This document shows, piece after piece, positions 1-64,000 of a stretch of DNA of 64,000 nt (position 1 is its first letter; each line of letters opens with the position of its first letter). This stretch comes from Penicillus capitatus. Its lineage: Eukaryota > Plantae > Chlorophyta. The notes below the pieces were generated by a model, which was not told the origin of the DNA, searched no databases, and was given only the letters and a program-made list of their open reading frames with translations. The DNA is taken from NCBI GenBank assembly GCA_965649825.1, contig OZ287695.1, forward strand, positions 1,539,288 to 1,603,287. The letters are read 5' to 3'. The translations under genes were made by a program, and so were the position numbers.

Positions 1-556
1 TCCATCCATCATTCCAGACAGACATTAGTGTGGGAATTCTGTCACACACAGACACATAAGAATCGTCGACGGAATCTCTCTGCCAATGAGGACCCACAGT
101 TGCTCTCCAGATTGTTGCATGGGTGTGATATAGAGTGGATAGGATTCGCTTTTCGGAGACGCTTCCGCGCAGATCTGCATATTCTCCTTGAGATAGATCT
201 GCAGTTCTCCACTCTTTCGACCCACACACAGCAACGTCTGCTCCATTGCCAGTAGAGACCCCATACATTTCACACTCTTTTCCCGATTCGGTATGCCACT
301 AGGTCACACGCATTGTCTTTCGCTTCCTCATCTGAATAACGCGCACTGACGACTCTTCACGGTGGCCGAAGTCAGATCACTCTGCTTCACCAAATCCACC
401 GCTACATTCACGCATGTCGCCCCCAGAGCAGAGAACGGCCTCCGTTTTACTTCTTACGATGCCGAGTTCATCGCCAACGATAAGACGGATGGGTGATGCT
501 TCGATCTGCTCCGACTCCGAATCCAACGTCGATGCTTCATCGCTGGTGGTTGACAT
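1..556 (-). CDS. WD40 protein, probably WDR74/Nsa1-like ribosome biogenesis factor (5' part; runs off window)
   Basis: ATG at 556 gives MSTTSDEAS...[13 protein letters not shown]. Two ~50-nt GT-AG introns join it to ORF 25..273 ([14 protein letters not shown]). GDELG resembles the N-terminal strand of Nsa1/WDR74 (family call from memory). Confidence 0.5.
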
Positions 557-595
557 GAGACAAAGCAGCCTTCGATGTGTCCATCATTTCAGAAA

Positions 596-1030
596 ATGAT
601 TCGCTTTATTCTGTTGCAGAATCGTGCAGGCAAGACACGGCTGGCAAAGTACTACGTCCCGTTAGAAGATGCCGAAAAACACAAACTCGAATACGAAGTG
701 CATCGCCTCGTTGTCTCGCGGGACCCCAAGACCAGCACAAACTTTGCAGAATTCCGCACACACAAAGTGATATACAAGCGCTATGCTGGACTCTTCTTCA
801 CCATCTGCTGTGATGTTACCGATAACGAGTTCGCATTGCTGGAGTCGATTCATCTATTCGTGGAGATTCTGGACCATTTCTTCCAGAATGTCTGCGAGTT
901 GGACCTCGTCTTTAACTTTCATAAAGTCTATCTCATCCTTGACGAATTTATTCTGGCTGGCGAAGTGCAGGAGACCAGCAAAAAAGTCATTTTGGATAGA
1001 CTCAAAGAACTGGAATCGATGGACACATAA
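596..1030 (+). CDS. AP2S1: AP-2 adaptor complex sigma subunit (intronless)
   Basis: [21 protein letters not shown]...[10 protein letters not shown]...[26 protein letters not shown]; full length about 144 aa. Confidence 0.95.
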
Positions 1031-1192
1031 AGCTGTTGTCTCACGCACTGTATGACAACGCAGATCTTCTGCTGTTCTGATCGGCAATGCCTATCGATTT
1101 TGCCTAAGGATAACGATACGCTGCGCATTCGTGAACAGGAAGAGGGGACAGTTAGTTTAAGGGATTGCATTCCAACAGGACTGCCTTCGTTA

Positions 1193-3980
1193 TCAGTCTA
1201 AGAACAGAGGTGCCATGACCAGTGTAATGGTCGCCAGCATCTTGATCAATACGTGCAGAGAGGGTCCTGCTGTGTCCTTGAATGGATCGCCAACGGTGTC
1301 GCCAGTAACGGCTGCTTTGTGCGCATCACCTCCCTTTCCATTGTGAGCACCCGTTTCGATATATTTCTTGGCATTGTCCCATGCTCCTCCCGCTGTGTTG
1401 AGAAAGAGAGCCATCAGAATACCCGCAACGGTTGCGAACATAAGGAAGGCGGCCACAGCTTTGGCACCCAACAATGACTGGCCAGTATAGTAGCCCAGAC
1501 ATCGAAAGACGACACCCACAATGCAGGGAGAAGACACTGCCAGTATCCCTGGCTTCACCATTTCTTTCAGAGCAGACGCTGCCACAATACTGACACAACG
1601 TGCGTAGTCCGGTTTCTCGCTATAGGTCATGATCCCTGGCCGTTCTTGGAATTGACGCCGGACTTCGTTTACCACTTCCTGTGCGCTCCTGCCAACAGCC
1701 ACGCACGCCCAGGAGGTAAACAGATAAACCAAGGCCGATCCCAAGAAACCACCCACAAACACCTCAGGCAATGCAATATCCACATTTTTCAGTGGCGTGT
1801 CAGAGAACGAGGACACTTCGTCCATGTATGCACTGAACAGCAGGAAAGATGCCAAGCCTAAGCGAGAGAGCGATCCATTGGGTGATGGAAGCAATTGATA
1901 TAGACATACCGGCACTTCCAATGGCGTAGCCTTTCGTTGTTGCTTTGGTTGTGTTGCCCACAGCATCGAGCAGATCTGTGATTTCTCTTACAGATTCCGG
2001 CTGCTGACTCATCTCCACAATACCACCTGCATTGTCTGAAATGGGTCCAAAAATATCCATGGTCAACACGTAAGCAGCCGTGCTCAGCATTCCCATTGTT
2101 GCCACAGCCGTCCCAAACAGACCTCCACAGGCATGTCCCTCCTCGTCCACGAGACCCGACAGATTTCCGAGCCAATAGGATGCGATCATGGCAGAACTCA
2201 TCACGATCACTGGCATGGCTGTGGATTCCATCCCCAGTCCAACCCCGGCAATGATGTTTGTTGCATGACCCGTCGTGCTGGCGTCTGCCACTGTCCGAAC
2301 AGGTTTGTATTTGTAATCCGTGTAGTACATGGCAATCCAGACAAAAAAGTAAGACGTTACGATGCCGACCAGTCCACAGCATGCAAAATACATCCAAGCA
2401 TTCGGTGAGATATCTGTGTAGAGCATGAATCGACACGATCCAATGAAGGACATCGTTGCCAACGCCAATGCCACGTTGTAGCCACGTGTCATGACTCCAT
2501 AAGGATCTTCTGATGACGATCCTCGAGAGCCGATAGAGAGAATACCGACGGCAGAGACGACAAGATCCATGGTATGGATGACCAGAGGGAAGAGAATGAA
2601 GCCTGAGGCGTTTGGGACGCGAGCACGACGAACAAGCGTTCCTCCCAATATCATGGCGCTAATAATCTCGGCGGCAATGGATTCAAAGAGGTCAGCACCT
2701 CGAGCAGCACAGTCGCCAACGTTGTCGCCGACAAGATCTGCAACGACGGCAGGATTCCGTGGATCGTCTTCTGGGATGCCTTGCTCGACCTAAACACTCA
2801 GCTCGCTGTGGGTGGACAAGAGAGAATGGGCGGATCACTTTTCCAACGAGGTCTGCGCCAACGTCAGCCGCTTTTGTGTAGATTCCGCCGCCCAGTTGTG
2901 CAAACAGCGCCACAAAAGATGCACCGAAGCCGTAACCAACCAGAAGCAGGGGGACATTGTCCGAATGCAATCCTCCCTTCTCGCTCACCAAGAAAAAATT
3001 GAAGAACGAATACAAAACAGCCACGCCCAAAACAGTCTACATCCCCATTTCTTTCAAGCATCGTCCAAGAAGAGAGAACGACGAACGCACCATTCCGACA
3101 ACGAGAAGACCGGAAAAGCCTCCAGCTCGCATCGCAATTTGAAGAGGTTCTCGTGCCGATCGTCGAGCAGCGCTCGCTACTCGAACATTTGCTCGGACGG
3201 ATACCCACATTCCAATATATCCTGCCAATCCTGAACAGGCAGCACCGAAGATAAACGACGCCGCTGTTAGGGATGCCAACATCGTCCTGTCATTCCTTCA
3301 TCCATCGATAGAAAAGAGCGATCGAGAGCATACCTCGTCAATCCCGCCTCCAGCTGTTCCTTTGTCTCCTTTCGGAACATGTAGATGAGATAAATCACGC
3401 CGCAGAGGACAATCGCCATTTTGGCGATGGTGCTGTACTGAATTCTGAAATATCCCTCAGCGCCTTCCCGAATAGCAATGGACACCTGTCACATCACTCA
3501 TTCTTATCCAATACGAGGCAGCAGCACTCACATCTTGCATGTCTTTTGTGCCTTCGTCTTTTTCGAGAACCCACTTCGCCAAGTAAAAAGAAAAGACGAG
3601 CATCACTATGCACAGCGCGATGACAAAATCCAACGTTGCTGACGTCTCGTATCCGACATAGAGAACGAAGAATGTAAACACCATTCCCAAGAGCAGCCAC
3701 AGGCGACGTGTTCCAGAACTATTCGACCTCCCCAACTGCAAGAACTCATCTCGGGTAGATTATGAGACGGCGGGGCGTTTACCGCCAGATTTTGCCGAGA
3801 GAAGTTACGGCGCTTCTCGGCACTTGAGAGGAGGACGTTGTTTTCCATCAGCGATTCTGGGTCTTTGTTATCGAGACCTGTCACTCGAACGCGGAGCCGT
3901 TCGAGGGAGGCAATGTCCGTAGCCGATCCCATCATCGAAAACACGTTCCCTGCATTATCCCGCTCATTTCTTGTGAGCAT
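1193..3980 (-). CDS. AVP2: H+-translocating pyrophosphatase, type II (K+-independent, AVP2-like)
   Basis: Motifs [44 protein letters not shown] (Lys-type, K+-independent), [15 protein letters not shown] and [15 protein letters not shown]. Six GT-AG introns restore the frame. The start is 3980 or 3935. Confidence 0.95.
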
Positions 3981-4033
3981 TAGGCTTGCCTTTCTCTGCT
4001 ATTCGCTCGCTCCGCTGCACTTGACGTATCAAA

Positions 4034-5057
4034 ATGAGTAGCGCTATTCAGACGTCTAAGAAGATCAAGTCGAAACAAAAGGGCCCGAATTTTGGACAGA
4101 TCCGACAGCAGTTTGATGCGTTTGTCAACAAGAGTCACCCTGGCGTGGAAGTGGCGTTGAAAACGGCCTTCGGCGCTGTTCAAGGAGGAGCGTTGGGATA
4201 CTTCATGGGAATGCTGATGCAAAGCTCCGCGGAATCGCTGAAGCAAAGCGGCGGAGGAGTGAACCCTATGATGGCGCAGATGCAGGGACAGGCTTCACCT
4301 CTGATGCAAGCGAGAGGCCTCGCGGCGCTCTGCGGTGTGAGCAGTGGCATCTCGGCGGCGCTCAAGAAAATTCGAAATGGCAAGGAGGACGTCTGGTCGC
4401 AGTAAGGATGATTGTCGATCATGAATTCGAGTCGAGAACCCCTTGTCTGTATAGAATGGGTGCTGCAGCAGGAGGCGGTGCCGCATTCACGATTGCAAGC
4501 GGGAACTACAGTGTCCCAGCCGTCGTCAATTCTGCTCTTGTCCTTGGTCTCTTCACAGGAGCAGCTACGAAAGTACAGATCTCGTTTGATCCTGTTGTGC
4601 ACTAAAGTGTCTCTTCTATCAGGTCATGGAGTCGTTTAAGCCACAGCACGACGATAAGGAATTCGAGAGAGGCAAATTTCTGTTGCAGTCTTTGGGACTA
4701 TCCGTAAGATGTTATCCATTTCGAGACGCTGTGTGTTTCATCGCTGTGTGCGTTCAGAAGTATGATCGCAATCTAAAGAAGGGCCAGCTGACAGACAACA
4801 CCATTATGCTATGGACTGACAGGTAGAGTAAAGCATATTATTCTGTTGGAGTGAGATGTATGTGATGCAGTGCTTTGCAAGAGGCGAGGATTCCTCCAGG
4901 GCCGAGATTGCTCATTCTGCATCACATCGATCAATATCGTCATGGACATGTGAGATCCGGCACTGCACACGAAATGTCCTCGTCGCCGTCCAAACTCGAG
5001 GAAACACCCGATATTGGGGGCAAAGCCACCACAGACGAATCTCCCCTGTCGCAATGA
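4034..5057 (+). CDS. Tim17/22/23 (PRAT) family protein with C-terminal SAM domain, HP30/Tric1-like
   Basis: GAVQGGALG...AALCGVSSGISAALKKIRNGKEDVW transmembrane region. Spliced SAM segment KYDRNLKKGQLTDNTIMLWTD-ALQEARIPPGPRLLILHHI is typical of plant HP30/Tric. The 3' end is uncertain. Confidence 0.8.
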
Positions 5058-5303
5058 CTGGCCGAAGTGACGATGTCTTTTGCATGAATGCGCTGAGATT
5101 GGCCACTCGACATAAACAAACGGAAATACACAAGAACAGATCTGTCCCATCATGAATGTCGACGTCTTGAATGGAACTCGGTCACTGTCTCGTGCAACCC
5201 ACGCTACCAACATCGCATCAAGCAAACGGCGCATTCCTCTCTGGCTTCGTGACGCATCGTCGACGTGACAGTACAGACCGCATTCATTATTGCCGGTCAT
5301 AAT

Positions 5304-8155
5304 ATGGAGGACTACGACATCTTGCCCCTTACACGGAAGGTAAGCGTCGACACGAGGCGCAATACTGAATCACGGCGCGTCAGGGGCGTATCGAAAGGTA
5401 CCATTTTGGAGAAAACCTGGCGCAAAAACTATCTCTGGAGAAGACGCTAAAAGGACACCGTCTCTGCGTCAATCGTCTAGCATGGAATCACGAGGGCACA
5501 CGTCTACTGTCGGGTTCAGACGATAAGAAGGTAAATGTCGTGGTCATGGATGCTTGTGGCTCGAGATATCTGCCTGCAGATTCTGATGCATGCCTATCCC
5601 AACTATGACCAATTGCCCTTGTCGATTGGCACAGAACACGCATCGAATATCTTCGGCGTGCAGTTCTTGCCGCATTCGGGAGATCAGATTCTGATCTCGG
5701 GAGCGATGGATACTATGGTGCAGCTGCATCGATTGGATGCGCCGCCCGAAACAAAGTTTTGTTATCCGTCTGCTTTGGATACCTCGGCATCCAGTACCCT
5801 TGGCCCCCAAGCGACAAACTGCGTGGAGGTCTCGCCGGGGACGATTGTTTTCAGCTGTCATCAGGGACGCGTCAAAGACGTCGAGGTCGACGAGAATTCT
5901 CCCCATCTCTTCTGGTCTGCCAGCGAAGATGGGACGATCCGACAGTATGATATCCGCTGCAAGTAGACGCCTCCAAATCATGAAGAATAACGGTGATTCA
6001 TCTGTATGAATGGCTTGTTAGTTTTTCGGATCAGATGCAGCCGCGAGCACCGAATGTTCTTGTGGGGGTACGGAGCCAGAACGGCGCCAGTAGCATTGAT
6101 TTGAAAGGATTGGACATCAACAAGGTGCAAAGATTCTTGCTGGCGATGCCGATGGTATGGATGCAACGGTTGGTTGTTTAGAGAGCTCCACATCTGTTGG
6201 GCGTGGCCTGTGGGGATCCATACGTACGTGTGTTTGACAGAAGAAAGCTTTCATTGGGTGCGTTCGTTCCTGCTTTAGCTCTGGGTGATGGATAATGTGT
6301 ATGTTTTTAGGTACATCAGAGAACACTTTTCCGGAGCCAGTGCTAAAATTGTCGCCTCCACACCTACCCTTGAGTAGGAAGAAAGGCTTCTAGCCGATGG
6401 AGTGAGATGTGTGACCATGTTCGTAGTTGGGTACATCGATGAGGAGCGCTGCCATTCGACTTATGTTCATTTCTCCTACCGTGGAGATCGTCTGGTCGCC
6501 ATGTTTCATGCAGATCATGCCTACTGCTTCGACATCTCCTCGGAAGGGACGACATCGTGCACTTATGTTCGACCTGACACGTTTCAGGAATCTTTCTCGC
6601 GAGACAAAGAAGATGTCCGCAATGGACAGAGTACATTAGCACCGTGTTCGAGTAGAGATAGCCGTCCACAAGGACAAAGATTGAGCCAGGAATCTATGAG
6701 ACTGAGAGATGAAACAATGGTTCTGCTTTCAAGAGAGGAGTACACGAAAGCCATTCAGTGAGTGTTGTCTTTGACAGAGTTGTGATGGAATGGATGGATG
6801 CGTGCGTGCATGCATACAGGCATCTAGATCGAGCCATTTGTTACTCCCCAACCGCACCCACACTCTATGTGCATCGAGCCCGAAGCTGGACCCGAAGAAA
6901 ACTGCCAGGAGATAGTATGTTTGCACTGCGAGACTACGATCAGGCCATAGCGCTCGATCCGACAAATCCCGAGAGTTACTTGCTCAGATGTCAAATGATC
7001 GAAGCGATGGGACAGCTGCAGGTATGTATGGACACATCGTCATCTCAGGAGACAAGTGATGCCATGTAGACGGCACAACGACTGCTGCGTAGCTATCTTA
7101 AGATGTTTCCCCATTGCAATCAGCTGACCGAAGTCGTCGAGCTGCGTCAGAAGATCAAGGAACAGCTTTCGAAACGCAAGAGACAATCTCCCAGCAAGAG
7201 ATCTCGTGAGGTAAGCACCATCTTACCTACACTCTCTGGAACACACGGTCAAGCAGGATGACTTGGACGAGGCGGCCGAACGCGAAGATGCACAAATCGA
7301 GGTCATCTTCAAAGACTCTTTCCCCGATGTCGCATCGTATCGACCGATGGTTTGGTGCAGGAGGATTCCGAAAGGGAGAGTGGTCGCGTGTTGACAACGA
7401 ATGGAGAAGCTGGGCCTTCGAGTTTGTCTCATACCGATTCGCTAGAGTCAGATCCCGACTGCGATGAATATCTCTACCCATTGTATGCACCATCTGCTGC
7501 ATGAAAAGACGGCGTTCCATCAAATGCCTGACGTTTCTGTAGTTATTGCAACGAGAAGGAAGCGCTGACAGAGAAGGGGAGTCCAGGAGGTGTCTGGTGG
7601 AAGACACAAGGCGGACGGCGGCTGTTGACGCGTTACATCGGTCAGCTGAATGTACAGACAGACATCAAGGAGTGCATCTTCGTGGGACAGAACGATTCCT
7701 TGGTCGCCTGCGGCAGCGACGATGGACATGTCTTCATCTACAACGCTGTCAGGACATCTCACACTTGTCTTCCATTGTCTCACTCTTTTTGACTGCAGGA
7801 AAGTGGAAATCCTGTCAACGTGCTCAAAGCCGATGAGGATGTATGTAATTGTGTTCAGTGTCATCCCACCGATGCGTGTCTTGCCACCAGTGGCATCGAA
7901 TCCGTTGTGCGTCTCTGGACTCCCTGTGCTGAGCCTGTCGCCCGAGACAACGTGTGCGATATCATTCACCTGAATATCGAAGCCATGAAACGCAGTCCTC
8001 GTCGACGATACATCTACAATGACCAGATGCTGATGCGCGTGCGGATGTTCCTGGATGATTATGAACTGGGCGAAGTCTTTGGAGGAATGGGTCGTCAAGA
8101 GCACAACGAAGAGGAAGAGGAGGGCGGTGCACCCGTGAACTGCCGAATGGTGTGA
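5304..8155 (+). CDS. WDTC1: WD40+TPR DCAF-type protein (WDTC1/adipose-like)
   Basis: Spliced: LKGHRLCVNRLAWNHEGTRLLSGSDD, HASNIFGVQFLP, CHQGRVKDV, WSASEDGTIRQYD, TPR segment (ALRDYDQAIALDP), RYIGQLNVQTDIKE, GSDDGHVFIY, CVQCHP...LATSGIESVVRLW. Confidence 0.8.
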
Positions 8156-8241
8156 AGTCAAAGGATCTGATCGTGGCTACAGACAGATAAAAGAACTAGA
8201 TGGATGGACGGCCCATCTCTTTTTTGTTACAGCAGAAGTTA

Positions 8242-8846
8242 TCAGACAGGGAGCGTCTGCATGGGGGCCACTCGATTTAACACCTAAAAGCATCCCCACG
8301 GTGAAAACAGGAGAGCTGAATGATCAGATGAAAAAACAGATTTGAGAATGGGCAGATCCAGGATCTTGCCGAGAATGGGGATGCGACGAAAGAATGTGAG
8401 TACTGTTGGAATGAATCCTTTAAACAACAACCAGAATCCGTACGTCTCCACAATGAATCCTAACCATGTCCATCCCATAAGCACCAGAAATACGCCGACC
8501 AAAAACAGAGCGGTCCCCTGTGCGTTCCGGTGAAATACAGAGCCATCTTCTGTTCGCACCTTGAGATGTTTGCGTACAAATCGTCCAGTGTTTCGAAATC
8601 CAATGGTCACAGCGACGCCCGCTACGAAGAGCAACTGCGGCAGGCTCAGACGTCAGTGTTCTGCTCCGTGGCTGAACGGCATTACGTTGCCCATGGCTAG
8701 GAATCCTCTGTCAAAGAACATGATGACGCCGAGGAAAGTGAAGAGGGCCCCGAAGGCGGTGAGCCCGAGACCAATCACTGCACAGCTGTCATGATTTTTG
8801 TATGGACGGAGAAGCAGGTCTGACTCCGAGTATCGTCCATGCGCAT
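8242..8846 (-). CDS. GOT1: Got1/Sft2-family Golgi vesicle transport protein
   Basis: Spliced [42 protein letters not shown]...[17 protein letters not shown]; three introns. Confidence 0.9.
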
Positions 8847-9716
8847 CATCTCGTCAAGCTGTTGTTGTTATCGTCGTTGTCGTTGTCGGAGAAGGAAAAC
8901 GACAATATGCGATTTGACAACATGTGATCACGGTGTTCTTTATTAGTGCGTCACGGACACGACGAGTAATGCAGAGTGAGCAGTGCCTTGTGTGATGCAA
9001 AAGAACGAAATAATGTATCCGAGAGAAAGGATAGATAGGTAGATACACAGACAGAATCCATAAGATGCGCCATCTATGCGACCTGTGACCCAAAAGGCCA
9101 AAAGGAGGACGCATCAGCTGTTCTGTTTTGTTAAATGTGTCTTATATGAGGGCACATCAGACAGAATTAAACAACAGCAGTTGTATGATGTTTTTTAACG
9201 AACGAGTCCGCAGGTTAAAGCAAGGAAGTAAGCAATCGACATGACAGCATGAAACCCAATTGTACCCATGCTTGGTTAGACTGGGATTACCTAGCTGTGA
9301 ATCTGCGCTTGGGTGTTTCTTTGTTGAGTGGAAGATTCCCAGTGCGATGTTACAAGGATTCTTAGGGTCGTTATGTCTTGATAGCAGCCAGCCAGGCAGG
9401 CAGGTTTCGAGATGAAATCACCATTGCATGACTGACAACGATACGAGACTAAAAGATCCCTGGGGAATGAGAATGGCGCGAGCCCACCTAATACTAGCCA
9501 ATAAAGGGATGGCTCCTTTGAACACAATCGAACGATGAGAAACAACAACAAGAATCAAGAGTGCGAGCCCTCGTACATCATCAACAAAATCTAAGGTCGG
9601 TCACCCACAAAGACAAACACATCATCTCGATATGGGCGGAATGAAATCTTTGAGCCATCAGTTCCTTGGTGTTTAACCGTTGATTTTGTGATCATTCTTC
9701 TTCGTTACCCACTCCC

Positions 9717-12087
9717 TTAAAACATGGCTGCTGACTGGGGAGATTCCACATACTGTTCGTACGAGGCCAGCAGTGTCTTATGAACATTCCCCAATTGAAA
9801 CAGTCCTTCGACTGTCACGCTCTCGCTTTCCCTCTTCCATACCAGTTCCCTTAAATGCTGCCTTGTTTCTGGATGACGTGACAGGTACATCATCACATCG
9901 TCTTTGGAAAGAAACTTGGTCACTGTTTTCTTGGCTGCCCTTACTGTGGCCATGCGACGTCCCTCGCGAGTGAACAGCGACATTTCACCAATAATGTCCC
10001 CCTCTCCGCGGTAGCCGACCAGCATTTTGTTGTCTCCCCTCTCCTGCATCCTCACGAACTCGTATGCCTTCTTCGATGCCTCAACGAGACCCTTTCTGGC
10101 CTTTCTGTCTTCTTCTGTCAGGACGACGGAGGAGGCACTGTCCGAAGAATTCATTAGGGGATCTCCAGAATCGGCAGAACCACGTTTGCGGCTGCTCTGA
10201 GGGCGACCTGGACGTCGAGGCAGGTTGCATGTCAACATCACCTCGCATTCTCCACTGACAATGTACAGCATGAATGAACCGGTTTCTCCTTGTTTGAAGA
10301 GGTATTCTCCTTCGTGATATGTCTTCTCATGTTTGCTGTGTGCCACAAGTCGCCGAATTATTTCGTGGAAACTGGAAGGGCCCTCGCTCTGTAGTTCTGT
10401 ATGCGACTTATCTGACCAACGAGGAACTGGATACTTCCCCTTATTAGTGACCCACGTATGGTGGCGGATCTCGGACAAGGTGATCCTTTCTTTGGGATTC
10501 TAAACACACACATACAGACGCATCAGTCATCACACATTCTGTTAGAGTGAGAGAAGGAAGGAATGAACAGGGTCTTCATGGACAAGGCATGCATGTGCAT
10601 CAACACACCTTTGTCAACAGTCGTATCAGCAAATGCTTTAGACTGTCTGAGATCGGAATGTTTTCTGGAAAGGAAACCTCTTCGTTCTGAACGACTTGAA
10701 AAAGTTGATAGAGATTTGGAGCGGTAAATGGAATTCTGCCAAAGACGAGAGTGTAGAGACAGGCACCCATGGCATAGATATCCGTTGGTCGTCCACGATA
10801 CCTGCTATTTGGTCGCATCATCTCCGGAGCGAGAAAAGCAGGGGTGCCGTTACAGCGCTCCAGATATTCATTGCCACTCACAATCACTTTCGAGCAGCCG
10901 AAATCGCTAAGTTTCACAGTACCATCAGCAGATACCAACACATTCTCCGGCTTTAGATCTCCATGGACAACTCTCTGACTGTGCAGATAATCGAGTGCCT
11001 AGTCCATTCACATCATCACATTGCAGCTCATACAGTACTGGACGAAAAAGAGAACGTACTCGAACCATGTCTCTGAAGTATTTCGAAACGAGTGACTCTG
11101 GTAATCGCTCACAACGCTCCAGCGCTTCCCGTGTCATGACGGGACCACCTTCGAGGTATTCCATAACTAACAGCAGTTTGCTTCCAGTTGGATCGTCAAT
11201 CACTTCGGAAAGAGTCACAATATTCAAGTGCTTCATCTTTTTCATGATCATGATTTCTCTCTTGAGATCGTCCATTGGATTGCGCTTGTTGGCTTGATTG
11301 CGTGATGTCTGCAAATCTGCTTTTCGGACTGCTTTCATGGCATACAATCTTGAATCGTGGACATTTAGACACAAGAAAACTTTGCCACAGGCGCCGCGTC
11401 CGAGATACTTCACCACCAGATACTGATTGACGAACATGCATCCCTTAACCTTCTCGATTCTCAGCAGAGATGTCTCTCTCACTGCCTTGAACCCTGAAGC
11501 ATCTTCGTTTTTTCCGACGGTGCCTTGGATACTCGTCTTGGAGCCCATCATCGAATTCTGAAACGCGTGATCAACGACGCTGCTGCTGTGTGTGTCCACC
11601 GCCGGGTCGTCTAACCGAAAGCACACACATACACGTTCCCAAATGTATATATTCCATTCTGCAACGACTTGGTGGCTGTAGTGGCTGAGTTGCGTCCACT
11701 TCATCCAAGTTGAACACCGTCTCGCAATTGTCCCAATCTCCGTCATCGGCGTCACTCAATCCTTCTGGCCGAGTTGGTTTCGGTGCATTTGGATGATGGT
11801 GGTGATGGTGGTGGTGTCCTGTGACCGTCATACCGCCCCGTTATCACCACGTCATTCACTAGACGCATCGCACCTTCGTGATGCTGGACGTTCCCATGTC
11901 CGGTTTGCGGACTGCGGCCTTTTTGACGAGGCGTCTTGTCTCCCCCCTTTGCTGGGGCGTTAGACCGACGGTTGGCGGAACTCCTAGAATTTGGAACTTT
12001 GTACGAAGAAGAGACCGCTTGCTGTGCTTACTGCGAGGACTGAATACCCGCAGTGGGCGTACTGGCTTTGCATACGAGACATCCCAT
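9717..12087 (-). CDS. CaMKK/GRIK(SnAK)-like Ser/Thr kinase with C-terminal cyclic-nucleotide-binding domain
   Basis: Kinase motifs [54 protein letters not shown]. The intron at ~10502-10608 joins LLTK|NPKERITL to ORF 9717..10478, which carries a cNMP fold ([16 protein letters not shown]...RMATVRA). The N-terminus is MGCL. Confidence 0.85.
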
Positions 12088-12330
12088 TTAGCTGCAGTGC
12101 ATAACAGTAAAAACGAAACACGACGCTGCGTCACGTCCAGAAAGAGAGAGTACTGTGTCTTTTTTGTTGTTGTTGCTGCAAAAAGAACGAGGTTCGAAAA
12201 TGAGGACAAACTCTAAATCGTGCACAATGGAGAATAGAAATACCAAGATCGTGAACGAACGAACACACTCGCAGGCACGTACGTAGACGCACGGAAACCC
12301 CTTGTGAAAGTCGGTAGATGGGACAGGCGG

Positions 12331-13480
12331 TTAGGATATCGACTCGAGAGCCTCCGTCAGATGCAACAACATGTCGCCAGCGACCATCGACCGACCCCTT
12401 TCGCGAAAAGTCGTATGGGCGGCACGACGAGTCATGACGCAGGCGGCATAACCAGCGAGGAAAAGAGGCGGCAAAGCGACGGAGGCGGCGCGTTTGGCCC
12501 ATGAAACGAAAAGAGCTGCCGAACCTGAAAGGACGTCTCCTTGGCCGCCACAACGGCGAGGCGTTGATGGTTCCGTGCAACGCACAGAGACGTCGCCATT
12601 GGTAACGACATCAAAAGCGCCCTTTGACACAACGACTGGTCCGCGGAGCTCGCGCGCGACGCTGGCGGCGATCCTTTCGCGTTCTTCGTTAGCCTCAGGC
12701 GTCAATGTCGTGGTCGGTATGTTCAGCATCGACGCCAACCGACGCAACTCATTCACATTTGGCGTCAAGATCGCCTCCGAGTATCCTTGCACGAGATCGC
12801 GATCTGTCAACACCCTGACGTGACATTGCCATCTCATTGCTCAAGAGATCCATCCGACCTTTGGTGACGAGATAGAGGGAATCGGCATCGAGGATGAGCG
12901 GAACGTTGTGTTCTCTGGCCGAATGGAGAATGAGCTTGGCACAGCGATGGTTTAGCGCATCCTGTCCAAGACCTGGACCGATGACGATAGCATCGAGCCG
13001 ATTGAACCATGATGTGACATCAGATCTTGCTTTCTCAGCCGGATCTTCCCTGTCCTCTGCCTGAAACAGCATAGATGACTCGAGGCGCGCTTCCAAAAAC
13101 CGAGGCTGCCTACTGCTTCATCGGATTCGTGGAGGAACTGATGGACGATGAGTTCAGGACTGTAGGACTTGATGACGGGAGCAGCGCTCTTGGTGGTAAA
13201 GATATGCGACAGATCAGCGCCCAACTACAAAGGATGGATGGTACATAGACATGAGAACGCATGGCGATCGTGCGGAACTCTGAGAGCAGACATGGCTGCG
13301 AAGTAGGGGGCGCCCGAGTAGTCTCGACATCCACCCACAACGCCGATTCTCCCCATGTCTCCTTTGTATGCATGACCTGCCGACGCTTCATGTTTTGCCG
13401 AGAGAACGGATTCTGCCTGTGAGTGTCGGAATGATTCTGGGAACGGCGCTTCGGATCGTCGCTTCCGAGAGATGTTCCAT
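12331..13480 (-). CDS. NAXD: ATP-dependent (S)-NAD(P)H-hydrate dehydratase (YjeF-C/carbohydrate kinase family)
   Basis: [69 protein letters not shown]. Confidence 0.9.
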
Positions 13481-14460
13481 CGTCACGCGCGTGCGCCTAT
13501 CGTGAATGCGTCGTTTCGAGGTCGATCCGAGGGAATGGTGATGTGACGTGCTTCACAATGGAAAAAACTTTACAGTAAACCATCTGCACTGTTGTGCTGT
13601 TCACAACTTCACAATTGACAGATTCTTTAGTAAGGGATGAAGGGCTGGAATATTCGCTGCTAGATCATACCCTTTTTTAATAACGTGCCAGAGAGATCTC
13701 TGGCGGCCAACGGATCCGACGACAATACGGAGGAGATGGAAATACATATAGAAAACAAATCCGACATCGACAACAAACGAACCAACAGAAGCATAAATCT
13801 ACAAACAAACAGAAAAACTGAGGTCCACAGAATCAATGCTTAGATGAACCAAACAGTCAGGAACTAGCTAAGCCATCAATGGACGATTCAACCTGCCCCG
13901 ACGGTGATAAGGTCCCCCCAAAAGAGCGTCCGCAGTAAAGGAAAAATACGGAACTTCTTCTAGAAGAAAGCGGGTCACCACAGCTGTCTGAACTCGGTAA
14001 TATCTTGCAGTCAGTTTGTCATACGGGTGTGAGGTATAATGACGTACTTCATCATCAATGTCCAACAAACCAACCGCACATGTTTCACACTCAGTCAATG
14101 AAACCCTTGATCATTAAGAACACTATATGTACGGATACTGATGCTGTCGAAGGAGCTAAATAACGTCTCATTCTCTTTATGAATTCTTTGTCGACTGTTG
14201 TATGTGTGGCTTTATGCAAAATCATAGACAGAGGGCACTCATATTAGGTGACGGAATGAGCGCGCAGCATGCAGCGTTTTTTCACACTGCGCAGATTCTA
14301 GTAATTGCGTAGGGGATGAGTAGTTGCATGACAGAAGGATGATGCAATATTCAGATGTCTAACGAAATGGAAGGGTTTTTTGCTTTGGAACAAAAATAAT
14401 TGCTGTGGATGCTCTTCATTGATCCATCCATGTGCCTTACTGTGGTCGCAAAAAGAGTTC

Positions 14461-17400
14461 TCACCAGATACCGGCCTTGTCACATGAGATCACTGCAGAA
14501 GAAACAAAGACAGGGCTGTCACTCTGTTGCCCCTGTGATGGGTCCAGATCGGAAACAACTTGATTCGAAGTGCATCCGCTGGCAATCAAGGGCTCTTGAG
14601 GAAGAGACATCTGCACGCCTGCCTCGTCAGAGAAAAATCCTGGATTCCCTATAAAAGGTTGAGATGACAAAGCAGCGTCTTGGGGGCGAGGCTGTGTCCA
14701 CAGATGACTCTGGGACAGGCTTGATGATGAGTGAATGGAAGCCATTTGAGGATGAAAAAAGGGACTCGTGTAACCCTTTGCATCATAGCCGCCAAAAGAA
14801 TGCGACGAACTCAATGTTGCAGAGTAACTGGACGGCAATCCGCGATCATCAAATCCACCCTCCTGCACACCAACACCACGTAAACAACAGATACAACGAT
14901 GGCTCATCGAGGGATGACATGAACAGCCGGAGGATTCCATGTCTTGTCAAGTGGCGTCGCACGCATGTAGGGCGACGTGCGTTGCGCTTTTCCAAACGTC
15001 GCGGCTGAGAGAGTGCGAGTGAGATGACCTATGGAAGACGCTTCCATTGCTGCACAGATCATAACCGAGCTCAGAAGGGGGATACATATCCGATCGTTGC
15101 GCGTACCTTGTCCAGAAGCATTCATATCCTTAGACATTCCATCCGGCCACTTAATTTCTCCTTCAGAAGTCGGAAGCTTCTGACGTCTACAGCATAGACA
15201 GATGCCGTTATTCAGAATTTCACTCTTTGCCGTTGAGTGACATGCCTTTCTGTCTGGTAGGGATCGTAATAGGCATTCTCTGTTCCCCGCACCGAACGGT
15301 TCAGAGAAGGATATTCTTCAGGACTGAGTGATTGCGGTCTCTGCGTTTCATTACTCGACGAACGATATCCGCCGGGAACTTCTATATTGGCTCTGTCTTG
15401 AGAGAACATCATATTATTCGTCACATATGCTCCTGGATCGAGACAGAAAGCATGTCGTTGGATGCTCTCTGCGCCAATGGAGTGGGTATACCTGGGGCAC
15501 TTTCGGCAGATTGTAGAGGTGGAATGTTATTGAAGTTATCCTGCACTCTTGCCCACCCTGCTGGTCCAGCCCCTTCTCTTTGAAAGCGGACAACCAGTGG
15601 CTTCGTCCCAGTAACTGCTGTCAGTGTTTTTCCATCCAATGCCTCTTTGGCTCTGAATGCGTGTTCCCCAGAATAGAAATTGACGAATGCATACGTCTTT
15701 CCAGGAAATACGCGTACACTCTCGACTGGACCATATCTGGAAAAGAGACTGAACAGCACTGTCTTACTGGGACGCACACAAACGTTGCCCAGCCAGAGAT
15801 GTCGACATGAAGATCCAATCACGGCATTCGGATCTGCTGTGTCGAATGCATCTTCGCGTTCTCCCAGGAGATGGCGCTCCTGTGGATGTTCACCTTCCAT
15901 ATAGGCTTGATTTTGAGGGAGACTGTCGCCTCCAGATTGCTGAGAACTGGACATGTCAGGGGAACGGAGAACGGGGACGCTGATGGAAGGTGCAATGGCG
16001 CCACTGTTGCACTCTTCTATATTCGCCACACCTGGCATCAGGTCCCCTACTCGGCCTAGAGCTTTTCGATTTGGTCTGAACTTGATCACCAGTTTTCGAT
16101 TTCCTGTCAATACTGGAAGAGTCATGTTGTCCAGCTCTTTGGCAGCTCTCTGAGCATCCTCAGGCTGAATGAAATTCACAAAAGCATACATTCGACCAGG
16201 AAAGGTCACGACATCTTCAATGGGACCATACTCTTCAAAAACGGATTTCAGCACAGAACGAGGCAAACGCGTGTTCAGGTTGCCCAGCCAGAGATGTTTG
16301 CTGGGGATATCATTCTCTTCAGTATGCCAGAAACGACTGGGATGGACAGAGGGACGTCCATCTCCGCCACTAATCTCCGACTGCGGAATCAAACGTGGAT
16401 CCACCGTCATCGCACTGGGCACAGCATTGCCCCATGGACCTGAATTACTATGGACAAAGTTGCCGGGTGTTGGGTGTTGCTGCTGCTGCTGCATATAGGG
16501 AGACATCGTCATGGGATTGCCACCATAGAATGGAGACATCGACGAGCCCATAGGCAAGAAACCAGCACTTTCACCCACATTTTCGTAGGGAGAGTGAGAA
16601 TTATGAAGAGGAGGGGGAGGAACTCCTCCATTTTGAAAGTCGCGAGATTTCTGCATTTCCGTTGGCGCTCTATCCGATTGAGGTCCGTTTCCAATCAGTC
16701 CTGTTATCTCACTTGAAAGCCATGAAAGAATCTGAGTATCGTCAGCCACATCATCATCTGGTAAGCCACTATTGACTGGAGGAGGATGTGAGAGATTTCC
16801 TGGAGCATTAGAAGCTAGTGCATCTTGTGATGATTGTTGCACTCCTGCATAGTCTGGCTGCGGTTGTTGACGTGTTGGATTGTTAAGGGGTGGCCAAATC
16901 TGCTGCTGAATGAAACTACTCTGCTTCTCTGCATCCATTGTCATGTGGTTGTTCTGTCCCGAAGAGGACGAGAGCATGTTCCACTTGTTATCGAGCCCTC
17001 CCTGAACGGCATCGGCAGGATCGGCAGCAAACAGAGAATGCCACGTTCCGGCCATCCGATCATCTCCAGCAGGCAATCCTCTGGAACCCAGTGGAGGTGG
17101 TCTTGTTTGAAATGCAGAAAGCCTAGTGGTGCCAATGCTGTGATCATCGTATGGACCAGCTGGAGCGGCAGCAGGATCAGGAGAACCGTTGTTTGTTCCA
17201 GATCCCACAGAAATGGACGATCCCAAAATCTGTTGCTGTCTCTGCATCATATCCGATTGGGCAGACAACCCCATGACGTCTGAATCTTTCCCATGGATGC
17301 GTGTGGGGGCCTTCTTCTGTGGTCCCGCCTCACAAGCAGGCAGGACAGCAGTACAACGATGCATGTCATTGATACTTGTCTTGGCTTTCTTCTCACTGCA

Positions 17401-20056
17401 GTAATGCGCTTTATCACAAAGTGACTTTCTTGAAAGGGCAGCCTCCATATCCTCCAGTTGCCTGCGTCTTTCAGCTAGAGTACGTTCGTACTCTTCTTCA
17501 GCTTTCACTCTCTCGGTATCTTCCATTTGAGATCGAAAAGGGTCACTCCTCTCATCATTGTGGGCCAATTCGGAGGCCTCAAGTCCAACTGGCGAACCTA
17601 TCTTTTTCTTGCGTTGCTTCTTTAATGCGGCGGCAGCAGCAGCAGCGGATCTGGCACTCATATCCTGCACATTGGTATTCTCTTTGGACATAGAGTCTTG
17701 CGATTGTGCTGCGCATTCAGTGGCTTTTTCAAGGAGAACGGCACAGATGGCATCGGAACTGGCACGTGCCAAATTCAAAGCGGTTGCACCATGAGGGGTG
17801 CGCTGCAGATAGTCAATGTCATCGCCACATATCTCCATGTAAACTCGCAGGCATTCTTTCAATCCAGACTGTGCCAACCTATTAAACAGTCATTCTGCTA
17901 TTCTGTTGCTGATGAGTGTGTACTTGTGCAGTAGGGTCAGCCCCTTAGCATCGATGAAGTTAACACTGTCTCTTCCACAAAGACTCAAGAGCTTTGATGC
18001 AGCTGCAATGGCAGCGAGGACATCATGAATCTAGCAAGCAGAAATGAGAACACATGGAGTGAAGTGTGAGAGGGCTACTGTGCAAGATTCATGGATAAAA
18101 CAACAATGACATGCACATCTACAGCATCTAACTTCGATGGATTTTGCTCTGGAATCGCTATTGTCAAAGAAAAACTCCTCACCGCCATCAACTATATATC
18201 TTATGATGTCGCCTACAGCTTCGTGTACATGTCGTATATATTCACTAATCTGACTGGATTTTGGTATAACTCCAGGGCTATTGACACGAAAGAGCAGAAT
18301 AATCCCGAAGACCTGCACAAGGCACACACACATCCATAACAGCATCCCATGGCAGAGATAGCAATTTCACCTGAATGCAGAATGTGTCTCTTTCTGAAGC
18401 TCCTTGACACATATGAGCTGTACGCATTGTACGAAGAAGGGTATCCGATGAGACGATGCTATCATTATTCTCCATGAAAGACGTATGTGGATTTCTTGCC
18501 AGAGTCGACAGCGTTCGGACGGAAGCGGCCTTAATGCGCACATCTTCTGCTTCGACGAACAGATCGTAGACCAAGACCATCGCCTTCTTGAAGTTTTCCA
18601 ATGTCTCAACGGCTGGTGGTGGAAGTCCATCTTCTCCACCCACCACAGCAATAAAGTCCAGACAGTGTTTCACAAGAGCATCATTCTTCAGCTGACAGCT
18701 TTGCATCATGTCCATGATCATACTGAGCGCCTGTCCTTGCATGATTGACCAAACTTGGCCGGCTGTGACGGACCAAAGGGCCTCTTTGGAAAGGCGGTGG
18801 CAAGGATGAAGCACATTGCCAGCGATACGACCTAGAGACCACACAGCAGCTCTTGCCACTTCAATGAACCTGCACAGACAACAGGTCGTCAGCACAAGGG
18901 AGGGAGACATGACCTATGCTCGCACTTTTCTTGCATCTGCAGACGAGCAACGCTTGTCACTTCACCGACACAATCCAGAAGCTCCTGTTCGGAGATGGCC
19001 GTGGATGTTGCCAGCTCAGCTAATAGCATGCATCCATGTTCCTGCACCGTCAGCTCATTCAAGTTGTCTCGGATGCCTATCACCATGACATACACACGTC
19101 TGTTATGCCCTGTCACCTCATCCATCGATGTCTGACTTGCACGGATGATATGAAGACCCTTCACTGCTGCCAGTCGTGCCGTGTTCTCTTCATTCATGAG
19201 ACAGATGTAGTGTAATGTCTGCACGGCATCTGCAATGGCAAGTCGCGCGAGTTTGTGCGCATTCGTCTCAAATTGCATCTTGGTTGTGAGTTGCTGAAGA
19301 TTCTCTAAAGCACGTACAAGTGCCAATACGGCATTCGATTTTCCGATGAGGTCTTGAGTTTCTTTGTTGTAGAAACTGCGACACGTCATACAACCACTCA
19401 TGCTCAGCAATGCACGCAGACAGGATGATTGGACAGATAAGTCCATCGGATATTTCTCCATCGCTCGAATCACTTGCTTCGGGGCATCTTCGTGAAAAAC
19501 GATCTAGACGCAGTGACATCCATCCATCGGTGTAGAGCATTCAGTAATGGCGGTCACGTCATCTCACCTCCCATTCGCCTTCAATACAGGACTTGCAGTT
19601 TTGAGCTAGCACTTCTATTAGCTGACAAGCCCGTGCGCCAACCTAAAGAAGCCATCACACGCGCATCGGACCGACTTCGGTAAGCGTCGAGGCGGCGGCG
19701 TTGCGACGACTGTTCGGGGCACATATTTGTTTCGCGTTCGCTTTGCTTACCTCCGAAACTGTGGCGTCGCCTAACGCTTTGACGGCGTAAATCCACAACC
19801 GACGCACGACATCGGGCTTCCAAAGCCTTCGGTCTTCTTGCGAGTATTGCCTCCTAACGAGCTGTAGGATATTGCAAATCGCCGTCGTGTCGCCCGTCTT
19901 TGAGGCTTCTTCCAAAGAGTTTAACGTGTTTTCGCTCGACTCTAAACGCGTCGGCGCATCTGCTCGAGCGCACGGGGCTCCCAAGAGCGAAGAGGTCGAC
20001 GACGGTTTCGCAGCTGCCGCGGGAACGGCGTCTTCCAATCGAGGCGTTGCGTCCAT
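14461..20056 (-). CDS. Large multi-exon protein: ARM-like repeats, ankyrin repeat, low-complexity region and two RRMs
   Basis: Most junctions were traced with frame-preserving GT-AG introns from MDATPRLE (20056), through ARM-like ORFs 18889..19473 and 18278..18910 and an ankyrin motif (KGLTLLHK|LAQSG...GATALNLA), to ORF 15421..17877 with two RRMs (SKHLWLGNL...YAFVNF; HLWLGNV...YAFVNF). The 3' end is uncertain. Confidence 0.7.
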
Positions 20057-20236
20057 GTTTCCTTTGACGTTACGTCGAAAACAAAAACGCCAAAGCACGA
20101 AAAGAATATGGGAGTACGTGGGAGCGACGGTGACGCGTCGTCGTTCGGCTTTAAATTGGCTCGATTTCTCAGATAGCGCACCAAAATCACTGTCAGGAAT
20201 CACGTCACATCTTATTCGCAGAATACAAGCCACGCA

Positions 20237-22346
20237 ATGAACGATGCTGTGCGACTGATTGCAGAACAGCAGGTCGGTGAGCAAATGAGGAGAGGACAAC
20301 GCGGCGAGACACCGACGGTCGCCGGAAAACGTCTCCGCCTCACAGATACCGCACGAGGTGTTGCGATCCATACGCCACCGATCGACAACGAAACGCGGGA
20401 CACACTCCAGACGCTGCTCTCGAAACAGAAGGAGATAACAAAGACGACTGGGGATCCGCGTCGTGTATTTTTGGCCTCTCCGAAAGAGACCTGTCAAATA
20501 TTTGCGGAAACGCTCGAGACGTTTGTCGAATCGCGACCCGAATGGAGCAACAGAGGGCAATGCATCTATGATGCCGAAACTTGGCGATTGCTCCTGGCAT
20601 TGCTCGACCGTATGCCACTTTGTGTCTTTCTTTCTTACTGAATCGGTGCTGTTAGCTGAGCGGACGTCTTTGCTGGTGGGAGTCGTCAAATGGGTGCAGC
20701 ACATAACAAAGCGGACGATATATGAAGTGTTGGATGAGAACAGAGGAACGGCACCGAGAACGAAATATCTGACGATTATGGGGTGGTTAGTGGCGGCGAA
20801 TCTGAACGTCGATGCCATCCGATTGGCAACGGCAGAAGGCGAAGTAGATCTGGCTCAGATTTTGATATGTAGACCCTCATCGGAAGCGATGCGACAACTG
20901 ATGAAGAGCTATGTCGATGGCAACAGACAGAACAAAGACATGCATCCACTGATGAGGCTGATCATGGATTTTCTCGCCGGAAAGAATGATCTTCTTCTGG
21001 AAACACTGCAAGTGGATTGGCGAGTGCGATTAGGTGCCTTGATCATGTAGGAGTGTTCGAAGCGTGGTCTGTCATCTCCTGTGCATTCTGGTTGTGTATA
21101 GGAAACAGGACAGAAAAGAGTTCTCGCTCAAAATCGCGTTGGAGCAATTGCAAAGAGAAGGATCCTGTCCTGTGGCGGATGATCTTCAGTACTTCATTCT
21201 AAAGATGTTTGCCGAGTGGGATGGCGGAGAAGAACCTCCACTCGACATCAGCAAACGAGTGATAACGATGCCAGTACTTTATTATCTCACTCTTTTGCTG
21301 ACAGGTGTTGCAGACAGATACATCTTCCATCAGAGCAAAGGACGGTCTTTTTAGATGGCAGATGTATCTTGTGCTCACTGCTGCCGGGATCATCAAAAAT
21401 TCCGATGCCTTTGCCGAAGTGGTGATGCAGACAGATGGCCAGACGTCGACGCACACTGAGGCCTTTGGCTGTAGGAATGCCAATTGTATCGTACAATGTA
21501 TGATCTCTGTGAAGATCTGGGATTGTACCAGTGGACGGCCTTCATCTGTCTTCACCATCATCAATCTGACCCCCTCTCCGTCATCAGAGCGCGTATCGAA
21601 GACATACTGGGCAGGCACACACCAAGATGGACAGACAGCTTCCAGATGGAGTCTTTCTTTCTGAACGATCTCCAGATTCCTACCGCGTGGCTGCTGCAAC
21701 TGAAAGTGATGGCATTCTGTCTACTGGAATCGCCGTGTTTGCTGGACATAGTTGAATGGGATCTTAGGCTTACTGGTTCAAGCATCAGCACATGGCAGAA
21801 AAGGCGTTCGATTGTTTGATCTCTATTGAAGCTTATGACGAAGCGCATGCGATTCTTATCCAGAAAATGTTTCCGGTAGTGGTCCGATCCACATCATCGT
21901 CAGATTTGGAGAGAGCGCTGGAGGTCATCCGAGAGAAAGGCCTCTTTCAGCATCAGCATCAAATCGCTCAGTGGTCTTTAGGCGGTGGCATGCTTCAGAG
22001 CATCCACACGTTGTGACATTCCGTTGCACACAGGATTGAATTTGAACGCGTGTGGTTTAGTTGGCTGGAGAAGGATCTGTCGGCGGTGCCATCTTTTAAC
22101 CCTGTACTGGATGAGAAACGTCTGATTGACCTCAAGATCCGTGAGGCCAAGCAGTACTGGACACGCCATGCAGATTCGGATCGGGAGAGGAACAAGATTG
22201 AGCGCATGTATGAGCTCCTGTCCTACTACATCGAGAAAAAGTACTCCAAGGCTTATGCATCTGTACATGGAGAGGACTATATCATGACACGCATTTTCTA
22301 TGACAAATGCAAAAAACACGAGTCCCTATTGAACTTCCTGCAATGA
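20237..22346 (+). CDS. NUP96: Nucleoporin Nup96-like
   Basis: DAIRLATAEGEVDLAQIL, DWRVRLGALI, CEDLGLYQWTAFICLH...IEDILGRH...FFLNDLQIPTAWL match the Nup96 helical domain pattern recalled from memory; six introns. Confidence 0.7.
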
Positions 22347-22893
22347 AGTGGACAGTATTGAAGGCGTGTGTACTATCGCTCCTTCTCCCTGTGTGTGAAA
22401 GGTCCCATCACACGACCACAGTCTGTACCGATTTATCCGATTTTCCTGAGTCACTTCATTCTCAACCTTTGCGAGTGCATTGCTTACTGCCCGTTCGCAT
22501 GTACATTCGTTGCGTACATTCAAGCGACATTGTCATTTCGATTCAACCACAGAGACACAATTATCGTGCAGAACAATCGTCAAAGTAGTTTTGAATATCT
22601 GGAATCCTCTCAATTGGATAGGCATTGAAAAGTGGTCGACGTTGTCTAAGGAAAAAAAAACAATTTGATGAACATTTGGAAATTGAAACAAGCGAATTCG
22701 AATAACACCCGTGCACACACAAGGTCTGATATTGCGACCATACCAACCCGCCTTGAATCCATTGCCAGAATTCAAGCTACCCCGACCCCCAAGCCATTAT
22801 TCTCAATAATCATCTCATAAGCAATCCATTTGAAAGCGTTGACGTTTGTTTAATTGAATGAAGAATCGGTAGAAAAATCGGTCATCTGTTTCT

Positions 22894-24045
22894 CTACACT
22901 CCTGCAGGAGATGTCATTCGTCCAGTATCGCTAAATAAGCCGAGGTTCTTCTTCTGTTGGGCGGCAAATTCCCAAATCATCTCAGGACGGTTGAATCCAT
23001 TTACAATAAGTTTATCTGCGTGCGCCTCAATCATCCCATGACCATCTGTGCCAGGTGCTGTCTCCAGGATTGCTGGGAGGACCATGTGCGGAATTCCACG
23101 ATCGTCCCTCTTGAAACCAAAGTGGTGGACATGTCCACAGAATACACCTTTTACTCGATTTCCATGCGCGTGAATGGTATCCAGCACAGCATCGTAGTTC
23201 CAGAGTAGCATTCCTGGTCGACAGATGCCTGGCAGAAGAGGCATGTGACAAAACACTAACACATTCTGTTCGGCCGCCTTGGCATCTTCCAGTTCTTTAT
23301 CAAACCACTCCAGCTGTTTATCGCCCACAGCTCCATTGTAGAAGACAAATCTCTGATTCAGTCCTTCCAGATTGCCAGTAAAATCATCTTCTTTGACGGC
23401 GTCTTTCTTCTTTGCCTTCAGGAGCTTTCGGAAAACGGTACTGTCCGGGATCAGTTTAATATCAGAACGAGCAGTTAAGATGTCATGAGCGCGTCTATAG
23501 TTTGGATGAGATTCGTCCCATGCATAGGTCGACACGTCACAGCCATCCAACACAATCAGCTTCCATCCATCGGCAGGCACAAAAGCATAGTAACCATGTT
23601 CTTCTTCCGTATGCGTTTTCGCCCGCGTTCCGTTCACCATTCCAAGCGTATTCAACAGATGCTCACGATCGACGGGGTGACAGACGCAGTGGTTGCCCAG
23701 TACGTGTCGCACGTCTACATGAGCCGGGAGCTTTGCGAAGATGTCCAATACGGCTTGGAGTGCCTGTTCGCTGGTGTCAGTGACCACGTTATAGGCATCG
23801 ATGATGTCGCCAAGGTTTACGACGCAATTCGCGTTCTGCACTGTCCATGAGCTCACCGCCTGTTCGACGCACGTCAGCGCGTTACGATAGTAACGCTTGG
23901 AGCCCGAGCACCCCGCGGCGTCATCCATGTTGGCATACTGTATGTCACTCAGGATCCCGACTTTCAGCTGAGCTGGTCGGGGAGCAGCGACACCTGCACG
24001 CCCGGAGTGCATACAGTTGACGGTGAACACATTTCGCGCAGCCAT
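22894..24045 (-). CDS. ADPRM: Mn-dependent ADP-ribose/CDP-alcohol diphosphatase (calcineurin-like phosphoesterase), intronless
   Basis: SDIQY, RYYRNAL, NLGDIID, LGNHC, YNGAVG, FCHMP, LLWNY, FCGHVH. Confidence 0.85.
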   Translation of the reverse strand: MAARNVFTVNCMHSGRAGVAAPRPAQLKVGILSDIQYANMDDAAGCSGSKRYYRNALTCVEQAVSSWTVQNANCVVNLGDIIDAYNVVTDTSEQALQAVLDIFAKLPAHVDVRHVLGNHCVCHPVDREHLLNTLGMVNGTRAKTHTEEEHGYYAFVPADGWKLIVLDGCDVSTYAWDESHPNYRRAHDILTARSDIKLIPDSTVFRKLLKAKKKDAVKEDDFTGNLEGLNQRFVFYNGAVGDKQLEWFDKELEDAKAAEQNVLVFCHMPLLPGICRPGMLLWNYDAVLDTIHAHGNRVKGVFCGHVHHFGFKRDDRGIPHMVLPAILETAPGTDGHGMIEAHADKLIVNGFNRPEMIWEFAAQQKKNLGLFSDTGRMTSPAGV

Positions 24046-24518
24046 TTGCGTGTTTCTTCCTTGATCCGGCGTTAAAGCGACACGAGTCGACCTACACACG
24101 TCACAAAAATGGCTTGGTCGAGGATCGGTCTTCAAATTTGGAGTAGCGCTCGCTTATGATCCACACATGACAACCACACGTACACGTGAAGCGGGGACAC
24201 CGTTCAACGAACGCAACCGCGTCGTACATGCGGCAACCGTGAACCGAGAGAAAGAGACATGAAACGTCCGGCACCCACCTGTTGCGCAGTGAGGGAGCAG
24301 AAGTGTTGGTGCGGGAAGACTGAGACGAACAAGTGACGACTGTTACCAAAGAATTAATGATACCTAGAAAGATCACCAAGTCGAAGTTGGACGCGACGCT
24401 GAGTGGTGAAGAGACATCGAATTTCCTTGCATGTGATGGGACTGCTGGCTTTAGATGTCACATCATGTGAGCGCATCAACTTCTCTCCCCCTGCTCCCAC
24501 AGGCGAAGAATCTGCTGG

Positions 24519-25829
24519 ATGATGCGCGTCTGTTTTTGGATCTTCTCTCTCCTAATCGTCGCGGCAGCCGCGAAGACGCCTGCGAAGAAACGCATTTTGG
24601 TCATCCTCGAAAATGAGGAGCTCAAAACGACGCATGCGTTGTTTTTTGATGACTTGAAGGCGAAAGGATTCACCGTGACATTTCGATTTGAAAAAGACAA
24701 AGGAGTTGCGTTAGAGAAATGGGGAGAGTATCAATACGATAATCTCATTCTGTTTACACCAACAGCTCGACACTTTGGCAGGCGGTTGAGCATCAAAGAA
24801 GTGATCGATTTCGTCGACTCTGGACGAAATCTGATGCTCATTGGCTCACCGGAATTATCCAAACGCGTTTTTGATGTCGGAGCTGAATGCGGAATCGATT
24901 TCGAGACGTCGGGATCGAACGTACTCGATCATTTTCATCATGCCAAGCTGGAGGGTAAAGACTTCGATCCCCATCTCATCACGGTAGAGCCAGAGAATCG
25001 CATTCGCGAGCTCTTTGATAAACGCAAATCGGGAAGGGCGCAGCATCCTCTCCTCTATCGTGGCATTGGACACAGTGTGGCGGCCGATCAAGAATATGTG
25101 ACGGTGGCGGTGGCAGGCAATCCGACTTCCTATTCGTGGGATCCGGATCAACCGACGCCTGAAGTCGAGAAGATGCTCGCGGGACGTGACCTCTCACTGA
25201 TCAGTATGATGCAGACACGTCACAATGCACGTGTGACGGTTGTGGGTTCTCTGGATTTTTTCAGCAACGAGCTCTTTACGACGCCCTTTACGTCATCCAA
25301 GCATCCATCCAGTACAGAACGGATGGTTTCTGGAAACCGGGAATTTGCACAGGACCTCGCTCTTTGGACGTTTCAGTCCATCGGTGTCTTACGCACACGT
25401 ACCCCTCGGCATTATAACCGCATGACGGGTGTGAAGCCTCCCATGTACACCACCAAAGATCCCATTCATTTCGAAGTCGACATCATGGAGTACGTGGAGG
25501 ATCACTGGCAGCCTTACCATGCGAAAGACGTGCAATTAGAGTACTATATGATGTCGCCATACATCCGGCTGCCATTGGAGGACCAAGGCAATGGGACATT
25601 CGCATTGGATCTCGTCGCCCCTGATGTCCATGGGGTGTTCAAGTTTCTGGTAACTTACCATCGACCCGGTTACTCGAACGTCGACATCACCGAAATGGCA
25701 CCCATTCGTCCATTTCGCCATGACGAGTATGAACGCTTCATCTTGACGGCCTATCCCTACTATGCCAGTGTCTTTTCGATGATGGTCGGATTTTGGGTCT
25801 TTGGGATGATGTATCTCTATCACAAGTAG
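24519..25829 (+). CDS. OST48: Oligosaccharyltransferase 48-kDa subunit (WBP1/DDOST), intronless
   Basis: Signal peptide, THALFFDDLKAKGF, ARVTVVGSLDFFSNE, DVQLEYYMMSPY, PDVHGVFKF, IRPFRHDEYERF...AYPYYASVFSMM, C-terminal TM plus YHK. Confidence 0.95.
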   Translation: MMRVCFWIFSLLIVAAAAKTPAKKRILVILENEELKTTHALFFDDLKAKGFTVTFRFEKDKGVALEKWGEYQYDNLILFTPTARHFGRRLSIKEVIDFVDSGRNLMLIGSPELSKRVFDVGAECGIDFETSGSNVLDHFHHAKLEGKDFDPHLITVEPENRIRELFDKRKSGRAQHPLLYRGIGHSVAADQEYVTVAVAGNPTSYSWDPDQPTPEVEKMLAGRDLSLISMMQTRHNARVTVVGSLDFFSNELFTTPFTSSKHPSSTERMVSGNREFAQDLALWTFQSIGVLRTRTPRHYNRMTGVKPPMYTTKDPIHFEVDIMEYVEDHWQPYHAKDVQLEYYMMSPYIRLPLEDQGNGTFALDLVAPDVHGVFKFLVTYHRPGYSNVDITEMAPIRPFRHDEYERFILTAYPYYASVFSMMVGFWVFGMMYLYHK

Positions 25830-25887
25830 CGAGAGACAATTAGTAAAAATCCATCGAGTCCCACCCACCCACTGTCAGAAAAGAGAT

Positions 25888-26335
25888 CTATTTCGTCGCA
25901 TCTTTTAGATAGGCAATGAGATCTGCTCGGTCTTGTGGCTTCTTCAGACCAGCAAACACCATCTTCGTCCCTACATCATCACATGCCCCGCCATGAGCGT
26001 CGTCGAGCAGAAGGCAGAGATGGATCGATGCCTGGAATGTATTTCTTGGGATTCAGAAGATAGTCATAGAGCGTGTCCTCTGCCCAGTTGACTTTTTTCT
26101 CTTTGTTTGCTTTGGAGTAGGAGAAGCCAGGAATGGTACCAGATGTGCGTCCAAAGAGACCTCCCAGATTTGGCCCCTAGGCGCGATCAAATGCAGGACG
26201 CTGTATCGAAGACCGCATCGTTACCTGCTTATGTCCGCCTCCCTTTTCAGCGACGTGACACTGAGCGCATTTTGTTTTAAAGATCTTAGCTCCTTTGGCG
26301 GCGTCTCCCGGTGGCGCTTCCGCAAAAGAAGCCAT
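25888..26335 (-). CDS. CYC1: Mitochondrial cytochrome c
   Basis: [37 protein letters not shown]|GPNL...NPKKYIPG|[10 protein letters not shown]; CxxCH present; two introns, the second GC-AG. Confidence 0.97.
25971..26031 (-). other. GC-AG intron (61 nt) in cytochrome c
   Basis: The invariant KYIPGTKM is restored only by CCAG|GCATCG...TGTAG|GGACG; sliding the junction gives no GT-AG alternative. Confidence 0.9.
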
Positions 26336-26493
26336 GAAAGACGAACGTCACAAATAAGAAATTCTGAGGCGAAAGGAAGACACGTCGATCGACGAGCGCG
26401 ACAATAAGAGACGATGACGGTCAGTCAACAATGATGCAAGGCAGTCGCAGCAGAGACACAATCATTAAAGCGATTCCATCCATGAATGACACA

Positions 26494-27313
26494 TTAGGAT
26501 TTCAGCAACGACCGTGTCAGGCTCTCCTTCGCCGAGGCAAATGCTTGAGAGAAGGTCTAGAACACAGAACAGTGTCAGGCATGGATGTCGGGAGGAATGG
26601 TGTGGACTTGTTCTGAGAAATTCAGTTCGAATCCGCCGTCGCTGCCTCGCATGCTGACCCTTGATGCCACTGTCTGGGGATCGATTTCCAGGATCAATCT
26701 GCAAAAGACCACCTGTCACATCATGACGTTCGTGATACGGCCACACACCCGCCGTCCACAATCTCATCCAATGTCAGCAAGACCTGATCGAGGTTCTCCA
26801 ACGCCGTTTTCTTCTCCACTACACCTCTAAGCAGAAAAGCAGACGAATGAATAAAAAGTATGAGAAAGAGTGACCTGAGCAAAAGGTTAACGGCTTCATA
26901 GAATGCATAGAGCACGTTGGACAAAACGAGTTCATTTTCGTCCTGATCTCCTGTCACATAGAAAGTCAAATCTCCAAGCGTCTTGAACACCACCACGTGA
27001 TCATCGAACAGAATAATCTCCGCTGCACGTACAAACATCTTCTGCATGTTCCTTTACACGTCATACCAGTGAACCTTCCCCTCGTGCATTGAATCGGTTG
27101 GTTTTGGTATAAAGGAGCTCTTCAAACTTGCTCTGTTCGGTCACAGTTGACCTACAGAAGTCGTTTGTGTTTTCATTGCCTCGATGAATGGGAGTCTATA
27201 ATGGACCACTCGGGTGAGAAGTATTTCACGACAATGCGTTTTCCTTCGGAATCGAGAACGATTACGTTCTTAACGAGTATAGAAGTGGGGTCGACGTCCT
27301 TTACGCTCGACAT
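26494..27313 (-). CDS. COPZ1: Coatomer zeta subunit
   Basis: [73 protein letters not shown]; five introns. Confidence 0.93.
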
Positions 27314-27406
27314 GTGACCACGGCTTTGGGAGATATAGAGAGCGTCGGTGGAAGGCAAGGGTCACATCATTGGATAGCGCAACGCGATCGATTGGCGTGT
27401 TTAGCG

Positions 27407-29592
27407 ATGCCGCGTTTTCTCCAACGCCTTCATTCGAAGAGCCATCTGTTTTCGCAGGATGAGATCAGCAAAATTCTCCAGCCCGTAGATCCGGTCGTCA
27501 AGCCATTCAGCGGCATCAAGGGTTCACTCTCCGGCCGCCAAAGGGCGAAAGACATCTGGTGTGTTTGTTCTAGTCGTCTTCACGATTGGACCATCCTGTC
27601 ACGACGTCGAAAGCCTTAGTCAAATCCTTAATGCCGGGGCGACGATTGCACGTGTGGACGTTTCGGTAAACCCGCTGTGCATGACTGGGAATGGTCATGA
27701 GATGTGGGTGTAGTGGGGTGATGTATCTTACCACATACGTTCTCTCAAAAATCTGCAGCTGGCAATGAAGAAGACAAAACACATGTGTGCGGTGATGTTG
27801 GATACCAGTGGTCGCGAAATTAAAGTGAAACGTAAAGTGGAACCGACCGAGGATGGATGGTGGACACACAGCGAGGGGTATGAAGTGGATGTGGGCCAAG
27901 AAGTGCATCACACCTGTCACATCATCTTTGTGTGAGATTTTGCCATAGATCACGCTCACGGCACGAGATGTCCAAGCATCATCAAGTGTTCTGCCACTGG
28001 ACTATAAAAAACTCAGCGAAATGGCGCAGCCAGGGGATCATATCTACATCTCTCGTTACCTGCAAACGGGATCCGATTCTTCTGTTTATCTAACAGTCTT
28101 TCTACTGGCCCCCGATCGAACTCGATCATCACACTTGTGGATTTAGGTGAAAGATGTGACGTCGACAGATGTCACGTGTGAGGTGCAGAACAAAGCAGTG
28201 CTTCAAGGACTGTTGACCATTTGGCACATCGAACGCGTTCCGTACGGTCCGATCTCCAACAAACAGAATGAACTGCCGCTTCTGACGGATGAAGACAAGA
28301 AAGCGATCCGCGAACTTGCGGCAGAATTTGAAATCGATTTCATTTCGCTCTCGCACTCGCGAGAGGCCGAAGACATTGACGAGGCCAGAGATTTCATGAA
28401 GAGTGTCGGCAGTCCTTCCACCAAGATCATTGCCAAGGTCGAAACCAAATACGCACTAACCCGTTTCAAAGACATCCTCAACAAAGCGGATGGTCTCATG
28501 ATCAGTCGGGCCAATCTGGGTCTCGACGTCCCTGCCGAAAAAATTGCACTCATTCAGAAGAATATGATTTCGTGGTGCAATCTGTTGGGAAAGCCATGCA
28601 TTGTGACGCGTGTGGTCGATACCATGATTCATTCCCCTCGACCCACACGTGCCGAAGCAACAGACTGTGCAAATATCATCTTGGATGGGGCAGATGGATA
28701 TGTGCTGGGAGCCGAGACATTGAGAGGCAAGTTTCCAGTTGAGACAGTCACGACCGTTTTGGACATCGGCCGAATGGCTGAACAGCAATTCGATCATAAC
28801 AGGCACTATGACTATCTCATGGATGTAAGGAAGGCTGTGCATCAAAGTGTGACTTTTCTGAGATGTGTGATTTGTGTCTAGGAAGCGATCGAGAGTCAAC
28901 AGCAACAAGCACTGCAGTCCGATTCGATGAGCAGATCGGCATCGGAGGCATCGGATATGAAACTTGCGGCAGCATCCACGCCGTCCTATGCAGATTTCTC
29001 AAATGCTGTCCAGGCCATCGCGACGGTGGCCGCGCGTGAGGACAGCGATGAATGGGTGGCGACTCCTATGCGTCAATCGCTCAACACAGGCATCCCCTAT
29101 TTGTCGAAGGTGGAATCGATCGCATCCTCTGCTGTGCGAGCAGCAGTGAAACTTGACGCAAAGCTTTTGGTGGTTTTTACGCATTCTGGTCACACATCAC
29201 ACTTGGTCGCTAAGTACCGACCCAAAATGCCGATCCTCACTCTCGTTGTGCCTCGAATCAAGTCAAATGCACTTACCTGGAAGCTTGAAGGAAGAGAAGT
29301 GGCACGACAGTGTTTACTGGTGCGTGGACTCCTTCCCATGCTGGCAGCCCCGAAGGCCACTGCAAAAGACACCCTCAAAGACGCCATTCTGGCGGCAAAG
29401 ATCAAAGGATTGATCGGAGAAGGGGATCGCGTGGTTGTGGTTCAGCGTATTCACGAGGACTTTGCTCTGAAGATCATGGGAGTGGATGAACTGCTGGTTT
29501 CGCCAGATCCATCACAAAAGCAGAAGAAGATTCCTCACATCGGCCATTTGAGGACTCTGTCCGAAGTCACAGACGTCACAGCCAGACGCTAA
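27407..29592 (+). CDS. PK: Pyruvate kinase, plant cytosolic-type
   Basis: TIGPSCHDV, VMLDTSGREI, FISLSH, IIAKVE, DGLMISRANLG, TRVVDTMIHSPRPTRAEATD, GAETLRG, VESIASSAVRAA, VAKYRP. Confidence 0.95.
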
Positions 29593-29889
29593 TAACCACC
29601 CCCTATATCCTTTTCAAACAACCTCAGTTGATTCTATCCTATTCCCTTCTCAAACGACACAGAATTGAAATTCGACGGTTTCTAAGGCGTGTTGTGTTTT
29701 CTCTTGTCGTTGTCCGGTGTTCCAAACAACAGCAATAGAAACTGCATCTCAATCTATGGTGTTATGATGAGGCAGGATTTTTGTTGTTAGTGTTCCCAAT
29801 CCGCGATGATGTGACGTCTGGCACGTGCACAGAATAGCGACATGAAGCTTATCGATGACCTGTCACATCTTGCGTTCCGCATCTATCGG

Positions 29890-31355
29890 ATGTCAGCCGT
29901 CTATCGGCGCGAAGTGGTCACGCTTCCCTTGGCGGATGCCGTCAAGGAAAAGCTCTTGATTCAAGGATATCGAACTGTGGCGGATCTCGCCTACCGAACA
30001 TCACACGAATTGATCGACGGTGCGTGTATGTGGCATCTGCCGAAGCGCTCGTGGGTCCCCAGAGGTGGGACTGACGACATTAGAGGCTGTGGATGTCCTC
30101 CGCGTCACCACCTCCAGCGACATTGGTCAGATCGTCTTCAGACGAGCAATGGGGGCGATCCGTTGTTTACTTGCAGAGCCCTGTTCTGCAGCCCATCTTC
30201 TGACGATGGAACAGCAAAAGATGCAGAGGATTTCAACATCGTGTGCCGAGTTGGATGCGTTGATGCAGGGAGGTGTACAGACAGGACGTGTCACTGAATT
30301 CTGTAGGGCAGCACAGATTCTCCACAGTTGAGTTCCGTAAAGTGTCATGCGATTAGGTGGAGGACCCGGTATTGGAAAAACGCAGATCGGGTGAGCACCG
30401 GTCCTTTGTATTTCGGTCAACACACCGTCCATGTAATGTGTGACATGGACTGTTGTTATCTAGTATACAGTTATGTGTGAACGCACGTCTCCCTGTTGAA
30501 CAGACAGGTCTCGACGGGGATTCCATTGTCATCGGTAACCGTATCGTGTTTTTGATCGGGTACCGGATTCCTGTTTCTAGATACCGAAGGCAGCTTTTCT
30601 ATAGATCGCCTGGTTGAGATTGCACAAGGAACACTCGATGCTCAGCATCCGACAACTAGGCAGAGCCCACAAGGATCGGTACCGTCATCGCCTTGGCCGT
30701 TCCATCACTTCCTGCACTTTGATTTCCATCACAGGTCCCACATATGACTATAGAGAGTGTCCTCTCGGGCGTTCACTATTTCAGAGTGCACAATCACATC
30801 CAGCAGGTATAGGGTAGAGAGCATGTGTGGAGTATTGTGTCCGTGTGCTGCAGCTGGCGGTGTTTGAGACGCTGCCGAATTTTCTCCAAAAACATCCGCG
30901 TGTGCGGTTGATCATTGTGGACAGCATTTCGTTCCATTTTCGTCAAGGATTCGTTGACATGGGTCACAGGATGCGTGTGCTCAATCGAGTGGCTCAAAAC
31001 TTGATGGAACTAGCAGAGTCGACCCACACTGCCGTAACCAGATCTCCTTGAACGAATGCCGTGTCACTTCTCTGTCGCACTCAGGTCGTTTTCATGAATC
31101 AAGTCACGAAGCGCTTCTATGAGAATAACGAATCGGAGACGATCCCCGTTTTGGGTATTCCAATCGATGGGTTGGTGGCCATTTTCTGATTCATGGAGTA
31201 CTTTAGGGAACTCGTGGGGGCAGTGCACGAACACACAGGTCAGACTCTACTGGAATGCCTCCACCCGATACGCAGGAGTCTACAAAGCACCTGACATGGA
31301 GCGCAGGGCCGTCCCTTTTCAAATCACCAAAGACGGCATACGAAATCTCTCATAG
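29890..31355 (+). CDS. RAD51C: RAD51 paralog C
   Basis: RISTSCAELDALMQGG, Walker A GGPGIGKTQ, DTEGSF, Walker B LIIVDSISFHFRQ, MNQVT, LGNSWG. Confidence 0.9.
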
Positions 31356-31417
31356 ACACAACAGAAGCAGCAATCAGACTCTATCAGCAAAGACAACACG
31401 CTTTCTCTATTTGTCCT

Positions 31418-31839
31418 CTAGTCCTCCTACATTCGACAAAACCGTCATCGCTCTCCTCACAGAAACTGACGCGGACTTTGATGGACGTGTTCGGTTTTTC
31501 AAAGAGGGGCACACAGCAGAATAGCATCCCTAAGGGAAGATCACGTCTGAGGTCGTTCCTGAGAAATGCAGGAGAGATAGCACCGATCATTCCGCCGTTG
31601 AAGAATATCCCTACCACCATGGGATTGTAGCGCAATGGGATTCTTAAGTACTGTCCCACAACAGACTGCGAAATGAAACTCGTCTCTTCTAAATCTGCAC
31701 AGAAAGAACACGTTCTCCTGTCTTCAGCTCAAAGGAGGAACTGACCAAGGAGAAGGTGAATAGCAATGCATCCCACGAGAAAAAGCAGAAAGGAAAAGAA
31801 GGCTCCAAGTTTCAGTAGCAGTGCCTTTCGTGGCGACAT
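31418..31839 (-). CDS. Hypothetical 88-aa two-TM membrane protein (4 exons)
   Basis: Three GT-AG introns of 50-54 nt splice in frame to MSPRKALLLKLGAFFSFLLFLVGCIAIHLLL-DLEETSF...PMVVGIFFNGGMI-GMLFCCVPLFEKPNTSIK-ED*. Confidence 0.6.
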
Positions 31840-31906
31840 GGGCGTCGTCGTTGCACCGCGTTGAGTCATCTCACGCCTCGTTACACTTCAAACGCAATCA
31901 AGCGTT

Positions 31907-33861
31907 ATGATGAAGTCGCAGCGACATGTGCATGACGCGCGATCGGAGTGTCAAGTGATCAACGAACAGCTCATCCGAGAGGGCATTCGGGTAGATGTCT
32001 GACGCGTTCTTTCGATTGCGATCGATGGCATATGGTCTGCACGTTAGATCGATGATGAGGCGACGTCTCTCGAAGAGAAGCGCCAGACGATGGCTTTCGG
32101 GGACATCGAGACACTCAGTCTCAGTTTTCGAAACGTTATCGCCATCGAGTATCTCCATGGGCTGCACGCATTGAAGAAACTGCAATTGGATAACAATCAG
32201 TTATCCGTCATCCAGAATCTCGATGCTTTGGTGCCGTAGCCTCTCAGCAATGCAGGGCACGTCACATCACGAATTGGATAGGTGAATCTTGAGTGGTTGG
32301 ATCTTTCCTTCAACCGAATCGAAAAGATCGACGGACTGGACAGACTCACAAAGCTGACGGATCTATCGCTCTTTGATAACAGAATCAAAAGGATCGAGAA
32401 TATGGATGCTCTGAAGAAACTGCAGATCTTGTCCATCGGTATGCCGAACAACAGAATTTCTACATTTCCTTAAAGGACGAAGCATTCATGCCAGGCAATA
32501 ATCAGATCTCTCATCTGGAGGATGTCGATTATCTGAGGCGATTTAAGGAACTGCGTGTGCTGAGGATCTCAGAGAATCCTTTGTGTCAAGTCTTGTCAAT
32601 GCTATCCACCAAACACAGGGGCGTATGGCTTCCGCATATCAGGTGGAAGGCTATCGAAGCTATTTGTTGTCTCGTTTGGAGAATCTCAAGAGTCTGGACT
32701 ACAAAGCAGTCTATCAGGATGAGATCGATGATGCCAAAGAGCAGCATCAAGTACCGCGGTCCTTTCTTCTTCATCTTCAACATTGCATGATGTGACAGGA
32801 CGATCTGCTCGAAATCGTTGAGAAAGAAGAGAGGGAAGAAGAACGTGAAGCAGCGGAGGAGGAAGAAAGGAAGAACAACGAACAGATGTCCAAAGCAAAT
32901 CTCGCCGATGTCTGCGATCTCTTACAGAACATGGAAAAGAGTGACCCAGATTGGCAGCGACTGGCACACATTCCGGCAGTCAGAGAAGTGTGGAATGAGA
33001 CCAAAGCAAAGTTCGACAGCAGCTCTGAAGACTTCAAGGTTTTGGCTCGGTGATGTGACAGCCACTGTCACATCGATGGACGCTCTAGGTAGCCATCCTA
33101 GAAATGGAAAAGAAGAAAGAAATGGAGACCGATCTCTGGCACGGCTCACTGACTGCCTGCATACAATCCAAAACAGCGCATTGTCGAGATCTGATTGCGT
33201 GCTTTGAAAAGGAGAAGAAGGCTCTTTTGCAGAGAGAAGAGATCCGTCCATTGGATCGCACTTCATCTCTGAAGGCAAAGCTGATGCGACTGAAACAACA
33301 CCTCATCGTGCTCGCGGAAGAGATGCAAGATATTCGATGTCAGTTCCATCAAGAGTACGAAGCAGTTTTAGTGAATCTTAGTGCTGAAAAGACGACCCTC
33401 TACGCGACATTCTTCACTCAGGTTCACTCTCCGAACGGTGGTCGGTCTTTGCTTGCCAACACTGTTGGTGTGACCAGGTCCGCGATCTTATGAATGCATG
33501 CAGTAATGCACTGAATTCTGCTGCATTGGGCGCGTTTGAAAAAGTCCAGTTGGAAGGCGGTTCCGAGAAAGTTCTGCCGGAAGCGGCACAACAAATTCTA
33601 CATGACAGGGATGTCCTGATGGCTGTCCTTCAGAGCAGCCAGGACTACAAAGCCGCTCAAATTGATACTGTCGAAGATGAATGCGTCCGAAAGGAGACAG
33701 CATCCGTAGAACAAATCTCTCGACAGTTATCCCTTGAAGAAAAACGACGTTACAGGAATGCAATCTCCCAAATGTTGGCATATATTGAACGAAACATGAC
33801 AGATGCAGACGACGACCAGTCTGAGCACTCGGCGACACTACAGTCTGCAGACCATGAATGA
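31907..33861 (+). CDS. DRC3: Dynein regulatory complex subunit 3 (LRRC48), LRR plus coiled coil
   Basis: [76 protein letters not shown], then a long coiled-coil C-terminus. Confidence 0.85.
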
Positions 33862-33907
33862 AATACATATCAATCTTGGACGACAACGACGAGGGCGATG
33901 TTGTGAA

Positions 33908-35368
33908 CTAACCACCCACTCTTATCATGGCTCGGTTCTTCTTGTGCTTCAACTCGAACATTCCTGCATGCGCTGCCTTCTTTGTTTTGACGGCTCTGGA
34001 GATCAGTTGCATGAGCTCTAGATCGGTGGCGCCGTCTCGCATGGGATCACGTAGATTGAACTCGTTAGATTCGAAGAGACACACTTTGAGATGCCCATCT
34101 GCCATGAGACGCAATCGATTGCAATCTCCACAGAAGGCGTGTGTCATTGATGTGATGAAGGAAACTGATCCCACGAATTCAGGGATCCGAAAATTCTTTG
34201 CCACCTCTCCTTTGGCATCGTCACATCGAACCAGTCCCTCAGGAAAAGATGCGATCACTCTCTCATACATTTCCCTGTATGTGACCTTAACCCAAAGAGT
34301 CAAGGCATCACTGAAAACGTGGAGATCGGTGTACGGGCTTACCATGGAAGAGCGTGACCATCGATTGCCATCGAATGGCATGTACTCAATGAATCGAACG
34401 TTGATTGGTCTATCCCTTGTCATTTCAACAAAATGGGGGATCTCGTCTTCGTTCTGTCCTTTCATAACCACGACATTCACCTAGACGCAGTCCCCTGTTC
34501 ACAGTGTCTGAGGCGCCATAGTGAAGGACGTGCTTTCAATGGACGGTATCCCATATCCACAGCTTTGTCGATGGCACTAAGGACACGTTTGATTCCGGCG
34601 CGTCGAGTGAAGGTCTCGAATCGATGCGGCTGGAGTGTGTCCAGACTGATATTGAGTGCATTCAATCCTGCAGCTTTTAAATCCGGCAGCTTCTTTTCGA
34701 GGACGATGCCGTTCGTTGTCATCCCCACGGTCTTGACACCGTCCATCGATGCCAGAGATCGCACGATGTCGACAATATCCGATCGAATGGTCGGCTCTCC
34801 TCCAGTCAAACGTATCTTCTCGATGCCACAACGAACAAACAAACGTGCCTGTCCAGCAAACAGATTGAGAAGGCCACCAAGAGAATTGCGAGCACCAGTC
34901 GTTCAATCTCTCCTCTGCTGAGAAGCTTGGACGCAGGTGTTAGATCGACTCCTTCTGCTGGCATGCAATACTTACACCTCAGATTGCATCGCTCCGTTAG
35001 TGATATCCGGAGATAGGTGTGCTTTCTCCTATGCATTCGAAGGCGAAAAGGTGTCTGTCTGTCTGTCGACTGGGAATGAGCTTCGACCTGAATGTGTCTG
35101 TCAGGACATCTTCTATCTTCAGTTGCTCGTGTGGCGCTGCCGGATGCAGGGCGGCATCAACAGACGCATGGACGGCGTTGTTTTTAAAGGCAGAATTGAA
35201 TGCGGCACTATTGGCTCTGAGCATTTCGCCGAGGCGTCGTTCACGTTCCTTTTGGACATTCGTGTCTTCTGCGTTCCACCGAGGGATCGTCGCTTGTGTC
35301 GATAAGACGGTTTGCCATCGGAAAAGAAGAGTCGAATGCCTGACCAACTGACTTCGAAGAGGCATCAT
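33908..35368 (-). CDS. CNX2: GTP 3',8-cyclase (MoaA/CNX2/MOCS1A), radical SAM, Moco biosynthesis
   Basis: [54 protein letters not shown]...VCLF, C-terminal IRVGG*; transit-peptide-like N-terminus. Confidence 0.95.
34481..34533 (-). other. GC-AG intron (53 nt) in CNX2
   Basis: PLK|VNVVVMKG (conserved MoaA KVNxVVM) requires AAA|GCACGT...TCTAG|GTG. The nearby GT gives the wrong phase. Confidence 0.85.
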
Positions 35369-35544
35369 TGGCAGGATACTCCCTGGTTTCGCGTCTTAGG
35401 CTACGGTTAGATTCGCAGTTTAAAGTGCATACGCGATCTTTTGGTAACGTCTTGAAGCAGTTTTTAAGAAAGACGACTACTTGATCGAGAAAAGCTCTAA
35501 AGGCCATTCGTCAATGGACGGGGCAAGTTGCAGAAAAGGTAAAA

Positions 35545-35602
35545 GTGGTGTTGTATCATACGTGTCCTGTCACGTGGTGTTGCATCATACGTGTCCTGTC
35601 AC
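35545..35602. repeat. 29-bp tandem duplication (2 copies, 1 mismatch) upstream of CNX2
   Basis: gtggtgttg(t/c)atcatacgtgtcctgtcac x2; the junction creates CACGTG. Confidence 0.9.
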
Positions 35603-36288
35603 GTCGCCCCGATCGGAGCACAATTGCATCAGCCAAATGCAGAAAGGCTTGTATCCGGCACGCCAGAGAACAAGAATTTACTCACGCATGCATACTAGCT
35701 CTCGATTTTTCACTCTCGATTCTTTCACTCCTGCTCAGTCAGCAAATCATCCACAGATCTTGAAGGCTGATGGATCATCATCTACTGAACTCATTTCATA
35801 CGTTGGTTGATCTGCAGCTATAGACAAACAACATCGGGGTCTAACGAAGAGAGGCATATAGGTGGGCAGGGGGTGAGGTGATCACTATCGACTTGGGATA
35901 TGGGTGATCTCATAGTTTTCGAGCATGTTGTGCCGCATTCTTCACGGCCGTGCTGTGTTCATCATCATCCCAGTCGCAGAAGTATCGATCACCGAATTCA
36001 CCAAGCCCTACGCATGCACTACCACTGTCAACCATCCGATCACGAACGACGAAACAAGGCGGCATCAATAAAGAATTTTTAGCATGGAGGAGAAGCCTTG
36101 TCTATATTGCATAGCGTCCTCTTTCCAAGCTTGGACGAGGCAAAGCATAGCCTGAATGTCAGTTTTATCGCTGTGCAAGGAATGCATTAAGGGCATTGTT
36201 GCCAGTGGCACGTTCAAAAAGAAAAACAAGACTTCTTTAACATCCGAAATTAAAGGGGGATGTGTTTCAATCTCATCATCATTCAAGG

Positions 36289-38108
36289 CTACTCAGAAAA
36301 GTAGCGATCGCCAAACTCGCCAATCCCTAGCACAGAATGCATGGCAGTGAATGAAAGATGATACATCAGTCTTGTATAACAGAGCGTAGAGAACGAGGAT
36401 GGCCAACAGATCTGAGAAAGCAGGAGAGCGATGGTCGGAGGATTACCTGGCACTACACGGAAATTCTCATCCACAGAATCGTCTATTTCAGTCGTTATCA
36501 GTTTAATGGCCGGAAAGTCTGTGCAGATCTTGTGGATCCCTTGAGGCGCGGCAATCAAATTCAGAAACAAAATCTTTGATTCTTCTACCCCCTTCTCTTT
36601 AAGAATCTATAGATCGGATGTCCATCATTCCAGTGGAATCGATACAGGAGGAAGTGCTCACCTCTATGCACCGTGCTGCAGAATTCCCAGTTCCGAGAAT
36701 AGGGTCCATAAGAAACACGTAACGCTCAGCAATATCCTTGGGGAGTTTTTCGTAGATGAGGTCGTAGTCCGTTCCATGCCTATCGTCAAGAAACAGTGTG
36801 TGAAGCAGGAGGAGAATGGAAGAAGGGATCACCGATGAGGTGCTTCTCGACTGCGACGCGTGTTTTCCGTATCCTGTCTATGCACCAATATCTTGCCAAT
36901 TTTGACACTTTTGCAGCATGCTCGCAAGGCATTCTCCATGCTTTCTCCACTTCTGATCACGGATACGCCACAGAGTCTCTTGGCAAACTCGACACCGACA
37001 TACGTCCTGCCCGTTGGTGTCGTGACAGCTTTCTCTTTGAATGGCAGATGACTCAATCCTGCTTCCACTAGCTGATACCACACAGGGGGGACACTTAGAT
37101 GACGTGTTCTGTCTGCCAGGATGGATGTACCAATCGAATGAGTCTGTCAGAGTAGAAAACGAAGTCATTCTTGTCAGTCGTCTGGTCTCGAATAATAGTG
37201 TGTAAGCCCTTTGTTTGAAAATTGGACGGCATTATTTGAAGATTATGATAGATTCGACGGAGATCGTGTTGATTCAATTTCATACGAATATGCTCAGTGA
37301 TCAAGTCAATCGCCACCACGTTATCTCCCCTACACCATCACGAGATCTCACTCTTCTCACATCGATATGTTTGTTTGTGCACCTCTGCCATGGGATGATG
37401 ATGTCTGCGTATTTGCGACTGGGTGCGACGTACTGATCGAAAGAGGGCTTGACGAATTTAGTATATTGGGCAATCACATTATCCACGCATCTGCCTCGGA
37501 GAGAAACATCTCGTTGAATCCGTCGTGCCAAACGCACATCGTCATCCGTATCGACAAAGATCTTCATATTGAGCAACTCGCGAATCTCTGGAATATGCAA
37601 AATCAAGATGCCTTCGATGATGATCACATCCGCCGCTTCCACTCGACGTGTTTCGGCCGCACGTTGGTGCGTCTTGAAATCATAGACAGGAATATCCACA
37701 GATTTTCCATTCTGGACACAACACCCAACCATTGGCACGATTATGGAGCTCTGTACGCATTCTCAGTTCGTGACACGACGCACCTTGATGCTGTGGATGC
37801 AATCCTCGAGCGCCGAAATATCCAATGAACTCGGATCGTCGAAGTTATAATCTACGAGCGAGGGACCTGTAGGGAGAATCGAGGATGGGCCAACGACCTT
37901 GCACATTCTGCAGTTCTTTTTCAGTGAGGCCTCGGTAAAACGAGTCCTGTGATAGAATAACGACACACTGTTCGCGTAGACGCTGCATGATATAGTCGCA
38001 GACGGTTGTCTTCCCCGACGCCGTTCCTCCAGCAACCCCAATAACGAACGAATTCGCGTATAGGGGATGCGTCGTTCCGTTCTCTGCTTGGTGAGGTGGA
38101 CCCATCAT
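36289..38108 (-). CDS. UKL: Uridine kinase-uracil phosphoribosyltransferase fusion (UKL)
   Basis: [37 protein letters not shown], then UPRT part [36 protein letters not shown]. Confidence 0.95.
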
Positions 38109-38306
38109 GAAACTCCACGGAGACAGACAGTGCTGACGCCCTAGGGAAAGTGACGATAGTGGGATGGACGTTCGAACCCACAGACGAATCTGAGACAGGG
38201 ACAGGCACGGATGCAAGATGAAACCGACAAAAGCAAATCCCTTAAACGGATTTGGACCACCTTACTCGAAACGTCGCCGGCTGATGTGACCAGACTTGTA
38301 CAAAGC

Positions 38307-39400
38307 ATGGCGATTCCGTTGCATTTACAGCGCACGCAGGCAGGAGTCACGGTGAATGTGCATCCCGTTGTGCCACTTGTCGTCTGCGATGCTTATATCC
38401 GTCGCACGGGTCACACGCGCGTTCTGGGAACGATCTTGGGGAGCGTGAGTGAGAACACGTATCATGTCACGAGCTGCTTTGTCGTTCCACACACGGAAAC
38501 AAACAGTCAGGTCACAGAAGAGGCAAAGAGGACTGCCCTTGGAACAATGGTTCGTTTTTAGGTATCCATCGACACAAGCCACCATCAGACATTGCTGGAA
38601 CTGCATCTCAAAGTCTATCCCAAAGACACCGTTCTTGGATGGTGATACTAGCGGCATTGCGATGGGATCAATGAGAGATCGTGTCGTTCAGGTTCTCATC
38701 GAACCATTCGCTCCAAGAAGTGGACAGTCTCATTCAAGACTACTATGCGAATCACGTCTCCAATCCGGTAAGATACTACTCGAAGGCGACAAGGGCAGTT
38801 CATGATGTGCGTGGCAATGTAGATTCATCTGTCGGTAGATGCAAGCTTGGAGAGTGTTGAAGATATCCGTGTGACGGCGCATGTGTCGAGATCGCTGCAA
38901 CTGAAAGGCCTTCACGTGGCGACTGAATTTGTCGAAGTCAACTGCCGTGTGAAGATGGATCATGTCGAGAGCCTCGGACGTGCGTGATATCCACAGTCCC
39001 TTTCGCACACTGGTCATGCATTCTCTGTTCAGTGCACTTGCTCCAGAACAAAGTCGTCGAGAGAATCGCAACCGGTCCGCAGAATCTGCTTGACACGTTG
39101 AAGAGACTGACAGATTTGGTCGGTGAGGCAGCCGACTATGTATCCTCCGTGGTGGTAAGTGTCACTGGATGATATGAGGAGTTGATGATGGATGGAATGC
39201 AGGATGGATCCAGAAAGGGCGATTCTGCAATTGGAAGATACCTGGCGGATACGCTTTCAGTCGTTCCTTTCTCTGACAAGGCCGCATTCGAAGCGCTCTT
39301 CCAAGATCGCCTACAGGAGCTTGTCCTTGTCCTCTATCTCGCCAATTTGTCCAAATCACAAATTGCCATAGCCGACAGATTGGCTGCCAAGTCCGTATAG
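38307..39400 (+). CDS. EIF3F: Translation initiation factor eIF3 subunit f (MPN domain)
   Basis: VHPVVPLVVCDAYIRR...RVLGTILG...SCFVVPH...VLGWFS, PIHLSVD, FQDRLQELVLVLYLANLSKSQIAIADRL. Confidence 0.85.
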
Positions 39401-39711
39401 GGAACAGCATCTCTGTAATGGCGCTCAGATGACGCTGTGGACTTCACCCGTCGTCTGTCGGGTCCATCCACGCCATCCGATGCAAACGTCACATCACACC
39501 TCCCCTTTTCATTTCAAGCACTCTGCGGTTTGCGTTTTGTAAACGCCGCTGCCGTATTCGCGGATATTTGTCGACCATTCGTACCGCTGACGGATTCCCA
39601 TTACCTTTTTCGGCGATAAACCTTATCGAACGGCTACACGTCGCCGCTCTCCCTTTCCCACAAACATCGATCGCGAACGGTCGTTTATCGCATTGAACGT
39701 AAACAAGGACG

Positions 39712-41017
39712 ATGGACGATATTTGGTCGGATTTCTATCATCGAGCTGGCGTCGTGATCCAAGGCTACGGCGCCATCGTTGTCTACTATGTAAAAGCACA
39801 CAACAGTACGACATGGAAGGAACTCGTCGGTGAAGATCATCGATGGACGGAGATCCAAGTGCTGCAACAAATCATGCAGCAGAAACAGAGCTTAGAGGCA
39901 GTTGGTGCCGATCCAGAGCTTCATGAATACGCCATGCAACTGCGACGCTTCTTCGTCAATGAGCCGGTCTCGACGGAGGAACGCATGAGATTCCATGCCG
40001 TGGCGACAACACTCGTGGATATGTTGCCCTTTGAAGATGTCTTTCCTCTGGATCTGAGCAAGAAACCTGACGATAGACTTCGTCAAATGCGCAATCTCTG
40101 TGGCATTTTTTACAATCTCGCAAGCAGTCTAGATCTACCATTGCTCTGGTTTCGATACTATGCCAGAGAATACAAGAACACGGCGAAACAGTGTCAGCCA
40201 TCGAAGAAAAGAGGACAGCCCGAGTGTTCAGGAACTGAAAGCAATATTTTGCATCAGCACCGCCATCATCACAGCAACGACAATGAGAACGTATCAGGTA
40301 GTTCAACCCCTTTCTGTGGTGCATGCATGATTCATAGATCGATTCATGTGCATAATTTCTGATGAGACTTGTTGTGCTCGCGTAGATGACTTGTACACAC
40401 GCCACAAATTGCGCAGGAAGCTGACGAAGGTACAAACAGGCAACAAGGAGAAGGATGATGGAGATAGAAGATTAGCACGGCGAACAGATGAAACCCAAAC
40501 ATCTGCGTTGGATGAAGCAGATGTCGAAGAAGCGGTAGGGTCTTCCCAACATGCGTTAAACAGCGAAGAACATTCTCTCGGTAGAACTGCCTGTCATATT
40601 GCTGAAAATGAACATTAGCTATTTAAACAGCAATGCGACGGACTATAATAACGAACAAGAACACTTGAAGAATAGACAGATCACTCGCGAGAAACGCCGA
40701 ACACCATGCAACAATACGGGTACACCACATCCAGAGTTGATTCCAATTCAAACGTCGCATCTCTATTGCAACCTCCTCACAAAAGGCAGAGATCTTGCAT
40801 CTCTCTACAGGCAGACAGCTCGAGAAAGAGCAATCCATCATCATATGTGCCATATTCAAGTACGAGAGATCGAACAGAGATAGACGTTCTACTGCGCAAG
40901 ACTGCATGTTACATGAGAGACGATGACAGGCAGTCTGGTTCTGAGCGCTTTGCGAAAACATCGAAGCTCGCCCAACAAAGCTCTTTCTTGCAAATGCAGT
41001 TATTGATCGGAAGCTGA
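39712..41017 (+). CDS. Hypothetical protein (helical N-terminal domain plus disordered tail)
   Basis: 216-aa first ORF with protein-like composition. Two GT-AG introns can join ORFs 40346..40618 and 40706..41017 in frame. No family recognised. Confidence 0.5.
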
Positions 41018-41492
41018 TACTTTTAAGCGATGAGATGGAACGGTTGGTGATGTCAAGGTATCATTGGAATTAGAAAGCAGGCGAAGGAAGATAGAGAGAG
41101 TGGGAGTCTTTTGGCCATTTGGGATTATGCATTCCATTCTCATCTGGTTGGGATCGAATGAAATTGGTCCGTTATAAGAATGTGTCACACTCGCCGCCTT
41201 GCCCCAATCGAATGAACGCCCGGTCTATCACTCCCGCAAAAATTTGTTTGTTTGTTCAGCAAAGTTGGTGAGACTCGCAGAGTATATTATGCCCCCACGC
41301 AAACAACGCATTCCTTTGTCAGACAAAAGGGCACAAACATACAGATTCTATGAGAGTGCACAAGAGTTGTGCGCTTGGTCAGAAAGGCGTTTATTTGAGT
41401 AAACTCAAAAGTTCGTGAAATTATCTTTGACGGTCGTCAAAAGGACACATGACACAGGACTTTGTGTAAAAGAGAGAGAATGGTATAGATGT

Positions 41493-42249
41493 TTATGCTC
41501 GGGTTCGGCCATGGGCTCTGAGAGAGGTCAGGACAGTGGGTTGTTGGTAACGGGGAAGATTCCTTGCTTCTCTCAGCCAACCACTATCTGACACATCTGT
41601 TTCAGAACTCTCTTTCGAATGAGATCGCACGAGCGAGCTCGATGAATGGCGTCTTTCCAACACGACTCTGTCAAGGTCTGTTCTGTCAGAAGAGGAACCT
41701 CTGCGCAGCGACTCGATGAAGGGACCCATGGCCACATTCGACATCTGCAGGCGCTGCGGTTCGTCTTTTGGTGTCAACAGGTTGTTGCGATATGAGCCGG
41801 GTGGAACGCGTGGAGGTCGATTGAGTTTGTATTTCGCTCCAAGGGATTTTTCTGTCCATATTTCCCCATCAGAGAGCTAAACGAGAAGAGTGAGATTGTG
41901 TGACTTGCTGAGGATTCCGTTGGTAGCATATAACGAGGAACATCTTCAACACAGCTGGATGATGCAGCTTTTTTCCGCCGAGTTGAAGGGGCCTCTTTCT
42001 TGACGTACTCCGACTGTGCTTCCCCGAAAGAGGCCATCCTGTTTCCACAAGATGACCTCAGTCGCGTCGACATACAGGAGTTGTATATCTTCTCTCGCGT
42101 TTTCTGTGAGTCTATGACTAAGGTCCGAAACTGGAACAGAGCAGAGAACGCACGTGTGACGAACTCTCCGTCGGTTGCATGTACGAAGGACGATTCTTGG
42201 CGTGTCCATATTTACCGCCCGTGCCGCAGGTTTTCTTCTCTGCATTCAT
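41493..42249 (-). CDS. Hypothetical basic low-complexity protein with three PxY(M/Q)xPT motifs (3 exons)
   Basis: ATG 42249 MNAEKK...RPSYMQPTESS, then ~50-nt introns to VPRYMLPTESS and LPRYQQPTVLT; the frame is preserved. Confidence 0.6.
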
Positions 42250-42430
42250 CTTTGGCAGTTCTCGGACCGCTATGCCACACGCGTGTGTGTTTTCGCAGAA
42301 GTGTCTAGTAACAGAAAAGCTTCAGCAAAACCGCAAAGATGCTTGAAAACACAACGGCAGGAAAAACGCGAAGTTTTTTGGAACTTGGCAACCTCCGCAT
42401 ACGTTCGGTTGTCGGTGGATAAAAGTTTAC

Positions 42431-42692
42431 CTGAGCTCGCGGGAATGTTCGTTGGAAGCAAAACTCGTGCAGTGACTCCACTGAAGCTATCGTGCACGAG
42501 GGCCGGCGCAACACGCGCGAATCCGTGAGCAGCGAATGACAACCGTTGAGCCGTAGATCAGAACATGTATATTCTTAAATGTGACGATCTACGTGACGGG
42601 GTCGTGTTCACTAAAGGACATGTACTGGCCCCTTACGTGCAGAATGGAGTGGATCATACCGATGGCCTTTAGAGAAGAAGTCAAACACTATG
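42431..42692 (+). repeat. Degenerate dispersed repeat, copy 1
   Basis: Aligns by eye with 45057-45330. Shared blocks include ctgaagctatcgt, ggccggcgcaa, gcgaatccg, aatgaca-ccgtt-agccg, tgtatatt, taaatgt, gtcgtgt, acatg-actggc, cttt-gaga, aacac. Confidence 0.8.
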
Positions 42693-43507
42693 TACGTGGG
42701 TGCTCCATCGCCCAATGTCTCACGAAGACTCCTAATCGCCTACAAAGCAAGCTGCTCAACTGCTCTGGCGTGTGACGACATTTTTCAAGAATTTGAGACG
42801 ATGATACTCTGGATTGATGATTCGGGTTCGGTGTCGTTTTTGTTGTTTTGATTACGAGTCCATTCTTTCTGGATCCGTTTGACAGGGTGTACTAATGGAT
42901 GATGCTCTTCAAAGGAAGGTTCAAAGGAAGGCAAACTTCTGTACAGGGGACGATTGATTCTTCGCTCGTATTGGGTGTTTCAGACGTAGATCGACTTCCC
43001 TGTTCTGGGAATGATGCACTGTTAAGCGCATTCTGAAAACGATATCCCATTTTGCTATGTTACACTAAATGATGGTGTGCTTGGTTAAAAACTTTGGAAG
43101 ATCTGAATGCAGAACGACGGCATCGATGGCCTCTAGGAAAACGGTGTCAGCTCGGTCACTCTGTGCGTAAACGTCCGTCACATCATGACCCTTGATTCAG
43201 TAGAGCTAACTTCTGCATCTGGACAGACTACTCTACAAAGAAACAGAAATATCCGAGGACGCGGCATACGGAGAGGCAATTACCGTTGAAGATAATTCGA
43301 TCTGGAACAGACTGCCGAAGGCAGTCACGGAACACGTGTCCCCTATCCTTTTTTCCTTCACCATGCGCTCACGAGCTTTCCTCGCCAAAGCTGTGAACGG
43401 CACCGGCAGACAGACAGCCGAGGTGTGAGATCAAATCCAACAGATAGAAGGCAAGGATCACATCGATCAACTTCCGTTCCAAATCTAATAAGGGTGCTGG
43501 TTGCATC

Positions 43508-43974
43508 ATGTACTTCAAGAGCTTTTCTGCCATCCCATCACGCAGCGCCTTTCTTCGTGGACATCGCGCTCTGCGTCTCGCGCCTCGGCCGATCAGCCGC
43601 GGCCGAACGCGCAAGCCTCCTCAGTCGATGTTCGGCTTCGGCAAGAAATCTCTGAGAACAGACTCCGAAGGTGCGGGTAATGGTTGACAGTCAAAAGCGC
43701 GATGACTATGGATACTGATGACGTCGAACAGTACTTCAACGACATGGGTATCCTTGCTGAAGACGGGACATACGATCGCATGCAAGCCTATCTGAATTCT
43801 GGATTGCACCTCGTCGACATCCTTCTGTTCTGGACATCCTCAGAAGGCGACGATCCCAAAGTCCAAGAGCTCCTCGATGCTGAAGCATCTGTCGAGACAA
43901 AAGATATGAAGGGCAATACGCCATTCGATCTGGCAGACAACGATTGCGTGCGAGAACGTATATCCAGTACATGA
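43508..43974 (+). pseudogene. LTD: LTD/GDC1 (LHCP translocation defect) ankyrin protein, frameshifted
   Basis: Transit-peptide-like MYFKSF...MFGFGKK...EGAG is in frame 1 (TGA at 43685-43687). SQKRDDY is in the next frame, and DTDDVEQYFNDMGILAEDGTYDRM...VDILL...SEGDDPKVQELL is in the third, which means two +1 insertions. Confidence 0.8.
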
Positions 43975-44128
43975 GCAGATACCGATTCCGAAATGTCGTA
44001 CGATCGATCCATCGATCGATGTAAGATTCCGACACGTTCGCACATTCGCTTCCGCTCTTTTGCGCGTCCGTTCTCGCAGCGTATTGCGTTTTGTCCTCTT
44101 CCGTTCTGCACTCGGAGAGATGTCGATG

Positions 44129-44972
44129 TTAGGAAAATTGCTTGTGGGTAGGCATCGACGTTCCATGAACTGATAGTCGTCGAACGGCTGTGTTCCGTAG
44201 CGGACGAAGCCGGACCTGCGGCGCGAAAACTTTACGAAAACAGTGGCAAACTGATGGCAGGTCTTTTGCGCTGCTCTCCCTAAAGTGCGACCAAGACGCG
44301 TGTGTTTTAGTACTGGTCCCTGCGGCGTACTTTACCGACCGCGTCTGCTTCTCCTGCATCTCTCGATTTGCCCAACCGACGGTTGCTTCTAGGGTGGGTC
44401 GATGCAGAAGGTGGTGGATCTCGCACTTGCCCCCGTCGTGGTGTACCATTCTCATGTCTCCATGAACTGCATCATCTCAGACTACGTGCCACCCGCTGTT
44501 CGAAGTCTGGCTCCACATCAAAGGAATACGCAGACGATGATACCCTTATATCTGTAGTGTTGTCAAGATGGGGCGTCTTCGGAGCAAGTGGCCTCTGTCT
44601 ACTGGGTCTGACAAAGCTCGCCGTTAGCGGTCCGGGTCTCACAGGAGTCATCAAGAAACTATGGGAATGAAATCTTGTGGACGACCGCCTCTGTCGTCTG
44701 TAATGTGCTGCTGACTTGAAAAGACGTTTAGATCCGCACTTCCACGTCTCCCTTCTTTGGTTCACGCAACCATGCATTTCGGAAACAAATCCAAAAGCCC
44801 TCCCTTTCTGCTGCGATTTACTTTCACTTGTCCGAAGATCTATGAGATTGGTAGACATGCATAACGACAAATCGAGTAGAAGGAGAAGGTCATGCAGAAC
44901 AACAGACGTGCGTGAAAATGCATGAGGTGGAGGAACATGATCTTTCTCGGAAGTTGGCACGTGCTGCATCAC
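44129..44972 (-). CDS. Possible hypothetical protein (low complexity)
   Basis: 166-aa ORF 44472..44972 plus ORF 44129..44455. No family recognised and the splicing is not resolved. Confidence 0.3.
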
Positions 44973-45056
44973 CCACCTTCGGTTGACAGATAACCCAGAT
45001 CCGTCACCTTACGTCATGCGACGCTTCAACGTCCACTTTTACGTGGGTCAACGAGG

Positions 45057-45330
45057 ATCTGAACTTACGGGATATGTGCCGAGACTCCGCGCTGAAGCTA
45101 TCGTACAGTGAGGCCGGCGCAATCCTCGCGAATCCGCGAGAAACAAATGACAGCCGTTTAGCCGCAAACTGGGGAGTGTATATTTTTTAAATGTCATGCC
45201 CTATGCGACGAGTCGTGTCCTCTGGAATACATGAACTGGCTTCCTGTGTGTATTATTAAGTTTATAGTCTAGAGTGCACAAGCCGAGATCATGATCTGTC
45301 TTTGGAGACAGGGTTGAACACAAGGTTTGT
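45057..45330 (+). repeat. Degenerate dispersed repeat, copy 2
   Basis: Same orientation as 42431-42692, about 2.6 kb away; contains the perfect hairpin CTCGCG-AATC-CGCGAG. Confidence 0.8.
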
Positions 45331-47113
45331 TTGTTGGTCAGTCGGTTAAATCAATGGAGAAATGAGAAAGCCAATAAACGCCACACCTCTGTCCCATGGG
45401 CCCGAATGTCTTTGGCTCGATCCGATCCAGATGGAATTGACTTTATCTTCTTCTTCTTCTTTTCGACTTGGTATAAATTAACATGTAACAGCAAACAAGG
45501 AAGCTCCACAAACAGGCATAAAGAATGTGACCTGACTATAGTGTGTGATCTGGCACGATCCAGGAGAGTTTCACAAAATTGAGACGGCATGCAAAACAGA
45601 TGGTGAAGCAGATCTGTAGGGATACTGGAAAGCAATGAGTGAAACGCTACCGTTCCCTACTTGACAAATATTCAAGGCTACCCGGTAACTACTACGTCTA
45701 CAAATCCTTCCTCGAACTCTCACATCATCATCATCATCAGAAATCCCCGTTCCTCGATCTGCTCCTCTGTCTGCAGAGACAAAGTTGAGCTTATCTGAAA
45801 ACTCTCCATGGATAATAAACCCTCTCCACTGTAGGCGGATAGATAACCCTTGTGCCAACGATGTTGAATCGAAACAGCGTTCCGAACTGGTCGGTCTTGA
45901 TCGCTAGAGGCATCGATCCATTCGGTACAGGAATTCTTGAGAAAGGAGTTCTTCTCTTGTTGTTGTCACTCGAACGATCGGTTTCCACCATTCACTTGTA
46001 TGACTGTCTCTTCTTCATCTTCTCTTCTTTTGCTTCTGCTCCCATTGCTCTCTTCAACCAGCATTCCTCAATTATCTGTATTCTGTACAAATTCCTGACG
46101 CAGTGCATACGTACGACGACACTGACTGTCTGCCTGTCTAACCAGGAACGACAAAAGGACATTGAAAGGATGACTGGTAAGAAATTGTGTGATTGCTGCA
46201 AACTTCAATGCATAAGACGAGGCATGCAACGTGAATGTGAGGAGTAGTAGTAGGAAGAAAGACATCATCCAGCAGCAGTACTATTATTCGGCACAACATT
46301 GACTTTGGCAGCAGGCACAATAGTCCATGCCCTCATCACTGTCAGACAAACAATGATCTCTTGATACGTCATACAATGCGTTCTTTGAGATTGAGTGCGT
46401 GAGGTCTTTCTTAGAACAAGTGTTGCCGCATCGTTCAACGGACTAAATGGATTGGTCAATGCTGGACAACACAGATTGAAACATCGATACAGGTTTCTCT
46501 TTGAGACCCCCAACCCGATAGATGCGTAAAAGCTGCATAAGCACGTCTTTCTGAGGAGGGCAGCGTCAGAAACTAATGACAACGAACAACGACAAAACTC
46601 CATCATGGACGTGACAAACACAAAATAACTTGCAGAAGAGAATGGAAAACACAGAGAAAGATAAATGGATGGATAGATATATAGATGGATGGATAGATAT
46701 AACAGACAGCATGACAACAGATCATTAAATGGAATTTAATGCCATCAACATTCTTCGAGATGCTAGCAGACGGACTGTACGCATCTGTTCTTCAGCCAGC
46801 GATCGTAGTACAAGCGATTCGCATTCATCAAAGGCCTTCCACAGCAACCGAATGACAAAAAATCCTCTTTCTCTCCTCGCGTTATGGAGTGAATAGACAA
46901 ACAAACAGATACTAATGAAGACTCGCTCGCACACACATACACATCAACCCACCAAAAGAATCCAAGGCAATTACTACTGACGCACGTGTATCGTCAATTC
47001 ATCTAGCAGAAGGATAAAATCCTTAGAAAGGCAATTAAAGAGATATGTCATTAAACGATGCGCACGAGGTGCAACAGCATGGATTCAAATTTCTTTCAAC
47101 AACAGCTGAAATA

Positions 47114-50696
<3,583 letters not shown>

Positions 50697-51431
50697 GAGA
50701 GGCGAACGAACGCACGCGCACTCAAATAGGTAAGTGGCGAACCCACGCGGAAAAGTGAATAATTAACCTGCAATACGCCTCTGCCAATTGGCAAATCAAA
50801 GCAAACGAAAAAATACGTGGACGTGGATGTTTACTAAGCCCTTGTACACCCAACGCGTCCAAAGGGCTTGTCGTTGAAAACAAAGATAGGACGGTGGGCA
50901 AAAAATCGTGTCCCATTTATCAGACGCGACCATGTCTTTCTTTTAAGGGCGATTTGTCGACGTGGAAACGCGCAAGACCCCTTTGGAAATGCGTTTCGCG
51001 CTGCATAGGACGGTGCGAAGTGACAGAAGACGTGTCCTACCTTAAAGCGTGAAACGGTCGCGACGTTCGTTGTGGCCAGAGCTCAAGCCCCACATACGCT
51101 GAACACTACTGTACAATGCACGCGTTCGCACCAACGATGATTTCGGCGCAATGGCGCAGTTCGCAACCAACACGAAGAGCTCGATGAAAAATTTGAAATC
51201 CATTTGAAAATGACACAGCACGACAAACACATCCGAGAATTCACGCAATCTGCACGACGCGACGCTGAGGCGACGACGTTCAGCCGCACAAACTCAAAAC
51301 GACGACGACGACCTCTATCCTTCTTCCCTCCTTCCTGACGAAAAGCAAACAGTACCCACGACGGCATTCATGGTTCGATAAATACATTATGGCCAATCAA
51401 ACACACCCCACCTCTACCCCCACGATTCCCA

Positions 51432-54400
51432 TCACTTTCCAAACGGCCTTGGTGGATTGCGAGAATAATGTGTCATCGGCGGCATTGGACGATCTGGGAT
51501 GGAACGATTGTCGTTGGTTCCAAAGTTCATGTCTCCTGGGTTAACGTCTCCGTTCGCCAATCCCTGGACTGGATCCATCATCTGCATGGCTGCCTCTCCG
51601 GCGGCGTGCAAACGAGGGTCTACGTTGTTCACACCAGGCATCCCGCCGCGGAGCTCCATCTGAGATGCAGCAGCAGAGTTCATGAGATCAGGGCCCATGC
51701 CGTGCATTCGATAAGGCATGCCATTGAACATTGGATTTGCGCCTTGTTGCATCTCAACGTTCATAGAAGGCGATTCCACTTGACCCGTAAAATCGTAACC
51801 GGCAGGGAACTTTGGACGTGGTGCACGGGGACGCATGCCGTGCGCAGAGGATTCTACAAGGTCCCGTGGATTTGGCACGCCTGTTCTCGTATCGAACTGC
51901 GGGGTATGCTCGAGACCGGGAGCCATAGGGAAGCTACTGTGCGTCAAGCCCATAGATGGGTGGCCAGATGGATGCGGCTCTCCGCTGCTAGATACAGCTT
52001 GCGGTATTCGAGGTGGTGCCCCTGACAGGGAAGCACGCTTCCACATGTCACTGAGTACAGACATTGTGCTGTCACCTGGTAACATGACAGGCGGTGCTGT
52101 AGGGGGCTGTGCCATTCTTTGTGGCAGAGGAGAATGGCCACCCACCATCTGTGGACTCATGGCATTCGATAGCCGTCCATTATCTTGAATGGCCTTCATA
52201 ATAGCTTGGCGCAAAGCGGGCGTACAATTGGGACTCTGTAAGAACTTTCTGAGCATTGCTGGGTTGTTCTGGCAGCGTCTAAAAATCTGTAGCCACAGGT
52301 CTCTCCATTAATTCCTCCGCGAAGAAAGAGAGAGATCAAAATCACAGACCTGTTCAACTTGTTGCTGCAAGTTGTGTTGTGGATGACCATAGGCAGCAGC
52401 TGCAACCGGCATTTGATGATGTGGTGTCCGTATGCTACGTGTGGTACGTCCCTGCATCTGTCCCTCGGCTGAGTGTCTCGGAATACTTGTCAGCTGCGGT
52501 ACGACACTCCTGAATCCTCCACCAGGTCGAATGGGAGCCATAAGCACCGATTGATCCATCACTGGTTGGCCGTGTGCCTTGGCGGCGCCGACGATATTCG
52601 GCAACTGATTGATGCCTTTCAGGACATCTGCCTGAGGTGGAATCCAAGGCGGCGTTTGCATATGTCCAGGCGCTGCCCCGTTCAGAGATGCTGCATTCAC
52701 CATTCCTGGAGAAATACCTGTCGGCGAAACCCATGCACTTGGCTCTGCCAAACTCGATGCCAATTGCATTGAACCCTGTTGATACTTATGCGATGGTTCC
52801 ATCGATGCCGCTCCGTTGGCCACAGGCTGCGTTGCGGATGCCTTCTGTATTCTCTGTCGAGTCGCGACATCTGCCGCATCTAGTTGTCGCTTTCTGAATT
52901 CTATGGCCAAGTGTCGTGCCACATTACGACTGTGTGCTTCGGTCCAGGATTCTCTTGGCGACGGCAATCGACCACCCATTGCTTTTATGACATCATCAGA
53001 GAGTTTCCGCTGAGATATGTGATAGTTTGGAGCACCCATGTTCCCCTCATGCATCTACATTGGATAATAGCCTTCACAGAGATAACAGACAAAAGGGATC
53101 CTTACAGCCTTTTTCATCTTGTGGCACCGTTTCTTATGTGCTGTACTGGTGTGCTGGATGAATTTTCCTGCTAGCATCTCAGGGATGCTGTTCTTGACGC
53201 TCTCTCTGACTCTGTGCTTCAAACGTCGCATCAGCGAGTCGTCTGCTGCCCCTTGACTTGAAGGGCCTTGGCCACGAGGACACATCATGTGTGTCTGTGC
53301 TTGACCAATGATATTCTCAATTGCTTTCATGCGCTCGTGGCACGCTTCTGGTGACTTGTAAATCCCTGCGGTCGCCAAGAAGTCACTCACCATGCTGTAA
53401 TTCCATTGGAATTCATTGCAAGCAAAGAACAGCATCTGATCTTCGTTTCTTGCTAGCAAATCGCTGATGGTCGGCGGAACCTGACCCGCATCCAGATCCG
53501 GCTGAGAGTTGGAGATATCGCTTCCGTGAACACCACCTCTATGATCTGGCATCTCACGGCGACGATTGTTTCTTGGCGGAGGATTGGGAGTGATGACGCC
53601 ATGTGCCTTTCCAGGACGATCCTTTAGTCTATTGCCGGTTGACGGACGCGGCGTGCGAGGAGGCAGAGCATTGCTGCCCACGTTCCCAACGATCTCCTCC
53701 GTCTCCGACACATGCTGTCCAGCTGGTGTTCTCGATTTTGGACGCCGCGCTGTATGACGCCCCGTCACAGATTTGGGCGGCGACATAAGATAGTAGTCCT
53801 TTTCTACTTCATTGGGCGCCACAACGCATGACAGCGTTGGGATTTTGATATTGAGCAGACTAAACTCTTCATTCGGCTCAAAACCGTATATCGCAGCCAA
53901 TTCCTCCACTTCGTACTTTCGCTGAAACTTCCTCAATGTCTACAGACAGGATAGATGTCACATCAACAGTGGCGGGGTATGTGTGATGGTTTTCTCACTT
54001 TTTCATACTTCAGCGTCTTCTTCCGATGACTCTTGCGTGCCATTTCTTGCAGTCCTGCTCTAAACTGCCTTCCAAATGGAACGCCAAACACTTCATCTAG
54101 TATTGAGCACACGACCTGTTGTCAGCATCTACGCACAGACGGTATCTCACACACTTTTTGTGTAACCGACAATGTCTGAAGACGAAGCCGAGGAGTGTTC
54201 ACTCGAATAGTGATTCTTCCAGTATTCCAGTGCTTCGTATGCCAAGTGTTTTGCGACAGCTTCCTTCCAGAGGCGTTCCTGCATTATCACACACACGGTG
54301 GATGCACAGAACATCACGCGCTGTGTCGATGTCTGTCTATACCTGAGCCATATCGTTCCACATCCATACGGCTTCGGACAACAGATGGTCCCAGTGTGTG

Positions 54401-54672
54401 GCGTTATGAGGAGGTTGCTTCCATGGAGTGTCATAGGCAGGGATAAGGCGACGATATTTTTCCTTTCATCACGAACCGACGTCGTCCCAAACTCCAAAGT
54501 CGTGGACAGCGAGCTGCTTTACTTTGATTACGGAAGCTCGGGCAAGGAGAATGCGTTCTTTCTCACGTCTCTGTTCTTTTCTGCCTTTCTGCGTCGCTTC
54601 GTGTCGCGTTTTCTTTTTCTCCGCCGTCGCCGAAGACGACAGTTTCCGTTTCTTGCGTACACTGGGATGCAT
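51432..54672 (-). CDS. EAF1: EAF1-like NuA4 scaffold (HSA plus SANT/Myb domains, long disordered C-terminus)
   Basis: Spliced HSA: THWDHLLSEAVWMRNDMAQ|ERLWKEAVA. SANT: NEDQMLFFACNEFQWNYSMVSDFL...IYKSPEACHERMK. Gln/Pro/Met-rich tail. Confidence 0.75.
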
Positions 54673-55031
54673 GAAGACGCGTGTCGACTACGACTCAGTA
54701 ACGTTGCTGGGCCACCGCAGCAATCGACGGCTTCGTGTACGGATCGTTCGTCGAAGGTTTTGGTTTGATGTGACAGATGCCTACCCAGCAATGCTCTCAT
54801 TGCAGTCGCTAATGTTGAATGTATCATTGTGTTTTGTTTAAGGACAACAAAACCAAATGAGTGCGGTTGCTAATCAATCCACCGCCTTCTTGTCCGCAAC
54901 CTTCACAGAATCACTCCGCCAAAAAACAAACGAGAAAGATACATTCGAATACAGAAGGCGTTTGCAAGTGTTCACAAGCACGATATGTAACCCTGCTGCT
55001 TATGCACGACGTCTATGAAAGAGCTGACGGA

Positions 55032-55999
55032 CTATTCAGCATATGTCGTCGGATGTGTGGCAGTAATCGGACAACGAATAAATTTGTAGACATCCACAGT
55101 CAGATGCTGCGTCTGTAAAAGGTACTTTGCCTGCAGGGCTCACACAATCGCTTTCAATCGACCATGCCATCCACAATATCCATACAGCCCATACTTTGAA
55201 TGTTCCGTTGATGAAGAAGACTTCCTGGTACGGAAACTGGTAGCAGTGTTGGATGACGGCTGAAATGTATTTCAGGGTCAAATGCGTTGTATCCAAAACG
55301 ACCGTTTTCTGCATATCATCCATCGATCACTCTTCTGGATGATCGTGAAAGAGTGAGAGAGGGACGTGCCTCAGTAGTGTCGAGTCGGGAGAGTGTCATG
55401 TTTATGTCTTTGGTGGCGGCTGTCCTCCCATAATACGTCATGTTGACTTGTCCCGTAACGTCCACACTGACATAATTCGGATTCTTGAACGGTACAACAA
55501 AACTGACTGCCATAACGAAAGACTGATTGGTTCCGTCAATTTCAAATCGATCGACGTTGATCGGTGTGTCCAGAAGAGATATCCCACGGGGCACCAGAAA
55601 GAACGCGCATAGAATGCCTCCAAATGAGAGCAGAACCAAGAACATAATGAGCAACTTTGGCAAACGAGGCTTGAGTCGTGGATCTAGGAAACAGATACAG
55701 ATTCAATAGACGGTTAGGCCAGTGCAGAGGCGTTAGAGTATGTGTCTGTCGGAGGGAGAAAGTCCACCTGAGAGCCGCATGATGTTGGAACCGACATGAT
55801 GTTCGCCATTACGAATAAGAACTTCGTATTCACTTTCGGCGTTCTGTGTACTTCCCCGCTCACAACACAGCGACGCTCGAACTGTTCTGTTCATTCGACG
55901 AAGCCAGGCTGTCGCGAGCCGACTGGAACCGGGAGGAGTCCAGTCGTCTGTATAAGCGCCAACGGAAGGAACTAAAGGCGATGAGCGGCTGTCCGACAT
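55032..55999 (-). CDS. TMEM106/LEA_2-like type II membrane protein
   Basis: Spliced SDPRLKPRLPKLLIMFLVLLSFGGILCAFFLVPRGI, then beta-rich FKNPNYVSVDV...HCY...VYKFIRC. It parallels TMEM106 SDQRLxPRRTKL...FFLFPRS as recalled. Confidence 0.6.
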
Positions 56000-56553
56000 G
56001 ACGTTCTTATTCAAAAACGCGTAAAGAAGGATGATAGAACGCGAACGCGAACAGCATATGTTACGATCGCGCGACGAAGAGACGTTGACATATACCTGAT
56101 AGGCGACAAGAATTCGACCCAAAGCGCTCGGACTCGTTGACGAAGAGGACGACGTAGTCGCTCTGGTAACGAGGACGACGACACGATGCCAACCACCACA
56201 GGCATTCCGCGATCCACCCGCGATGAACGCGATGCGACTCTGCGTATGAGCAGGCTCCATCCTCCGAGACTTCATCTCCTGGACAAAGGGCGTCACGAAA
56301 GGGGGTATACAGGTCGGCAGCGCCATCCCCATGTGCATATGCCGACGCTGTCAGAGAAGGGTTCATGCTGCTGCTGTTTTGGATATTGGATGTAGGGATA
56401 ATCGGTGCTGAAACGCTCTCCATGATTTCACACGGATTGACAGGCTGCTTCGAGGCACCACACTTAGATTTCGTTGTCTACTCGAACTCGGCGAATAGCA
56501 ATCGATTGTCGGGAGCCATGCATGACGCCGACCATTAATGAATCATCTCATCA

Positions 56554-59500
56554 TTAAACAGCTTGATTTAATCTCTTCCATTCGGCCAAGGCCAAGCTCT
56601 GTAGACTGGGCAGTGATGTGACGGGTTGATGAGGGGCTCCGAGATCCACGTGGCAGTCTGGATGGATGGGAGCAGGGGGAGGTGGTCTGCCGACGCCAGG
56701 ATCGAGGCCAAGAACCAAACCTCCACCCGAGAGATCGGATAGCAGCTCTGATGTCTGGCCACGAATGGCAGCGATGGCACGGGGAGAGGTCGAGGCAAAG
56801 GTGCATTTGCAGAGATAGTATCCTGTGTTTCCAGAAACGGAGTACTCAGATTGCACTGCCCATGCAGCTAAGCCCATTCTCTGTAGATCTGCCAGCTGCC
56901 CAGTGATCGAGAAAGAGATCCAGTGACCATTAAAAGTCTTCAGCAGATAGACTGCCTGAAAGACAGTGAGTGACTGCATCGTCGACGGCCAGATTCTTTT
57001 GAGGTGTGATTGGTTTAGTACAGAGAGAAGCTGCATGGCACCATTGGTACCAGGCCATCGACAGACAGCTGTTGTGTTGAGCGATTCTGGCCATGATGTG
57101 ACTTCTTGAAAGTAGATCTTGGCTGAGGGATTGGGAGAGAGCGGCACCATGAGATCGACCAAAGGGATCGTATAGGATTTGCAGCTCAGGGCTGGCATGT
57201 CTTCGTCCGTTTCCTGCAGGGCCACATCCATAAACGGTTGAATCTCAATGGCTCCAAATTCTGTCAGCGACAGCTCAAAACGGTGACCCGTCGGCTCCTA
57301 CAGGAATTCTGTATTGCTGGCTGTGCACAACAAAGGATGGCAGACTTTGGCGGGGAGCTTTTCGGGATGCCATACAATCAATCCCTCTCTGTCTGCCGCG
57401 ACAGGACCTTCGATAGCAAAGGAGACGACGACACCCGTAATGTCGGACGATCCCATTTTATTTTCGGCACGGATGGCAATCTCCAATGTGCGAGATGATG
57501 GATCCACTCTGCAAACAAACACAATGATCATCTGTACGGTCGAAAAGAAGAGGCACTGACTGGTGTCGGATGCTCAGTTGGATAGGGTCGCCTTGTCCCG
57601 TCAGGATTTGCCATTCCGTTTCTTTCTCTTTCATGTTTAGTCCGCCCACTGCTGCGGCAAGATCGACGGCAGAAGGGCGTTCTGGAACAGGGGGGACCCT
57701 TTGCTTCGTCTGTGTGTCTTGCACGCGTTGGGCATCTCTTCTCCCTTCCTGTAGACTCATTGTGAGTGCCCCGTGTCGACGGTGTCGCTTGTTTGACACG
57801 AATCCCAACGAGGCGGAATTGGTGAACGGGAATCCTTCGCAGCGTTTGGTGGAGAGATCAATCGGAAGGAAAGTGACGTTCTGTTCTGAATCGGACTTTC
57901 TGGCGGCATCCGGTATTCTATCTGCACCATGACCCTGGAATCCGTCAGGTGGATGCTCTGTGATAAAATCCAGCTGTTTGAGAACAGATTTGCATTGGTC
58001 AAACATATCCACTGTCAAGAAATCTTCATCCAGTACACTGTTGCAGACCTTCTTCAAAAGCTCTGCGATCTGGCAGACATGGAGATAGGACTTGTGAAAG
58101 TCGACGAGTTGATACTGGGATGACAGATCCTCTGCTAGTTTTGATAGGCAGACGAGGCCTGCTGTCATGCCCTCGAGTGCTACCTCTGATTGATTGAATG
58201 CCATAGCAGGCTGCTTGGAATCGTCAGACGCCTTGAGATTGTAAACAGAGCTGTTCTGCATAGACCACAAAGATTTCTTAAGGAGTCCCTGACATCAACT
58301 GCGCACCTGTGGAGCTAGAGATCCTTGTCTGGATGCTTCGATGCGTTCTTCGCGTTGTCGCTTGGTTATTTCTGTGGGTCGAACGATCAACAAATCCTTT
58401 AGGCCTTCGACTAGATAGTTCCAGATATCCTCCACTCTGTCAGGCAGTTCGATGTGGTGACAGACAACCCAGAACACACGAGGCTTCAGCGCCGCATTCA
58501 GAAACGACCAAAAGAACACCATCTAAAAACGACAGTCAGCCACATGCGTGCGATCGTGCATGACCAGGAGGGTCAGCCGGATGTGCCCATCTTACTCTCT
58601 TCATGAGCTTCTGAATCTCGAATGCCTCTCCAGCAAGCACTTTGAGAGTTTTCCCTGCCTTGGTCTTGACGAAATCGTCATCGAGCGAATGCAGTTCTGC
58701 TATGAAATGGATGCTGTAATGGGTCAGGATGATGTAGAGTGTGTGCGATGTGAGCTGGAGTGCCTGCAACCAGAGATCCGCTGGCAGTGTTAGACCGTAG
58801 TATCCCTCTGATACGACATTATCCCATCCCAAACAGGCCTGTGTCAGATACAGCGCCACGACAGATGCAGCAAACCAGTCGATCACATCGGTCTGCAAGT
58901 CTGATTGTATAGCTGCCTGCACCATGGACCCCTTCGACGAGGCAGAGGCTGCATTCTCTGGAAAGATGGCCTTCAGTTCAAAGCCTTCGGCATGTTCCAT
59001 CATCACCTCCATCAATGAGCTGACCAGTTCTTGTTTGTAAGCTGGATATGAGGCCTTGGATATGGCTTTGCTGAGTAGGAAATCGATGCCCTGTTTCTGA
59101 TTCCCTGCCACAACGCCCGAGAAGAATGGCTTCTCGAGGATCGACTGTAAGGAAACATCAGGCGGTACTTCGCCTCCCGAACGTTGAATTCTCCTCATCG
59201 ACAGATCACATCGCAGTAAAGCTCTCCAGAGATGCATCAGAGATCGCGTCCTGTCCGAAGAACGTGGCAAACCACTGATACTCTGCAGCAGTTTTCGGGC
59301 AATCGAACACGCTTCTGAGATCTAACACCAAGCAGATTGCTGCAATCGAGCACGAAAACGCGTTGAAGAACCTCGAGTTGTTTCAAGTGCTTCGTCATTG
59401 TCATGATGATATCGCCTCGAGCCGGCACAGATTCTCTGCTTTCAAGGAGATTCTGCAATACTAGCATCGCCTTGGAGGAGGACCATTCCAGTGACTGTGC

Positions 59501-60749
59501 TGCCGAAACGCTCCATGACTTTGCCATCGTCTCTGAGCAACTCGAGCACAGCTGCATGATAACATCGCATGAACGCTGCGCAATAGAGCATCCGTCTGTT
59601 CCTTGCCTGAAGCAGAGATGCCGCTGACTGATGGACGACTGCCACATCCGCACAGGACAGCTGCTTTTCGAGAAACAGCATGATGGAAGGCAGCGTCCAC
59701 AGCAGAGTGCTGTCCTGCACAGCTGTGTCCTCTCCTTTCTCTTTCGTCACCTCCATTCCAATTCTGAACAGAACGGCCACGGCACATACCTAATCCATCT
59801 GTTTGTGTGACCATAGAGTGACATGATGGTACCCGTCCGGATGCATCCAGTTTGTCAGATTGGTACAGAACAGCTGCGAGATTTTGACGTATGGATTGGA
59901 TGCACAGATGGGCCCACCTCGACAGCAGTGCACTCCAGTCCGTCACTTCTTCTTCTTCCTCGCAGGATGTGCTCTTCTTGTGCATGAGCAGTTGAATGAT
60001 GTGAAATGCAGTGCCTGCGACCTGTTCATCTGAATCCACTAACCCATCGCAAATCTGCTTCCAATACTCAGAACATGCATTCGATCTCTCTGGCAGAAAT
60101 CTCGATGAGGGCTTATCATTCGACAGGTAAGAAATCAACCGGAGCTTTGGCAGATGCCCTTGATGACATCGAGTTGCAGGAGGAGATTGCCCAACGCAGC
60201 AATGCCTGCCGAGCGCACTTCAGGGTTGCCATGTTCCAAACTGATGGCGACAAAATCGGCCACACCATCTGCAGAGACACAAAGAACACTCAGCACCCCT
60301 GAACCGTCCAACAAAAATAGGATCGCCTTTCAGTGCCAGATCTACAAGGTACTGGACAGGAAGAGACGGTAGTGCCTCCAAAGCCAAGAGCTGAACATCC
60401 GGATCCTCTGACGTCAGTTCTTCCTAATGAACCACCAATCCATGACGCTATCTCGACGGTCAATGGGTCAGTCATCAGACTTTCAGGTTTTCTGTCACGA
60501 CATCCCACTCTGCATCATGCAAGGTGCGCAGATGAATCAAATCTGTCGCCAGGTGCTTTGAGCTTGTGCATGTGTCCGATTGGCCGAAGGTTTTCTGCAC
60601 GAGAAAGGCAAGTTGTGTACAAGGAGTTCGCTGCGGATGGGTTCACGCACTTGAAAGAGACGAGAAGACGTCTCTCCTGAATCCTGAAAGGAAGCGACCG
60701 CACTGAGTTTCCTCAAAAGCTTCTGAGGATCCGTTCCTTCTGCCGACAT
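56554..60749 (-). CDS. TPLATE: TPLATE (TSET complex beta-adaptin-like large subunit)
   Basis: N-terminus SKHLATDLIHLRTLHDAEWDVVTENLK...EDPDVQLLALEALPSLP (cf. plant KKLAFDLI...DPDVTAAAV). Appendage ILTGQGDP and LSCKSYTIPLVDLMVP (cf. LTGSSDP, LRCQPYKIPLTELLLP). Heavily diverged, and the start is uncertain. Confidence 0.7.
59552..59606 (-). other. GC-AG intron (55 nt) in TPLATE-like gene
   Basis: CAG|GCAAGG...ATGCAG|CTG joins ORF 59442..59780 to ORF 59237..59653 in phase 0. Confidence 0.7.
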
Positions 60750-61419
60750 TGAAAAGACTGAAATGATGAGGGCTGCATTGTTTCATTTTGAAGGCGGCAG
60801 TATCTGACACAGGCGCCATGTCGAACGAGAGCACCACCCGTGCGGATGACATTCAACGTGCCGATTCGTTTTGTTCTGCCATCTGATAGAGAACACATAC
60901 ATCGATCCACAGGCACGACGTCTATTCTGAGTGCACGGATGGCATCCTTTTTCAAGCAGAAGAGCTCTTCAACGTTGTTTGCTCCTGATTTCTGCAGTCG
61001 TGCTTTTTGACGATCTCGTTCGCATTTTTTCTCGTGTTCTTCCCGTGGCAAATGCAATGCATCGCAATAGGGGAACGATGACAGTACGATCCGAAACTGG
61101 ATATGCATCTGCAATGCAAAGCAGAATGCTATTTTTCGCTTCCCGATGCGGTTCGGATATCAGACAATGGCCAATTCGACTCGGCAATACGGTATCGAAC
61201 TGCTGAGAACTCTAAGTACTGTCATGGAATGCACATTGAAGCAGCAAACAATATATATAAAATCAGGTCTTACAACCTTGTGTGCCAGTGGCATGTGGGG
61301 CAAGCAGCAAACAATGTCTCGAGTCGTTTTCTAATGTATGCAAGGAGGATGATGATTTTTACAGAGGATGCAGTTCGATGGAGAATCGTTGTTTGGGTAT
61401 CGACCGCATTTCAGTGCTC

Positions 61420-62565
61420 TCATTCAAAAATGCGCTGAAGACGGAGTTCCTTGAGCATTTGTATCCGGAAATGATGCATGTCGCTCTGAGTGAATACCAA
61501 AGGCCGTTCAAGACTAAGGAATTTGGCATACTGCACGAGGAAGACACCACAATCTGCTCCATTGAGCTGCTGTGGGGCCTCTGCAGCCGTCCGATATTCA
61601 AAAGCGTTGCCATTCCAGTCTTCTCCCTTCTTGTCCTGCGCTTCTTCTGTCAGAAATTTGCAAATGAGAGACATCTTCGACCGCACATGATCCTAGAGTC
61701 ATACAGTCATGATCCAGAGGTCCATTTTGTGAACTCTTACTGCGATGCATCCACTTTGACACGGTCCGCTCAGAGAATCGTAGTGGAGAAGACGACGATC
61801 TCTGAGGTCAGCAAGGATGAGTGACCAATGCGAGAAGGCAAAGCAAGGAAAGAAGATGAGATCGCAGTCAAGGATCGTATCACATCGCTGTCCCCATCGT
61901 TTCAGTCTCTTAGGCTGTGTCCACCGTTTGATAACATCAAAGCAATGGCCTCCGGAGAGCTGCGGGAGGAAGAAGCTGTTGAAGAAATGGCATTTGGGAT
62001 GACACCGTGTTGCGTTGTGCTTCTGAAGAAGCTTCATGAAAGCGTTGATGATTTCATCATTGAGCCATTCGCCCTTATCCAGCAAACGAATATCGCAGGC
62101 CTTCAGCATGAGAACCTCCATGGGCAGTCCCATTCGAGCATCGCGCATTGTCTGATCATATGATGTGACATCTTCAGATGTGACCGTCACCACTAAGCCT
62201 CCCTCCGTCCTTACTGATGACTCGGATAGATCTGATGGGAGGTCATCCGCGACGGGCGAGTCAACACGGAGGCGTCCGAGTTGCGCATCTACAATGGATG
62301 TTAGGAATGTTTCGGATCGACGTGGATGCGCTTAACTGAGATCGTCAATGGTGTCTTTATGGAATCTCCCTTCGCGCGTCTCGTCTTTCATAGCGTCCAC
62401 TCCGTCTGCAGCGCTGACTTCGCCCGAGTCACGTTGTAAAGCGGATTCCACATGTACATCCGTATTCTGCAACGCCATTATGGCAGACGAACGGTACGCG
62501 GAACGCCGCTCGCGGTCGTATAGGATGATGGACGATGTCTCGTCCATCCACTTCAAGGTGGGCAT
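61420..62565 (-). CDS. ULP1: Ulp1/SENP SUMO protease (C48)
   Basis: WLNDEIIN, HFFNSFF, HWSL (His), YDSL (Asp), PQQLNGADCGVF (Gln/Cys); triad intact; two introns. Confidence 0.9.
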
Positions 62566-62649
62566 ATTGATCGATCGATTTAACGACTTCGCGTTATTTT
62601 TGATCACTGTTGAAACGCTCTGCTTCGTCCTTTTTTGTGCCAACGAGTG

Positions 62650-63585
62650 ATGATTCGATACGTCCTGCAGAAGAGCTCATGCATCCGTCTCTTGAGTACA
62701 CCTCTTGTCGAATCTCTGGCATCTCACTCTTCCATGACACCGACTTTTGAGAAGCCGCAGATTCCTTCCCCGCTGTTCGCGCGTTCCTCGACTCCCTTTC
62801 ATTGGGTGCTGCGTACGTCGACGACTCAAGCAAACGTGAGCTATGCAGAGTCGAGAGATTCTGACTCGGACTCGGACTCTTCATCGGACGATGATACAAT
62901 CAGGGGTCGTCGCCGCGAAGGAGTCGAATTACTGCGCTCTCTTAATGCCTATAACTTTCGCGAGCATCTCAAAAGTCTCAGTCAGAGCAGGAGTTTTATT
63001 CGTTATGACGATATGGTGACTCTTGCGCAGCAGAAAGGAGCAGCAGGGACTCGAGCTGAAAGCATGGAACTCTGTAATACACTCATCTCAGCTGGAGTGG
63101 TATTCCGTTTTCGAGATGTCGTGTACCTCGGTACAGACGAAGTGGCAGAGACCATTCTGGCCTCATTGCCCGATACGAAAATGGAATCGAAGAAACGCAT
63201 GGAGGAGCTAAAAGCTGAGCTGAAGTCACTCGAGGCGCAGAAAAAAGACTACGATGCACATCTCGATCAATACAGAACGCGAATGTCGGTTGGTTTACTT
63301 GCTCTGCTGGTGCTCCATTTTGGTGGGTTTGTCCGATTGACTTACTGGGAGTTATCATGGGATGTCATGGAGCCCATCGCGTATTTCACAACTCTGGCTT
63401 ACGGTATCGCTTTTCTGGGATACTTCGTCTACACAAAAGAGATTTTTGAGATTCCAAAAGCCTCTTCCAAAGCGGCGGCGTATCTGACACGCAAACACCA
63501 CTATGATTACGATAAAGAAAGATATTCCCAACTTTTGAAAGAATTCCAACGTTTTCAGAAACGTGGTATGCGATTTCGACTTTAA
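62650..63585 (+). CDS. MCU: Mitochondrial calcium uniporter, intronless
   Basis: Transit-peptide-like N-terminus, coiled coil, two TMs flanking the selectivity filter WELSWDVMEPIAYF. Confidence 0.92.
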   Translation: MIRYVLQKSSCIRLLSTPLVESLASHSSMTPTFEKPQIPSPLFARSSTPFHWVLRTSTTQANVSYAESRDSDSDSDSSSDDDTIRGRRREGVELLRSLNAYNFREHLKSLSQSRSFIRYDDMVTLAQQKGAAGTRAESMELCNTLISAGVVFRFRDVVYLGTDEVAETILASLPDTKMESKKRMEELKAELKSLEAQKKDYDAHLDQYRTRMSVGLLALLVLHFGGFVRLTYWELSWDVMEPIAYFTTLAYGIAFLGYFVYTKEIFEIPKASSKAAAYLTRKHHYDYDKERYSQLLKEFQRFQKRGMRFRL

Positions 63586-63614
63586 CAAGAGGCAGAAAGA
63601 AATCTGGTCTAACA

Positions 63615-64000
63615 TCAGACGAACGGATCCTCGTGCATCGGCTGAAGATTTCTGGCACGAGTAAACAAGGAGAAGGGACAGTTGCTTTTATTTTTGGACG
63701 TGACAACGCAACTGGTAATTCGCCTCTGCTTTTTATATTCTTGGTCTTGCTCCCAAGTTACTTTGACACCATTCTTGTCTAGTAACCTATGTCATAAATC
63801 GACAATGTTCATCTTAGGAACCGATAACGTTCGTACTTTACACATGTTGTCCAACTGAAACGCACATCTGATAAGAATCCAAAGACGGGATCCATTTCCG
63901 TTTGTAACCAATGAGTTGTATGAGGATCCGATGGATACCCTGATCCTATGTTTACATCCCCATACCTCTTCTGAATGACATTGATGTCTCTATCACGCAA
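63615..64000 (-). CDS. RNASEH2A: Ribonuclease H2 catalytic subunit A (3' part; runs off window)
   Basis: GSGYPSDPHT...DPVFGF..DVRFSWTT; one intron to a final exon ending FTRARNLQPMHEDPFV*. Confidence 0.9.

Follow-up and report, generated by a model that had tools for sequence, protein, structure and literature searches.

The LTD protein has been described as handing LHC proteins, once imported, over to the chloroplast SRP pathway (PMC6018721, PMC6244792). Members of the LTD/GDC1 family, including Arabidopsis At1g50900 and Chlamydomonas Cre12.g551950, have in common a homologous core (FGFGK..., AG.VGSQ.RDDY.YDDVEQYFNYMG.LA..GTYDRM...HP.D...) with one ankyrin-like repeat. Duplicated pseudogenes that are kept similar to their parents by gene conversion are well known in humans, with CYP21A1P (CYP21A2) and GBAP1 (GBA) as examples. 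The locus described here carries an LTD copy that has the family core after a transit-peptide-like N-terminus and differs from described LTD genes in that its frame is broken twice, near-invariant residues are mutated and its evolution appears neutral, with a working LTD predicted at a separate, canonical locus. Judged from its sequence and that of its relatives, the broken gene is very probably a non-processed duplicated pseudogene (psi-LTD), the spare copy from an old two-gene duplication, with an intact LTD elsewhere.

Throughout, the window is the whole 64-kb stretch of DNA that was analysed. Three taxa were compared: taxon A, the window's own alga (ENA metagenome assembly ERZ25074695); taxon B, a sister taxon (ERZ26696514, ~160x); and taxon C, a third and more distant taxon (Logan SRR33785045/6), whose LTD is 61% identical. 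The canonical locus is represented by two alleles from taxon A (L001, L003) and two from taxon B (L004, L005), and the window-type locus by L002 (ctg339690) in taxon A and by two haplotypes of the window-syntenic region in taxon B (L006, L007). The 7-sequence DNA alignment referred to below comprises the window copy, the four canonical copies and both taxon-B duplicates. Between window positions 33704 and 53974, L002 differs by 46 SNPs, mostly transitions, and a 4-bp indel (CACG, 35683-35686); window and contig look like different haplotypes or strains of one alga. A single-exon OST48 gene in the window (24519-25829, + strand) encodes a protein that shares 54% identity with its Caulerpa lentillifera (Bryopsidales) counterpart and at most 40% with that of any other named organism; on this gene the window comes from a green alga, an ulvophyte near Bryopsidales, with Caulerpa as the best named OST48 relative of taxa A and B.

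An LTD reading frame with two insertions

An LTD-like frame at 43508-43974 on the + strand is spread over three reading frames, as found both by translation and by tblastn with an intact relative (joint E 1e-63). Its parts are as follows.

43508-43678, + strand: psi-LTD piece 1, residues 1-57, in frame 2 (mod 3), with the ATG, a transit-peptide-like N-terminus and an FGFGKK motif
43679/80, + strand: first +1 insertion, an A, the window reading GGTAATG and the canonical copies GGT-ATG, with one of the two A's extra
43680-43715, + strand: psi-LTD piece 2, residues 58-69, MVDSQKRDDYGY, in frame 0, shifted by +1
43716, + strand: second +1 insertion, a T, the window reading TACTGAT and the canonical copies TAC-GAT, outside any homopolymer
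43717-43974, + strand: psi-LTD piece 3, residues 70-154, the DDVEQYFND... ankyrin-like core, in frame 1, shifted by +2

The four canonical LTD copies are uninterrupted in frame, and the window copy cannot be read in a single frame. DNA alignments place exactly two 1-nt insertions, 36 nt apart, in its coding sequence relative to the canonical one. The extra A is present in the window and L002 and absent from all four canonical and both taxon-B duplicate sequences; the extra T is likewise common to the window and L002 and missing from the other six aligned sequences. An earlier reading made from the window sequence alone (the sequence-only reading) had proposed an LTD gene split by two +1 insertions over three frames, and translation, tblastn and DNA alignments agree with it. 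That reading had placed the first insertion correctly, as an A near 43680, and the second as a G near 43710, where it is truly a T at 43716, ~6 nt further 3'; the site was misplaced because that reading relied on a plant motif, DDFDRDD, and close relatives read DDYGYDD.

Piece 1 agrees with canonical residues 1-57 at 91% of amino-acid positions; its frame continues to a TGA at 43685-87, and its N-terminus is R/S/A-rich and transit-peptide-like by inspection. The 59-aa N-terminal ORF was absent from the protein collection by exact-sequence lookup. Piece 3 shares 80% of its amino acids with the canonical copy; it ends in a TGA at 43972-74, the canonical stop being TAA. Inside piece 3 lies the 88-aa ORF called by the gene caller (P0002), which starts at ATG 43708. 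The ORF of the ankyrin part is still open to the original stop position, with a stop retained there (TAA to TGA), and its openness appears uninformative, with about one third of such sequences open by chance on a rough estimate.

Homology of the conceptually mended product to LTD is extensive: the closest intact relative matches at E 7e-78, and the Chlamydomonas and Volvox proteins that carry the UniRef name LHCP TRANSLOCATION DEFECT match at ~1e-26. A search with this protein returned P0001, the intact relative, at 84% identity; P0002, the window's own 88-aa gene call; further algal proteins at 50-72% identity; and the Chlamydomonas and Volvox LHCP TRANSLOCATION DEFECT proteins at ~50%. P0001 lies on ctg332979 (25x) and P0002 on ctg339690 (41x), both contigs of ERZ25074695, and three further intact proteins fall in the same cluster as P0001. 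The match is far beyond chance, and the conserved core (DDVEQYFNYMG...GTYDRM...HP.D...PKV) assigns the sequence to the LTD/GDC1 family. Against the Pfam Ank model the canonical copy scores below threshold (E 0.002, 18.6 bits vs a cut-off of 21.1) and the window's 96-aa ORF has no match. At G60, Y78, L107, A109 and G125 the mended window product stands alone in an alignment of 20 LTD proteins, no other sequence deviating there. Two replacements pointed out in the sequence-only reading, YFNY to YFND and HP(I/V)D to HLVD, are real, the columns concerned being identical or nearly so in the other 19 proteins.

Such lesions might in principle be long-read artefacts, the extra A and T being consensus errors in an ordinary, intact second LTD. 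The first insertion turns a single A into AA, as slippage would. Yet the T at 43716 is outside a homopolymer, and both insertions occur in two non-identical assembled versions, the window and ctg339690 (50 differences in 20 kb), which share them because no difference between the window and L002 falls in 43330-44098. The neutral substitution pattern and the replaced near-invariant residues, moreover, go beyond any consensus error, and the orthologous taxon-B copy (~160x) is independently broken. An assembly error is extremely unlikely on these grounds.

Rescue of a full-length LTD has also been considered, either by a 14- or 20-nt GT-AG micro-intron (43677-43690 or 43671-43690), as the sequence-only reading had suggested, or by two programmed +1 frameshifts or RNA editing. 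Frame 2 is indeed joined to frame 1 when 14 or 20 nt are taken out, the only lengths that work (arithmetic by hand). A micro-intron would, however, remove the MVGSQ...DDYGY motif, so that the conserved GMVGSQKRDDYGY (GMVGSQ...DDYGY) is swapped for unrelated residues, and it would be much smaller than the defined introns here, of 50-53 nt. No GT...AG pair of normal length, such as that of the neighbouring SDH4 introns (50-53 nt), restores the frame when read by hand; the natural candidate, 43677-43731 (55 nt), leaves a stop. The coding sequence is also neutral on both sides of the break, and the taxon-B orthologue is broken in other ways and lacks a start codon. It is barely conceivable that the window gene is rescued by any of these means.

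A duplicated two-gene block and its canonical counterpart

The psi-LTD is part of a longer segment; outside it, blastn finds no match between the window and the canonical LTD locus. The segment, the gene that follows LTD within it and the repeats that bracket it are listed here.

43330-44734, + strand: duplicated LTD-SDH4 block
44120-44670, + strand: intact SDH4/CybS paralogue (Pfam PF05328, E 1e-11 to 5e-13, 45-50 bits vs a cut-off of 27)
44120-44147, 44201-44260, 44311-44342, 44393-44504 and 44558-44670, + strand: working exons of SDH4, the last three well supported and the first two provisional
42467-42629, + strand: direct repeat, left copy, 73% identical to 45076-45240
45076-45240, + strand: direct repeat, right copy (165 bp), bracketing the block together with 42467-42629

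The block is 91.6-91.9% identical to the canonical alleles of taxon A and 84.5% identical to those of taxon B, with the same end points in all, and its flanks have nothing in common with the canonical loci, even by tblastx. In L001, L003, L004 and L005 the gene order is FtsZ - PP2C - TsaD - LTD - small gene (SDH4) - DUF7953 - ATP-synt_10 - G6PD. The canonical order also holds in taxon C, where LTD is followed by CybS, and because this distant taxon has the same gene order the canonical locus is taken as ancestral. A JAB gene beside the canonical locus of taxon C was compared with the window locus, and no homology was found beyond LTD and SDH4.

A pseudogene with a second copy elsewhere was among the explanations offered in the sequence-only reading and is the one that is supported: an intact, strongly conserved LTD is present at the canonical locus. 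Within taxon A the intact gene (L001, L003) is present in the same assembly as the window-type contig, on other contigs, with coverage of 41x for the pseudogene contig vs 36x and 25x for the canonical contigs. Taxon B has both loci on one contig, ctg303811 (1.67 Mb): its canonical LTD lies within 776-796 kb, and 906-926 kb is taken up by the window-syntenic region, in which the OST48 gene and a 207-aa neighbour are also found. From these coordinates ~133 kb separates the two LTD copies, which are inverted relative to each other. From this contig, the similar coverage and the lack of a second OST48 orthologue at 85-95% identity in taxon A, we infer that in assembly A a single genome comprises ctg339690 and ctg340449/ctg332979. 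Two other relationships were considered and rejected. The intact copy (84% amino-acid identity, 25x contig) was first suspected to be a sister-species orthologue; its flanks are unrelated, OST48 lacks a second homologue at 85-95% beyond alleles, and both loci occur on one taxon-B contig. A recent duplication specific to taxon A is ruled out by the presence of the same block in the syntenic region of taxon B.

The block carries ~178 bp of sequence 5' of LTD, the spacer between the two genes and an SDH4 gene with introns of 50-53 nt, and it has no poly-A tail. These features indicate a duplicated, non-processed pseudogene, which would have been copied as genomic DNA with flanks and introns kept.

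The 165-bp pair is the only repeat pair in the 64-kb window, and both of its copies are also found in taxon B. No other copies occur in the window and none near the canonical loci, and a search of the repeat for mobile-element signatures found no coding potential and no convincing LTR ends. A long target duplication and an LTR-like remnant are both conceivable origins of the repeat.

The second gene of the block, which encodes a succinate dehydrogenase subunit (the small membrane anchor), resembles SDHD/SDH4 (CybS, PF05328) in that the gene directly 3' of LTD scores above the gathering threshold in both canonical and duplicated blocks, and it differs in its shortness, the working model being of ~114 aa with introns of 50-53 nt. 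A CybS gene was called independently at the same position after LTD in taxon C. Pfam scores did not separate alternative 5' exon models of SDH4, all of which reached 48-50 bits; the model adopted is one in which every window-private substitution is intronic or synonymous. The frame of SDH4 is open in all seven copies. Between the window and canonical A there are 7-12 synonymous and no nonsynonymous differences, and between L007 and canonical B 11-14 synonymous and one nonsynonymous, giving an omega of 0 to 0.03 for duplicate vs canonical copies and of 0.09-0.10 between taxa. The copies are 95-98% identical 3' of LTD, above LTD itself, because SDH4/CybS is encoded there. The gene callers had placed only a spurious 100-aa ORF (44368-44670) at SDH4.

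Within the same gene, a stretch of 95 nt that spans a putative SDH4 intron (window equivalent 44137-44231) shows 100% identity between canonical A and B, despite a dS of ~0.35, and the duplicate copies do vary there. An Rfam scan of 41500-46500 returned only a chance IMPDH match (E 0.44, 21.6 bits vs a gathering score of 95.4), and RNA folding of the ultra-conserved 44120-44262 gave no signal (z = -0.24).

Selection, lesions in the sister taxon and exchange between copies

Canonical LTD shows, between taxa A and B, a dS of 0.34-0.35 and an omega of 0.11-0.12, and for the mature part a dS of 0.41 and an omega of 0.07-0.08. The private branch of the window copy holds 17 nonsynonymous and 6 synonymous changes in addition to the change of stop from TAA to TGA, and ~14 of the 17 nonsynonymous changes lie in piece 3. 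This ratio fits neutrality (expected nonsynonymous fraction 0.77, binomial p = 0.80) and differs from the 14 : 29 of the canonical copies (Fisher p = 0.002). The dN/dS comparison with relatives that had been proposed as a check thus returns a low canonical omega and a neutral window-private branch: the canonical LTD is under strong purifying selection and the window copy evolves neutrally. Strong constraint on SDH4 next to neutrality of LTD in a single 1.4-kb block is the clearest sign that the psi-LTD is dead, and the block would have been retained because its SDH4 copy is under constraint. Decay of antenna biogenesis or photosynthesis, another explanation put forward from the window sequence, is not supported, the canonical LTD having an omega of ~0.11; nothing suggests loss of light-harvesting antenna assembly, because an intact LTD is kept elsewhere.

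The sister taxon carries the same block with other lesions. L006 and L007 are collinear with window 29644-50336 (20.9 kb, 86% identity), the block included. In the window, this site is flanked by a 216-aa gene at 39.7 kb and a 206-aa gene at 47.1 kb. Their LTD has lost its start codon (ATG to GTG), has gained an A after the equivalent of 43693 and has a 3-nt deletion at the equivalent of 43708-10 that creates an in-frame TGA; L007 additionally lacks the LTD stop codon. Neither window insertion was found in the taxon-B syntenic LTD in the 7-sequence alignment. Each lineage has its own disabling lesions. Two derived changes, G to D (43687) and G to E (43883), are common to the duplicates of both taxa, and, together with the syntenic block, they place the duplication before the A/B split.

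The four indels counted over both taxa are confined to 37 nt of the 465-nt coding sequence, between transit peptide and core, those of taxon B at ~13.95-14.0 kb of L006/L007 and those of the window at 43680-43716. By our own calculation, a post hoc test, P is ~0.002 if the four are independent uniform events and ~0.15 if each lineage had a single complex event. Such clustering is not expected under a purely neutral model; it could come from a hotspot, from one complex event per lineage or from chance. It might also be non-random, selection having repeatedly uncoupled the transit peptide from the core and left a cytosolic LTD-like ankyrin fragment, or having repeatedly silenced a second LTD of harmful dosage after each repair by conversion; we regard this as improbable.

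The sequence-only reading had also suggested an ankyrin protein of ~88 aa without transit peptide, starting at ATG 43702 or 43708; in a fuller form of this proposal, a cytosolic protein of 88-96 aa has been neofunctionalised and is kept by selection. The ORF 43708-43974 is open to the ancestral stop and was called as a gene (P0002), the taxon-B copy also has an open C-terminal ORF after its TGA, and the indels of both taxa cluster between transit peptide and core. The private changes, however, are at 17 nonsynonymous to 6 synonymous those of an unconstrained sequence; for the mature part a hand tally gives ~14 : 5, and an omega of ~0.8 that is likewise not tool-computed. Near-invariant residues, conserved across green algae, have been replaced, and the 96-aa ORF lacks a Pfam ankyrin match. 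Past the TGA of the taxon-B copy, the next in-frame ATG falls inside the conserved core, and the proteins of the two taxa would consequently not be equivalent. Maintenance of a short ankyrin protein is therefore very improbable.

Similarity between the duplicate and canonical copies follows species more than locus. Over the block, 75 informative sites group by species (each taxon's duplicate with its own canonical copy), 5 by locus and 2 crosswise. Window LTD and canonical A differ by a dS of 0.14-0.16, ~40% of the A-B distance, a value that marks the last homogenisation of the LTD coding sequence. The two taxon-B haplotypes, L006 and L007, show no difference in the upstream region or the transit-peptide part and diverge in a block equivalent to window 43957-44560. 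In the equivalent of 43975-44119 they are only 87% identical to each other, and L006 is identical to canonical B at 136/136 positions. Canonical B is matched by L006 at 40 of the 50 sites where the haplotypes differ and by L007 at 10. Here a recent conversion from the canonical copy to the duplicate has left a tract in L006 that still segregates between haplotypes, and conversion between the copies is continuing.

The grouping by species also bears on whether taxa A and B gained their LTD-SDH4 copies independently and recently, in place of a single old duplication followed by conversion, each duplicate being nearer to its own canonical copy than to the duplicate of the other taxon. Against this stand the same syntenic site, end points and flanking 165-bp repeats in both taxa, the two derived changes (43687 and 43883) common to both duplicates, and the conversion tract caught as a polymorphism in taxon B. 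Independent gain is highly improbable given these features, and one old duplication with later conversion is the reading followed below.

Proposed history and comparison with known systems

In the ancestor of A and B, a 1.4-kb genomic block at its ancestral position would have given rise to a copy elsewhere on the same chromosome. The copied block would have comprised two complete adjacent genes, LTD and SDH4/CybS, taken from the ancestral order FtsZ - PP2C - TsaD - LTD - SDH4 - DUF7953; the direction and mechanism of the original copying are inferred. The SDH4 copy probably stayed functional and the redundant LTD copy lost its function. Repeated gene conversion between the blocks has followed, and because of it each taxon's duplicate resembles its own canonical copy. 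Since the last homogenisation (dS ~0.14-0.16) the window LTD has been unconstrained and has gained its two 1-nt insertions and 17 nonsynonymous changes, some of which hit near-invariant residues. The window copy should give no functional LTD, and the psi-LTD is presumed to be neither expressed nor functional.

For annotation, we recommend the label psi-LTD for the locus, removal of the 88-aa gene call and entry of the adjacent small gene as a second SDH4/CybS. A frameshifted LTD could pass for loss of the antenna or of photosynthesis, or for a gene with exotic micro-introns, and neither applies here. The result is ordinary and no surprise, of use for teaching as a small, tidy example of a two-gene block with opposite fates and of gene-pseudogene conversion caught as a haplotype polymorphism.

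Compared with CYP21A1P/CYP21A2 and GBAP1/GBA, the psi-LTD is alike in being a segment copied with flanks and introns, with disabling indels and neutral substitutions, and in its patchy, apparently continuing exchange with a functional parent on the same chromosome. It differs from these systems in that the duplicated segment is a two-gene block whose members appear to have met opposite fates, LTD dead and SDH4 conserved, and in that the lesions disabling the pseudogene are not the same in the two sister taxa.
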